Below are positions 1 through 64,000 of a stretch of 64,000 nt of DNA, piece after piece. Where the stretch lies: NCBI RefSeq assembly GCF_036321535.1, contig NC_087436.1, positions 7,378,001 through 7,442,000 on the forward strand. The letters are read 5' to 3'. The first letter of the stretch is position 1; each line of letters begins with the position of its first letter. The translations under genes were made by a program, and so were the position numbers. The DNA comes from Camelus dromedarius. Taxonomy: Eukaryota. The notes beneath the pieces are model-generated. The model had not been told where the DNA came from. It saw only the letters and a program-made list of their open reading frames with translations, and ran no database searches.

Positions 1-889
1 ATGGTGTTATTTAGATCCTGCTCTTAAAACACCCCTCAAAATAGTACGAATCAAAAGTGAAGAAACACGACATCCTGCATACAGACTTTCATGATCCTGG
101 CAGAATTCTTAATGTATCTTTTGTGAAAAAGTTAACTTTGTTTCAAAATTAATTTCTCATCTAATACCATTGGTATTACTAGAAATTTCCTAAATAAGTG
201 TCTAACAAAATATAAATAGGTGACCCAAAAAGAAAGAATTCTGATTCTCTAAAGACTGACTTTGAATCACAGTTATCATGGCAACAACAAAACTGTGGCT
301 TTGCAAAATGATCATTTATTTTAGAAGCATGGAACTTCAACATTTTGGATCTTATGCGATATGACAATGAATCTCCTTTGAGACTGGTCTTGAATTCAGG
401 ATGTATTTCTGGGCCAAAATTGCCAGTTTGGAAGCAATTAACAATTTTTGACCTATTTACAGACCTCTCCAGGTTTTCTTCACTTTCACTTTATTCTTTC
501 TGTCTTTCGTCTCTCCATCCTGAGAAGCTTTGGGATGAGCTTTTCAAACTTTCTGACAAATGACTGCTCTGAGAGGAGACCACATCTCCTTCCTGCTCAG
601 AGAACGAGCTACTGTGTGTATGACCCAGAGGTCAGCCGTCAGAACTGGACCCAAGAGGCGTTTACTAAGCGTCCTCCAGTCGTGAGTGTGGGAGAGGCCG
701 CAGGGAGGGCTGGGCTGGGGTGTTGGGGTAGAGAGGATAAAATGGCTAAAACACATACCAAAATGGACAGAGTATGTTTTCAGTGTTGCCCATCCGGCTG
801 TATCTTAGGCTGGACATTGAAATTTCTCCATATTAATTCAGGAAAAAACCCTATAATTTAAAAACTTTAGACACGTCAAGATGATTGCA

Positions 890-1115
890 TTTAGAATCGG
901 AAGATCTGGGTTAGATCACTGCCTTTCTAATGTTCCAGCCTTAAGTGATCTTAAGTGAGTTAACCTTGTGTTCTTCAATATTCCCATCTGTAAAGTGAGG
1001 CTTATAATGCGGTCCTAAATGGCTTTCATGAAGATTTCATGAGGATTAATATGTTAATGTACATGTGAATACAGTTTCAAAATATTAAGGTCTATTTAAA
1101 TATAAGATGCTATTG
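890..1115 (+). mobile_element. MIR SINE fragment
   Basis: MIR-core-like motifs: 'gtgatcttaagtgagttaacc', 'ttcccatctgtaaagtgagg', 'gaggattaatatgttaatgtacatgt'. Confidence 0.75.
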
Positions 1116-1141
1116 CTTTTTCACAATCATTATACTGTAGT

Positions 1142-1186
1142 TAACGTAAATTTATGTAACGTAAATTTATGTAACGTAATTTTATG
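1142..1186. repeat. 15-bp tandem repeat, 3 copies (TAACGTAAATTTATG)
   Basis: Units at 1142-1156 and 1157-1171 are identical; 1172-1186 has one substitution. Confidence 0.95.
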
Positions 1187-1239
1187 CAAATTTACACGTG
1201 TGCTTGTGTGTGAAAATTTGCTTCCTGAAGGCTGAGACT

Positions 1240-1820
1240 AGAACCCTGATACATTGCTTGTGGGATGTAATATAACAGAGCTCCTTTGGAAAGTGGTTTT
1301 ATCATGTCTTAAAAATGTTAAATATACGCTTGTCACGTCATCTGGCATTTCTATTTCTAGGCATTATCCACAAAAGACTTCCATGTGAATGTTGGTAGCA
1401 GCCTTGCTCCCAACAGCTCCAAACTGCAAACAAACCCAGTGTCCATGTTCCAATTGATGAATAAACAAACTGAGGTATATCCTTACAAAGGAATATTATT
1501 TGCAATTAAAAAGAACAAAATGTTGATGCATTTAATGACATTTATGAACCTCAAAAAGTCCCTAAGTGAAAGAATACATATGAAATGGTTCGATACAGTA
1601 TAGCAAGTTTCTAGATAGGATAAAACTGTGTCAGAAAGCGGATCAGTGGGCTTGGTCCTGAGAGTGGAGACTGCTTACAAATGGACATGCTAGAACTCTG
1701 GGGGTAACGGAAATGTTTCAGATGGGAGTTGTTTGTAAAATCAGATCTAGTTGCTAAAACTCATTGGCACATTGATAATGGGAGAATTGTATGGCCTGTA
1801 AATTATATTTCAGTAAAGCT
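1240..1820 (+). mobile_element. Old L1M-type LINE-1, ORF2 end/3'UTR fragment
   Basis: 'ccaaactgcaaacaaacccagtgtcc', 'gaataaacaaactgaggtatatcc...ggaatattatttgcaattaaaaagaac', ending 'gtaaattatatttcagtaaagctg'. Confidence 0.8.
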
Positions 1821-1854
1821 GGACAGGTGGGAGATTTTATTTAGGTTTTGCTAT

Positions 1855-2076
1855 CAGGGAAAGTCTCTATGGAAAAAACATTGAAGCTGAGACCTGAAAA
1901 ATGAATAGGAATTAAGAAAAGCAAAGAGTGTTCTGGGCAGGAAAGAGAATAGACTTTTCAGGTGTCCAGAGTTTGGTGACAGAAGGAAGATGCTGGAGAA
2001 TTAAATAGAAACAGTCATATGGAGCATAGAGAAAGCACTAAATAATTCCTCGTTGAATGGATGAGTAGATGAATGA
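1855..2076. mobile_element. L2 fragments
   Basis: Antisense L2 motif 'ttgaagctgagacctgaaaaatga' and L2-like tail 'gttgaatggatgagtagatgaatga'. Confidence 0.5.
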
Positions 2077-2703
2077 TGTCAGGGTTGGAAACTTCATTGA
2101 TAAGAACTCACAGTCTCTCAAAGTCACAATCTCTCATTATGAATTGAACTACTACTCCTTACATTAACATATTTGTTCTTCCTTTTATTGATTCCACATC
2201 TGCTTTCTCACAGATGACATCCATCCGTCTTGCTCCTGTATGTCTGGGGCTGTGGTACAGATGTCCAGCGCTTCAAATGTTTGTACGACACTAACACGCC
2301 ATTTCATACCTTCTCCAGGATGTAGTCTGGAGTTTCCCTGGCTCTTTTTCACCTGATTTGTTTTACAGAGCCTTTCCTGCTGGATTGACAGTAACCTTGA
2401 CGTGTCCTCTCTCCCTATTCAAATGTGATCCTGAGAGCTGAGAGCAATGCGCATGTGGACCGAGGCAGCCGTGACGGGGCAGCTCGGGCCCCTCTCTCTA
2501 CTTTAATGCCTGGTATTAACAAGGCCCAGGATTAGAGTAACTTTCTAATGACTACAACGTGACATGAACTAAAATGGTGTTTAGTGTTGAATAAAACCTG
2601 TTTTCCTTTCTTACCTTTTGCTGCTGCAGCTTTTGCTTTTTATCTCCCAAGTTATTACCATAAAATTAAACAACAAAACCTTATATTTACCTGCATTATT
2701 TTT

Positions 2704-3395
2704 ATTTTTTTACACTTTTTTATTGAAGTATAGTTGATGTTCAATATTATATAAGTTGCAGGTGTACAATATAGTGATTCACAATTTTAAAAGGTTATGC
2801 TACAATTATAGATATTACAAAATATTGGCTATATTCTCTGTGTTGTATAATATCTTTGAGCTTATTTTATACCTAATGGTTTGTACCTCTTAATCTCCTA
2901 CCCCTATGTTCCCCCCCGACCCCTCTGGTAACCACTGATTCATTCTTTATACTGCGAGTCTGCTTCTCTTTTGTTGTATTCACTGGTTTGCTGTTTGTTG
3001 TTGGTGGAAATATAAATTGGTGCAGCCACTGTGCAAACATTATGGAAGTTTCTCAAAAAACTAAAAATAGAACTACCATATGACCCAGCAGTTCCACTCC
3101 TGGGATATATATCCAAAAAACAAGAACACTAATTCAAAAAGATACATGCACCCCAATGTTTACAGCAGTATTATTTCCAATAGCCAAGACATGGAAGCAA
3201 CCTAAGTGTCAATCAACAGATGATTAGATAAAGTAGATGTGATATATATACACAATGGAATACTACTCAGCCATAAAAAAGACTGAAATGTTGCCATTTG
3301 CAGCAACATGGATGCACTTGGAGAGCATTAGGCTAAGTGAAATAAGTCAGACAGAGAAAGACAAATACTGTATGATATCATTTATATATGGAATC
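2704..3395 (-). mobile_element. 5'-truncated L1 with 5' inversion (twin priming)
   Basis: L1 3' end on the minus strand 2704-~2993, then upstream L1 sequence on the plus strand ~2996-3395; TSD CATTATTTTT at 2694-2703 and 3396-3405. Confidence 0.9.
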
Positions 3396-3449
3396 CATTA
3401 TTTTTTATAGGGGCTTGTTTTCTATATCCAGACTGAAATTGTTTTGGAT

Positions 3450-3550
3450 TCTAATTCATTCACAAAATATTTGTTGAACATCTTTACTAGGTAAACGTGA
3501 TCAATAAGGAGTGAGTTGCTTGCTGCTATCAAGGAACTCATATTCTAGGG
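3450..3550 (-). mobile_element. L2 3' end
   Basis: 'attcattcacaaaatatttgttgaacatct...tgctatcaaggaactcatattctagggg'. Confidence 0.6.
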
Positions 3551-3954
3551 GCTTTGAATTACTTTAAAATACAATCAGATTACTATTGTTTTTTTTTCCT
3601 AGCTTCATCCAAGCTTTTAAAAAATACAGAGTTCAAGGTTAAGGGTGGCACCTTTCTGGAAGCTTTTCCCAATACTGACTTTTATAGGTTAATAAGTACC
3701 ACATCATTCAACTAGCATAATAATTATTCCTGAACATTCATATTCAGGCTGAATTCCAGATACTTTATGTGTTCTGTTGTCTCCCATCTCTCCCTGTTCC
3801 ATTGCTTCTGTCTCCCTAGGGAGGAAATGAATTTAATGTATCTTTCTGAGACAGAAGATCCTAGTTAGGCCATCTCCCTCTTTGAGGCCATCTCCCACAT
3901 TCCCTGAAACCCTATTTGGCTTGAAATAGCAATAGAAGGAGTTGTAATACGGAT

Positions 3955-4150
3955 CATAGTAACGGCTAACATTTACCGATCAATTACTAGCTTTCATACT
4001 CAGTATCTGATGCTTAACTGAATTTTCAATTAATCTTCACAATAGCTAAATGATGTAGATTCTATATTATCCTCATTTATGTATGAGGAAGTGGAATCAT
4101 AGAGCATTAAGCAACCTGTCTAAAATCACACAACTAATAAGGATTGTAGC
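3955..4150 (-). mobile_element. MIR SINE
   Basis: 'taatcttcacaatagc...attatcctcatttatgtatgaggaagtggaatcatagagcattaagcaacctgtctaaaatcacacaacta'. Confidence 0.8.
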
Positions 4151-7087
4151 TATTTCCCGGCATCCTTAACTGGCTTGTTAACGGCCCTTCCTGAAAATCA
4201 AAACCATTGCATGTCCTGTCTAATGTGATCCTTCAACAGCTGCCTGTGGGTTACTCTAGGAAGATAAAAATCATTTGTAAGCAAGTCATGAACTTTAAAA
4301 TGTGGTCTGCATGTAGAAGAATGAGGGCTCTGATTAAAGCCTTACCTCACTGCCCCGCCTTGCCTGTGTGCAAGTTCTGATGTGCATGGTAACTCATCCC
4401 CCTTTTGGCACCTTAGGTTGGAGGACCTGTGGTCTAAGTTCACTTTTTGCAGGTGAGATAGTAGCTGGGGGCCTCCTTCCATCCACGAGCTGAGTGAAAT
4501 TAATTTCACAGCCCTCAGGGATTCACAGCCTCATCTCTGTGAATTTCTAGAGGACTTACCTCTCAGGAGCACGTGGTCCTGTCTCTCTTCCACCCAGGAG
4601 AAATTCAGCTCCCTTTTTGATTTCCCACAAAAATAGTATTTGTTCAGAGAATTTTGAGTTGATGGGTGGACTGAGTGCGCTTTGAGACAGGGTTTATATG
4701 TTGCAGAGAAAACAACTTGAAATGGGAGGGTGGGTCTGCCTGGTCGTGGATTTCCACGAGATGAGTGGAGCTGAGCAGCCTGGGCCCCTTACCTGCATGT
4801 GTTTCCTTCGACGATCTGCTCTTAACTTGAAATTTGGGGTTCTTTTGTTTCCTAATGAGAACCACCAGAATTGTGTGAGCTGCTCCCTACAAAGCCTAGA
4901 CTAGCTTCTGCTCATGATTTTTAGTGTCTTTCAGCTGTTTTTCTAAGGTAACGTTTTCTTCACTTTAACTCCCCAATTTTTCTAATCTCTCTTCATCACC
5001 CAAGTTCTTTCTCTTCCTCTTACTTTCTTCCTTTCCTCTGTCAACAAAACCCATCTATTTGTTTCATTTGAATTTATTCTCCTCTCCAACGTTTTGGTGC
5101 TCCAAGGGGACGCTGCCCCAAGTTCGCTATCTTTCTCCAGGATAGATCCCACAAGAAAAGGACTTCTCATGCCAATTCTTTCAGTTAAAAAAGTTTCTCC
5201 ACCTCATGACATAAGAATTTACCTCCATTCTTGTTCAACATTGATTACAGACTTTTCAACTTATTGCACAAAAATATCTGTCTTTGATCCCAATGGGTCT
5301 GTTTCTTATGAGAAGAGTATGCATGTCTATTGCTGAATTCTAATTTTAAGCCAACCTTTTGCCTTCTTAAGCAAAACCTATACCTTTGTCTCACTTCTCT
5401 TTTTTATAATTCATTGGGGGTTTTACCTATTCTTTGAAGCTCACCCATGAACCCTCAGGCCAGCTGATACCATGTTAAGTATCCCTGAAGTACAATTACT
5501 ATTACCCAGAATACATGGCAAAATGTGCTGAATCACTTTGAAAATTTATCTTTATTCTCTATAGTTTTAACTTTCCTATTCTGTTCTTTGAGATCTTTTG
5601 GGGGAGATGTTCTGCGTGAACACAAGGTGTGGAATTACTATATTCTTACTATTTTGTGGACCGGACATTCTGTAGTGGGTTGAAGTCTACCATAGGGTTT
5701 AAAATATTTTTTTTTTTTATTACAGCACAAAGTGACTCTTCTCTTTGAAAACACATTAAAGGTTGAAAAAGTCATTAGGATGTGAATGTGGATCTCAGGA
5801 TTTGATGTACTACAGTTGGAGCTGTTATATTAATGAAAGTGAGATGATCTTGGAAACGACTCACATAGTCATAAAGTTGTAACACACAGTGGGATCCATT
5901 AGTATATCTGGAAATGATGTGATGTTATCAGAGAAAATGGGTTTTGTCTTAATGGGGAACAAATATGAGCAGAACATACAGCTGAATTTTAGAAGACTCC
6001 AAGAGGACTTAAAAGCTAAAAGTACCCCTGTCTCTTAAAAGTCATTGAAATAGAATCTATTATTGAAGATGATTACACTGACAATGATGGTATTATTGAA
6101 TGTATCAGCTAAGAAAGGCAGAAATTAAATACTATAATATTGTGACTTTCCACCTAGCTTTTCATCCATACAGCATCTCTGCTGATACACAGAAGTGTCT
6201 CCTGTGCTTGCGTCTTACGTCGGCAGCTTCAGAATCGGACATAAATTCCTTCCTCTGAAAGCCATTCCAGTCCCCTGTTTTGAAAAGTGGCTTTTGAAAT
6301 AGATGTTGGGGATAAAAACCAAGATATTAAAAATTCACTGTTTATTTCCTGGGATTGCAATTAAAGTGGAATGGTCACTTGGCCTCCTATGTTAGGGGAA
6401 TGTGAGCAAAATTTCTTAAGGCAAATGCACAAGCAACTGGGTATGCCTGAAGTGGGAAGTCTGCTCGACTAGCTCTGGGGTGAGTGCTGTGACGGAGAGG
6501 AGGCCACTCACCCTGATGAGAACTTCTGGAGTCACAGCCCAGTGAATTTTTGATCCCAGGGTCTCTGAGACGTCTCACCCGCTAAGTAGTATTTGGAAGT
6601 CTGTAGTGTTACCTTATTACCATCTTATAATTGACTCTGATCCTGAACCGAAGGAAATCTCACCTCTCAATTTAGAAACAATATCTTCAGATGATTTCAC
6701 ATGTTCCACTCGTAACCTGCAAAGCCGAGTAGGCTATACAAAGAAAATGTATTTTCTGTGTTTAAGCAATCATGTATGTGACTTGTTGAAAATGGATAAA
6801 GTAATAATATATAATCTGTTCAAAAATCTGGGGACTCATAAACTAAGGCTAATGACCATAGGGGAAGATTTTTATGAAGATGTTAATGTTTTAAAATAAA
6901 ATTGTGATTTCTAGGGATAAGCAGAAGCCTTAGTAAGGCAACCAACTGATATTCATTAAACTGGTATCATTATGAGTAAGACAATCATTTATATGTTTTA
7001 AAGATGATGAAGGGAGTTAGGAGGTGATAAGAGTACTCATACCTCTGGCAGGTGGTTTAGTCTGGAAATCCTGAGATTGCTACCAGC

Positions 7088-7172
7088 CTGTCCTCCACTG
7101 TATCTCGATACAGATCACAGCACCTTGAACACTGCAGATGTTTAACAAACGTTCATTGAATGAATAAATGAA
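7088..7172 (+). mobile_element. L2 3' end
   Basis: 'cacagcaccttgaacactgcagatgtttaacaaacgttcattgaatgaataaatgaa'. Confidence 0.7.
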
Positions 7173-7623
7173 GCTATCATGCCGGCCCTCTGGTAGCTGA
7201 CAATTTAGCTGGGGAGATAGACCCATAAAGACATCGTAATTCTATGCTTGTGTTAATGATAATGATGATGGCCATTTGGAGGGTATTTCCTTTGTGGTAG
7301 AAACTATGGTACGTGTGGGACATCTATGATTTCTAATCTTTTAAACAATCATGAAGGATAATAATTATAAACTAGTAGCTGACACTTGTCTAATGCACCC
7401 TACGTGTTAGTCTTTTTTCTCTGTTTGAGAGAGGATGTGTTAGAGATAAGAAAGTAGGCAGGGGGCACTCATTTTTAGGCAAAGGGCACACCCTACGTCA
7501 AGGCATAGAATAGCTTGTTCAGGCACCGAGGTAGTTGCTTTATTTCAATGATCAAATCACTTGTAAATGATGTTGGAAGGCGGTTTTACCCGAGAGCTCC
7601 TGCCAACCTGACCTTCGTGTGAC

Positions 7624-8660
7624 ATGAGTCATTATTTTCCGTGAAAAGTGAACTTTTTAATGTAAGATCAAACTTAACTCCTTCTCTAGTCTATGCTGTT
7701 ACAGACCATGGTCTTGGCTTCATGACGGCTGGAGGGGAGCTGGTCAGGATTCCCTCTCTGTCCGGCCAGAGACACTACAAGTGTGACATCAGTGAGTGTC
7801 CCAGCGAAAGGAGAAATTACACTGTCCTGAGTCTTAAAACTCTTACCAAATGTTCTTTTACACTGTGGAAGGCTCAGACTCCTGTAAATCGAAGAAATGC
7901 TGCTGAAGTCGCTCTCAGGCTGCCTCCCCGGGTCCCCACCATGGCTTTTATGTCAGCATAATGCCAAGACACAAAGCAAGCGCGTGATTCTCAGCCGCTC
8001 TGAAAAAAGCCACTTGGGGTTTCTCTGTCTTTAAAATATGGCAAAAGTGATTTCAGCAAATTATGAGTCACATTAGTGCGAGGAGGTGACAAATTACAGA
8101 TGAAACTGAGAAATCCCTCCAGGAGAGGTTTCTAATAAAATTGTCAACACCCTTTTCGAGGGGCCCAGCTGGAGGCGGCCGCAGTCTTTAAGATCACACG
8201 GCCCCGGACTGCCTTTTCTCTCCTTTACGGAAGCACTAACATCGGCCACGGGTGGTAAGCAGCAGCCAATTAAGCTCCCACTTTGAAAATTAATAGCATT
8301 ATGCAGTGTGACAGTCTCCTGGTCCTGGCCTCTGTGTGTTAACCCTTCGGCCACGGTTACTTCTCTGCTTCCCCAGGGAGTATGTTTCATTCAGCAGCCA
8401 GGGCTGCCAGTGAGCCCGCCCGTCTCTCCTTCCTTCTCCCACTGAGCTGGGGCCTGTGTGAGCAGAGATCCCCTTCCCGGGACCAACCCCCCTCGCAGTG
8501 CCTGTCGCCTGCTTCCCCTGTGGACACAGGGGTCCACATGCGCTCTAGCAGAGGGTCATAGCGCGTGTCTTAGGTCCACACGTTTCCTGCTGGGGATTCC
8601 CGGGACCAGAAGGTACAAAGGTGACGTTCCATTAGCTGCATTTTCTCCTACGACCTGGAG
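7624..8660. promoter_or_regulatory. Candidate inducible enhancer (AP-1, STAT GAS, IRF-like, NF-kB motifs)
   Basis: TGAGTCA 7625-7631 and 8064-8070; TTCCGTGAA 7637-7645; GAAAAGTGAAC 7643-7653; GGGGATTCCC 8592-8601; raised GC/CpG at 8150-8660; no recognisable repeat. Confidence 0.4.
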
Positions 8661-9467
8661 CCATTTCCACTAATAAGACTGAGAGCTGCCTATTGAATTT
8701 AAAACTACATTATAATTAGTCTTCATATGGATCGCATAGGGGTCCTACCCCCGTTTCCTTCAGACTCTGTTGTCGTTGTCACTAACACACACGCCCCATT
8801 TCAAGCCACATCTTCACGGGGAAGTTTGGATGATGACAGTGAGCGTCTAGGTTGTAACGTTCCTGACCTCCACTCCCAGTTACCGTCCATCCCGTAGGTT
8901 CGTGGAAGATTAACCTTTGTGTTAATATTTTCTGTTTGGGGACTTCAGATTTTCCCATATTTCTACCACGTTAAATCGAATGTGATTCAGGGAGTAGGTA
9001 GCATTGGGCCAGGAGGTAAAAGTCCTATATTTGACTTCAGTGATCTACTTATTCAGGTTTTTCCTCCTTTCCTTGTCTATCACTGCATTTCTTTCATTTC
9101 AACAATATACTATGAGCATGGCCAGACCCAGTTCTATCTTTCCTGGTAAATAATCTACAGACTTTTCTGACACACTGCCGTTATGGTTCTTGGTCAATTA
9201 CTTCTTGTTTGGAGATGATTTCAAAGAACAAACTTTCACGTTATTTAAAAAAATGTCCACACATTTTGCATGATACTCCACAATATCCTTGTGTTCAGTG
9301 AAAAAAAAAAATTATGCTTCACATCACTTGCCATTCACATGTGCATTCTACAATGCACATCGTATTTATCTTGTGGAATTAGGGGAGGCACACGTGTTCC
9401 CTGTCATCTCTCCCTGCAGGACACCATCTTCACAGAGAAGCTGTGCACTTCCTTGCTCACTTCTGCG

Positions 9468-9470
<3 letters not shown>

Positions 9471-9504
<34 letters not shown>
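9471..9504. repeat. (TG)n microsatellite
   Basis: About 17 TG units with one interruption. Confidence 0.95.
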
Positions 9505-9505
<1 letters not shown>

Positions 9506-9963
9506 TTTGTCTCCCTGCTTCTTCACATCAAGTCAGCCTCATCTCCACTTCTTTTTTGAAGACTTCCTCAGGTCCCGCAGGTTGACAGGTCTTCCTCCCG
9601 CCGCCTTTTAGTTCTTAAAAATCTGAACGCTGCTCCACGAGTTTATTGGGCACCTGATTTGAAAAAAAAGAGAAAAACCTGCTTCTCGACTGTCTTGTAC
9701 ATTTCACCTGTTTTAATCATGGTTTCCCAGGTCGACGTTAAGTTCCTTAAAGGCAGAGGCTGTATTTTAAGCTGAATGAATGTCAGCAAGAACACTCCAT
9801 CCTCATCTGGGTAGGAAATAGGTTCTCAGTAAACCCTTTTTGAGTGGGTTAGTGGCTGATTGTGGAGGGTTTCTCAATTACGGGCATAAGAGTTAAAAAG
9901 GTGAAAATCAACGATATTTTTGTTTTGATAGTTGGACCTTCCTTTGGAAAAATAAAATGACAG

Positions 9964-10080
9964 ACAGATGTGTTTCTTCACAAGGCAACTCTGTGTTATT
10001 GGTACAGCAGGCTGAGGATTTCCAGTGGTGGTGATGTCTACACCTGGTGGGTTACAACTCACCACTGGATGTACTGAGAA
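9964..10080 (+). repeat. Left arm of 117-bp inverted repeat with internal hairpin
   Basis: Aligns without gaps to the reverse complement of 10910-11026 at 90/117 identities (hand count). Confidence 0.95.
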
Positions 10081-10909
10081 CACATGGGCAGAAACTCTTC
10101 ATTCCAAGCGACCTTTTTGTTACAAGAGTGATAAACTGTGCTTTCATTTGTATTTTTCTGGTTCGCTTTATTTAATTTCTTTTTCTTGTGTTAAAGAGCT
10201 CTTACGGACGCGTCACTTAAATAAATGATTCCACTGAGGAACAAGTTTAGGGTAAGGATGATCTAATTAATTTCACTCTGACTGCTAGTTGTGGTTAATT
10301 TTTCTGAAACCTCGTTATGCTTGTGGTCTTCCCGCACCTTTCAGTAGTTGGCTACATACTGGTTTTTTTTTTTTTTCCCTTCTAATAATTTTTGTACAGA
10401 TTCAGTCCACCTCATCAGGGCAGAATCTGTTCTTGCAAATACGTGTGTACCCCGCTGTGCTGGGGACCCTAAATACACAGATTGGCGTTCCAGCCTGAGC
10501 TGAGACAAGGCAGAGCTGAGCAATGAACAGTACACCTTCAGAGGAAAGTGCCAGAAGGCTAATCCCTTATTTCATACTCAATTTGCATTTCATAATAGTC
10601 CTCTGCCCTTGCGTGTGTATATAAACGTTTCCCTTTTCAAATGCTTTCACGTTATAAGCTTATTTCACCCTCTTTGGTATTTTGTTCCATTGGTTCCTGA
10701 CCTTTTATGATAACAGTGCCTCAGGTTGATTTTATAAACTACACATGACACTTGTAATTCAGTTTCTGTTATCCTTTGTGTCAGAGCAGTTTTAAATAAT
10801 CCTTTTATAGGAGAATTTTGCTTTTGAAAAACCAAACACCATTCTTCTCAGTTTTATAGTTCAGAAGGTTTTCTGTAGGCTTTTAAGTATCTTTAGCGGT
10901 TTATAAATT

Positions 10910-11026
10910 TTCTCAGCACATCCAGTGACGGGTTGTAACCCACCAGGGTTAGACATCACCGTCACTGGAAGTACTCAACCTGTTGTAGCCTCAATACCAA
11001 GTTGCCAACCAAAGGGACACATTTGT
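10910..11026 (-). repeat. Right arm of 117-bp inverted repeat with internal hairpin
   Basis: Reverse complement matches 9964-10080, e.g. 'cctggtgggttacaac' and 'cactggatgt' are shared. Confidence 0.95.
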
Positions 11027-11129
11027 GTACCACCTGTCTGCTCACCTACCTACCTGCCTCTCACCTCCAATGACTCCCGGGGCCGGGAGATGGAGTAGAT
11101 GGGACCCTGCTTGTCAAGCGTTACATGCA

Positions 11130-13355
11130 TCTCATTTTCCTCCTTCCTCATGGCAAAATCTCTGTTTCTTTGAAATTTGCAACCTCACTGCCCACAACTT
11201 CCATCAAACTCCCGACCCCTCCTCATTCACTGAAAAATCTAGCTCCCAGCTCCTGCAGTCTTTCTCTCTAGTCTCACCACACTCACTCTTCATGGTCAAT
11301 TCCACATTCACATGGATGATCCAACCACATGCTGGCCTTCCACGTCGTAACTCTGCTCATTTCCAAAGATCTGTTCTCCACCGACCTCGGTCGCGTACTA
11401 CGGCAACCCCTATTCTTCCACTTCACGTATCCTGGTACTTTCCGATTCCAAAACTCTTTGGATCCAGTCAAAACCTCGCATCCATTTTTATCTTCTATCC
11501 TCCTCTTACTGTTGCTTCCTTCACATCCATCAGAGAGTCCACAGTTCAGTTTTCTGCAACAATCGCAACTTCTCTGCCTCTTTCTTCCTCTATTTTCTCA
11601 ACTGTCAAAATTCCAGACTTGGTTTATACCAAATTTTTCACCTTTTCTGTGGCTTCCTTGGAAAAGCTAAGTAATTTATTTTTAAATAAAAATCATACGA
11701 CACTGTATGGTCTTTACAGTAAATGGTATTTTATACTCTTTATTTGTAAATAAAATTTTACAAATAAAATTTACAAATTTATGAACGTGTGTGCTGTCAT
11801 TTTTGGGTGGGGGTAAAATTTATAATAAACTTGTGTTTGAGATATATTTGCTTAGTTTTTTTTTTTTTCCTGGAGAGTTTAACAAATGTTGTCAAACATT
11901 TGCCAGTACAGTACTGCTAATATACATGTTACACAGAGCATATCCCAAAAAAGACCTCTTATTCCGTCTTCGCTGCCCTCCCCCAATCTTCCGCATCCTG
12001 GCAAATGGTGTAATCATGCTATCTCTTGGAAAATACTAAAATCTGGTAGTCATGCTTGGTTACCCCTTTTTCTTGTTTTTTACATCCAAACAATCAAGTA
12101 TGTTATTTCTACTTAAAACATAAATTACTCAGCAATTCAACTGTCATCATCTTAGTCCAGGGCACCTTTATTCATTGCTTAGACCATTGGAAAATGCTCA
12201 AACTAGACTCCATCCTTCTAGTGTTTTTCACCCACTGTGGTGATTTTTTATTTATTTTTTTAATGTGAATCAGATCATGTCAGTTCTTTCCTTAAAACAC
12301 CGCTGTGACTTCTCATTGCCTGTCATAAGAACTCATGCCTTACTTAGTCAGATGCACTTAGGCCGCGTGACTCTTTTTCTTGTCACAAAATATAACAGTG
12401 ATGTTATAAAAAGTCCTTCTTTCGAAGACTGCTGATACACAAAGGATACGCCGGAGATGATTATTCAGAAATGAGGCCTTGCTGATGTGTCCCTATAAAA
12501 AAGGGTAAGATCTTGCCAAGCCTGCATTAAATATTGGAATTCACAAATTTACTCCTTTTCTACTGCTCAGGTTGGAAATTTTCAGCTGCATTCATGTTGA
12601 ACAGCATACACTTCTCCAGTTTTCCCTTGGCTTAGACTATTTTTGGCTGCCTATAGCAGAAAGGTGAGTTTTTCACCAGAAGTCATGTTAGAACACCTTA
12701 TATTTGGGGTTTACTTGCTCTTTTTGCAGAGATAAAAGCACAGAGCTGGCTTTGGAACATGACGTGGGGTGTGTGTGTGTGTGTGTGCATGTGTGTGTGC
12801 GCGTGGTGGCATGCATGTGCACATGAGCAAGAGAATGAACACAAGTCTCTCATGCACAACCTTCCATGATAAGGACCCTGCTAACCACACCTATCTGGCT
12901 TCTTGCAACACTCTTCTTAGTATCTGACTCCTCCTTTTTTAAAATATAAAGTTTGGGTTCTTTCAAGGGTCTTTCACTTGATACTATTTACTCTCTTTGT
13001 CTAGAGGAGAAAAACGGAACATTCTTTCCTCCATTCTTGTACACCTGGTTCTTTATCTTTCAGATAATAGTTCCAATATCACCTTCTCAGAGAGGCTTTC
13101 CCAGACCTCCACACTTAAAAGAACCTCCCCTGACACCCACATTACTACCAATCTATCATCTCATTTGTTTCCTTTTAAATTGTGAAATTATTTCCATGGT
13201 TTACCTGTGGTATGTCTATTTTCTGCGCCGCACTACAGGCTTTATGAGGGCAATGATGTGGTCAGGACTACGCACCAGAGTGTTCCCCAGGGTTTACGAC
13301 GGACCTTGCATATGGCAGGTCATCAACTTAAAATTGCTGGGTAAGAGAATGAGTG
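11130..13355 (+). mobile_element. Fragmented L2 LINE, from endonuclease-domain remnant to 3' end, interrupted at ~12325-12830
   Basis: 'ggtcaattccacattcacatggatgatcca' resembles the APE-endonuclease GDFNIH motif region; L2 3'-region motifs 'cagatcatgtcagttc', 'tatcaccttctcagagaggctttccc', 'ctttatgagggcaatg'. Confidence 0.75.
12769..12804. repeat. (TG)n imperfect microsatellite
   Basis: 'gtgtgtgtgtgtgtgtgtgcatgtgtgtgtgcgcgt'. Confidence 0.85.
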
Positions 13356-13894
13356 GAGAACAGCGAAAAATCAGAGTCGTTAGGAAAGAGTCCTTGTGAA
13401 GAAATGAAGTTTGTGGAGAACACTTTGAGATGTGGTGATATCCATGCTCCGGTTGGATGCCTTTGCATAAGAAGCCTGGTTCCATGTCTAGATGTGTGCT
13501 GATTGCTAATCACTGAGATACCTTCTTAGGCACAACAAGCTGCCCACGATGTCCGTTTCTTCCTTGCTTAGGTACCAGAGGCCCCTCTGCTCGATCTCCT
13601 GGGGTGATGTTACTAGTTTTTCAACACCTTATTTCCTGTTTCTCCCAAGGCTACTCTCAGTGTGGAAGACAATCTTTTAGGTCCTTATTTCAGTCCCCCT
13701 CCACTAAAGACATAAGTTCCCTCCATTTTAGGGATTCCACTGTTAATTATTCAAGGAAGGGGATTATACAAAGAAATAATACAAGAACATTATGAAATTA
13801 AAGGATCTCACAAAGTTGCTTGGTGAAATTCATAAATCCATCCTTCATGGTTCCCTTGTAAATATGATTTTTATCAAGGTGAGAATTTTATATG

Positions 13895-14430
13895 TTAGTA
13901 GGATGACTATGAATCAGTGAGGATTAGCCACTTTAGGTATTTCAAGCAGAAAGGGATTTGAAAGAGTGAATGAAGGCCTTATGAAAGCACTGGAAAGGCC
14001 AGAGTAGTAAGTATCAGTGAAGGTGGCAAGACTTTTCACATCTGGTCCAGAAAAATCAGGAAGTTTATGCTGTCTTCTCTTCCAGAATCATCTGGAAACT
14101 CTCTCATACACTTATAGTTTAACCCATTCACATCCTGGTGGGAACTTAAAGGAGGTGACTCTGGAGGTCACTGTAAAATCTCATGTCTGCTGAAGTCCAT
14201 GCGTCCATTCACCACTGCTTCTGGAAGACGAAGGCAATGGAGTCCATGTCTCTTCTGCATCCAAATCTCACATAAAGTTACCTCGCTGGCTGAATGTGGA
14301 TCACATTGAGGCTCTGGACACAAGGAAGTCTGGGAAAGATATTTCTTGGGCTTCTAGCCCCTGACATTCAAGGAAGAACCTAGACGGTGGTAGAGATAAA
14401 TCCTGGTTGCCAAAACGAACAGGCCATACC
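13895..14430. mobile_element. MaLR LTR (old MLT1, MLT1N-like)
   Basis: 'agccactttaggtatttcaagcagaaagggattt' and 'caaggaagtctgggaaagatatttc...ttctagccc' are typical of MLT1 LTRs. Confidence 0.65.
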
Positions 14431-15064
14431 CCAGACAAACTAAATAAGCATTGTCATCCCCCACCTTCAGATGAATGGTAACAAAAACAGAGCAAAGTAG
14501 ATCCCCTATAGATACCGTGTTCTCCTCTGGGGAGTTGCTGATTAACAGATTCTTGTGCTGCTGAGGGTCTTATCTGGACACAGTATTTCACATCCATTCT
14601 TTCTGGTTTTCTGACATATAGCAAAACTGAGAAGAGCATTTTATGAGGAAGGTGAAAGGGTGAAAGGGTCAAATGGAATTTCCATTGATTCTGGACAACG
14701 ACTGCCCTTTGAAAATTTGAGAGAGAAGGAAAAATATTATTTCCACCATCACACTGCTTGAAAAGCTAGCTGAGGAGACAAGATTAAGGCACCTGGAGCA
14801 AACTGAGAACAAATGTGCTCGGTGATGACAATAAGCTTGATTCTGTAGCTTGTCTTACATGGAAGAAAATATTGGTTTGTTTGGAATAATGGAAGGAGGT
14901 TTGTTGTCTGAGCCTTAAAGATCGATAGGCCTTGGAGTGGTGGGAAGAAGGGAGGAGCCTTCAAAGTGTGTGTACAGAGGAGATAAACCAGGTAAACAAA
15001 GATTGGAATGGGCACCCAAAGAACAGTGGGAGGTTTACAACAGTTTCTCATAATTTCTATCTCT

Positions 15065-15368
15065 CACATGAATTCATTTACAAAGCAGGGACAGACTCAC
15101 AGACATAAAAAACAAGCTTGTGGTTACTGGCGGGGGGAAGGGGGTGGGGAGAGATAAACTAGGAATTTGGGATTTGCAGCTATACACTACTGTATCTAAA
15201 ATAGATAAACAACAAGATCCTACTGTAGAGCACAGGGAACTATAGTCAATATCTTGTGATGGCCTATAATGAAAAATAGTATATCTATATATATGTAACT
15301 GAATCACTATGCTGTACACCAGAGACTAACACAACATTGTAAATCGACTATAATTCAATTAAAAAAAA
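15065..15368 (+). mobile_element. 5'-truncated L1 3' end
   Basis: L1 3'UTR ending 'tgtaaatcgactataattcaattaaaaaaaa'; degenerate TSD AATTTCTATCTCT 15052-15064 / AAATTCTGTCTCT 15366-15378. Confidence 0.9.
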
Positions 15369-15854
15369 TTCTGTCTCTTAATTTGGCCCTGCCAATTCAT
15401 TCTCCGTAACAATTACCAACGGCTCTGCATTTTCTTTCCTGCCATGACACACGAAGACCACCAATGTTAGGACATGTTCTCAGAGATTTACCCAGCATTA
15501 TGCAAATTTCACCTTAGCTATGAGTCTGCCTGTCTCTTTCCCTGTTGGAGAAGCATATCAAAAAATAAGTGAAAAGTAATGATGAATATTAGCAATGACT
15601 TCCAGTTTGGAATTGGAGAAACCTGCCAGGAAAGAAGTGACTTACTGATAAATAATTGAGAAGATGGTTAACTTGCTCTTTTATAATTTTTTAAAGAGAA
15701 TGTTTCACAAACTTTCCTACTTTACTGATAATGGATAACTTTCAACATGCCTCCACACTTTGGAGACACTTCTGGGAATTGTAATACTGGAATTGAGGAT
15801 GGCTGTACCCAGGTGTCACGGAGAGAGATGCAAAATGCAAATCTAGCTTTGTTA

Positions 15855-16890
15855 CCTTTTCAGAAATCATTCTGTGGTTTCCTTTCATAGCTATGTTTCT
15901 TAACATGTTATCCAATCTTGTCCTTGCCCATCTCTGTGCCTTCATCTTTAATCTCTCCCCACAAGGTGTGTGTGGTCCAGTACCACTGTGGCATTTGGCT
16001 GCGAGCATTATGCTATTTTTGCATCACACTGTCTTTGCCAGTGTTCTTCCTCTATATAAAAATATTACCAAATCCAAACTCCTTCTGCTCGCCCCATGTC
16101 AGGCCAATAAACTGGGGGACGAAGTGTTTGTTAGGGCAAGGAAAAATGACTTTATTCAGAAAGTCAGCAGACAGAGAAGATGCGGGACTAATGTCCTGGA
16201 GAACCATCTTCCCCAAGTCAGAATCCAGGCTCTTTACATACTAAAAGGGGAGGGGATGTAGTTGCTTGTTGCAAACTTCTTAATGTTGGAATCCTTTGTT
16301 CTTGCAGCTGTCCATGTAGATCAGGCCATGGTGTTCCTGTAAACCTCCAACAAGACAAATGTTCTCTTTTCTGCAAATTTTTATCTTTATATGAATGGGA
16401 AAGTGTTAACCCTTAGAGGTCAGAGCCTTGAGGATGGGCTCTCCTGTCTATTTCAGGCTCTAGGCAACATCCCTTTACAAAAGGTGCAGAACCAGCATGA
16501 CTGAGCCCAGGAAACAGAGCACAGGGTTAGAGCTAAAGGAACAGGTCTAATATGAAATCATATTTTTCTTCCCTATTATAAAAATGCCTCCCCTACCAAG
16601 CATGTTTTAACTAGGTTAATTTTCTCTTATCCTTAGCAATTGGTGCAAGCATCAACTTCTGCAGAAGACTTTTCTTAACCTTTTGCAGTGAGTTTAATGT
16701 CCCTGGATTTTCCTAGAAACCTGATTATGCTTTTATCACTGCACATCCTATAGTTTATTATCTGTTTGCATTTCTGGCTTCATCACGAAACTATAAACTG
16801 TCCAAGAATAGAAACCATGTCATTTGAATATTGATCACTGTACTCCTTGTACTTAGCAAAATACCTGACACATGAATTGAACTTGGAACT
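15855..16890 (+). mobile_element. L2 3' region, interrupted by a solo LTR
   Basis: 'atcattctgtggtttcc...tccttgcccatctctgtgccttcatc' before the LTR; 'catcaacttctgcagaagacttttc...cttagcaaaatacctgacacat' after it. Confidence 0.6.
16063..16580 (-). mobile_element. ERV1-type solo LTR (518 bp)
   Basis: Termini decayed from TGTTA...TAACA; 4-bp TSD AAAA (16059-62/16581-84); AATAAA on the minus strand; collinear with the 45558-46075 copy. Confidence 0.9.
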
Positions 16891-17064
16891 TGAACTGAAC
16901 TGAACTGCTGCAAAGCTGAGGAAAGTATTTGAAAAGCCAGGTAGTGACTTTAGGGAGGTTGGAGATGGCAGGCTCAGGAGGTCAGGATACATGCAGTGGA
17001 AAGACATCTTAATTTTGTAGCTTTGTACTCAGCACTTAAAGGGAGCTCTACTCCTACTTCGTTT

Positions 17065-17230
17065 CTTCAACTATCTTGGGAGAAAGGGATTATTGACATT
17101 CTATAGATACGATGAACAAATGATGCTCAGAGATGATAGGTAATGTTCTCAGCATCACAAAGCTGGCAAAAATGGACTGGAGCTTTAAACTCAAATCTAA
17201 CTGTCTTTCAAGTCCTTCGACATCATGTTG
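17065..17230 (-). mobile_element. MIR SINE
   Basis: 'gatgaacaaatgatgctcagagatgataggtaatgttctcagcatcacaaagctggcaaaa...tttaaactcaaatctaactg'. Confidence 0.75.
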
Positions 17231-17974
17231 AACAGTGTGAGGGAAGCAATTCATGAAAATGGTTATTTGATGTTACCACTCATTCACTGACTCCTCTCTA
17301 GAACCGTTTGGGTCATTTTTTCAAGCTTACACACCGTACAAGTGAATGCAGATTTTCTTTTATCAATTCCACGCCACTTCTTTGCCTCCTAGAATCCTGC
17401 ATCTGCAGAGAGAGCCCTAAAGCACACAGCCTATTCCATTAGGTGGGATGCCACTCAAAGTGCCGCCAGCAAATACTTCTGCCAAAGGAAATTTTAGTAC
17501 AAAAGTGCTGTTGAGGGCCATGGTGCCACCTATTTGTAACAGCTATCTGAAGGCATTTTCCTCTTCATTCTGTATCACCAGAGGTGGCGAATCCTTTAGT
17601 CCCTGTATTGTCGTTGTAGTCATTCTTCCCGGAATGAAGAGCTCACTCAGTGGTTGCCTGGGATGTGTCCAGCCAAGCTCTCGCTCCATTGTGTCTTGCT
17701 GATGTCAAGTGATAGGGGTTGAAAGAGGTGAAACTTAAAAGCTAAATCAAGCAACGTTTATTTCAGACAGACTGCCCCATATGCCTCTGAGAAACAGCGC
17801 ATAAGCCACAAACGTTTTCCCAAATTTGGGTGAGAAAAACCGAGTTTAGTAGGTCCTGCTTTTATATACTTTTGTATTCCTCCTTTCATAGCATGAATTA
17901 CCCTTTTAACTATTTTCTTAATCTCTTAATTACCTCCTAGATTCCCAACTCTCTAAGTACAATAATCACCTCTC

Positions 17975-18085
17975 TTTAATTTTGTTTTAGTTGAAGTGTT
18001 GATTTACAATATCATGTTAATTTCAGGTGTAGAGCACGGTGATTCAGAGATATATATACACACACACATATATATATATACATTT
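17975..18085 (-). mobile_element. Very short L1 3' terminus with (TA)/(CA) tract
   Basis: 'ttgaagtgttgatttacaatatcatgttaatttcaggtgtagagcacggtgattcag' matches the ends of other L1 copies in the window. Confidence 0.8.
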
Positions 18086-18250
18086 TATCTGTCAGGACTT
18101 TATTGCCAGCGTCTCATATAGTTCAATGCACAGAGAAAGCTCTTAAAAGGATAATTATTGAATGGATGAGTAAATTACAAAAATTCAATATTTTGATTAT
18201 TGTGAAATTTTCACTCCATTACAGAACATAATCACTTATGCCTTTTTGAG

Positions 18251-18408
18251 CAGTGCTTCTCAAACTTCACATACATCTGACACTGAGGATTTTGTTACGA
18301 TGCAGAGTCAGCTTCAGCAGAGTGGAGAAGGGCCTGGAACTCTGTATTTCTAGCAAGCTCCTGACTGATGCCACGTGCTGGCCCTCAGGGACCATGTTTA
18401 GAGCAGCA
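18251..18408. mobile_element. MER5A-like hAT-Charlie MITE
   Basis: Starts 'cagtgcttctcaaactt'; internal 'ctctgtatttctagcaagctcc...tgatgcc...gggaccatgttt'. Confidence 0.85.
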
Positions 18409-18924
18409 ACTGTTGGAACACCTCAATCACCAACTGCTAGCTTCATGTTACCACTTCTCCTGCGGGGTTATTTATTGGCTCGCTGGTCTAACTGGCCTTC
18501 CATCAGACATTCATTAGCCGTCGGTGGACAGATAAATCTCAGTGGCGACTTATCCTGCGGAACTCTACACGGGGCCTCCCTCTGAGAAGCAGCTCAATTG
18601 CAAGTGATCGCCTTAGAGGATGTGTCCTTGTGGCTTTTGATTTAGGGCTCAGATCTGAAATCCCCATTTATTTTCCCTGTGTCACTCTCTTCATACAAAT
18701 AGTCCATCTCTCCTGCCAGCAGACTCTCAGGTCTGACTGTTTTCCTTATTGTCTGCTGCTTGAAGGACCTTGCTGAATAAAATGTGTGTGCCCGACATAG
18801 CCCACGGCCCCACTCAATGTCAGAATAATCTATCCAGAGATTTGAGAGTGATATAAAGCCCAACAAACAGCATCAGTGCATGCAAACGTCACTTTCTTTA
18901 GGGAGATTCGCCTTCTTCGCAATG

Positions 18925-19015
18925 ACTGTAAATAGTGGGTTTCATGGGTTTCTGAGGGGAATTGGTGAGATCGTGTGTGTAAAGCATTGATCTCAGCTGG
19001 GTAATAAGAGCCCTA
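18925..19015 (+). mobile_element. MIR fragment
   Basis: 'catgggtttctgaggggaattggtgagatcgtgtgtgtaaagca'. Confidence 0.55.
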
Positions 19016-19218
19016 TACTTAATAGAATACTGTACTCATGGTCGTTTAATTCTATTGTTGTTGCCCTGAGGTGTGTCCAGTGCCACACAATATAGTAATT
19101 TTACAGATTCCAATTGGAGCAGAAGAGCACGTTTTATATAAACTAGTTGAAAACTGAGAAATTCTATTCCTCGTCTCATTACTAATCCACGCTATTTACC
19201 GACTATCTGGTTTATTTT

Positions 19219-19494
19219 ATTTTATTTTACTATACTTATTTATTTATTTATTTAAACATTTTTTTATTGAGTTATAGTCATTTTACAATGTTGTGTCAAA
19301 TTCCAGTGTAGGGCACAATTTTTCAGTTATACATGAACATACATATATTCATTGTCACCTTTTTTTTTTTGCTGTGAGCTACCACAAGATCTTGTATATA
19401 TTTCCCCGTGCTATACAGTATAATCTTGTTTATCGATTCTGTACATGCCTGTCAGTATCTACAAATTTTGAAAGTGGGAAGGGACAGACTGGGA
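19219..19494 (-). mobile_element. Young 5'-truncated L1 with a ~22-bp 5' micro-inversion
   Basis: Perfect 15-bp TSD TATCTGGTTTATTTT (19204-19218 / 19495-19509); terminal 'agtgggaagggacagactggga' is the reverse complement of the expected continuation. Confidence 0.9.
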
Positions 19495-19979
19495 TATCTG
19501 GTTTATTTTTAACAGCAGAGGAACAACCTTTCAAATCATTCGGTTCCAGCCAGTCTTTTTTCTTCCCCCTTCCTTTTTTAACCTTAAAAAGTGTTTAGGA
19601 AATGACTTATTATTTTCTTTTTTCCCCCTAAATATTTTCTGAGCCCTGTCAACTCTCTTTTCTCCTTTATTTCACCTCCTACCTTTTTTTCCCCCTATTT
19701 TTGATTCATGCTTTAATTTGATAACTTCTACTCCTTTCTTAACTTACTTGATCTTGTATTTAGGATAAGGTTACATTTCCCTTCTCCACTGCAGCCGTAT
19801 TTACTGCGGTTCTTTCAATAACTGTTAGTAATTTAACCAGGACTTTCCCCTCTTGTTCTTGGGATATAATTTCATGGCTTTGGAGGGGAATCCGTGCATC
19901 TTTTCATCTTTAGTGATGGGTCTTCCTGTATTCTCAGGACCCCTCCCCCTCCATGTTCCCCACCTGCTCCAGTTGGATT

Positions 19980-20350
19980 CCACTCCCCGCAGGTGTTCCC
20001 CGCAGGGTGGGTCTCCATCCTTCTCCAAGGAAGATGAGGCGGGCCGGCCCCGAGGTCTCGGGGGCCGCAGCACCTTCGGGTCTTTCTAAAGACCCTGACG
20101 GAGCACAGGCAGCCTTTCATGCCCGTGCTCCGGGACGTTTGCTAGTTACTCCGCCCAGAGTCGAGGCTTTGCTTTTGGGCGGCATTTTTTGGGAATATAT
20201 GAAATGAAGTCTGTGGGCCTTTAAGATCCTCAGGAATCCCTGTGTTTTCCCTCCACGTCCCCTCCCCGCGGCTGCTGCCACGCAGACGGGCTCTTCCGCT
20301 CACCTGCTGGGAGCTGTGGCCGCTGGTTGGGCTGGCCTCCCTCCCGATGC
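19980..20350. promoter_or_regulatory. Small CpG island-like element
   Basis: About 23 CpGs in ~370 bp of GC-rich sequence within an otherwise CpG-poor window; kB-like GGACTTTCCC ~19840-19849 and GGGGAATCC ~19885 just upstream. Confidence 0.6.
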
Positions 20351-20390
20351 TCTGGCAGTTTTTGAGAGGATTTAGGGAGTGGTCAGTTAG

Positions 20391-20485
20391 TCAGTGGTCC
20401 AATCACCTGGGAAGCTTTTTAAAAACCCAGGCACCAGTGTCTATAAGAAGCTCCCTAGATTGTTCCAGAGTTCATGATCACAAGT
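20391..20485. mobile_element. MER5-like hAT MITE remnant
   Basis: 'cagtggtcc aatcacctgggaagctttttaaaaa...aagctccctagattgttc'. Confidence 0.5.
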
Positions 20486-20520
20486 AACTACTGCTCTACC
20501 TCAGTTCCATCTTACTTTTC

Positions 20521-20608
20521 CTTCCTTCCTTCCTTCCTTCCTTCCTTCCTTCCTTCCTTCCTTCCTTCCTTCCTTCCTTCCTTCCTTCCTTCCTTCCTTC
20601 CTTCCTTC

Positions 20609-20659
<51 letters not shown>

Positions 20660-20670
20660 TTTCTTTCTTT
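20521..20670. repeat. Compound (CCTT)n(CTTT)n tetranucleotide microsatellite at the L1 tail
   Basis: ~150 bp of pure pyrimidines directly abutting the L1 3' end, inside its TSD. Confidence 0.95.
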
Positions 20671-21979
20671 CTGTTGTGTTAGTTTCTGGTGTTCAGCAGT
20701 GTGATTCAGTTACACACACATATTCTTTTTCATATTATTTTGTGTTATGGATTATTACAGGATATTGAATACAGTTCCCTGTGCTATACAGTAGGTCCTT
20801 ATTGTTTATCTATTTTATATATAAATAGTTTGTATCTGCTAATCTCAAACTCCTAAATTATCCTATCCCAAACCTGCTTTCCCCTTTGGTAACCAGAAGT
20901 TTCTTTTCTAGGTCTGTGAGTCAGTTTCTGTTTTGTAAATAAGTTCATTTGTATCACATTTTTACATTCCACATATAAGTGATATCATATACTATTTGTC
21001 TTTCTCTGTCTGATTTACTTCACTTAGAATGACAATTTCCAGGTCTATCCATGTTGCTGCAAATGGTATTATTTTATTCTTGTTATGCTTGTATAGTATT
21101 CCATTGTGTAAATATACCACATCTTCTTTATCCGGTCATCTGTTGGATGGACATTTAGGTTGTTTCTGAGTCTTGGCTATTGCAAATAGTGCTCCTGTGA
21201 ACATTGGGGTGCATGTGTCTTTTAGAGTTAGAGTTTTGTCTGGATATATGCCCAGGAATGGGATTGCTGGATTGAATGGCAAGTCTATTTTTAGTTTTTT
21301 AAGGAACCTTCATACTGTTTTTCATAGTGGCTGCACCAAATTACATTCCCAACAGTGTAGGAGGGTTCCCTTTTCTCCACACCCTCTCCATTGTTTGTTA
21401 TTTGTAGAGTTTTTAATCATGGACATTCTGACTGGTGTGAGGTGATACCTCATTGTAGTTTTGATTTGCATTTCCCTAATAATTAGGGATACTGAGCATC
21501 TTTTCATGTGTCTATTGGCCATTTGTATGTCTTAATTGGAGAAATGTCTGTTTAGGTCTTCTGCCAATTTTTTGATAGAGTTTTTTTGTTTTGTTTTGTT
21601 TTTTTTTGGTTATTGAGTTGTATGAGCTGTTTGTATATTCTGGAAGTTAAGCTCTTGTCAGTCACATCATTTGCAAATATTTTCTCCCAGTCTGTAGATT
21701 GTCTTTTTGTTTTGTTGATGGTTTTCTTTGCTGTGCAAAAGCTTATAAGTTTGATTAGGTCCCAATTGTTTACTTTTGCTTTTGTTTCTATTACCTTGGG
21801 AGACTGACCTAGGAAATCATTGGTATGATTTATGTCAGAGAATATTTTGCTTATGTTCTCTTCTGGGAGGTTTGTGGTCCCATGTCTTACATTTGTCTTT
21901 CAGCCATTCTGAGTTTATTTTCATGTCTGGTATGAGATATGTTCTAACTTCTTTGATTCACACGTGACTGTCCAGCTTT
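20521..21979 (-). mobile_element. 5'-truncated L1 (ORF2 C-terminal remnant plus 3'UTR)
   Basis: Minus-strand ORF 21322-21522 '[33 protein letters not shown]...[11 protein letters not shown]' is L1 ORF2p; TSD CATCTTA(C/G)TTTTC at 20508-20520 / 21980-21992. Confidence 0.95.
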
Positions 21980-23740
21980 CATCTTAGTTTTCAGTTTAAT
22001 TGGTGGATGGTTTCCTAGCCAGCCCACAAAGCAGACTGGGACAGCTAAAAATGTTTCTTTTAATGCAGATGCAGAATTTCCTTTTCTTATAGAAATGTAA
22101 AAATTAAATCCCTTTTTCCAAAGCAGCATTCTGCAGTATCTCCTCTAGTTTCCCTCTCTTGCTATCAGAAAGTGCTGTGAAAAGGAAAGGACTTTTATCT
22201 TTATGGAAGGTGAATGTAGAAGAATAATTTCTCTTCTAGCACAAGTTGGAGCAAACAAGTATTTTTATTGTTAAATGTTTTCTTCTGCTTTTAACTGTAT
22301 TCAAAGAATTGTTAGGTTTTTAGTTTCTTGGAGTCGAGAAGAGGTTTGCTTAATTTCATACTGTCCTCACAAAAGCAGAACAAATAGAATTTTACTATAG
22401 GAATTTGGTGCCAGTTTTTATATACATAAATAAACTTTGCTTCCATATAACAGTTAGATTTCCTTAGGTTAAGAGAGCACATTTAACTTCATTAGTTTTA
22501 ACACTTAGAAAATATAGGGCATAAAGTGATACAGAAATGTGTTGAAGACATGAAGCTTCCTATGAAGTGAATGACTAAAGTGTCAAAATTCATTCAACAA
22601 TTTTTTGTGTGTCTGTGTACCAATTGTGGAAACAAATAGTTATTTAGCATATATGCTGTTTAAGAGTTGAATGTAATAATTTTGTTAGGTTCAAACACTA
22701 TGCAATTTTAGAAACACCAGAGAATAAATGATTTGATCGCTTAGGGTTTATAAAATAACTTCAAGAAAAAAATAGTGTCTCATGAAAGTTAATTTTAAGA
22801 AAAGAACAATGTTTAAAATTAAAAGGATATATTTAGAGTGTGTTCTTTAGGATAGCTGGACTTAATGTCCAATTCTTAGTGAGCTGATCATTGGATATGA
22901 ATCTCTGATTTTCATTTTTCTTGCAAATGTGTGTTCCTTTGTCTTATCATACATATCTACATATGCAAACATAGATAATATGTTCATAAAATATGCATTT
23001 CTATAAAAGATGAGTTGTTTGTACAAGAAACATTGGCACATTCTATTTATACATTCAGGCTTCTTACCTTCTAACCACTGCAGTGTTACAACTCTGTGTT
23101 CTTGTACTTAAGTAAAGTGACATCACATATCCTTACAGTGAGGCCAAATGAGGTCTAAAGAAACTGATCAGTCCAGGAAGAGAAAATAAATTTAGAATTT
23201 TCAGAAAAGCTTTGTTTGCTTTGAAATATGACACAACATTCCAGTTTAGCAGACAGCTTTATTAGTCTATTTTATACCTCATATAAGGATGAATTTAAAC
23301 TTGCTAAAAATTGCTTTTACAACCTGAAATAGATTAGCTCAGGGTGATGGGGGGGCTGATATGTGTCCTGCGTGTATTATGCAGGAATGAGAATACATTA
23401 TTTACGTAACTTGGTATTAGTTGTGCAAATCATGAGCTTCAAAAGCAGTTTATCAGTATGTGTAGATTCTTAATGCACATTAAAAAAAAACATAAATAGC
23501 AGAGTCTGTTTTATACTCTTTTCAGATTCCCCAAAGGAGGAACTGCGTGTAATTTAGATTCTGGTCCATTACAAACAGCAAAGGTGGCTTCCATGAGGAG
23601 TGGCGCCTTGCTTTAAATAGTAGCACTTGGTTATGTTAATAAACTATAAAGCTGTCACTCTTCTCCCTTTTCTATCACAAAAAACAGAGCAGTGAGCTTC
23701 GTACTGGACAGTGAGTATTTAAGTAATTGTCAGGAGTGAT

Positions 23741-24169
23741 TTTTTTAAACTTTTTTTTAAGTTGAAGTTCAGTTGATTTACAAGTTATTTCCTATGTACA
23801 GCATAGTGATTCAATTATACGTACATATACACTTTCCTTTTCATATTCTTTTTCACTATAGGATATTACAGGATATTGAATATAGTTCCCTTTTCTATAC
23901 AGTAGGACCTTGTTGTTTATCTACTTTATATATAGTAGTGTGTATCTACAAATCCCAAACTCCCAATTTCCCTGCCCCCATTCCTCCCTGGTAACTATAT
24001 GTTTGTTTTCTATATCTTTGAGTCTGTCTCTATTATCTAAATAAGTTCATTTGTGTCCTTTTTAAAAAAATATTCTACACATAAGTAATATCGTATGGTA
24101 TTTGTCTTTCTCTGTCTGACTTACTTCACTTAGTACAACGATCTCCAGGTCCACCTATGTTCCTGCAAA
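23741..24169 (-). mobile_element. 5'-truncated L1 3' end
   Basis: Perfect TSD TGTCAGGAGTGAT at 23728-23740 / 24170-24182; L1 3'UTR sequence. Confidence 0.95.
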
Positions 24170-25292
24170 TGTCAGGAGTGATCTTGATACAGAATTTAGC
24201 ATAAAACACTGTATTAGAATTGATCACCCCAAAGGCTGTAAATACAGAATGTCTCACAAAGACCCTGACAAACGAGAAATTTATCAGAAAACAAGCTAAT
24301 TGGAGATCACAAGAACAGATCAGCGGCAGCTGTCCTTCCCTGCCGGGTAGAGATAAGATTGATTGGTGCCACCATCAGCAAGCTCCCTTCGGCAACAGGA
24401 AGAGAACAAAAAGTTGCGGTTGGGGGGACTCGGTGTAAACCTACAGCTGGGGAGTTTCACAAGGAAATGGGGGGGTCAATGAGAAAGCTCTAGGGATAAG
24501 GAATCAGCAGATGGCATGCCACAGAACTCTCACCACTTGTCACGTTGAATGTCATTATCTCTGTGCCTCGTGTCTCATAATTAGAAATGGAAACTGACAT
24601 TTCTTCTCCTAGAAAAAGATGCTTGTCTTTCTAATATAGAATCTAAAAACAACCAGGTTATAGTTACCTCATTAACATCCCAAGAATTTCTAGTTCTTTT
24701 TATGAGGGAAGCTTCCACGTGCTTGCCTTAGGAAACATGCTATAAAACAGTAAAGAACTTTTACAATCAATTCAAATAAAACAGACTGTCGCATTATGGG
24801 TTTCTGATTGATCGGCAACAGTGAATGCTTGAGAAACAGAAGACCCCTAGAAAATACTTTTAAAATACTATTTTTTTTTAGAATGTTAATCATCCCAAAA
24901 CATATACCTTATTTTTATCATTCAAAATATAAAATGGGACCAGAGTTTGTGTGTGGCTCGAGATCTTTGCTTTATTGAATTTTCCCCTCTGGTGGAAAGA
25001 TAATCTATGCATTCTAAAAATTGCAATTCTGTGAAGCAAGATGATCATCAAGGAACATGAATTAAATCAATATTTTAATTTTCAAATACATTATAAATGT
25101 CTCAGAAATATATGCTTAGGGAAATTATTTTTAAAACGGTCTCGAGGGTATAAATCAGTGTTGCCACATAAATTGTAACATGGAATATTGATGGTTGAAA
25201 GAAGCCCAGCCATTTCTTTCCATTAAATGTGGTACAAAAACATCAATTTTCCAAGTGTCTTTACTTATGTTACCCAGTGAAAACACTGAGAA

Positions 25293-25532
25293 GTGGCGCA
25301 GTGTAGTGGGTAAAGGCATGAATTTTGGAATCTGATGGGCCTTGAGTCAAGTTACGGCTCAGCCACTTGACAACGATGTGATCTTGGGTATGTTTTTCAG
25401 CTTTCTTGCCTCCATGTTTTCATCTGAAAACTGGGACCAATGAATACTTTCAGCCTTACGAAGATTAAATGGATTAATGCATGTACTGTATTTAGCCCAG
25501 CGCCAGGCATATAGGAACCCAATAATGTAGAG
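25293..25532 (+). mobile_element. Near full-length MIR SINE
   Basis: 'gcagtgtagtgggtaaaggcatgaattttggaatctga...ctcagccacttgac...tgtgatcttggg...ttcatctgaaaactggg...gccaggcatatagg'. Confidence 0.85.
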
Positions 25533-25874
25533 TTTGTACTGTTTTAGGTTTAGTTCTTTGACTCTTAAAATTTAGTAACACTACATGGAAAAGAAACCTT
25601 GATTATTAAAAAAAAATACGTAGGAAGAACATAAATTTGATCTACTTATTTTTGTTGGCTACAAACCTTTCCATTTCATACGGGTTGTATTTAAATGATG
25701 TTCAGATGAGGAATCTGCCTTTTCGGCTGCGACGTCCCCCTTCCCCCCTCATTTTTCCCTTCCAGGACCCAGGGCTCACTTTTGGTAAACAGATACTCTG
25801 TTTCTGCCACCTTTGCCTTCCTCGTGTTGTGTCCTTTACTGAGAATATCCATTTCTAGGGCTTTCCCAATTTAA

Positions 25875-26118
25875 ATCCTTATTCATTTTTAAACTCCTAT
25901 ACAAATCAAAATTTAAAAGCCACCTCTGTAGCTGCCATGGTGGGGGAAAACCCTCCCTCCTTTAAATATAGAAAATTCCATGTATTCCTTTTACCTGCGT
26001 ATCCTGCCTTCTTTCTTCCATCGGCCTGAAAAGCTGTCTTATCATCTGTGTACCCCTCCCAGCAACAGCCTCTTGGCTCAGAGGAGATTCTCTGGGAACA
26101 CTCACTGAATGAATGGGT
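25875..26118 (+). mobile_element. L2 3' end
   Basis: 'tccttattcatttttaaa...atcatctgtgtacccc...cactgaatgaatgg'. Confidence 0.5.
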
Positions 26119-27102
26119 GTTGCATTTGCGACGTATTTAAAATCAGTAGTGTTTTGCCAACACTGATTTTAACTACTCATGTCATGTTAAATAAATTCCT
26201 AAGAGGAAATTTAAAATTTTATTTTAATAATTATTTTTATAAATTTTGTAGAAGATTCTAAATGACCTAATCCTAATCTGGAAAAAGAAACCGAAGTTTT
26301 GTTTTTAGAGATAGGCCTCGAAGTTGAATATCCATCTGTGCTGATTATAGAGAGCCAATCCTGGTCATTCAGATTCCGGGCATCTTTTTCCTTTCTGCCT
26401 AAAATATTAGCTTGCCTGGATTCTTTGGATAGTTGCCTTAATTCTTCATTTCTCATGGGTTATTTCAATTCTTTTCAATTTTTTTTCCTCCTGTGGGTTA
26501 TTTCAATTCTTGATCTTAGTTTTCTGATCCTCTTCCTTTGGCAAACAGCAAATTCTCTCCCCTGCAAAATCCATTTTAGTGTCAGTAATCCGATGGTAAT
26601 GTGGCCCCCTATTCCTGTTTCATGGGCGGACAACCCTGTTGGAGATCACTGTCAACAAACCAGCCTTCCTGTTGGTCAGTCTGGTCGCCATGCTTACTGT
26701 GTGCCCAGTAGACCGGACCCTGGAGATGCAGAGGATGGTGACGGTATCTCGTACATGTTCAGTGTTCTGTATTTTTTCCTTCAAAAAACACTTTCATATT
26801 TGGTACAGTATAGACAAAAGAAGACATTGTGTTCTGCCTCTCTTTTTTAGCTTTGGATTTAACTGTGGCAGTTTTCATCATCAGAGATTGCAAATTACAC
26901 GTAGAAATGTGAGGATGGGGTGACTGAGCACTTCTGCTGCGAAGCATGCTACATCATGTCAGTCATGAGTATGTCCATTTATTCGGTAAACACCTGCTTG
27001 GTGCCACATACCATTTTAGATGCAAATATTTTTATCACAATCCTCTAGTTGGTGAGATTCCTTATACATGTGATTTTTAATGTTAAATGACTTTTTTACC
27101 CA

Positions 27103-27170
27103 CTTTTTTCTTCAGGTTTATGGGGATATAATTGACACATGACAATGTGTAAGTTTAAGGTGTATTCATG
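27103..27170 (-). mobile_element. Short L1MA-like 3' terminus
   Basis: 'ggtttatggggatataattgacacatgacaatgtgtaagtttaaggtgta'. Confidence 0.65.
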
Positions 27171-29932
27171 TCAAAATGTAATTAACCTAAATTATAGTAG
27201 GTGACCCCATTTGGATGGATTAGGAGAGAGAATTCCTAGTAATTAATAGACAGTTATTAAGCATCCACCTTATGCAAAGAACTATAACACATTGATGGTC
27301 TACATAGAACAAGGAGAAGAAGAATTATAATTGGAGAAGAGTCTAACTGGCTGTGGATAGAGACAACTAATTTGGGGTAAATTTGGAACAACGAATGGAA
27401 AATGAGAGAATAGACTGTGGTCAGAGGGACAGAAAAGTCCAGGGCAGGGTTGTTGATAGAGAGGTTTTGCACATAATTAAAGACAGAGGAGAGCGAGAGT
27501 GAGCAGGAAAGCACTGCAGAGATGAGGACGTGAAGGCATCTAGAAAGAAGAAATGAATCCAGTTGAACAGCTTTGAAAACCAGAGGGAGAGAACAAGTAG
27601 CTTATTTGGGTTTTGTTTTTTTTTCTTTACAAGGGGGAATATTTGTTTTTCATGAGAAATATGAGGGTTACATTTCTTTTTGGAAAAATGAAATCTACTG
27701 AAGCTGTCAGCTTAGTGTTTGGAAGTCAGAACTCCAACCCAGTCAGAAAGGAAGCTCTAAGAAGCATCTCTTTGTCCTAAAGTGACCCAGCTGGTTGGTG
27801 GTCGTTGTTTGGGGGTCCTGGGAAATCGCGTGATTTGTTCACTCGGGACACGCGCTGGTTACAGTCTTGCCTGGAAATCTAATTGAGGACACTTCCAGGA
27901 CTTCAGAGAAAGAATGAGGGGCAACAAAAGTCGTGTGAAGTGTGTGTCTTTTTAAAAGTGGCCTAAAATCTCCCCTGATTTCATCTAAATAACGTCAGTC
28001 GTGTAAATCCCTAAAGGACCCTGTTTGAGACTCAGTCCCATGAAAGCATTTTCTGAAAGCTAAATCAGCATTGTTTACAGTGGATTTGCTCTGCGATGTA
28101 TTCCAACACAAGGCTTCTGCCAAGCGTTTTTGCTGCCATATGTACGCCTATTAATTAACTCCTTGTAAATGTCTCCCGTGTTCCCTTGTGTTTGCAAGTT
28201 TGCTGTCGAAGCATCACTTTTGCCACACAGCTTATTTCCCTTCATTTTAGATATGGAGGCTTTAGAGGACCCAAACGAATAGGACTCCTTCGTTTTCACC
28301 CACGTTTGTAACCATCTGAGAGAGAGAAATGGACATTAGGCAAATAGGAATCAACACACCAACTTAAATACTGATGGAGCTGATTCCGAAGGGCATGGCG
28401 GATTTTGAGAGTTGCGCGTTCTGGTATGTTGGAGGAACTGGCAGCCGTCTTTAAAATATGGAGTATAAGATGAGAGAGCTGTGAGGAGAATAAAGCTGAA
28501 AAGACCGGCAGGATCACGGATGCTCTGTACTCCACTGTGTTTGATTCTAGGCATGTGGATTTTGTAAGGAGTAGAGAAAAACTGAAGGAAGGATCTGGGG
28601 TCAGAGAAAGCTCACCCTGACTAAAACTATGAGTGGCATCAGGAAATGCAGAAGTTGGAGGCATGGAAACCTGACAGGTGCAGAACCACAAGCAAGAGGT
28701 AATTAATGTAGGACTGAAATGAAGCGATAGGAGCAGAAACAGAGCAAGATGGATGCACAGGAGAGTCGTCGGGGAGGTGAAATCAGCAGGACTCAGTCTG
28801 TATGTGGAGTTAGGGATGTTGGGCCTCGGGGACAGTTAGAAGTCTGAGGAAACTCCTCTTTGGTCTGGGAAAGTGGGTGGAACATGGCTGTTGTCTAGGC
28901 ATACAGTGTTATTGCTCAACCACAGAGGTAGCTTTGCATTTATGTGACCCTTACTCACCAAGTGAAGTGTGAGTTGAGTGTAGGTCTTGTCTTGAGATGT
29001 GTGTTGTAATTATGAGAAATGGAATTTTAGAATTCCCACTTGAAAAAGGTTTTTTAGAGCATCTATGAGTAACAGTGAAGTCCTAGAGCAATTAGTGTGG
29101 AAGTGTCATTATCTGATGGATACATCTGGGTCAAGAGGTTGATGTCATATCTCCACTGATCGGCCTGCTTAAACATTCGTGTTTAACTTTGTCATCGAGA
29201 GACAGGCTACTTATCTTGAGTTCTGGGGATTTTTCATATCTGGATGAACAACTGAACTGATTCAGAATCGCCCGGAGCAACATGTACTCGTTTTTATGTT
29301 TTATTTCCTATCAAAAAATTCAATAGGCAGTAAGGAAAAACTTTTATGTTGACTTGTCAAGCTGAGAAGAATTAACACTTCAGCGTTACAAGGCAGCTGA
29401 AATCTTAGGCAGGATTTCTTGCAAGAGCATCCAATGAAAAATCATAGATATTCCGTATAAATAACCAAGGTGACTCAAATAGTAAGCTCTGAAAAAAAAA
29501 ATCTCAGAAATGAAACTGTAAAAACAATCATCTTAATGTGCCATTAGGTATTTGGAAATAGTTACATATGGATTAAAATTAGGGAAATAACTCTGAAAAA
29601 TTAAAATTTAAAGTGTGTCTTTATGTTGAAATATTGATTTTATACTCTATTCTTGGCTTTCAAATATAAATGCTACCTGGAGAAGAGGTTACTATAAATA
29701 GTGAAATGACTAATATTTCTCTATTTAACTACTAATTACTTCAGTTCATTTGCTAAGGAGGATTTGGGAAATATATTTTGAATTTCTCCTTTAAATATAT
29801 TTTCATCAATAATATAGTCAGAGTAGTTCTCTATGTTTCTGTTTTGGGTTTATCTTTTCTGTGGTTTAATTAATGAGAAGATCTTTATGTTTAATTATCT
29901 CTCAGAATATTTGTTTTATTAAATTTGGGAAG

Positions 29933-30045
29933 TTTTTTTGGGGGGGGCTAATTAGATTGATTGATTTAATGGAGGGACTGGGGATTGAACCCAGGACCTC
30001 ACGCCTGCTAAGCAAACACTCTACCACTGAGCTATACCCTCCCCC
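29933..30045 (-). mobile_element. vic-1-type tRNA-derived camelid SINE
   Basis: Reverse complement of 'gggggagggtatagctcagtggtagag...gaggtcctgggttcaatccccag' (Pol III A/B boxes); TSD TAAATTTGG.AA on both sides. Confidence 0.9.
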
Positions 30046-31319
30046 TAAATTTGGAAAAATTTGAAGGGGTTATATTTTCCTTATAAGAGGCCTAAACCAG
30101 AGCCCCTTAATAGATTATGGGCAGGTAGTCACTGGTCTAGTAAACGTGGTGGATCCTGATGTGGGAAGCTGTTCGTATTCACATTGTATGGCTCCTGAGG
30201 AAGGAGGATCAATGGCATTTCTTGTTTCTGTGGAGTGGATTATGGTTGTCCCAGTGTCACTCCACTTCTTGACTCACAGCTGTGCTTTCCTTGTTGCTCG
30301 GTTCCAAATCACTCACGCAATCGAAACACAACCTGTAAGGATAGTGACTGAGCGCATTGAACCTTGTGAATAATTTGCTTAAAGTAGAGAGAGCTAAAGT
30401 GCTTTCCGTAATATCACTAGGATGCGTGGGTTGTAACTATATTTTCAGAGATGTGTATTACAAGGAGGTGATGGTTGTATCCTTCGATACATCCTCCAAT
30501 ATAAAAACACAGCCTGTTTGTAATAAGCAGTTCTGAAAACATGATTTCAAAGTTAAGAAAGAATCACTGGAAAGTATTTCCATGTTTTATAAAATATATT
30601 TGTTTTTATCAAATCTATTACTTAGGTACACCCTCAAATTTCATTTATTATTAGAATATTTATTAGTATCCATTAAAAGGAATAGGACTAATCCAAATTT
30701 GAACCTTGGCACAAGATTTTAATTATATTGCAAAAAGCAACAATAAAAGGGAGGCCTTTGAAATAACCTTAGGAATCTAGTGCTCCTCCAGGACATGGCC
30801 TTTTAAAACATCTATGCCTAGGATGTGCTGATCTCTTACGTTCTTCTAAAATCCACAATGTGCTTTTAGCAATGAGTCTTAAAATGCTTCCTTCTTTAGA
30901 GCAAACTTCTGAATTTTGATTGCTCCGACTTTACCATTTCCTTCCCCACTCTTTCCTGATGGGTTTGTCCCAGAAGAAGCCTGTATGTTACCAGGCTCTT
31001 CCTGTGTTCATTAATATTCCAACAGAGCATCACACTTTCCTCCTTTGTGCTTGTGTAATTTTGAAGCCTTTTCCCTATCGTGTTAACTAAACTGTTTCTA
31101 ACTTTGAGCCTTAAATATTTTCATGGTTTGGAGATATCATTCTGGGAACATAAAGCTCTCATTTTGAAATTCGGGTTTTCCATGCTATTCAATATTGTAC
31201 AAACGTCTGTCAAAACATATAATTTGAGATGTAGTCTTTCCTTTTGTGTTCGTATATTCCAGCAGTTCTTGAATTATTCTCCTTATTTTACATGCTAAAA
31301 TTTCTGTTCCCGGAAGTTT

Positions 31320-31540
31320 TATATCAAAGACATATGTGTATGTATGTTGTAATTATAATTATACACATCTTATATAATAATAATATACATACATATCTTT
31401 AAATATATATTAATATATATATTGTATATGTATTAATATATACACAGATATATTATGAAGTAATATATAAATACTTATATAAATATTTTTGTATATTTAT
31501 ATATAAAGTCATATATCAATACATATATAAAGTATATGTT
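31320..31540. repeat. AT-rich (TA)n low-complexity tract
   Basis: Degenerate TATA/TACA/TGTA repeats. Confidence 0.85.
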
Positions 31541-34500
31541 TTTCACAGTGAAATGAACTTTTTTCCTTTTCAGGAGGGAAATGTACTTTCCTGTGCAGGT
31601 GCACTGAAGTAAATTCAGCAGATTTTCAGAGTTGCTAGACTGATGGAAAAATCACAAAATACATTAGTAGGGGAAAAGGAAAGGTGTTTCTTTTTTCACT
31701 CTCTGCTTGAAAAGTGACAGAATAAAAGAATCCTTGAGCAATGTGTCAAATAGAGCTTTTTCCCTCTCATGGAAGAAAAGAGTCTGAAGCTAAGAAGAGA
31801 AGGCAGCCTTTGTGAGTCTTACCTGCCAACCGTGCCGGTCTACCTGAGCCTTTTTTTTTTTATTCGTACTTAACACATGGACCATCTTGAAATATCTAAG
31901 AATATCACGATGGAGAGCAGTGTGATCTAAGGATCTAAGGTGGAGCATCGATCTAATGATCAGGTCTGAAATGGAGCTTCAGTAGTTTTTGGTTGCTTAA
32001 TAAGTGGTTCACACTTTGAAATACTTCCCAGCATTTTTAAAAACTGACATAGGTTGCGCATGGGAAAATTAGATCAACGTGTTGGACTCCATGAGTCTTA
32101 CAGGCTCATGAGCCGTGGTGATGCTTTTGCATGTTTGTTTCATATACTCCCACCTGAGTCATCTGACGCAGTTCAAGGACGCCGTACGGTCTCCCTGGTT
32201 CTCAGTAAGAAATGTATCATTACACACGGGCAGACTTTTTCAAGAATGTTGTTAGCCACCTCACTCCCCGAATCTCCTGAAAAATTAGAAGCACATTTCA
32301 TTGCATAAAATTTACTGCTCCTGTAATCTAACGCAGCCTCACCTCAGTGTCCTACACACACAGCACATGCCCGATAAACACTCGTGCTGTCATGCCAAAT
32401 CCCATACGTGGTGATGAGTTCTGACAAAGAATGAGAATGCTAAATAGATTCCAATGAATGGACACTTTATAATGAACTGTCGGGGTTGCAAATTCACATT
32501 TACAAGAAAGAGATCCATTTTTTTCCCCTAATTTAGCTTAATTGTTATTTCACACTCCCATTTCATGGCAGTGGGAAAACTTAATCTGGAATCTGGCCAG
32601 TTCCAGAGTCTTCCACGCAGGACAGATGTCTAAATTCTGGAAATAAAATGAGAGTGGCTTCACAAAATTCTGTGAGATGGGGAGGGTGCAAAGATCTGGT
32701 GGGATGTTGGTTGCCCCATGTGAACCTTGATCTTTGATTGCCAAGGTTCAGGGTGAGGTGTCCCTTGCGGTGTCTGGTCCCTTTAAGTCTTGGTGGCTTC
32801 TTTCCTTCTTCCAGGTCTTACCTGGGGACAAAGAATCATTCCACTGTCCTCGTGTTTTGTTAGTGACATTGGCTCAGTATAGCGCACACATTCTCCAACC
32901 ACGCCCCTTTTCCCCAGGGAACGCGCTCTCCCCTCCTTTGCCCCTGGGTCTCATACACTAATCTCCACTGCTCCTGTCTTCCTGGGGAGGCAGGTTTTGG
33001 AAACTCTTTGCATTGTAATGAATTCCCTCCTCTGTATCTTTTTCTTTCCCTGCCCAGGCTGCCCACTCCTGGTCACCCAGAGAATCTTTTAAAAAATATT
33101 TGCGAGTCCCCTGCCCCCAACCAATATTTTGTCCTGGCTTTCTTATTCCTCGGAGGACTTTGTTATTTTAAACAAGAAACTTAGAAAATAAGGATGCTCC
33201 CCCTTTCCCTGGCTTCTGCTCTGCACATCCTTCACTGGAGGAAATGAGTGGAAAAGTAGCCTAGCGGCTTTATGGGGAAGTGGGGGTGAACTTGGGGGAT
33301 GAGAATTGTAAATGGCACAGATTAATATTTAGAAATACCGCCTTGCTGCATGAGCAATGACACTAAGCATTTGGGTCGACTGGTGTCATAGGAAATAAAT
33401 ATCCAAACTGCCTGATGGCGGAAGATGGATTATTGAATATATTTATTATCAATAGACTTTATGGATCATGGGCAGAATAAAAAATACTTTTATGTGATCA
33501 GAATCCTTTTAAGGGAAATCTAAATTTTTTTTAATACAATAAATTGCATGGGGCTCATCATAAATTCAAATGGATGAGTAGAGCTGTTTTAAAAAGACAA
33601 ACTAAAATGTTATCGGGAAAAAAATATTGGTTCTGCTAAATTTTTATATTAGCCTATCTTTTTTGACCTTAGATAAAGAAGGTTACATGTAGTGCTTTAT
33701 ACAAGGGGCGTGGAACTTGCCCTGTGGGTGACGATACCCTCAGAGCCTTGGGGACCAGAGGTCTGCAGCCTCGCTGGATTGTGGGCTTCTCTTTCAACAG
33801 TGGTCCCTCTAGCAGCAAAAAGAAAGCTTTCAGGGGCATCTCTGGAAACTAACCTCAAGATGAACATTCTTTTCTATCTTTGGTCTTTATATGACTAGGT
33901 GCAAAGGGTGCACAGTGCAGAAAAGTAAGGTTTTATTTCCAAGTCCTGGTCTGAGTGAGATGAATAGACTGATCTCTGATGAAAGTTGAGGTCCTGGTGA
34001 CGTATTTTGTCATCAGACATGTGCTGAAAGGCTTAGAAAGCTTGGCTGTGAATTCATACTGCTCTCCGGCACATGGCACTTGGAAAAAGTTTGAAAATCA
34101 TGTGTGAAACCAGCCCGATGTGTTCACTACGTTTTTATCCAGGGCAGATCATTCCTGGGGATTAATTACAAAGATGCGTCCCTTCTTATAGGAGCTGGAG
34201 CTCACTCTTCTCAGTGGCTGGTGGGGCACAATGAACAACAAAGATAGCCTCACTATGCAGGAGTAAATTGAGTTTGCGGAATTGAACTAATTCTTAGGAG
34301 AGTGATGGCATTTGCAAAAGAATTGGTGGAAAGACAGACCATGGAAGCCAGAGGGGAAGATGGGAGGAAGAGGGCTTTGAATGCCGGGCTAAGAATTTTT
34401 ACCTTCTTTTGGACAGTCCTAGATGCTCATAAGCAAGTGATGGCACGGCTCTCTGTGAATTGTGTAAAGCAAGATGTGCATTTTAGAAGAATCGTTATGA

Positions 34501-34859
34501 AAACAGTGTGAAGTCTTCCCTACTCTGAAGAAGTTAAAATAACAAGTATTTCATCTTTGTTCTTTCCAGGTAGAGTGCTATTTGACTACTTTCATAGTAT
34601 TGCTGTAGGAGGAAGAAAACTAAATCACTTACCCAGGGGTGGTCCAAGAGCAAGTGACAGCTGCTTCTCCTACAGCATTGTGATGTCTCTTGCTAAAAGC
34701 TGGGGGACCAGTTGGAAGGATATGGTAGTAATTCACATGAGTATCCGTGTAGTCCTGAACAAAGTACAGGTTGTTAAAAGATAGCGTTACTTGAACTTGA
34801 TACATAATTGAACATAGTGAAGAATTAGCTAGAGATATTCCAAAGCTTCTGAATAGATC

Positions 34860-35140
34860 AGATGGGCAGGTATCCCCGCTGGCGTCTGAGATAAAAGTTG
34901 TGAATTATGAACTGAAGTTTGTGTGTCTGTGTGCGTTTTAGGTGATTCTGATTCCAATGGGACATCTGAGTGGAGGTGTCTAGTAGAATGTTGATAAAGT
35001 GAACTGAAAGCCCAGGAGAGTATTCTGGGCTGGGGAGGAAGATCTGTGATTCAAACATATGTAAGTGGTAGTTGGAAAAAACATCATGCATGCAATTGTC
35101 CAAGGAGTGAGTAGAGAGAGATGAAACATGAAACACGGAG
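34860..35140 (-). mobile_element. L2 fragment
   Basis: 'gggacatctgagtggaggtgtctagtag...ctgaaagcccaggagagtattctgggctgg' are typical antisense L2 motifs. Confidence 0.75.
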
Positions 35141-35152
35141 CACAAGAACTTT

Positions 35153-35463
35153 TTAATTTAATTTTATTTATTTTTACTGAATTATAGTCACTTACAATGT
35201 GTCAATTTCAGGTGCTCAGTGTAATGTCTCAGTCATACATATACATACATATATTCCTTTTCATATTCTTTTTCATTACAGGTTGCTATAAGATATTGAA
35301 TATAGTTCCCTGTGCTGTACAGAAGAAACTTGTTTATCTATTTTATATATATCTACTATATATAAAATAAGTAAGATAGTTTGAGTTGCAAATCTCAAAC
35401 TCCCAATTTATCCCTTCCCATCCCCTTCCCCTGCTGGTAACCATAGGCTTGTTTCCTTTGTCG
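35153..35463 (-). mobile_element. 5'-truncated L1 3' end
   Basis: TSD GCACA(A/G)GAACTTT at 35140-35152 / 35464-35476. Confidence 0.9.
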
Positions 35464-37668
35464 GCACAGGAACTTTCAAAGCAGAGATTCTTTCTCGTGG
35501 GTGGAAATTGCACTCCCCAAGCACAGGAGGATACACATTTCCATATTCTCCTTCCAGGGATTTTGATTGGCACCTGGCATGTATTATGCAAGTGGGTGAC
35601 ACCTTGGGAAACACTCCTACAGGGGCTGAACAGTTGGAGTGTGAGAGAGGAGGGGAACTAAAATGGCAGGAGACAGAGAAGTGTCAGTCCAGGTGCCAAG
35701 GCAGCATTATTAGCAATGTTGGAAATGTCAGACACTGTTGAACTTCGGGGACCAGGAGTAACAAATTCCTACTGGGTGTTGCAGGCTGTTGGTCAGCTTT
35801 CTACAGTGAGACACGGACCTGTTTCCTTCCAAAGCTAGCTGTATCCCCCCATTCTTTTAATGTAGCAAATATCGGGGGGCTTTCATGGCGGTTGCTACCA
35901 TGATTCAGGGCACTAACTTTCAACTGAGAAAACAATTCACTTTTAGCAAAAGTCAGCTCGAATGTTGTCTGAAATAAAGAAACCAGCAAGGGTGGACTCA
36001 CTATTTACATCACCACTGTCAAGTTTCATCTCTGCAGAGTAGGGGCGCTATGTCCAGAAGCAGATGGGGAACAGCGTATGTTTCAGACCTCCTTGCGTTC
36101 GCACATCAAACGCCCTTCTTGAATCCAGGAGGTTACTTTATCCTCAGAATGCTCGTTTTGGCTTTGTTTGAGGGGGCTGTGTTTTGCTGCATGAAATCGT
36201 TCTCCAATCCATCCTCTAATCGCCCGCTTCCCAACACACCTGCTGCCTCGTGCAGATCACCCAGAAGTGCTGGAGTGGTCAGCGAGCAAACAGGAAACGC
36301 TGTTCATAAATCTCTAAGTCAAGCCTGCAGCAAACTGACACAGAATACCAGAAAATGAATTTAATTTTAAATTGAAAGAGGGTTCAGGAGTTAGAGCTTG
36401 GGATTTGGGGATGATTAAGTGTACAGTTCAGTTAAGAGGTTTCACCTTTCCAGAAAATATAAGGCAAACACTCCTACGACTGACCTACAGATCTTTGCTG
36501 TACTTGGCATAATAAAAATGACAGATGTGATCACGTCTTGCTTTAACAAGCCCTGTACGACTTGCCTGAAATGTTTAATTCAGAACACAGGCAAGTCACT
36601 TTTGGGTTCAGTAACCAAGATTTTTTTTTTTTTTTGGATGGATTTAAAATGATTTTTGCATACGATCGTTTTGTAATTCTAATAAGTTTTGCTTTTGATG
36701 GAAATACCAGAAATGACAAGAACTCTGGGGTGTAGCATTCTTTTCATATACTTCTACAGCTTTTCCTAATGGAATATGAATCTTGATTAAAAACGGCACA
36801 GACAAAAATGTCTGGATGTAATTTACAAATTTACTTCTACCATTTATTTTATAATATGTGTAACCACCTTGTTGCAGAAAATTGATAGCAGCCAAACAAT
36901 TTCTTGTAGGCATTTGTTAAAAATATCTTGAAGTATAAAATTTTTTAAAAAATGGAAGGGAAATCTGATCTAGGCTAATGTGAACAGAGCGAATTCTCTG
37001 TCCACATCAAAGGAAGCAGACAGTCCGTCTCTATTTCCTGACTGTTAACTTGCGCGTTCTTCTTCCTCCAGGTTCTTCTAAAAAGGTTCATGAGGGCAAA
37101 CATGAATACATTTCTGGTCCTGTCCTTTTGCCTTTGTACACGTTTTAATGGTTAAAGCCTACACCTTTCCTCTCTTTCATGACTTTATATGTTTTACTAA
37201 ACGTCTCTTCTTTGGATAAGCATATATTGCTAAAATAACCGGTATATAAAATGAAAGATCTTTATGTCCCAATTAAGTGTTAAAGATCAGTATTATGCTT
37301 CTAAGATGTTAGGGAGGGGAAAAAAAATCAACATATAGATCTCTGAGGAGAAGGGAGAGAATAAATAGAATAGTTCTGGCTGACAGAATAGTGCAGTGAC
37401 AGCTGCTTTGGACTCATAAACGAGACATCTGAAAAGGGCATAAATAGGGCAGGAGGAAAAAATACTTTGCTTAGCAACACACCTGCTTTTCTTCCTGTTA
37501 CAGATTCTTGTGAGATAGATTTCTTCAATTAGGACTTATTTTGGTCCTGCCTCTTTCCCTCCCGTGGGGAGTTCTAACACAGAGCTGAAGACCAGCATCA
37601 GAGGAACGCTGGATTTTGGAGATGTTTCGTATAAAGTGAGCAAGAACTCCTGTCCCAGATGTATAATT

Positions 37669-37943
37669 ATTTTTAATTGTAGTCAGTTATAATGTGTGAA
37701 TTTCTGGTGTACAGCATCATGTCCCAGTCATGCATATACATACATATATTCATATTCTTTTTCATTAAAGGTTATTGCAAGACGTTGAATATAGTTCCCT
37801 GTGTTATACAGAAGAAATTTGTTTTTTAAAATCTATTTTTTTATCTAGTAGTTAATATTTGCAAATCTCAAACTCCCAGATTTATCCCTTCCCACGCCTT
37901 TTCCCCCATAACCATAAGATTGTTTAGTATCTGGGAGTCTTTT
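37669..37943 (-). mobile_element. 5'-truncated L1 3' end
   Basis: TSD CCAGATGT(A/G)T(A/G)ATT at 37655-37668 / 37944-37957. Confidence 0.9.
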
Positions 37944-39109
37944 CCAGATGTGTGATTCTTACCTGAAATGGTGATTATGACAAAAAGCACCCGGGAACTG
38001 GACTGGTACAAGCCATTTACCTGCTTTTAAAATTATGCACATTAAAAAACACAAAATAGGTTTGAAGCATAGCTACATACGCTTTTAAGAACAGGAGGTT
38101 TATGTTGACTTTCCAAGTAAAATGTGTTATTTTTTCCCCCGTGTATACATCATTAGGGTTATGAATTAGATGAAAAAATTAATGCGCTAGCTTCGAAAGA
38201 AGTGTTGTTTCCTGGAAATAAAAAGCTCTTCTTCAAGGTTTATTTCAAGGTTTCTTCCAAATCTAAGACTCTTCGATGTGAAAGCCCCTTTCTTCTGTGT
38301 CTACTCAAGTTCGCTTGTTTGTTTTTAGATTTATCTTTTTTTACAGCTAAGGAAGGAGATAGCCACGGCTTCTCTGAATCTGAGAAAAATTGGCTGGCTA
38401 GACGCAGTCTAGCTGGCAGACTTTACCTGGGAAAGATGAAATGAGTCTGTGGTCAGATGGGAAGATCTGAAGCACTTGCCAGAAAGAGATGGTCACTGTG
38501 TCTTAAAATCTGGAAGCAGCATGCATCTCTGAAGTGCTGTGCCACGGGGGCGGCGTCAAGGAAGTCAGCTTTATTTTCCAAACCTCAGTGAGATCTTTTC
38601 TTTCTCTGTCGGAGAAAGCTTCTGACAATGTGATTCATCCTTAGGGTACTGATTTTCATATGCTTGGGAAGCACACATCACACATGCCTTAAACCAAAGG
38701 AGGCGAAAGGCATTCTGTTGCATATTGTTAGTAGGAGTTGCTAGGAATTCACACGTGGAGGGACAGTGTTAGTACCAGGCGTCTTCAGTCCAGAAGCTCG
38801 TATGTATCCTAGGCTTTCAGTGGGATCACGCTGAAAAACCTTAGAGACTGTTTTCTCCATTTTTCTTCAATTATTATGGGATAGCTTTCTACCTCAAAAT
38901 TGAATTTCTGGGATACACACACAGAGATTTTGAAAGCCACACGGTCCAGTCTTGGGGGGGGGGGCATATGTCTTCTCAGTTAGTGACTTTGTGCCTGAAA
39001 TAGAGAGTTTATCTATTTATCAGGCTTTTCTCAGCACTAGGGAATGTATCAGGCCCCTTTGCCTCATGTGCGCAGACAGGTCTTACTGCTTGCTCTGAGG
39101 ACGCTTTTG

Positions 39110-39530
39110 GTGCAGTGGGTGAATCAGAGACATAAATAAGCAATTACCATATATTATGCTACGTGGTACAGCAGTGGCAAGGGAAGGGATGACAGTAGCG
39201 GATTAAAGGCAGCCTGCGACCCGGACTTGGTCTTCAGCAGAGACTCTCAGAGCACGTGATTATTTGGCTGAAAGATGAATCCACATGTGTAGGCAAGGAG
39301 AGAGAAGATGTTCCAAGTAAAAGGAGTAGTGTGTAAAAGGCCTGGATGTAAGGAGAACTCCGCAGGGCAGCAACTAGTTCAGGTGGTAAAAGCATTAGGA
39401 GCGAGGGATGAGGAGGGTGAGAAATGGGACTGAGCTGGGGAGCAGGGACCGAACCGGGACAGTCCCTAGAGCAGTGGGCTCTGTGTTGAAGTGAAGGGAG
39501 TAAATGACTTAGGAACGGGAAAGTCGTATG
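39110..39530 (-). mobile_element. L2 fragment
   Basis: 'cagacataaataagcaattacc'-like start, 'tttggctgaaagatgaa', 'gttccaagtaaaaggagtagtgtgtaaaaggcctgg'. Confidence 0.6.
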
Positions 39531-39622
39531 TACAGAAACCAAAGACATTTCAAACTCAAATGTCCAAACTGAACGCCCATCCTCTCTCCCAAACCCACTA
39601 TCACAAAATCTCCCCCATTGCA

Positions 39623-39790
39623 GGGGAAGGATATAGCTCAAGTGGTAGAGCACATGCTTAGCACTCAGGAGGTCCTGGGTTCAATCCCCAGTACCGCCTC
39701 CAAAAATAAACAAGCATAATTACCTATCCCCCCAAAATAAAGTAATTAAATAATACAATAATAAATAAATTAAAAACAAAAACAAAAAAC
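39623..39790 (+). mobile_element. vic-1-type camelid SINE
   Basis: 'ggggaaggatatagctcaagtggtagagcacatgcttagc...gaggtcctgggttcaatccccag', A-rich tail; ~20-bp TSD 39604-39623 / 39791-39810 (16/20). Confidence 0.9.
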
Positions 39791-40291
39791 CAAATTCTCC
39801 CACATAGTAGCTAATGGCAATTCCATCCTTTCATTTGTGGGGGTTATTTTGGCCCCTTTCTTTCTCTTGCAGCCTACATCCAATGTCAGGAAGTCTTGCT
39901 GGCTTAACCTTCAGAATAGATCAAGAATCCAACCACTTTCCTTAACCTCCAGTAGCTACAGCCCCAAAACTCTCCTTTACCAGCTCTTGTTTAGACACTG
40001 TGAAGGACTCCAACTCCGTTCTCCCGCCATTACCTCCCCTCCCACCACTACCTCCTCTCCCACCACTAGGGTCTCCTGTTACTCATTTTGATATTTAATT
40101 ATTTCTTGTCTGATTATTCATTCAGTTTCTAAAAGGGGTTTGTTTTAAAACTACCACTGTAATTATGGATTTGCCTGGCTCTTTCCCTATCTCTTTTTTT
40201 GCTTTATAAGTTTTGAGGACAAGTTATTAGGTATATACATATTTAGAATCCTCATATTTTAGAAGTGCATTGCCATTATAAAATATCTCTT

Positions 40292-40845
40292 TGTTAGGTA
40301 GTTTAGACAGAAATGAGCACTGGGCAGGGGGATATAAAGGGGAAAGGAATAATCCAGAAAATGGCAGTGTGTCTGCATTGAGAAAAAGGGACTCCAGAAA
40401 TTTTTACTTTCTTTAAATGAGGGCCAGTAAAAGAAGCCAGTTAAAATCAAAGCACTGCAGCTGTGTATGGGAGGGGGACCTGGTATAACTTGACACAATG
40501 AACCTGCCAAAAGGGGATGGGTGTGCCAGAGTGCAGGGAACCTGAGTTATCAATCAATCAATTAATCAATCATGAAACCAGGATACCAAAACAGGAAAAA
40601 CAAAGGAACGGCACCATTTTTCTTCTCTTGGATTGGCTTGCTCTCAATTCTCAGGAGTGTACTATCTTTTACTATCTTTTTTTTTTTTTTTGCTTCACTA
40701 ATAAAAATCTTGCTTATAATATGCTTTTTGTCTCTCATCAAAGATTCTTTTTTTTTTTTTTCAGGTGACTAAGAACCGAAGTAATTCTTTTTTTTTTTTC
40801 TTCTTCTTTTTCAAGGTAATTCTTATTTCCCTTTTCCCAGTAACA
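40292..40845 (+). mobile_element. ERV1-type solo LTR (MER50-like start)
   Basis: TGTTAGGTAGTT...CAGTAACA termini; perfect 4-bp TSD TCTT (40288-91 / 40846-49); AATAAA near 40700. Confidence 0.8.
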
Positions 40846-40939
40846 TCTTTATTTCTACTATGGCTTTTTCACATAAGTGTACCCCATCTGCTATTACCAG
40901 AGCTGTGCCCGTACTTTCCTTTGGTTACTGTTTTCATGA

Positions 40940-41560
40940 TGTACCAGTTTTCTACTCAAGGAGACAAAAAAAAAAAAAAATTAGATAGTTCAAGCAAGAT
41001 ATTTAATAAAGGGAGTTGGTTATGTAGGTTTAGAGAGTTAAGTGCTAAAAGGAATACTGAAGTAATCCAGAGATAATAATTGTAGGAAGCAGCTACTATT
41101 CTTAGCTTGGGAAACAAAAGGTAAATAGTTGAGGTGATGGGAAGAGCCATGTAGAGTTGCTGCTGAGATCTTGGGGAAACGATGGTGCCACTTCCGGCAG
41201 GGCTGAGTGCCCAGTGGAGCTGTAGCTCAGACCCCTGATCCAGGTCTCCCGGCTCCTTCTTGTCCACCAGGTGCCCTGAGGAGACTGGTGCTGGGAAAGT
41301 CAATGGAAGCTGGCAGTTCTGGCCTGCTGCTCTGGGCCGTCTAACACTGATCCCTGCTAATGGAAACAAGAGTGCGGGAAGTAAGCCCTTTTCCCTTCCT
41401 TTGGTTTTGCAAATTCTCTCTAGTGACTCTTATTGGAAAAACTAACAGAAATCCATCTGGCAGTCTGGAAATGCAGTCTGCAGGATCCCAGCCCAGGTAT
41501 CACAGAGTAGAATGTAGAAAGGGATATTTTAGAACTGAGAGGTGATAAATAACCAGAAAA
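40940..41560. mobile_element. MaLR LTR (MLT1M-like)
   Basis: 'atttaataaagggagttggttat', 'agtaatccagagataataattgtaggaagcagctac', 'gtctggaaatgcagtctgcag'. Confidence 0.7.
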
Positions 41561-41671
41561 TATGATATATGTTTTTCTCCCTTTACTTCAACCTCTCTGT
41601 AGTCTTATATTTTAAAAGTGTCTCTTTTAAACAGCACTTTGTTGCATTTAAAAAATTGAGTCTGGCAGTCT

Positions 41672-41885
41672 TATTTTTATTTTTATATATATTTTATTGA
41701 AGTATAGTTGATTTACAATGTTGTGTTAGTTTCTGGTGTCAGCGTAGTGATTCAGTTATATATGTATATATATGTATATATTCTTTTCCATTATGGTTTA
41801 TTATAGGATATTGAATGTACTTCCTTGTGCTGTACAGAAGGACCTTGCTGTCTGTCTTTTTTATATATAGTATTTTGTATCTGCT
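41672..41885 (-). mobile_element. 5'-truncated L1 3' end
   Basis: 'ttttattgaagtatagttgatttacaatgttgtgttagtttctggtg...gtgctgtacagaaggaccttg'. Confidence 0.9.
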
Positions 41886-43164
41886 TTTAAGTTAGAGAAT
41901 TTGATTTATATTTAATATGTTTTTTAATTAACTTAATTAAATAATTAATTTAATCTAGATTATATTTAATCTACATATGGTTATTAATACATGGATTACT
42001 AACACGTTTGGGTTTAGACCTACCATATTACTATTGTTTTTTAAATCCATTCTGCTTTGTTTCTTTATCTCTCCTTTATTGACATTTTGAATTAGCTATT
42101 TTTTTTTAATATTGCATTTTCTCCCTCATTCAGTTTGGTAGTCTCATAACCTTTTACTATTCTTTTAGTGGCTGTTCTATTGATTACAAGAGGAAACTTT
42201 TACATACGAAAGTCTAATAAAAGTTAGTGCTTTTTCCCCTTCCTTGCCCACTGGTTGAGCATTTACCAGCTCCAGCCCACCCTCCCAGCTCTGAACTTTG
42301 GTTCTGGTCTCCTGGTCCTCCGCATCTATTGAAAGCTCTGCTTAGTTTCTCAGCATCTCAGAAATCTCTTGCTAAATAGATATCACCCCCTAAGGGGAAA
42401 GTGGTTCCTGATTTTTTCCAATCCTGCTTCTCTAGTTCTCTGCAGGAAGATTGTTCTGAATTACCCAACCTCTCACAGCAGAATGTGGAACCTTTTAACA
42501 GTCTGCTCTCCCCAGAGAATAAGTCAGATCATATCAGTCCTCAGTGCACAGTCTTCCCACGGATCATTATTTTATTCGAGTCCAAGCCAGCGTCCTAGTG
42601 GGCTCTCCCCCGGCACTCGTTTCCCCCTGACTTCCCCTCTCCTACGCTCATCACTTCTCAGCTGCGCTGATTTTCATGCTGTTTCTCAAACCCAACAGAC
42701 TTGGCCCCAGCTCAGACCATTTGTATTTTCTCTTCTTTTTGTCTGGAATAGGTTACTTTTCCATCAGATATCTGCTTGGCTTGCTCCCCCTTCTCCTTCC
42801 TCCCCTCCCCTTCCTCACTTATTTGTTGAGATTTTACTTTCTCCCCAAGATCTTACCCAGTGATCCTAGTGAAAAATTGAACTCCGTAGGTACCATCTAG
42901 CCTCGTTTCATTCATTTTCTCCTTAGAAATAATTACTTCTATATATTTTGTAATTTGCTATGATTACTTTCTGTTTCTTTTTATTAGTATGTAAGGTCCA
43001 ATATGACAACAATTCTTTTTTTTTTTTTATTCACCCTGTACCTCCAGCACCTAGAATATTGCCTGGCACACAGAAGATGCTTAATAAATGTGTTTTGAAT
43101 GATGGCATGAATACTGTGGTTACCAGTGGGGCAAGAGTTTTGGGTTTAGATTTGAAAATTATTA

Positions 43165-43278
43165 TTATTTTAAAAAAATTTACAAATTTTTATTTTTGAT
43201 GGAGATACTGGGGATTGAACCCAGGACCTTGCACATGCTACGCACACACCCCTCTACCCCTGGGCTGTATCCCACGCC
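43165..43278 (-). mobile_element. vic-1-type camelid SINE
   Basis: 'ggagatactggggattgaacccaggacc'; 17-bp TSD AGATTTGA(A/G)AATTATTA at 43148-43164 / 43279-43295. Confidence 0.9.
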
Positions 43279-44559
43279 AGATTTGAGAATTATTAAGCAA
43301 CGCTGATTGATTGTATGGTGATGACAATGTCTGAGGAAACTAAGGTGACAATCAGATTTCTGGCTCCCCTGAAATCTTTTGCTCTAAACAAATAGCCTCC
43401 TTGTTTACCAAGTGGCATTTAATTTCTTTTTCTCCTTTGGCTCCATTTGACTGTGTTGCTGTCTCATCTCACTGTTTACCCCAAAGGCAATAACTCTATT
43501 AATGATGCTCTCCAGGAGACTGTCAATAATATCAAAAGGCCAAAGTACATCCTGTGGGATATGTTCCCTTTATCTATTCAATTCAGGTAGAATTTCCTAA
43601 GTGTCAATTAAGTGACAGAAATCATCAGTGCTACTGATGTTGAAAGGAGGGAAAGGCTTCTATGGTTTGAGAGTTCGAGGAAGGCTGTAAAAAAGAAGCC
43701 ATCTTTCCTATGCTCACTAACATTTAGATTGGAGGTGGCTGTTTAAAATCTTGGCTTTTCAGGGCAGACAGGGGTGAGCATAAGTGTGGAGGTAAAAATG
43801 GGGAACGTGGAGTGGACTTTGGAAGAATGTGGAACAGTCTGAGTGGGACATGCAGGATGAGCATAGGGGTGGAAGTGAAGATCTTTAAATCGTTTTCAAG
43901 AAAGATGAATATATCCATTTAAAGTGAACATAGTTCACAATCATGCAGTATGTTTATTTGAGAGTAATGGAAGATGAAGCTGGAGGAAAGAGAATAGACA
44001 CATGGTTAATTCAGTTATTTTCAATATCCAGGCATTTTTGAAAAATATAAGATATCCCATTTGATATAATTCTCTTCATTTTCTTACCTTTGATTTTGAA
44101 TAGATTCAGCAGAAATTGTACTCTTCATGTTAGATTAACGTGTAATACTTTATAAAGCAGCAGTGGGGCTGCCTATTGGGTCAGAGGTGCAGTTTTCATT
44201 CTTCAGAGACTGATATTCTCTATAAGAGCCCTTCTGTAAGACAAGAGACCACCTAGGGACGTGCAGCCTTGAGAAATGCCGGTGTGCAGAACCTGGACCC
44301 GGAAAACTATCTGCTTTATTAAAAAACAAACAAATGGAGAGTGAAAAAATCCAAAAGCAGACTCTGTATAGATGAAAGCAAATTGGAAAGTAAAAATCTC
44401 AGGTGAACTGTTTAACAGCTTTGGAGTATTAACAGAAATCAGTTTCGCTTTCTGTAGAATTGGATGTCGGTGAGGTCATCTAGATTCACTACCCTGGCTC
44501 TGGCCAGCATCTCTGTTTGGGCTTTGGGCTTTATCTTTCCCTGAGCTCTCACAGGCGAC

Positions 44560-44710
44560 TTGATGTAGTCAGAGGAATCAGAGGGGTGACTATGCCTCGA
44601 AAATGTCAACAACCCTGGGCACGTCGTTAACCTCTTTAAGCCTCTGCTTCCTCCTGTGAAGTATCATGGTATTGAACAGGATGCTTTCTGCGTCCCCTTT
44701 GAAGTCTAAC
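44560..44710 (+). mobile_element. MIR/MIR3 fragment
   Basis: 'ccctgggcacgtcgttaacctctttaagcctctgcttcctcctgtgaa'. Confidence 0.6.
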
Positions 44711-45384
44711 ATTGTCTCCTTCTGCAGGAGCCTTTCTCTGGAACCTGCCCCTCAGGTCTCTGGCTATCTGGATCAGGGGATGCTCGGGAAAGACCCAGGA
44801 CTGTTTAACCACCAGCCCAGGATTGATAGGATGACTTCCTTCCTAAAACATACAAGTAAAATTGATGCATCTGTATTCACTCCTATGGAGAAGGACTAAG
44901 CTAGAATCTTGATCCTCTAAAATCACTCTTTAATTTGGTGCTGCCTTTGCGGGGAAAGTGTGTTACTTGAGCAAGTTTGCTGCTACCGTGTATTCTTCTG
45001 GAGCATAAGGAAAAGTGAAGTGCCTGGCTGGTTCCCGTCTTGGAGGAGAGGGCAGAGATCTGTCTACCTAATGGAAACATGTACCTGGATTTGGCTCCTG
45101 CAGTGCACCTGGCGTCTGTAAATGCAGACTCTTTCCCTTCAAGCCGTTACAGATTTGGCTGCAGACTGTTATTTATATCGGGTGACAGGGACAGACTCAG
45201 CAAGACTGAAGCCTTTAATAAATGCATCATTTTATTGAGTGCCTCAAACTCTAGTGGTTAGTTATATAACAATGTTCAGTAATGCATTTTTAGGTAATTG
45301 GTTTGTATGAAGATCTATATTGTTTATCAATAGAGGGTAAGTAATTCACGTTTATGGGTTTTGTTTGTCTGTGTGAAGGAGTCT

Positions 45385-45553
45385 GGTGAATTGGAAAGAG
45401 TGTGGGCTTTTGAGATGGGCAGACTTGGCTTCAGATTTTAGCCCCATATTTTCTAAATGTATGACCTGGAAATAGTCGCATAGTCACCCCAAGACTTGGT
45501 TTCCTATTCTAAAAATGAGTGTAATCAAACCTAATTCAGAGTCGCTATGCAAA
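45385..45553 (+). mobile_element. MIR SINE, interrupted by a solo LTR
   Basis: 'ggaaagagtgtgggcttttgagatgggcagacttggcttcagatttta...tgtatgacctgga...ttggtttcctattctaaaaatgag'. Confidence 0.75.
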
Positions 45554-45557
45554 CAAA

Positions 45558-46075
45558 TGTTACCAAGTCCAAACTCGTTCTGCTTGCCCCATGGCAGGCC
45601 AGTAAGTCAGGAGACGAGTTGTTGGGGCAAGGAATAGCGACTTTATTCAGAAAGCCAGCAGACCGAGAAGATGGGGGACTAATGTCCTAGAGAACCATCT
45701 TCCCCAAGTAAGAATTCAGGCCCCTTTTATCCTAAAAAGAGGAGGGGGTGTGGTTAATGGGTGCAAATTTCTTAATGTTGGAATCCTTTGTTCTTGCAGT
45801 TGTCCACGTGGGTCAGGTCATGATGTTCCTGCAAACCTCCAACAAGACAAATGTTGTTCTCTGTTCTGCAACTTTTTATCTCTGTGTGTATCTGAAAGTG
45901 CTATACTCTTAAAGGTCAGAGCTTTGAGAATGGGCTCTCCTGTCTATTTCAGGCTCTAGGCAACATTCTTTTACAAAAGGTGCAGAACCAGCGTGACTGA
46001 GCCCAGGAAACAGCAGAGAGTTAGAGCTAAAGGAACAGGTCTAACATGGAGTCAGGTTTGTTCTTCTCTGTAACA
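45558..46075 (-). mobile_element. ERV1-type solo LTR (518 bp)
   Basis: TGTTA...TAACA termini; TSD CAAA (45554-57 / 46076-79); same family as 16063-16580. Confidence 0.95.
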
Positions 46076-47289
46076 CAAACAATGTAATGTAAGTCAAGTT
46101 CATAGTGTAGTTTCTGAGGCAGAGTGGATTCTAAACAATAATTATTAAGTGAATGAAGTTAGTTCCCTTCTGCTTTTGTTCATTCCTCAGCCTCTTTAGT
46201 TCCTGAAAGTTATGGAAAATGATACAGGGCAGCAGTAGCAGGTATGAATGATCAAGAAAAAATCCTTCCCCTCTGGGAGCTCCCACTTGAGATGCTCCCA
46301 CTAGAGGATGAGATAAACAGAGAAGCTGTCCTTGTACAGCTAACAAATGTGTTATCTAAGTGTTGTCTTTTCTTTTCTTTTCTTTTTTAATCAGTGTGCG
46401 TGTACACACCCTTAAGCAGGTGCAGGATTAAGCAGTAATGCTCATGTAAATTTAATAGCCAGAGTTTGAGAATGAATAGGAGGAAAATATTTTAACCCAA
46501 TTGTCTAGATCTAATTTCAAAGGCATAATAGATATGAGAGAATTGAGTCAATAATGTTTAGTTCCCAAGAAGTTAAAGACCTAAACTAAATGTGTGGGAC
46601 CTTGTTTTTGGTAGGCTATAGCTGCAAGGAGTATTATGTATTTCAAGAGACTTCTCAAGTTTGAAGTAATGGTTTGCTATTCTTTATCTCCAAAAAAAAA
46701 AAAATAAATAAATAAATAAAGGAGTGAAGGAGTTGGAATTTATGTCATTAATACTAGAGAATTGTTGTTATGTTAAAGGAAAAGCAACAGACATTCTTGG
46801 ATAAGAAAGATGAGTCTCACATTACTGAGTGGGGGAGAGGAGAAAGGGAATGGGGAAAAATGATGATAGTAACTAAAATCACTAAAGTAAAGTTACAAAA
46901 GAGTGGCAGAGCCTTGTGTTTAGTGGAAAAAGTATTAGGCTATATCTTTAAACATAATGATAGTTATTAATTTTAAAAGGTGGGTCATTAAATTTGTTGC
47001 CCAAATTTATTGCCTCTTTTTTCTGTTCTGTCTCCTTGATAATGTCACCATTATATTAATTAAACACATATCAGACCCACACAGAGAGGCTGTCCCATCG
47101 TTAAAGCACAGGTACAAAGGTTTGTATAATGAGGGTAAACAGGTGGTAGAGCTGGAAGGGTCAGAGTTGAGAAGGTCAAGTTGTCGTCTGGTTTGAGAAT
47201 TCTGGGGTCACCAATCATCTGCCTAGGAAATTGACATGGTTGTGCTTTTCCTGAATAGACAACCTTGTGTGGAAAAGCAAACAAAACAA

Positions 47290-47510
47290 CCTACCAGCCA
47301 AAAGTAGACTTAGGTTTGAGGCAGACCTGAATTTTGATTCTCTGTCTGCCTCTTCATCACTTTGTGATCCTTGGCAAGTGACTCCTCACATCTTTGACAC
47401 TCAGTTATTTCCTGAAAATTGGACCCAGGATGTTTGTGTCCAAGTGTGATGGTTACATGAGATTGGGTATCGAGCCCGTGGAAAAGAAAAGGTGCTCCCT
47501 GCATGGTGCC
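47290..47510 (+). mobile_element. MIR SINE
   Basis: 'ggcagacctgaattttgattctctgtctgcctc...tttgtgatccttggcaagtgact...ctcagttatttcctgaaaattgg'. Confidence 0.75.
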
Positions 47511-47883
47511 TTCTTACTTTTTTCCCTAGGATGGGGCACTGAGGAGGTGCTTCGTACATATTCCTAGTATTAAATAGACTATTTCACTCTTGGGGTGATT
47601 ATGAGGATATACTTTTTAACAAGTATAAAACAATAACAACAGTAACACAAGGTACAAAGCCTGACACATGAAAAGCATGAATAAATGTTGGCTTCCATGT
47701 GCTCACCTATAAAATAACAGCGTTGGACTAATGGCCTTTAAGGGCTCTTGGTTTTTCAAATTCTGCCATTTAGTAGATTTTGATTCTCTTCATAAGAAAG
47801 GGTAGCTTTGTGCTCCTTTATATAGAAAAACATCTAGTTTCAGTAGGGTCTTCCATCTGGCTATACATCAAAGAGGACCTTCA

Positions 47884-48008
47884 TGGGGGAGGGTATAGCT
47901 CAAATGGTAGAGCACATGCTTGACATTCATGAGGTTCCCAGTTCAATCCTCAGCACCTCCTCCAGATAGAAATAAACGGATAAATCCAATTACCACCCCC
48001 CATTAAAA
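47884..48008 (+). mobile_element. vic-1-type camelid SINE
   Basis: 'gggggagggtatagctcaaatggtagagcacatgctt...gttcaatcctcagcacc'; TSD AAAGAGGA(C/A)CT(T/C)CA at 47870-47883 / 48009-48022. Confidence 0.9.
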
Positions 48009-48782
48009 AAAGAGGAACTCCAAATTCTCCATAAAAACTGATTTTTCTGTTATAACAGCAACAACAGAAATAAAAATGCTTCTTTCCTTTTTCTTCTCCT
48101 GAAAGCAAAGAATCAGGAAAAGTTGAGAGAAAATGAATGGGTAGTGAACTCTCAGGACATTGAAACAGAGGTAGAAAGAAGATTGGGTGGTGATTGCCAC
48201 AATGGTTAGAACCTAAGGAGAAAATGTTAGTGAAATCCTGTTTGCAGGCAGGGCAGAAATGCCTAGATGTCGTTGAAAAACAGAGCGTAGCAGATTACAG
48301 CACAGTGGAAGTGAGGAAGAAGGGGTCAAAGAAAGGTAAGAAAGCAAGAAAAATTATGAGCTAAGTTTTCTGACAAAAAGAAAAATTAAAAAAAAATTGA
48401 AAGGGGAAGGACAGGGGAAGAGCGGATACATGCTTTTCTAACTTGGTTTGCCTGGGCTGAATGAGGTTCTGTTTATTATTACCACAGTTTTCCTAAGATT
48501 TAACGACTGACGACCCATTCTCTTCAAGAGGGCATCGTCATAAGCCTAGTTCCCCTCTGACTTGTCTCAAAACAGCTAATGAGAAACAGAAGCTCTGACT
48601 ATGAGGATAATGGAAGGAAAAGTATAATTAGTGAACTAAAAGGAGACAACGAAGAGTTTAGTGGGCATCAAATTAAAGCACCGTGGAACAGTGATAAGAA
48701 GGAAAAAGAACCTGATTGTATTTGTTTGGAATTTTAGAAGACAAACTTCGTTAAGAAACATCACCACAATAGAATTCTATAC

Positions 48783-49270
48783 TGTAACCGAGTCCAAGCT
48801 CATACTGCTAGCTGTATGACAGGCCAGTAAATTGGGAGACAAGGTGTTTGGAGCAAGGAAAGCAACTTTACTCAGAAAGCTAACCAACCAAGAAGATGGT
48901 GGACTAGTGTCCCAAAGAACCATCTTGCCTGAGTTAGAATCCATGCTTCCTTTATACAAAAGGGGAGGGAATAAAGTCAGATATTTCCTGGTTCCAGTCA
49001 GCCTCCAGAGGGTGTACGTTCATTTCTTCCTTCCCGCAGTCATTCTTGGGTCAGCCTGGTCAGTATGTTTCCTGTGAGCTAAACAATGTTATTTTAGCTT
49101 AACGCTCTTTACCTGGGAGGCAGGGTTCCCAGAGATGGGCCAATTTGAAGAATTTAAGCTATAGGTAACATCCCTTTAGTGATGAACGTATAGCAAAAGG
49201 AACAGAATACAAAGGTTAAAATATAAGAAACAGACCCAATATGGAGTCAGATTTGTCCTTCTCTGTTACA
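48783..49270 (-). mobile_element. ERV1-type solo LTR (488 bp, related subfamily)
   Basis: TGTAAC...GTTACA termini; perfect TSD ATAC (48779-82 / 49271-74); both ends resemble the 45558 LTR. Confidence 0.95.
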
Positions 49271-50334
49271 ATACCATTTGGGAAAATGGACAAGCATCAT
49301 ATTACAGGTTCTCTAAAAACAAATTTAAATTCAAACCATATGTTAAATGATAAAATTAAAATCAAAATTTGACCCAAATGGTTGGCTAAGTTACTGGGCA
49401 CTTTTCTTTATAAAACAGATTTGACGGTAACATGCCACTCCTTTTAGTTTGATGAGAAACACTTTCTGTAGATTGCCTGCACCTCCTGTGCGTCTCTGGG
49501 GTTACAGATCTGTTTCTTGTCCTCACTGCGATAAGGCTTTTCTGTTTCCCTCCAGAGTTGTCCCTCCAGAATTCACTCCAACTTGTTTTGAATACAATCA
49601 TCAGATTCTTCTCCATGTGGATGGAGCGTATCATCCCTGGCGGGAGGTTGAACCACTAATACCCATGTTGTACTTCAGGAAGATTAATTTGGCAGCTTTG
49701 TGGAGGATGGATTAGTGTCTGTGAGTTTTTACAACACTGGGAAGTTTTCACAGAAAATTCTTCATTCCAAGAGTTTGGTTTCTTGTTTGGGGGTCTGTTA
49801 TTTGGCCTCACTCCCTTACAGCCTTTAGAAAAAAAAAAAAACAAATCTGTACTTAGCTTTAGGCTGCCTTGATGCCTTGATTATTGCTGTGGTCCTTGGA
49901 CAAGCTGACATCCCAGAACAGAGCATCACTTCCCCTCCTCTCGGGCCCAGGTGGCAGTTAGCTGTTCTGACACCCATTGTAGAGACCACTCAGTATTCTG
50001 GACAGTCAGTGGCCTGAGCATGAGAGGGGAAGTGAGGGCGTGAGGAGCAGCAAGTAAGTACAGGAGGATGGATGACAGAAAATGGAAGAGAGGGTAAGAG
50101 AGAGAGGTGAAAGTATTAATTAACGGTCAGTTGTAACTATTGTTCATCGATGTATACAAATGTTCCTATTATGTGATCTTTTTTTTTTTTTTGACCTGCC
50201 TATAAAAATTCATTGCCTATAAAAATTCTGTCTTCATTTTTTTTTCAAAAAAGCTTAAAAAATATTTTCTTAACTGTGTAAGGCTTGCCCAAAGCATTTT
50301 TAGTGTATTTTAAAACCTTTTTTTTTAAATGTAA

Positions 50335-50700
50335 AAATGTAACACCTTCCTTTTGCTCTAGGGCCACAGTGTCCTCCTGCTTCTATTACAGCAGCATTTG
50401 ATCAGTTAATTCTTCTTCAGATCTTCGTCCAGATCTCAGCTCAAGCAACCTCAGAGAAGCCTTCTCTGGGCACTCAATTAGGACCCATCTCACTGTAGAC
50501 AAATCTTCCTCCCTGGCTTCTGCACAGGTGTTATTGGACAATTTACAGATAGTTCTCATTAATATTCATCTTTTTCACCACACCGTGAACTCCAAGAGGG
50601 CAGGGATTCTATTTTTTTTTTTTTAAATCACAGTTTTATCCCCTGCATCCAGCAAGTGCCTGGCATACACTGGATTTTCAATGACTGTTTAATGAAATAA
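50335..50700 (+). mobile_element. L2 3' end
   Basis: 'tctcagctcaagcaacctcagagaagccttctctg', 'gtgaactccaagagggcaggga', 'gtgcctggcatac'. Confidence 0.8.
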
Positions 50701-51996
50701 GGAAATTTATGATTAGTTTGCCAGACCACTGAAGGACATCAGATAAAATCTATTAGCTGAATTTCAGCAAAAACTTTTGAAAGATAGGTGAGATGGAAAA
50801 GTATCATGATTTACTATAATAACGTATTTCTTCCACTTGTGGATTTTGAGTTGTTTTTTTCAGCTATGCATGCTAACAAACCTGGAATGAAAACAAACTG
50901 GATTTACAGTCAGAACTGCTGAATCATAAAATACTAAACCAAATTTTCTGAAAGGATGAAACATTTTCAATCCTATTTCTGTCACTAAAAACTTTCATGA
51001 ATAGTCAATGTATATTGTTAAATAAATAATTATTTTTAAAACACAGTTTGTTTTATATTTATTCTTATTCTTCTATATTTTCTTTCTTATGTATATATAT
51101 TTTAAAATACATGTAACATGTTAAACACTAGTCCATGTGTGTGTAAGAGTCACGTTCATAAAGCAACTATTTCCTGCCCAGTCTTTCCTTGAATCTGCTC
51201 CGTGGGCTTCAACTTTCTCTCTCCTGGATGGAACTTCAGACAGATCCTGTAGTTTTCTGATAGCCTTTATATAATAGAAACTTCTCTGATCAGTTCTAAG
51301 CTCAACAGATACTGACTTCAGTAATTAAAACATCCAGTCCAAGGTCAATAAAGGACACTCTGGACTTCTTTTGAACTTAGATTCTCCCCCTCCCATTTCA
51401 GGGCAGTTCCAGCTGGAAACCCGAGAGGTCCTGTGTTGATCCCTTTCTCAGCAACCAGCCCTCCTCCAACTCAAAGTCTCCCCGGGTCTTTCGGGATTGG
51501 ACAGGAGACGGGAAGGTGGATGAGGAAAGAGGTGGAAATTAGGAAAGATCATACTCAGCTGCGACTGCTGTGTTCTGGCAGTATTGCTCTGGGCTGGTGG
51601 GCGCCCAAAGCAATTCTTTTTCTCTTGTGGTGCTTGTATGGGCTTCTCAGGGACTTCTGTTCTGTACCACCTGTGATGTGAACATGAGGTCTTCTGGCCT
51701 GTTTCTCCCTCAGACCCTAGCATCAGGCTGTCCACCATTTGTACTGAGGTCTCATTGCACCCGGCTGGTTCCCCTCCATGGATTCCACAATTCGGCCCTG
51801 GATAAACACGCTTCCTTGACTCAACCATTGCTGCAGCTCCCTTCCAGGGATGCCCTGACCACCCTGTTAATCGGCGACCAACTAGTCAGCTTCAGTCACT
51901 CGCCTGTACAATCCCAGGTGTGGGTCTGTGTCTGGCACTGGTATATGTACTCCACTAACTCCTGAGGACACAGGTCAAACTTGCCTTTTGATTCCC

Positions 51997-52927
51997 TTTT
52001 TTTAATTGTTTTTTAAAGAATTGTTGCAGTATAATTGATTTACAATATTATGTTATTTTCAGTGTACAGCATAGTGATTTGGTGTTTTTATAGATTATAC
52101 TCCATTCAAAATTATTATAAACCATTGTCTTTATTCCTATTTTATACATTACATCCTTGTAGCTTATTTGTTTTATATCTAATAGTTTGTAGTGTCTTAA
52201 TCACTGTCCCTTATTTGCCCCTCCCCCACCCCTCCCCAGTGGTAACTACTAGTTTGCGCTGTTATCTGCAAGTCTGTTTCTTTATATTCATTCATTTTTT
52301 AATTTCCATATGTAAGTGAAAACATACAGTGTTTGTCTTTCTCTGACTTATTCCACTAAGCACTACCCTCCAGGCCCATCCATGTTTTTGCAAATGGCAA
52401 ATTTTTATTTTTTCAGTTTCTCACACCACCTACAAAAATAAACTCAAAATGGATTAAAGACCTAAATGTAAGACTCGAAACCATAAAACTGCTAGAAGAA
52501 AACACAAGCAGTACACATTTTGAGATAAACCTTAGCAATTTTTTTTTTGACTCTTGTCTCATCAGGCAAGGGAAACAAAAGCAAAAATAAACAGTTGGGA
52601 CCTAATCAAACTTTAAAAGCTTTTGCACAGCAAAGGAAACACTCAACAAAACAAAAAGGCAACCTACTGAATGGGAGAAAATATTTGCAAAAGATATGAC
52701 TGATAAGGGGTTAATATCCAAAATATATAAAGAGCTCATTCAATTCAATATCAAAAAGAAAAAGAAAAAGAAAAAACCTGAACAACCCAACTTAAAAATG
52801 GGCAAAGGATCTGAATAGACATGTTTCCAGAAAAGATATACAGATGGCCAACAGACACAGGAAAAGATGCTCAACATCAGTAATCATCAGGGAAATGCAA
52901 ATCAAAACCGCGAGGAGACATCGCCTC
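51997..52927 (-). mobile_element. 5'-truncated L1 with 5' inversion and internal deletion
   Basis: 3' end on minus strand 51997-~52413, then ORF2 sequence on plus strand ~52416-52927 ('aactcaaaatggattaaagacctaaatgtaagac...gaaatgcaaatcaaaacc'); only a weak TSD (TTGAT...). Confidence 0.85.
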
Positions 52928-53586
52928 TTGATCCTCCTGAAGTCTCTTTTAGCCAACGTGTGGTTAAAGTAAGGGCTGGGAGAATGGTTTTTGATCACCT
53001 CCTTTAAAATTCTGCCCTTTTAGTCTAGACTTCACCTTGAAGTGATTGACCAGTACTGTTTTATACTTGGTCTTTGGGCCTTTAGTTTGAAACTGAGACT
53101 GAGTTTCATTTTACTCCCTGTGACAAATATAATAAATAAGTAAATACATATACAAGGCATGTTCAAACATTTTTATTGACATGAATATATAATTAAAGTG
53201 GTTAGCAGACCACTACTTTACCATATGATTTCACACTCATTTTCCATAGAACATTGTTGCAGGAGGTGTTCATGGTTGTGTTACAAAACAAACAAACAAA
53301 GAGGAAACAATGAAAAAGCACCCCCCGCCCCCCGCAACCAAACCTATGCAGAAATAAGTATTCTTTCTTATATACTGTATATTCTATTATTATCTCCTGG
53401 AAATCCACAATATCTATTAACAGTATAATAAAGGCTTTGAGAGCATCTATAATTTAAAAAAACTGTTTTATTGGGACACAGCATGTGTCCTAGGGGGAGA
53501 GGAATTCACTTTTCAGTTAAGTTAGCATATTTTCATATGCATAACTTGAACCTTTGTTCATGGCTCTCTTTAAACTTTCAAGCTTT

Positions 53587-53707
53587 TTTTGGGAGGGGGA
53601 GATAATTAGATTTATCTATTTATTTTAAGAGGAGGTACTGGGGTTTGAGCCCAGGAACTTGCATATGCTAAGCATACACTCTACCACTTGAGCTATACAT
53701 TCCCCCC
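53587..53707 (-). mobile_element. vic-1-type camelid SINE
   Basis: 'ggaggtactggggtttgagcccagg...ctctaccacttgagctatacattcccccc'; TSD TTAAACTT(T/C)CAA(G/C)CTTT at 53570-53586 / 53708-53724. Confidence 0.9.
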
Positions 53708-53724
53708 TTAAACTTCCAACCTTT

Positions 53725-54900
53725 AAACTGTTAAATCCAGGGATCAATTTTCAGTCTTTGTCTTGCTTGACCTATCAGTAATATTTACATAATCCAAGAG
53801 TCAACCCTTCTTTGACTCCTCACTTTAAACATTTCCGTTACTTAGTTTCCATTCTACCACGCCCTGGTGGATTTCCTCCCACCCGCTGAGACACATTCCC
53901 TCAGTCATTTTTCTGCCTCATCCTCATGCTTCCTGACCTCTCAGCACAAGCCATCTGTCCTTACATCTCTCCACGGGTCGTCTCATCTAGCATCATGTGT
54001 TTAGATGCCGTCCACGTGGTGCTGGCTTCCAAACTCCATTCACAGCCCCCTCCATGTTTCTTCTTGGAGAGTTAATAAAAAATTGAACTGACAACATGTA
54101 CAAACACAAACTCCTGGTCTTCCCTGGAAAACACACACACACACACAATTTCTAATTCCACTTTCTTCACTCTTCCATCCTTCCACTCCTTCTCTTATAT
54201 CTCACACCCTATCTTCAACCAAACTCATGTGCTTTTAAATTCCAAAAGATTTCAGAATCCAAGCACGTCTCTACTGTTATTTCCTGGTCTTGTCACTTTT
54301 GCCAGTGTGTGTTTTCAACAAGCCAGAATGATCCTTTGAAAAAGTAAAAAGCTGCTAGAATGATGCACAGGAAAAGCTAAAATAATGTTGTCATGATGTG
54401 GGGTGATGGATGTTTACTAAACTCACTGCAGTGATCATTTTGCTGTAAATACATACATCAAATCATTATGTGGTACACTTTAAACTCATGTTATGTGTCA
54501 GTTATACTTTAATAAACTGGAAGTTAAAAAAAAAGAACCTCACTTCTCTGCTCAAAGTTGCCCATTGGATCTCACTCAGGGTAAGGGCCCAAATGTTAAC
54601 AATGGTCCCCCACTCTAAGGGATGCCCCCCTCCCCTTCTTGACCTCACTCTTATACCCCTAGTTCAGTCTGCTTCAAATACACCGATTTCCTGGCTGAAA
54701 ATTGCTCTGGTCTCTGGGCGTTCACTCCTGCTCTTCCCGCAGATAACCTCATCACTTCCTTCCTTGCTTCTTCTAGACATTTGCTCAAGTGTCACTGCCT
54801 CAGTCAGATTCTCTTGATCACCTTATCTAAGATTCCGACACATCTCCCTTGCCGCTTTATTTTTCCCCATGATACCTTTCACCACGAAACTTTATTTACT
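53725..54900 (+). mobile_element. L2 fragment (probable 3' end resumes at ~57690-57845)
   Basis: 'tcaattttcagtctttgtcttgcttgacctatcagta', 'agccagaatgatcctttgaaaa', 'tgctcaagtgtcactgcctcag'. Confidence 0.75.
54350..54535 (+). mobile_element. L1MA-like 3' terminus inserted in L2
   Basis: 'ggtgatggatgtttactaaactcactgcagtgatcatttt...atcaaatcattatgtggtacactttaaac...aataaactggaagttaaaaaaaa'. Confidence 0.8.
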
Positions 54901-54961
54901 TAACTTCTATGCTATCATCCTTACTGGCTTTAATTTTTTTTTCAGGCAATTTTATGTAGTC

Positions 54962-55895
54962 ATTTATTTTTTCATTCCTTTGTTTATTTTCATTGAGGTA
55001 TAATTTATATCCAGTATAGTTCACCTACTTTAAGTGTTTGGTTGATGAATTTTAACAAATGTACACATTTTTATAACCGCCACAAGCAGGATAAAAAAAT
55101 TTCTGTTACCCAAAAATTCCTTTTGCAGTGAACTTCCTTTGCCCAACTCCTAGCTCCTAGCAACAACTGATCAGCTTTTGATCATTACAGTAGTTTTGTC
55201 TTTACTAGAATTTTATATAAAAGGAATAAAACATTTTGCTCGCTTTTTGTTTGGCTTCTTTCGCTCAGCATAATGATTTTGAGATTTGTCCATGTTTTTG
55301 AGTGTATCAGTATCTTTTTTTAATTGCTGAAAAGTATTTCATTCTATAGTTAATCTGCAATTTGTTTTTCTAGTCCCTTGGTGGACATTTGGGTGGTTTC
55401 CAGCTTGGGTCGTGGTGAAGAAAGCTGCCTGAACATTTCTGCATGAATCTTTGTGAGTGTTTCATTTTCTTGGGTAAATACTTGGTTTGGGATTACTGAG
55501 TGAGATGGTGAAAATGCTAATTTTACAAGAAACTTCCAAAATGTTTTCCAAGATGGGTAAATCATTTATCTTGTCTCCCAGTTGTCTCCCATTCTTGCCA
55601 ACATTAGTATTGTTGGTCTCTTAATTTCAGTCATTCTAGTGGATGTGTAATGATATCTCACTGTGGTTGGCATTTTCCTAATGGCTAATGAAATTAAGTG
55701 TCTTTTTTTAATGTGCTTTATTGCCATCTGTTATGTTTTTTTGCTGAATTGTATTTTAAATCTTTTGCCTATTATTTTTTTTTCTTAGTTTCCTTTTCTC
55801 ATTATTATATTTTGAGAGTTCTTATTCTGGATAGATGTCCTTTATCAGTAACTTGTTTGCAAATATTTTCTCCCAGTTTGTGGCTTGTCTTTTTA
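54962..55895 (-). mobile_element. L1MB/MC-like 3' region
   Basis: 'ttgaggtataatttatat', 'ggcttctttcgctcagcataatgattttgagatt', 'ggacatttgggtggtttccag', 'tttgcaaatattttctcccagtttgtggcttg'. Confidence 0.85.
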
Positions 55896-55899
55896 GCAA

Positions 55900-57670
55900 T
55901 ATATGATGATGCTTCTAAGTGTGACTTTTGGTATATTTCTTCTGCTTGATGTTTCCTGATTATATAAGAGTTATAGGTTCATAATTTTCATCAAATTTGT
56001 AAAATCTTTGATGCTTAGTTCTTCAAGTTTTTTTTTTTTTTCTGTCACCTTTCCATCTCTTTCCTCTCCTCCTGAATCTCCAATTACACATATGTGTTAA
56101 ACTGTTGGATATGGCTTCATAACTTTCCAAGGATATATTTTTTTCTCCTTAATCTTTTTGTCATATTATGTGTAAGTTTCCACACCTGCAGTATTTAATC
56201 TGACGTGAATCTTAACACGCATATTGTTCATATTGTTTTAGATATTATAGGGTTTTTCTTTTCTGCAGGTCCAATCATGATCTCTTAAATCTTCCATGTG
56301 TTTTCTTCTTATGCTCAGCTTCTCACATTCTTGAGAATAGTTGTAAGATTTATAATAACTGTTTTAAGTCTTTGTCCAGTAATTCCGTCATCACTATCAC
56401 TTCTGGATCTGCTTCTATTTTGGCTTGTGGGACATTTTCACCGATTTTTCGTGCTTGGTAATTTTGACTGGTGGGTCATTTCAGTAAACTTTCCATTTAA
56501 TTTTACAGTGAGTGTAGGATTTTCTTGTATTCATTTAAGAATTGGGGCTTTGATACAGCACACAGTGGATGAAAGACTTTAGGGCCTCCTGACCCCTGCC
56601 TCCTAGTGTCCATGGGCACTTGTATAATCCCCTCTGCGGAGTGCTTCTGACCGACAGGATGCAGTGAAGATATCAGAGGGTAGCTACCTGATTAGGTTAT
56701 GTTATATCCTGCACAGGTGATGGGGTATCACTCTTGTTAGGTTTCATGTGACTGCATCTTGTCAGACTGGAGCCAGGAACTTTCCTTGCAGGCTCTGTGA
56801 AGAAAGGGACAGCTGGTTGGCTTCTGTGGGAAGGAACTGTAGGTGTATCTTGGACCTGAGGGTGGCCTCCGGCTGACAAGGAACAAGAAAGGGCCCTCAG
56901 ACCTACAGCCCATAGTAAGTGGATTCTGCTAACACCCTGAGTGAGCTCGGAAGCAGTCCCCCCTGCCTCCCCAAGGTGAGCCTTGAGAGGACACTGCGGC
57001 CTGGCTGACATCTTGATTGCAGACTGATTTAAGCTGATGAATTTGTGTTGATTTTTACACAATGATGAAAAATGAATGCACCCCCAGTTAAGGTACTTTT
57101 GTATCAGTTTGAGCCTGGCTGGCTTTTATGTTTTTATGGTGTGTCCTGAACAGCCTTCACCCCAGGTAGACTTTATCCTCTATGAAGACGTGAGCCTCCT
57201 GAGGCCTCTCATGAATGCCCTGTGTATTAAAAATTCCCTCACTCTCCCCAGTGGGAACACAGATGACCCCAGACATGTGCACATTCAAGGAATTGTGTGG
57301 CCTTCTGCTGTCATCTGGGTACCCGGCCCAAGACTTAAGAAGAGCCCCCTGAAGTCATATACTCTCTCTCTGCACAGATCCCTCCCTGGGGGGAACTCTG
57401 CAAATTCTAGCATCTCCTGAGCAAGTTATCTGTCTTTTCAGTTCAGTAAACTGCCAAGCTGTGCCCTGGACCCTGCCTCCCAGCGGGAAGTTGGGGCAAT
57501 TCTTTCCGACTCAGCTTTTTGCTTCCCTTCCTTAGATTTCACAGTGTTGTGCTCTCTGAGGGCCAGGGTCTGGAAAGAATTTTTCCTGCTTTTTGTTGGT
57601 ATTGTCTCTTGTTTTTGGAGGAGGGCAGGTCCTGGAGCAGTTACTACTTAATGAGTTGAAGCAGAAGTCC
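55900..57670 (-). mobile_element. Old L1M 5'/ORF1-region fragments flanking an MLT1 insertion
   Basis: 'ttttcatcaaatttgtaaaat', 'ctccaattacacatatgtgttaaactg', 'ttcccttccttagatttcacagtgttgtgc'. Confidence 0.55.
56563..57079 (+). mobile_element. MaLR LTR (MLT1E-like)
   Basis: 'ttgtataatcccctc', 'ggccctcagacctacagccca...attctgctaacaccctgagtgagctcggaagcag', 'ctggctgacatcttgattgcag', end 'aaaaatgaatgca'. Confidence 0.8.
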
Positions 57671-58824
57671 AGGCACGCGTCAAGTTGTGGTCCATCACCC
57701 TTGGAATGAAAGCATCACGAGACTGAGAATTCACCTGCTCTGTTGAATGCTGGCCCCCTCATACCTGGAACAGTCTGTGAGCACAGTAGGTGCTCAATCA
57801 GTGTGTGGTTTTTTTTTTTTTTTTTTTTTTTTTTTTGAATGAAGGAGTTCACACAAACTACTCTTAGCGTCTGTGTGTTCGATTTATTTGTGGGTTTATG
57901 TGACTTTGGTTTCTCTTCTTATGTCACCCGGGGTATGTCACAGAGCCTTTTGATCGACTCCTTCTGATTTCTCTGAGTTAATTCCCAATGTATGTTTGTT
58001 CATTAGGTGAGCAATACATGTTGAAAACCTGGTATATACCAGGTGCCCTTTTAGGCACTGATTATGAATGCCCCTCAGTCCTTCGCTTTTCTCTGTCATT
58101 AACCTAATCTATTTATAGTCTTTTTTTCTCTTTTCTTAAGTCTTAAGAGCAGCATCTACAATTTTAAAAAACATAGTGGTCATTAGTGTCTTCTTGGCTT
58201 TAGGAGTAGATGAGTAAGTTGGAAGTACTTGTACCCTATTGGATAGTTGGCTTGTGGTGATGGATCGATACTTGACCTTGAGAAGATGAATAATTGGCAC
58301 CTCTACTTCTTCCCACACTTGGACGGTGTGTGATCACTGTGCTAAAGGAAAACAAAAATGCCCCAGAATGTTACTTCTCCAAAAATAGTCTACTGGAAGA
58401 CAGTGAATTAAAATGGTAAGCAGTGACTTTAGAAATGTCGTAATTTAATTTTTTTTGACTCTAAAGCATGCTTTCTCAATTCATGATTGCTTTACATATG
58501 CTACATACAATTTCTGCACAAGAAATTTGGTGGTTCAAGGTATAATGCAGTTTCTAGCTGTTCCTATATGGAAAGTACAATGGAAACCTACATTTTAGGA
58601 TTTTAAAAAAAATGGGCAAAGCCAAATTCCTGAAAAGATAAACACAGAATGATGTAGTTCAGTTTTATGCTCAATAAAATAAAATGTCCATCTTTTTTCT
58701 GTGGCTATAATAAATCTTAGCTTGCTAAAAACCATTTTTATTACTGTTTTCAGAGATTAGAAGCACGATAATACTAGAAATTTATTTCTATAATCTTACT
58801 TTTTTTTCCAAAACCTTTTTTATT

Positions 58825-58940
58825 CATCCACCAGACTGTTAGCTTCCTGAGGAAAGAAACTGGCATCCCTTTGTTTATTGATACGCCATCAGAACTGGCA
58901 CATTCTAGGGGCTCAATGATTTTTTGCTACATGAGTGAAC
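58825..58940 (+). mobile_element. L2 3' end
   Basis: 'ccaccagactgttagcttcctgaggaaagaaact...ctggcacattctaggggctcaatgat'. Confidence 0.7.
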
Positions 58941-59960
58941 TCTGGGTATTATAAGTCACATTACTGCTGGTTTGTTTACATAAGACAATTTCAGTGATCA
59001 TCCAGATTTTGCAAACTTACTTTACAAAAAGTTGTCTTGTGTCATCTGGCAGGCACACGTAAGTCGAAAGGTAACTCTAATTTAGAAGAATAGGACATTA
59101 TTTAGAAATCTAAATGATCATGTTAGTGGAAAAAATAACTTCTATTGGTTTAAACCAATGAGAACCTATTAGAATCGAAACATGTAATAAAGAAAAGGTA
59201 AATAAAGAATTGAAGTAGATGTGCTTAGAAGAAATTGTGCCAAAACATACAGTGTAGTTCTTCAGGAAAGCTGAAAACAACACAATTTGCCAGGGTGAAA
59301 GGAAATCAGAATTACTTTAACTTCTTTCTCCTGATCAGGCACAGGGAGAAGTTTATACATGAGGGAGGCTCTGGGTAAATATGGAGAGAGGAAAGAAGGA
59401 GAGATTTTAGGTTTAGATTCCTTCTTTCACAGGTCTTTTTTGAGGGGAAGTTGAGCAAGGGGAGAGTGTTTACATTTTTGGCTTTTGGAGGTTTGACTCT
59501 TGTCAACAGAGCAAATATTGCTACTCTAGACTGAAAGCAAGCCCTTCCCTCCCGTCTCCAGCAAGCCCCCATCTCCACAGGCTGCGCTCTGGTTTGCTGA
59601 GGACTCCCTGGGGAACGTGGTTTTATTAGCGTCACTTTAAGATGTACATCTGGCTTTTGTTTGGTACAGGCTACTCTGGGTGACCTAAAGCACCATGGAA
59701 ACATTACAGCGCAACGAAACATGCAGATAACTAGTTATCTTTTCCAGTTTCAAGATTTTCACTGGCCTTTGATTTATTCCCTTTGGCTAATTTTCTGAAG
59801 CATTTTGTAGGTTTTTTTTTTGTTTTTTGTTTTGTTATGGATGTTACCTCCTTTTGCTAGAATTTACCTGCAGATGTTGTCAGTTGGTGGATTTGGCTAC
59901 AATGAACCTTATGCCACCCTCCCTAGCAACTGTGTCTTCAAGTCTGCTGGTAGATATAAT

Positions 59961-60568
59961 TGTTACTGAACCAAACTTGGGTCTGCTCACCTGACATGCA
60001 GCAAAGCCCATCTATGGACATTGGGTTGTAGTGAACGAAGGTACAGTGTTTACTGCAGGCACCAAGCAAGGAGAATGGGCAGCTTATGATCAGAGGACTC
60101 AAACTCCCTGATGGCTTTCAGGGAAGGGTTTTTAAAGACAGTATGAGGGAAGGGGTCACAGTATGTGTGATCAGCTTGTGCACAATTCTGATTGGTTGTT
60201 GGCGAGGTAACAGGGCGATGGTTCCAGCCTGTCTGGGGTCCACATGCTGGTGGTCAGCATGCAGTTAACTTCTCCCACCTGGTGGGGGTTTCAGTATCTG
60301 CAAACAACTCAAGGATGTGGCTCAGGATATTATCTCTTGCCCTTGGGGAGGAACTAAGGGTCCTTGACTTTGTTTTATGGCTAGACTATTATTATTTTGC
60401 CTTGCCTGACTGCTTTCCTTTGTTTCTGCATTTTCTCACTTCTCTGATTAAATTTGCTCTTTGGAACTCAGAGAAGGCCTAGGAGGCTGAAAGTTTTCTA
60501 CAAATGACAGGTGGGAGATCTGGGGGTGTCTGTCCTTGGGAAGTCCCTGCAGGGCCTGCTCAGTTTTG
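59961..60568 (-). mobile_element. ERV1-type solo LTR (third subfamily)
   Basis: Starts 'tgttactgaaccaaacttgggtctgctc', ends 'ctgctcagttttg'; TSD TAAT (59957-60 / 60569-72). Confidence 0.85.
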
Positions 60569-61494
60569 TAATGAGACACTGCGCTAGCTTCCCACCCTTA
60601 AGGGAATTAAGAAAAGGGCAGATTTTTTTCATTTGCGTTTTTGCTTTGAGGAAGACTGAACTCAAACCTCACTCTCTTACAGTGCTGCCAAAGACAAAAT
60701 CTGGAAGAAAAACTAATCGGCCAAAATCAGGACTCTAAGTAAATGTACAACAACGTTTCTAATCTTTTGTTTTTAAAACTCTTACATCATGAATTTTATT
60801 ACTCCTCCTTGGATAACTTTCAAAAGTCAAAACTACTCTTGCATTAAATGTGTAAACATTTATAATGACTCAGGTGATTTCTGGAGAGGCCTCTCACCTG
60901 TGTGAATGTTTAGAAGAATAAAAAAAATGAAATAAATGTATATTTGCTATAGATTCAAGTTTTATCAAAGGAGCAGGAAACCACATTCATTCAAGCAGAC
61001 ATCAGCATGGTCTTTTAAAGGAAATCAAATATTGCTGTCTATTTATTGGTAAGTATGGTCTGCTGTGGTCTTGGAAATCAGCCATTAAACTCCATAAGTT
61101 ATAAAAGAGTAATGGCCTCCAAGAGACCAGTGGAGACTTCTGTTTTGAGAAGCAAAATAACAATATTGATTGAATGAAAAACAATCCCTTATCTTTCAGA
61201 TGAGATTTCAGGTAGTAAAAATAAAGTTGTTTTATAATATTTATAATATTAATCACATTACTGTATAAAGAAGTGAACAAAACAGGTCTGTACTTTGTCT
61301 CAATAGAAAGTGTACGAGATTGTGATGATCATAAAATATTTCTGTTACCTGACTTGTGAAATTGGTCTTTTCTACTTTTACGTTCACTTGCTCCCTCAAC
61401 TTTCTAGAGATTGTATCTTATATTTCCTGCTTTTATCATAGTGTCGTGGAAATTAGTATGTTGAGAATTTAAGTAATGAATAAATAATTTCTTT

Positions 61495-61621
61495 TTTTTA
61501 AATTTTATTGAGTTATAGTCAGTTTACAATGTTGTGTCAATTTCTGGTGTACAGCACAATTTCTCAGTCATACATGAATACACATATATTCATTTTCATA
61601 TTCTTTTTCTCCATGAGCTAG
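61495..61621 (-). mobile_element. Very short young L1 3' end
   Basis: Same subfamily as 19219; TSD TAATTTCTTT at 61485-61494 / 61622-61631. Confidence 0.9.
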
Positions 61622-61862
61622 TAATTTCTTTTCAACCATGTGATCAGTTGTATAACATTTTTATGCACACAATTAATTTTATATCTATGCCTTTGAAATT
61701 ATTTTCTTTTGATGTCTGTGATTGTCAAGGATGGAGCTTCAAAATTTCTATAACTCTTTAAAAAAATAATATGCTGTAGGAAACAGGGTGAAAGCCAATG
61801 AACAGATCTGTAAAAGGCAGATCATATTGCAGAGGTGAGTGTGCTTATCAGATCTGTTCTTT

Positions 61863-61999
61863 CAGGGTGAACAAGTGTAGAGACCGACAACCTGGTTTGC
61901 CTGGGATTTTGCTGGTTTTAGCATTGCAAGTCTTGGACCCCGGAAAGCCAAGCCTTCAGTCCGTGTAGTCAATACACAAAATGTAAGTAGGTCAGGCTG
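61863..61999. mobile_element. hAT-Blackjack MITE (MER81/MER94-like)
   Basis: 'cagggtgaaca' terminus and core 'cctggtttgcctgggattttgctggttttagcattgcaagtc'. Confidence 0.65.
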
Positions 62000-62435
62000 T
62001 ATCTGATGAAAGTTTATGTCTATATCTGTAAATAAATCTGTATCTGTATCCACATAAGCATGGAGGTTCAGGCAGGGATGGGAAAATGTCCCATCTTTCC
62101 ATTTGTGCTTCAAAGACTGGCATTGGCCACCTTCCTAATTGAGCAATTAATGTCTGATGTGTATGTTTTAGCAAAGCATGTAAACATACACTTGGTTAAT
62201 TTTCAGGTTTTCCTTTCTATTTTTTATTTTATTTATTTATACATTTATTGATTTATTATCTATCTACATATGTGTATATTTTATTTTATTTTATTACTAA
62301 AAAATCACAAACTATACAAACTAAGCTACACTGGTGGTATATGTGTGTGGAAGCAGCATTTCCTCTGTGCTAGATTCCTTTTCCATTTGAAAACTGATAT
62401 TCTTAACTGACTCATGACTTGAATTTTTAAAAATC

Positions 62436-64000
62436 TTTTTATTATTTTTAATGTTTTAAATTGAAGTGTAGTTGATATACAACATTGTATAAGTTGCAAA
62501 TGTACACTATAGTGATTCACAATTTTTAAAGGTAATAATCCATTTATAGTTATTTTAAAATACTGGCTATATTCCCAGTGTTGTACTATATTTTCTTGTA
62601 GCTTATTTTATATCTATTAGTTTGTACCTCTTAATCTCCTACTCCTGTATTTGCACCCCCTCTTCCCTCTCCCTACTGGTAACCCCTAGTTTGTTCTCTA
62701 TGTGAATCTGCTTCTTTCTTGTTATGTTCACTAGTTTGTTCTAATTTTTAGATTCCACATACAAGTGATATCATACAGTATTTGTCTTTCTCTGTCTCAC
62801 TTATTTCACTTAGCATAATGCCCTATAAGTCCATTCATGTTGCTGCAAATGGCAAAATCTCATTCTTTTTTATCGCTGAGTAGTATTCCTTTGTATACCA
62901 CTTCTTCTTTATCCAGTCATCTGTTGATGGACACTTAGGTTGCTTCCATAGCTTGGCTATTATAAATAATGCTCCTATGAGAATTGGGGTGCATGTATCT
63001 TTTTGAATTAGTGTTTTTTTGGGGGGGAGGGATATATACCCAGAAGTGAAACTGCTGGATCATAGGGTAGTTCTAATTTTTGGCGTTTTGAGAAACCTCC
63101 ATACTATTTTTCACAGTGGCTGCATCAATTTACATTCCCACCAGTATTGAGTGTACAGGGGTTGCCTTTTGTCCACATCCTCACCAACATTTGTTATTTG
63201 TGTTCTTTTTGATGATAGACATTCTGGCCAATAAGATATCTCACTGTGGTTCTCATTTCTAATTCCTTGATGATTAGTGATGTTGAGCATCTTTTCATGT
63301 GCTTGTTGGCCTTCTGCATTTCCTCTTTGGAAAAATGCTATTTCTTCGGCTCCTTTTTTAAATCAGGTTGTTTGCCAAAGCAAACAACAGATTCAATGCA
63401 ATCTTTATCAAAATGCCAATGACATTTTTTCACAGAACTAGAACAAAAAATTTAAAAATTTGTATGAAAACACAAAAGACCCCAAATAACTAAAATAATC
63501 TTAAGAGGAACAGAGCTGGAGGAATCAGGCTCCCTGACTTCAGACCATAATACAAAGCTACAGTAATCAAGACAGTATGGCACTGGCACAAAAAACAGAT
63601 ACATAGATCAATGCAACAGGACTGAAAAACCAGAAATAAACTCATGCACTTATGGTCAATTAATCTATGACACAGGAGACAAGAATATGCAGTGGAGAAA
63701 AGACAATCTCTTCCATAAGTGGTGCTAGGAAAACTGAACAGTTACATGGAAAAGAATGAAATTAGAACATTCTCTAACACTGTATACAAAAATAAACTCA
63801 AAATAGATTAAAGACCTAAATGTCAGACTAGATACCATAAAACTGCAAGAGGAAAACATAGGCAGAACACTCTCTGACATAAATCATAGCAGTGTCTTTG
63901 GGTCTGTCTCCCAAGCAAAGGAAATAAAAGCAAAAATGAACAAATGGGACCTAATTAAACTTAAACGCTTTTCCACAGGAAAGGAAATCATCAACAAAAT
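62436..64000 (-). mobile_element. L1 with 5' inversion, running off the window end
   Basis: 3'UTR/ORF2 end on the minus strand 62436-63374; decayed ORF2 on the plus strand 63375-64000 ('agattcaatgcaatc', 'cagagctggaggaatc', 'tacaaagctacagtaatcaagacagtatgg'). Confidence 0.95.

Follow-up and report, generated by a model that had tools for sequence, protein, structure and literature searches.

Two opposed copies of a hairpin-bearing 117-bp segment in a 64-kb window of the dromedary genome

In the 64,000-nt stretch of Camelus dromedarius DNA analysed here (the window), two copies of a 117-bp segment stand in opposite orientation, with sharp ends and a hairpin in each, and are slowly decaying. The origin that we favour, at a probability just short of even, is an old local inverted duplication, in which a hairpin-bearing segment would have been copied once by a template switch and would have been decaying since. 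The mechanism, the direction of copying and a lack of function are what we infer. The original 117-bp segment would already have held an imperfect 67-nt palindrome, and replication forks are prone to stall at sequences that form hairpins; a template switch in replication or repair could have produced an inverted copy in one step, inserted about 0.8 kb from the donor segment without a target-site duplication (TSD). Both copies would have drifted afterwards, the left more than the right.

Two inverted copies and their possible origins

The left copy (9964–10080, plus strand) begins with a 48-nt unstructured leader and continues into a hairpin, and the right copy (10910–11026, minus strand) aligns to it as an inverted repeat across an AT-rich spacer of 829 nt (10081–10909, no strand assigned). 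The earlier note had described a gap-free inverted repeat of 117 bp around a loop of about 830 bp, and both its coordinates and its counts were reproduced: the arms are complementary at 90 of 117 positions (77%) with not one gap, the inner 77 nt matching at 65 positions and the outer 40 nt at 25. Seventeen of the differences are transitions and 10 are transversions. That the inverted repeat is real and far above chance is confirmed by the arm-versus-arm BLAST score of 90.6 bits, against which 100 resamplings of the surrounding 5 kb under a Markov model reach 37.4 bits at most. Another 46 repeat pairs of the window together show 222 gap openings to 1965 mismatches; at that rate the complete lack of gaps is mildly unusual (P ~0.05 for all 27 mismatches, 0.12 for the core of 97 nt aligned by BLAST). 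All sampled words of 9520–12400 are present in 14 of 24 listed sequencing runs (five studies, one organism), and three of these complete runs, from two studies, carry no flag as a potential source of the assembly; their completeness argues against an assembly artefact, at the level of words and not of their order. In the six runs that are RNA or possibly RNA, a fraction of 0.05–0.36 of the same words is present, which does not amount to a sign of expression. The two ends of the spacer share no homology with each other, and two tested parts of it have no second copy in the 64-kb window. Nor do the arms look like a pair of protein-coding exons: their 27 differences fall by phase as 7, 11 and 9 (hand count) with no codon bias, and no protein matches them.

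Homology stops sharply at both ends of the arms. Anchored extension beyond them scores 0, inward as well as outward, and the outer 40 nt are themselves homologous, with none of 500 shuffles aligning as well. No third copy of the unit was found in the 64-kb window by BLAST, nhmmer or a covariance model; the best match to the arm model outside the pair (45847–45930, E 0.07) lies within a copy of an LTR-like repeat. This LTR-like repeat is present three times (16060–16574, 45555–46069 and 48783–49270), the first two copies being 85% alike. The two copies share their ends and lie less than 1 kb apart, while the remaining 63 kb hold none, a distribution that fits one local event better than two insertions of a high-copy element. 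Pattern matches in metagenome (0 and 46 loci) and viral (3 loci) collections were discarded, none of them extending past the pattern or matching the DNA of the window; these 49 loci are chance, and the collections, being non-mammalian, are silent on other mammals.

Excerpts of PMC8794818 and PMC10710096 describe template switching as a source of inverted copies, the events treated there being short-range; the jump of 0.8 kb is our own extension of that short-range model. Like the repeats described in these excerpts, the present pair is a reverse complement of nearby DNA with sharp ends and no TSD, and like the hairpins described there it has adjacent compensatory changes in its stem. In those cases, however, the inverted copies form the two sides of a single hairpin, whereas here a whole hairpin together with its 48-nt leader is repeated 0.8 kb away. 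Neither microhomology at the junctions nor an empty site was found, which counts against the duplication.

The same orientation, and the equal, sharp ends of the 117-bp arms, are also what terminal inverted repeats would present, and two inverted arms around non-coding DNA are the plan of long-TIR transposons and MITEs; Mutator-like transposons likewise carry long TIRs. The pair might accordingly be read as the ends of a non-autonomous DNA transposon, old and 1063 bp in length with long TIRs, an option raised in the earlier note that we regard as improbable. As that note had remarked, no TSD is evident at the outer ends: a script search from −6 to +15 nt around the ends of the pair, for exact TSDs of at least 5 nt or for 7 nt allowing one mismatch, found none, and around the single arms none exceeds background (best 7 nt and none, with 104 of 150 controls reaching at least 7 nt). 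Age can erase any TSD. Also unlike such elements, the pair has its least conserved sequence at the termini, the outermost 40 nt that a transposase would need (25/40), and carries a hairpin on the inner side of each arm; the window shows no second element, and the ORFs scanned contain no transposase remnant or other trace of coding. Camelid genomes do contain MITE families according to an excerpt of PMC8605555, in which MITEs are counted at 50–650 bp.

The arms lie next to other repetitive DNA. Directly beyond the right arm begins what we take, from the likeness of its motifs, to be a long decayed L2-like LINE (11030–13355, plus strand, ends approximate), apparently spanning the endonuclease region to the 3' end. 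Judged by the spacing of the endonuclease motifs, the next of them would presumably fall in the outer part of the right arm, into which the element might then extend. Together with the identity of the arms, which at 77% lies inside the 63–90% mutual identity of the repeat copies in this window, this adjacency is consistent with the arms being pieces of a known mammalian repeat. They could stem from two independent insertions of one mid-copy family, or the neighbouring L2-like element could have supplied its 5' end for one arm and an inverted piece of itself for the other. We consider this unlikely, since the window holds no third copy, the two copies share both of their end points, and the 117-bp unit has neither terminal inverted repeats of its own nor a tail. 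No protein search backs the L2 reading of the arm; the L2 protein and HMMER searches, which returned no match for it, are of low sensitivity, as they missed the adjacent L2-like stretch too.

The hairpin within each arm

The 48-nt leader of each arm is followed, at the inner end, by an imperfect palindrome of 67 nt that the earlier note had overlooked. The left hairpin (10012–10078, plus strand) folds with −28.0 kcal/mol (z −1.5) and ranks within the top 0.3% of 70-nt segments, and the right one (10912–10978, minus strand), with −38.1 kcal/mol (z −6.07), is the best of all 12,786 segments of this length on both strands of the window. In both copies it is the homologous strand that folds better, the opposite strands reaching −22.6 kcal/mol on the left and −31.3 kcal/mol on the right. 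The right hairpin comprises 27 pairs, a 4-nt loop and a perfect core stem of 11 bp (10959–10969 with 10921–10931); on the left the 11-bp core stem (10021–10031 with 10059–10069) is intact and the apical stem partly broken. Compared copy with copy, 19 of the 27 pairs are unchanged, two are adjacent double changes, three are changed on one side and three are broken, in a scoring that leans to the right copy, from which the structure was derived. All three one-sided changes retain G:U, on the same strand, and all three broken pairs are in the left copy, two of them in its apical stem. Elsewhere in the window, two adjacent strong hairpins occupy 20071–20140 (−36.2 kcal/mol minus, −33.7 plus), within a stretch rich in GC and CpG at about 19950–20350.

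Has the hairpin been maintained by selection? The pair could consist of two paralogous structured elements, the hairpin being selected as a pre-miRNA-like or protein-binding stem-loop and weakened on the left, and to this we assign a small though appreciable probability. In its favour are the rank of the right hairpin, the 24 of 27 pairs that are kept, with two double changes and three that preserve G:U on one strand, and the preference of both copies for the same homologous strand. The hairpin also differs less between the copies than does the leader (11 of 69 against 16 of 48 positions, Fisher P 0.044; P 0.011 for 12 of 77 against 15 of 40, with borders picked post hoc). When the same 11 substitutions were placed neutrally on the right hairpin, at least 24 kept pairs with at least two double changes arose at a P of 0.017. 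The value is 0.20 when CpG sites are given ten times the weight, since one of the double changes falls on a CpG that is found on either side of the stem. The fold energy of the left copy is matched by 11–13% of the neutral simulations. Only two sequences are at hand, with which a shuffle of the pairs, equalling the observed values in 125 of 500 trials, is uninformative. Selection on the hairpins is thus no more than hinted at, the changes between the copies having a neutral P of 0.02–0.2. Template switching in replication can, according to an excerpt of PMC8794818, create adjacent multi-base compensatory changes without selection. Neither double change in the core stem calls for RNA selection, since one of them coincides with the CpG just mentioned and a template switch within the hairpin can also restore pairing. 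Of the possibilities listed in the earlier note, that of a small structured element present in two opposed copies agrees with the anatomy in so far as each arm does contain a hairpin; any function of these hairpins would be hypothetical.

Comparison with known RNA families yields little for the arms. At the gathering threshold, Rfam finds in the whole window only four tRNA-like heads, all away from the arms, which look like SINE heads of the vic-1 kind and lend the window a camelid appearance. By E-value, the region and each arm give matches at chance level only: the best for the right arm has 14.3 bits against a threshold of 77, and Xist_exon4, a candidate for the left arm (9996–10099), was rejected with two chance-level matches of 9.6 bits against a threshold of 100. 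No tRNA or tRNA-derived SINE head is found in the arms, with 0 genes from ARAGORN and no match to the Rfam tRNA model. U1 stem II, tRNA A/B boxes, C/D boxes, a Helitron 3' end and an ERV primer site were also considered and dropped, having no support from Rfam or ARAGORN. H/ACA snoRNAs have two hairpins, an H box, an ACA box and a pocket 14–16 nt above the ACA. ANANNA precedes the hairpin in both copies; an H/ACA assignment was rejected, as the leader has no shared strong hairpin, an ACA follows the left copy only, and the pocket falls in the perfect stem.

Some features are those of pri-miRNAs. The stem-loop stands alone, is very stable and bulged, measures about 65 nt and has in either copy a UG at the base of its stem, and, as in repeat-derived pri-miRNAs, its hairpin adjoins an L2-like stretch; L2-derived miRNAs have reportedly been treated in an earlier study. 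In stability the hairpin agrees with a canonical pri-miRNA, with z −6.07 on the right and z −1.5 on the left. Excerpts of PMC5340965 give a stem optimum of 36 ± 3 nt and excerpts of PMC10710096 a loop of preferably 10 nt or more; a CNNC 17–18 nt downstream is a further criterion. In contrast, the right hairpin has arms of 33/30 nt, which just reach the optimal range or fall short of it, a loop of 4 nt, no CNNC at the expected distance and an implied precursor of only about 43 nt, and the left has its apical stem broken. Measured against pri-miRNAs, the right hairpin is a borderline case, and the left one does not qualify. Motif strings of the arms are absent from the readable supplement files of an alpaca skin miRNA study (PMC3508611), and six such strings are absent from the collection of papers searched, save for one occurrence in one paper.

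Pairing between the arms and the surrounding DNA

In a transcript spanning the pair, the arms would be expected to anneal, as in any inverted repeat. The predicted arm-to-arm energy of −157 kcal/mol on the plus and −147 on the minus strand outweighs that of the two hairpins (−72 and −76), with paired runs of up to 23 nt and 18 true mismatches, a strength that is the consequence of any 77% inverted copy. The 99 of 117 positions said earlier to be pairable in a plus-strand transcript were counted correctly (90 plus 9 G:U) and are uninformative, as a minus transcript reaches 98 of 117. Of the 17 transitions, 9 yield G:U pairs on the plus and 8 on the minus strand (A.C mismatches 8 versus 9); there is no strand bias, and 99 of 117 is therefore what neutrality predicts.

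Inverted SINE pairs in introns are ADAR substrates, and the arms would resemble them, if transcribed, in forming an imperfect duplex of 117 bp; they differ in being neither tRNA-headed nor repeated in the window. A long-range RNA duplex kept by selection, be it as an ADAR substrate or for the looping-out of a candidate 55-nt cassette (10197–10251, plus strand), is on this evidence a poor prospect, for all its predicted strength. The cassette is framed by an acceptor-like AG at 10195–10196 and a donor-like GT at 10252, which on a crude site score are among the top 103 of 8710 AG and the top 29 of 6594 GT, respectively; it contains stop codons in all three frames, such a combination is expected by chance a few times in 100 in an 830-nt stretch, and no host gene was found. 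The splice-like motifs pointed out in the earlier note are all present, namely an acceptor-like site at 10363–10399 (plus strand; T14 at 10363–10376, upstream of CTAAT at 10382–10386, and CAG at 10397–10399) and the donor-like GG/GTAAGG at 10250–10257. The acceptor at 10399 is ordinary, with 439 of 8710 AG scoring as high, and since the donor at 10252 lies upstream of it, the two bound an intron of 148 nt and not a looped exon; with the even G:U split, this leaves little support for the selected duplex suggested in that note. No further plus-strand donor is present in the listed parts of the spacer, which comprise all but one short part. The inner border of both arms is TTCTCAG, acceptor-like and opposite to the favoured hairpin strand (10074–10080, minus, with a crude site score of 9.7; 10910–10916, plus).

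A combination of the two kinds of pairing can also be envisaged, with opposed, selected RNA hairpins acting as a switch between self-folded stem-loops, one per strand, and a mutual pairing upon read-through that would loop out the 55-nt cassette. We judge this very improbable.

As for a host gene, homologue, HMMER, atlas and PDB searches gave no match, and neither 241 of 244 ORFs of at least 62 aa nor 35 of 50 exon-like candidates, a set that omits those overlapping one short part of the spacer, match Pfam at the curated cut-off. Several other stretches of the window look coding. An exon-like segment at 12572–12666 (plus) has strong acceptor- and donor-like sites and one open frame, with no Pfam match at cut-off; a purine-rich, coding-looking segment at 26214–26560 (minus) has an open frame of 82 aa and no homologue among longer proteins; and short, protein-looking frames at the start of the window (2–94 and 312–560, both plus) have no match in PDB or among longer proteins. 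The observed/expected ratio of CpG, 0.57 at 8001–9000 and 0.52 at 11001–12000, is above that of most of the window, and the repeat possibly lies in a weak promoter or low-methylation zone.

Taken together, the sharp ends, the lack of a third copy and of a TSD, the G:U split of 9 versus 8, the 17 transitions to 10 transversions, the three broken pairs out of 27 and the CpG-weighted neutral simulations count for a local inverted duplication. Against it count the better preservation of the hairpin than of the leader, the neutral P of 0.017 obtained without CpG weighting, the same-strand G:U kept by all three one-sided changes and the gap-free alignment over 117 nt (P ~0.05). If this duplication is what took place, the pair is of little import in itself and would serve as an example of compensatory-looking changes that arise without RNA selection. 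Should the hairpins prove to be kept in orthologues or in reads, they would represent a structured mammalian element absent from Rfam 15, in the form of an opposed pair in which folding of each copy on itself and pairing between the copies are mutually exclusive.

Follow-up and report, generated by a model that had tools for sequence, protein, structure and literature searches.

Two homologous hairpins, each about 67 nt long, lie in the arms of a 117-nt inverted repeat and differ from one another by two adjacent compensatory base pairs. We hold with moderate confidence that they are the products of an old local inverted duplication of a quasi-palindrome, and that the copies have been decaying largely neutrally in the non-coding DNA of a mammal, to all appearances a camelid. 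RNA function is not needed to explain the compensatory pairs. The window referred to below is the whole stretch of DNA that was analysed, 64,000 nt in length, and the features within it that carry the argument are listed here.

9964..10080, + strand: left arm of the inverted repeat, 117 nt, from repeat detection and ungapped local alignment
10910..11026, - strand: right arm of the inverted repeat, 117 nt, from repeat detection and ungapped local alignment
10081..10909, no strand assigned: spacer between the arms, 829 nt, non-coding by the tests made
10012..10078, + strand: left hairpin, keeping 24 of the 27 pairs of the right copy, with a perfect core stem (10021-10030 / 10060-10069)
10912..10978, - strand: right hairpin, 27 pairs, with a UGGU tetraloop and an apical TAACCC/GGGTTA stem
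10028..10029, + strand: left copy, 5' half of the covarying pairs (GT), with partners at 10061-10062
10061..10062, + strand: left copy, 3' half of the covarying pairs (AC)
10961..10962, - strand: right copy, 5' half of the covarying pairs (AC on the - strand, C in a CpG; contexts GAC/ACG)
10928..10929, - strand: right copy, 3' half of the covarying pairs (GT on the - strand, G in a CpG; contexts CGT/GTC)

The inverted repeat is real and far beyond chance. Its arms (9964-10080 and 10910-11026) align without gaps and are 77% complementary, with 90 of 117 positions identical between the left flank and the reverse complement of the right. The local alignment of arm with arm scores 63; 200 dinucleotide shuffles average 13.1 (sd 1.3) and never exceed 18, and the top score among 49 other neighbouring block pairs in the window is 24. 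Repeat detection, in which the long pair is I1, also returns both local stem pairs (I5 and I6), and the stem strings reported by an earlier, sequence-only reading of this DNA stand where that reading had placed them: TCCAGTGGTG at 10021-10030 and CACCACTGGA at 10060-10069 in the left copy, TCCAGTGACGG at 10921-10931 and CCGTCACTGGA at 10959-10969 in the right. A 1,201-base stretch of the locus is complete (share of words 1.00) in 16 sequencing runs from one organism and five studies. Five of these 16 runs, from two studies, are not flagged as a possible source of the assembly, and the repeat arrangement is therefore not an assembly artefact. The arms differ at 27 of 117 sites (K2P 0.28), which amounts to approximately 0.14 substitutions per site per lineage. 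Within the arm, the hairpin region has diverged at half the rate of the outer region (11 of 69 sites differ, K2P 0.18, compared with 16 of 48, K2P 0.45), a difference with a Fisher p of 0.044 that is weakened because the outer-arm differences are bunched at 9979-9983 and 9998-10002 and are thus non-independent, probably representing fewer events than sites.

The two copies are very unequal as structures: the right copy is an outstanding hairpin and the left copy is its decayed homologue. Stretches of 81 nt (10005-10085 for the left copy, 10905-10985 for the right) were folded on both strands with RNA and DNA parameters, with 200 shuffles for each, and gave the minimum free energies (MFE) below.

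Right copy, - strand: RNA MFE -38.1 kcal/mol, z -6.07, 0/200 shuffles as good; DNA -20.4, z -5.81
Right copy, + strand: RNA MFE -31.3 kcal/mol, z -5.01, 0/200 shuffles as good; DNA -18.3, z -4.87
Left copy, + strand: RNA MFE -28.0 kcal/mol, z -1.53, 22/200 shuffles as good; DNA -12.8, z -1.09
Left copy, - strand: RNA MFE -22.9 kcal/mol, z -1.17, 25/200 shuffles as good; DNA -12.9, z -1.97

Folding each copy on both strands, which the sequence-only reading had proposed as a check, gives energies well below those of the shuffles for the right copy (z -5.01 and -6.07) and energies like those of the shuffles for the left (z -1.53 and -1.17). DNA parameters agree with the RNA parameters that the right hairpin is stable and the left no better than chance. 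In 15,980 folds of 80 nt covering both strands of the 64-kb window, the mean is -12.3 kcal/mol and the 1% and 0.1% quantiles are -27.5 and -36.6. The right hairpin ranks fifth in stability among all places in this set, and the left falls near the 1% quantile. The apical TAACCC-TGGT-GGGTTA stem that had been described is present in the right copy on the minus strand. An outward extension through a G:U pair, attributed earlier to both stems, occurs in the left copy alone, and there only past a 1x1 mismatch; in the right copy the corresponding pair (10/62) is C:G. Internal loops at alignment columns 5, 11, 23, 25 and 29-30 are common to both copies, and from these shared imperfections we conclude that the quasi-palindrome predates the duplication. 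The hairpin loops of the two copies are collinear, which rules out loop inversion as the origin of the stem change.

The compensatory changes themselves exist as described. When the right-copy fold (27 pairs) is imposed on an alignment of the left copy (+) with the right copy (-), comprising 73 columns (alignment A2), 19 pairs are invariant, three carry a one-sided change kept as G:U, two are changed on both sides and three are unpaired in the left copy. The two double-sided changes are adjacent and keep Watson-Crick pairing, with G:C versus A:U at columns 19/53 and U:A versus C:G at columns 20/52, which is the GT/AC to AC/GT exchange of the sequence-only reading. With only two sequences, the observed covariation was matched or beaten by 128 of 500 column shuffles, and it is accordingly without statistical weight. 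A neutral simulation, in which the right copy served as ancestor of two lineages evolving with a transition bias (kappa 4) and runs were conditioned on 12 differences in the 73 columns, gave at least two double-sided, pair-keeping changes with P 0.008, or 0.038 with tenfold CpG mutability; both values are nominal, as the pattern was chosen post hoc within 64 kb and the model is without multi-nucleotide mutation or template switching. The observed total of paired cells was reached or exceeded (at least 51 of 54) in 7.9% of these simulated runs, and in 8.8% of those with CpG mutability.

The identity of the changed sites provides a mutational route to one of the two pairs. At the covarying site the right copy has ACG/CGT and the left copy GTG/CAC, and the C:G to U:A change thus amounts to two CpG transitions on a palindromic CpG. 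Paired CpG decay is a fast and often self-compensating path, which leaves just the adjacent A:U to G:C change to be made by two ordinary transitions. Five stem changes are one-sided: three still pair as G:U and two, both transversions, break pairing, an outcome that is close to neutral expectation. All three G:U pairs favour one reading (left copy on +, right copy on -), which is the more stable strand in both copies. Since this favoured reading falls on opposite genomic strands, no single 1.1-kb transcript holds both hairpins in their better sense. That selection has preserved structure and not sequence, as the earlier inference implies, is more than these results establish, given the 128 of 500 shuffles, the nominal P of 0.008-0.038, the CpG origin open to one pair and the three pairs lost from the left copy.

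It would nevertheless be possible to read the hairpins as functional RNA or DNA stem-loops under selection, for example as a pre-miRNA-like or protein-binding pair born by inverted duplication, and this we consider improbable. In its favour are the two double-sided Watson-Crick-keeping changes (nominal neutral P 0.008-0.038), the lower divergence of the hairpin part relative to the outer arm (p 0.044), the right copy's z of -5 to -6 and its rank as fifth most stable 80-nt place in 64 kb, and the G:U pairs that favour the same reading in both copies. The stem of approximately 30-33 positions is also within reach of pre-miRNA size, and pre-miRNA hairpins, among them examples that arose out of palindromic repeats or inverted duplications, are comparable in their length (here about 67 nt), their stem of about 30 positions, their small internal loops and their G:U pairs, with two paralogous copies present at this locus. 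Set beside the usual pre-miRNA dimensions (roughly 60-70 nt in all, the stem covering about 33-35 bp), the right hairpin has 27 pairs over about 33 positions and z -6.07, and the left hairpin, at z -1.53, is equalled by 22 of 200 shuffles. Against selection stand the reliance on two sequences with a covariation score reached by 128 of 500 shuffles, a left copy that is short of three pairs and folds like shuffled sequence, the placement of the favoured reading on opposite genomic strands so that one transcript cannot carry both, and a pattern that was chosen post hoc and includes a CpG site as one covarying pair. Drosha substrates usually have a larger apical loop than the 4 nt present here. 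The more specific proposal of a lineage-restricted, structure-selected small-RNA gene pair (pre-miRNA-like or protein-binding), which would have arisen by inverted duplication tens of millions of years ago and be read convergently from opposite strands in the G:U-favoured sense, with the compensatory changes and slower divergence as footprints of selection, is in our view very improbable.

Rfam 15 at the gathering threshold returned four matches in the window, all of them tRNA-like, and none within 9900-11100. At E<=10 over 9800-11200 there were four weak matches, all at 10719-10901, far below the gathering score and overlapping neither hairpin. The search for a known RNA or miRNA family suggested by the sequence-only reading thus returned no Rfam match to either hairpin even at E<=10, and assignment to a known RNA family was dropped. 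The lack of an Rfam miRNA match, the apical tetraloop and the shuffle-like folding of the left copy all set the locus apart from known pre-miRNA hairpins. The sequencing runs listed with the stretch include none that is on record as RNA, and four rows are guessed to be RNA or have small shares. Two scans of metagenomes yielded no match to related sequence in public collections, viral contigs yielded no exact pattern match, and a protein collection queried with the open reading frame (ORF) across the right hairpin yielded no candidate.

Protein searches gave a similar outcome for the interior of the repeat. None of 15 long ORFs of the window matched Pfam at E<=0.01, and none of five ORFs in or beside the repeat, a set that leaves aside those overlapping 10409-10447, scored above the cut-off. 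Three of the ORFs scanned belong to the spacer.

10016-10228, + strand: spacer ORF, no Pfam match above cut-off
10504-10710, + strand: spacer ORF, no Pfam match above cut-off
10665-10847, - strand: spacer ORF, no Pfam match above cut-off

A sub-threshold Galactosyl_T match (E 0.13, 12.5 bits, cut-off 23) was found at 10106-10216 (+) in a spacer ORF and was judged to be due to chance, because a genome-wide search for the family (21 matches) did not include the locus.

The other serious rival, beside a selected hairpin RNA, is a decayed orphan DNA transposon. Here the whole 1,063-nt unit (9964-11026) would be a non-autonomous element with 117-nt terminal inverted repeats (TIRs) and subterminal palindromes, from a family too old or too rare to detect, and we regard this as unlikely while giving it real consideration. 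Miniature inverted-repeat elements (MITEs) and other non-autonomous DNA transposons resemble the locus in having a non-coding unit, here of 1.06 kb, bounded by long inverted repeats (117 nt), and the arms, like TIRs, would have started out identical. CAGTG opens the palindrome and may resemble some transposon ends. However, the genome holds no other copy of arm, hairpin or spacer, and the element would be a single occurrence without related copies. The genome searched was a 2.3-Gb assembly of 171 contigs, and all match counts are lower bounds. BLAST with either arm found just the two arms (two of two candidates), the partner having 80% identity over 97 nt (E 1.5e-16). Likewise, a 29-nt core pattern with up to three mismatches recovered only the two copies across the whole genome, and its reversed control recovered none. 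A stem-loop pattern matched the right copy and, on contig C2, one further palindrome whose loop is unrelated. Shorter patterns behaved like background, with 81 places versus 58 in the control for 20 specified bases at up to three mismatches, and 45 versus 27 for 19 specified bases at up to two. The six nearest extra matches have nothing in common with the arms beyond the seed (scores 14-21 versus a null mean of 9.1 from unselected windows). Among them are an exact 21-nt match on contig C37 and two one-mismatch matches, with scores of 19-21. Part of the spacer (10083-10405) is single-copy in the genome, and a covariance model of the hairpin, run over the window with filters off, found the two hairpins only, the next best hit having 13.9 bits and E 0.3.

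The remaining hallmarks of transposition are equally absent from the places examined. No target-site duplication occurs at the arm ends (9964 and 11026), where the flanks, ...AAAATGACAG and GTACCACCTG, have no common direct repeat; no transposase-like ORF was seen among the ORFs scanned (0/15 and 0/5 above the Pfam cut-off); and the viral contigs held no exact pattern match. The sequence-only reading had itself allowed that the hairpin might simply be the palindromic consensus of a known MITE, and the genome searches give no third copy. A MITE family of any size, as distinct from a very old or very rare one, is ruled out by the finding of only two copies in BLAST, pattern and model searches. 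Because the pair is real and unique in the genome, we prefer a local duplication to a pair of separate insertions from one family. Parvovirus hairpinned inverted terminal repeats (ITRs) of the AAV type were also considered and resemble the locus in shape only, with two inverted terminal copies that each fold on themselves. They differ in that the interior here is just 829 nt and the three scanned spacer ORFs (those overlapping 10409-10447 left out) hold no Pfam family above the cut-off. Terminal repeats of parvovirus type were rejected on the lack of a viral domain above cut-off in the scanned ORFs and of an exact pattern match in viral contigs.

The sequence-only reading had further proposed that the local hairpins and the long-range duplex of the two arms are mutually exclusive and could act as a conformational switch. 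Energies for the two states, with the local folds summed, are as follows.

RNA, + strand: arm-arm duplex -158.0 kcal/mol, summed local folds -73.9 kcal/mol
RNA, - strand: arm-arm duplex -147.5 kcal/mol, summed local folds -76.0 kcal/mol
DNA, + strand: arm-arm duplex -83.1 kcal/mol, summed local folds -39.0 kcal/mol
DNA, - strand: arm-arm duplex -80.0 kcal/mol, summed local folds -40.9 kcal/mol

The two folds do compete and are mutually exclusive, and the duplex is much the more stable, but competition by itself is no evidence for a switch, because the geometry of every palindrome-bearing inverted repeat brings it about. By these computed energies the long-range duplex would be the thermodynamic winner and the local hairpins at most kinetic intermediates. 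This raises the alternative that the arm-arm duplex in a transcript is the relevant structure, as a hairpin RNA (hpRNA) or endo-siRNA precursor, a substrate of ADAR or a promoter of back-splicing, with the local hairpins incidental or a kinetic "switch". The energy difference on both RNA strands (-158.0 versus -73.9 kcal/mol on +, -147.5 versus -76.0 on -) argues for it, as does a putative 3' splice acceptor in the spacer at 10364-10400 (+), where a T15 tract and pyrimidine-rich sequence are followed by ACAG, a likeness judged by eye. However, the locus has no annotated or detectable gene or exon (Pfam negative, no Rfam family), and a duplex of 77% complementarity is a poor one for Dicer-type processing. 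We consider this alternative very unlikely indeed.

An old local inverted duplication followed by largely neutral decay accommodates these observations with the order of events that we infer as follows. A segment of approximately 117 nt, already carrying an imperfect palindrome, would have been copied in reverse orientation about 0.9 kb away. The copies would then have drifted apart, the right remaining near the ancestral quasi-palindrome and the left losing three pairs. One compensatory pair may have arisen by CpG decay on both halves of the palindromic CpG, and the other by a second pair of transitions or by a short template switch that copied a 2-nt patch between the stem halves. A left hairpin no better than shuffles, together with the large divergence, is what is expected if at least one copy is unconstrained. 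Several observations count against the neutral reading. The double change is nominally unusual (0.8%, or 3.8% with CpG hypermutability), constraint or conversion could explain the lower divergence of the hairpin part, the right hairpin is near perfect (z about -6) with both of its CpGs surviving, and the three G:U pairs all fall in one, more stable reading (left +, right -).

The age of the duplication can be approximated from the divergence of the arms. Commonly quoted neutral rates for mammals are 1-2.2e-9 per site per year, and a K2P of 0.28 read against these rates puts the duplication at probably several tens of millions of years. With an age of tens of millions of years, orthologues should exist well beyond the camelids.

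The closest parallel for the compensatory pattern is found in the quasi-palindromes shaped by template switching, which is documented to create and repair stems and to introduce compensatory changes of several bases neutrally and in a single event (Mönttinen and Löytynoja, PNAS 2022, PMC8794818). The likeness lies in an imperfect hairpin with a multi-base patch changed on both halves and pairing left perfect, in ordinary genomic DNA and with selection unneeded. The caveat of the sequence-only reading, that template switching can perfect stems without selection, agrees with the neutral single-event changes documented there. The present locus differs in offering two paralogous copies only, and its pattern is compatible with template switching. 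A second difference is that CpG decay alone can explain half of the present change.

Were the hairpins under selection, the locus would show cleanly how local inverted duplication can give rise to a new hairpin-RNA gene pair in a large mammal. Its main value at present is one of caution: a functional RNA structure is only weakly proved by two paralogues that differ at two adjacent compensatory pairs when one of these pairs falls on a palindromic CpG, as CpG decay and template switching on quasi-palindromes give the same picture neutrally. Given aligned outgroups, the locus is a candidate case for how template switching maintains stems.

Several further elements of the surrounding sequence were recorded. 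Directly outside the right arm, at 11028-11066 (+), lies a 19-nt unit repeated 2.1 times and resembling TACCACCTGCCTGCTCACC; on the - strand this repeat includes GGTGAG/GGTAGG motifs resembling splice donors. Of the window's eight most stable local folds, four lie at 19985-20400, approximately 9 kb from the inverted repeat, in a G+C- and CpG-rich stretch that may represent a CpG island or promoter; a (TTCC)35 microsatellite follows at 20518-20659. At 21322-21899 (-), ORF translations resemble, by eye, the C-terminal part of LINE-1 ORF2. Copies of a tRNA-derived SINE were found at 29970-30042 (-), 39632-39693 (+), 47889-47964 (+) and 53629-53702 (-), with A-rich tails and tRNA-like heads that start GGGGAGGGTATAGCTCA, presumably of the camelid type. 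Finally, a long near-continuous hairpin of about 30 pairs at 34601-34680 (-), with no Rfam match at the gathering score, has an RNA folding energy of -39.7 kcal/mol, which makes it the third most stable 80-nt place in the window and more stable than both of the hairpins studied here.
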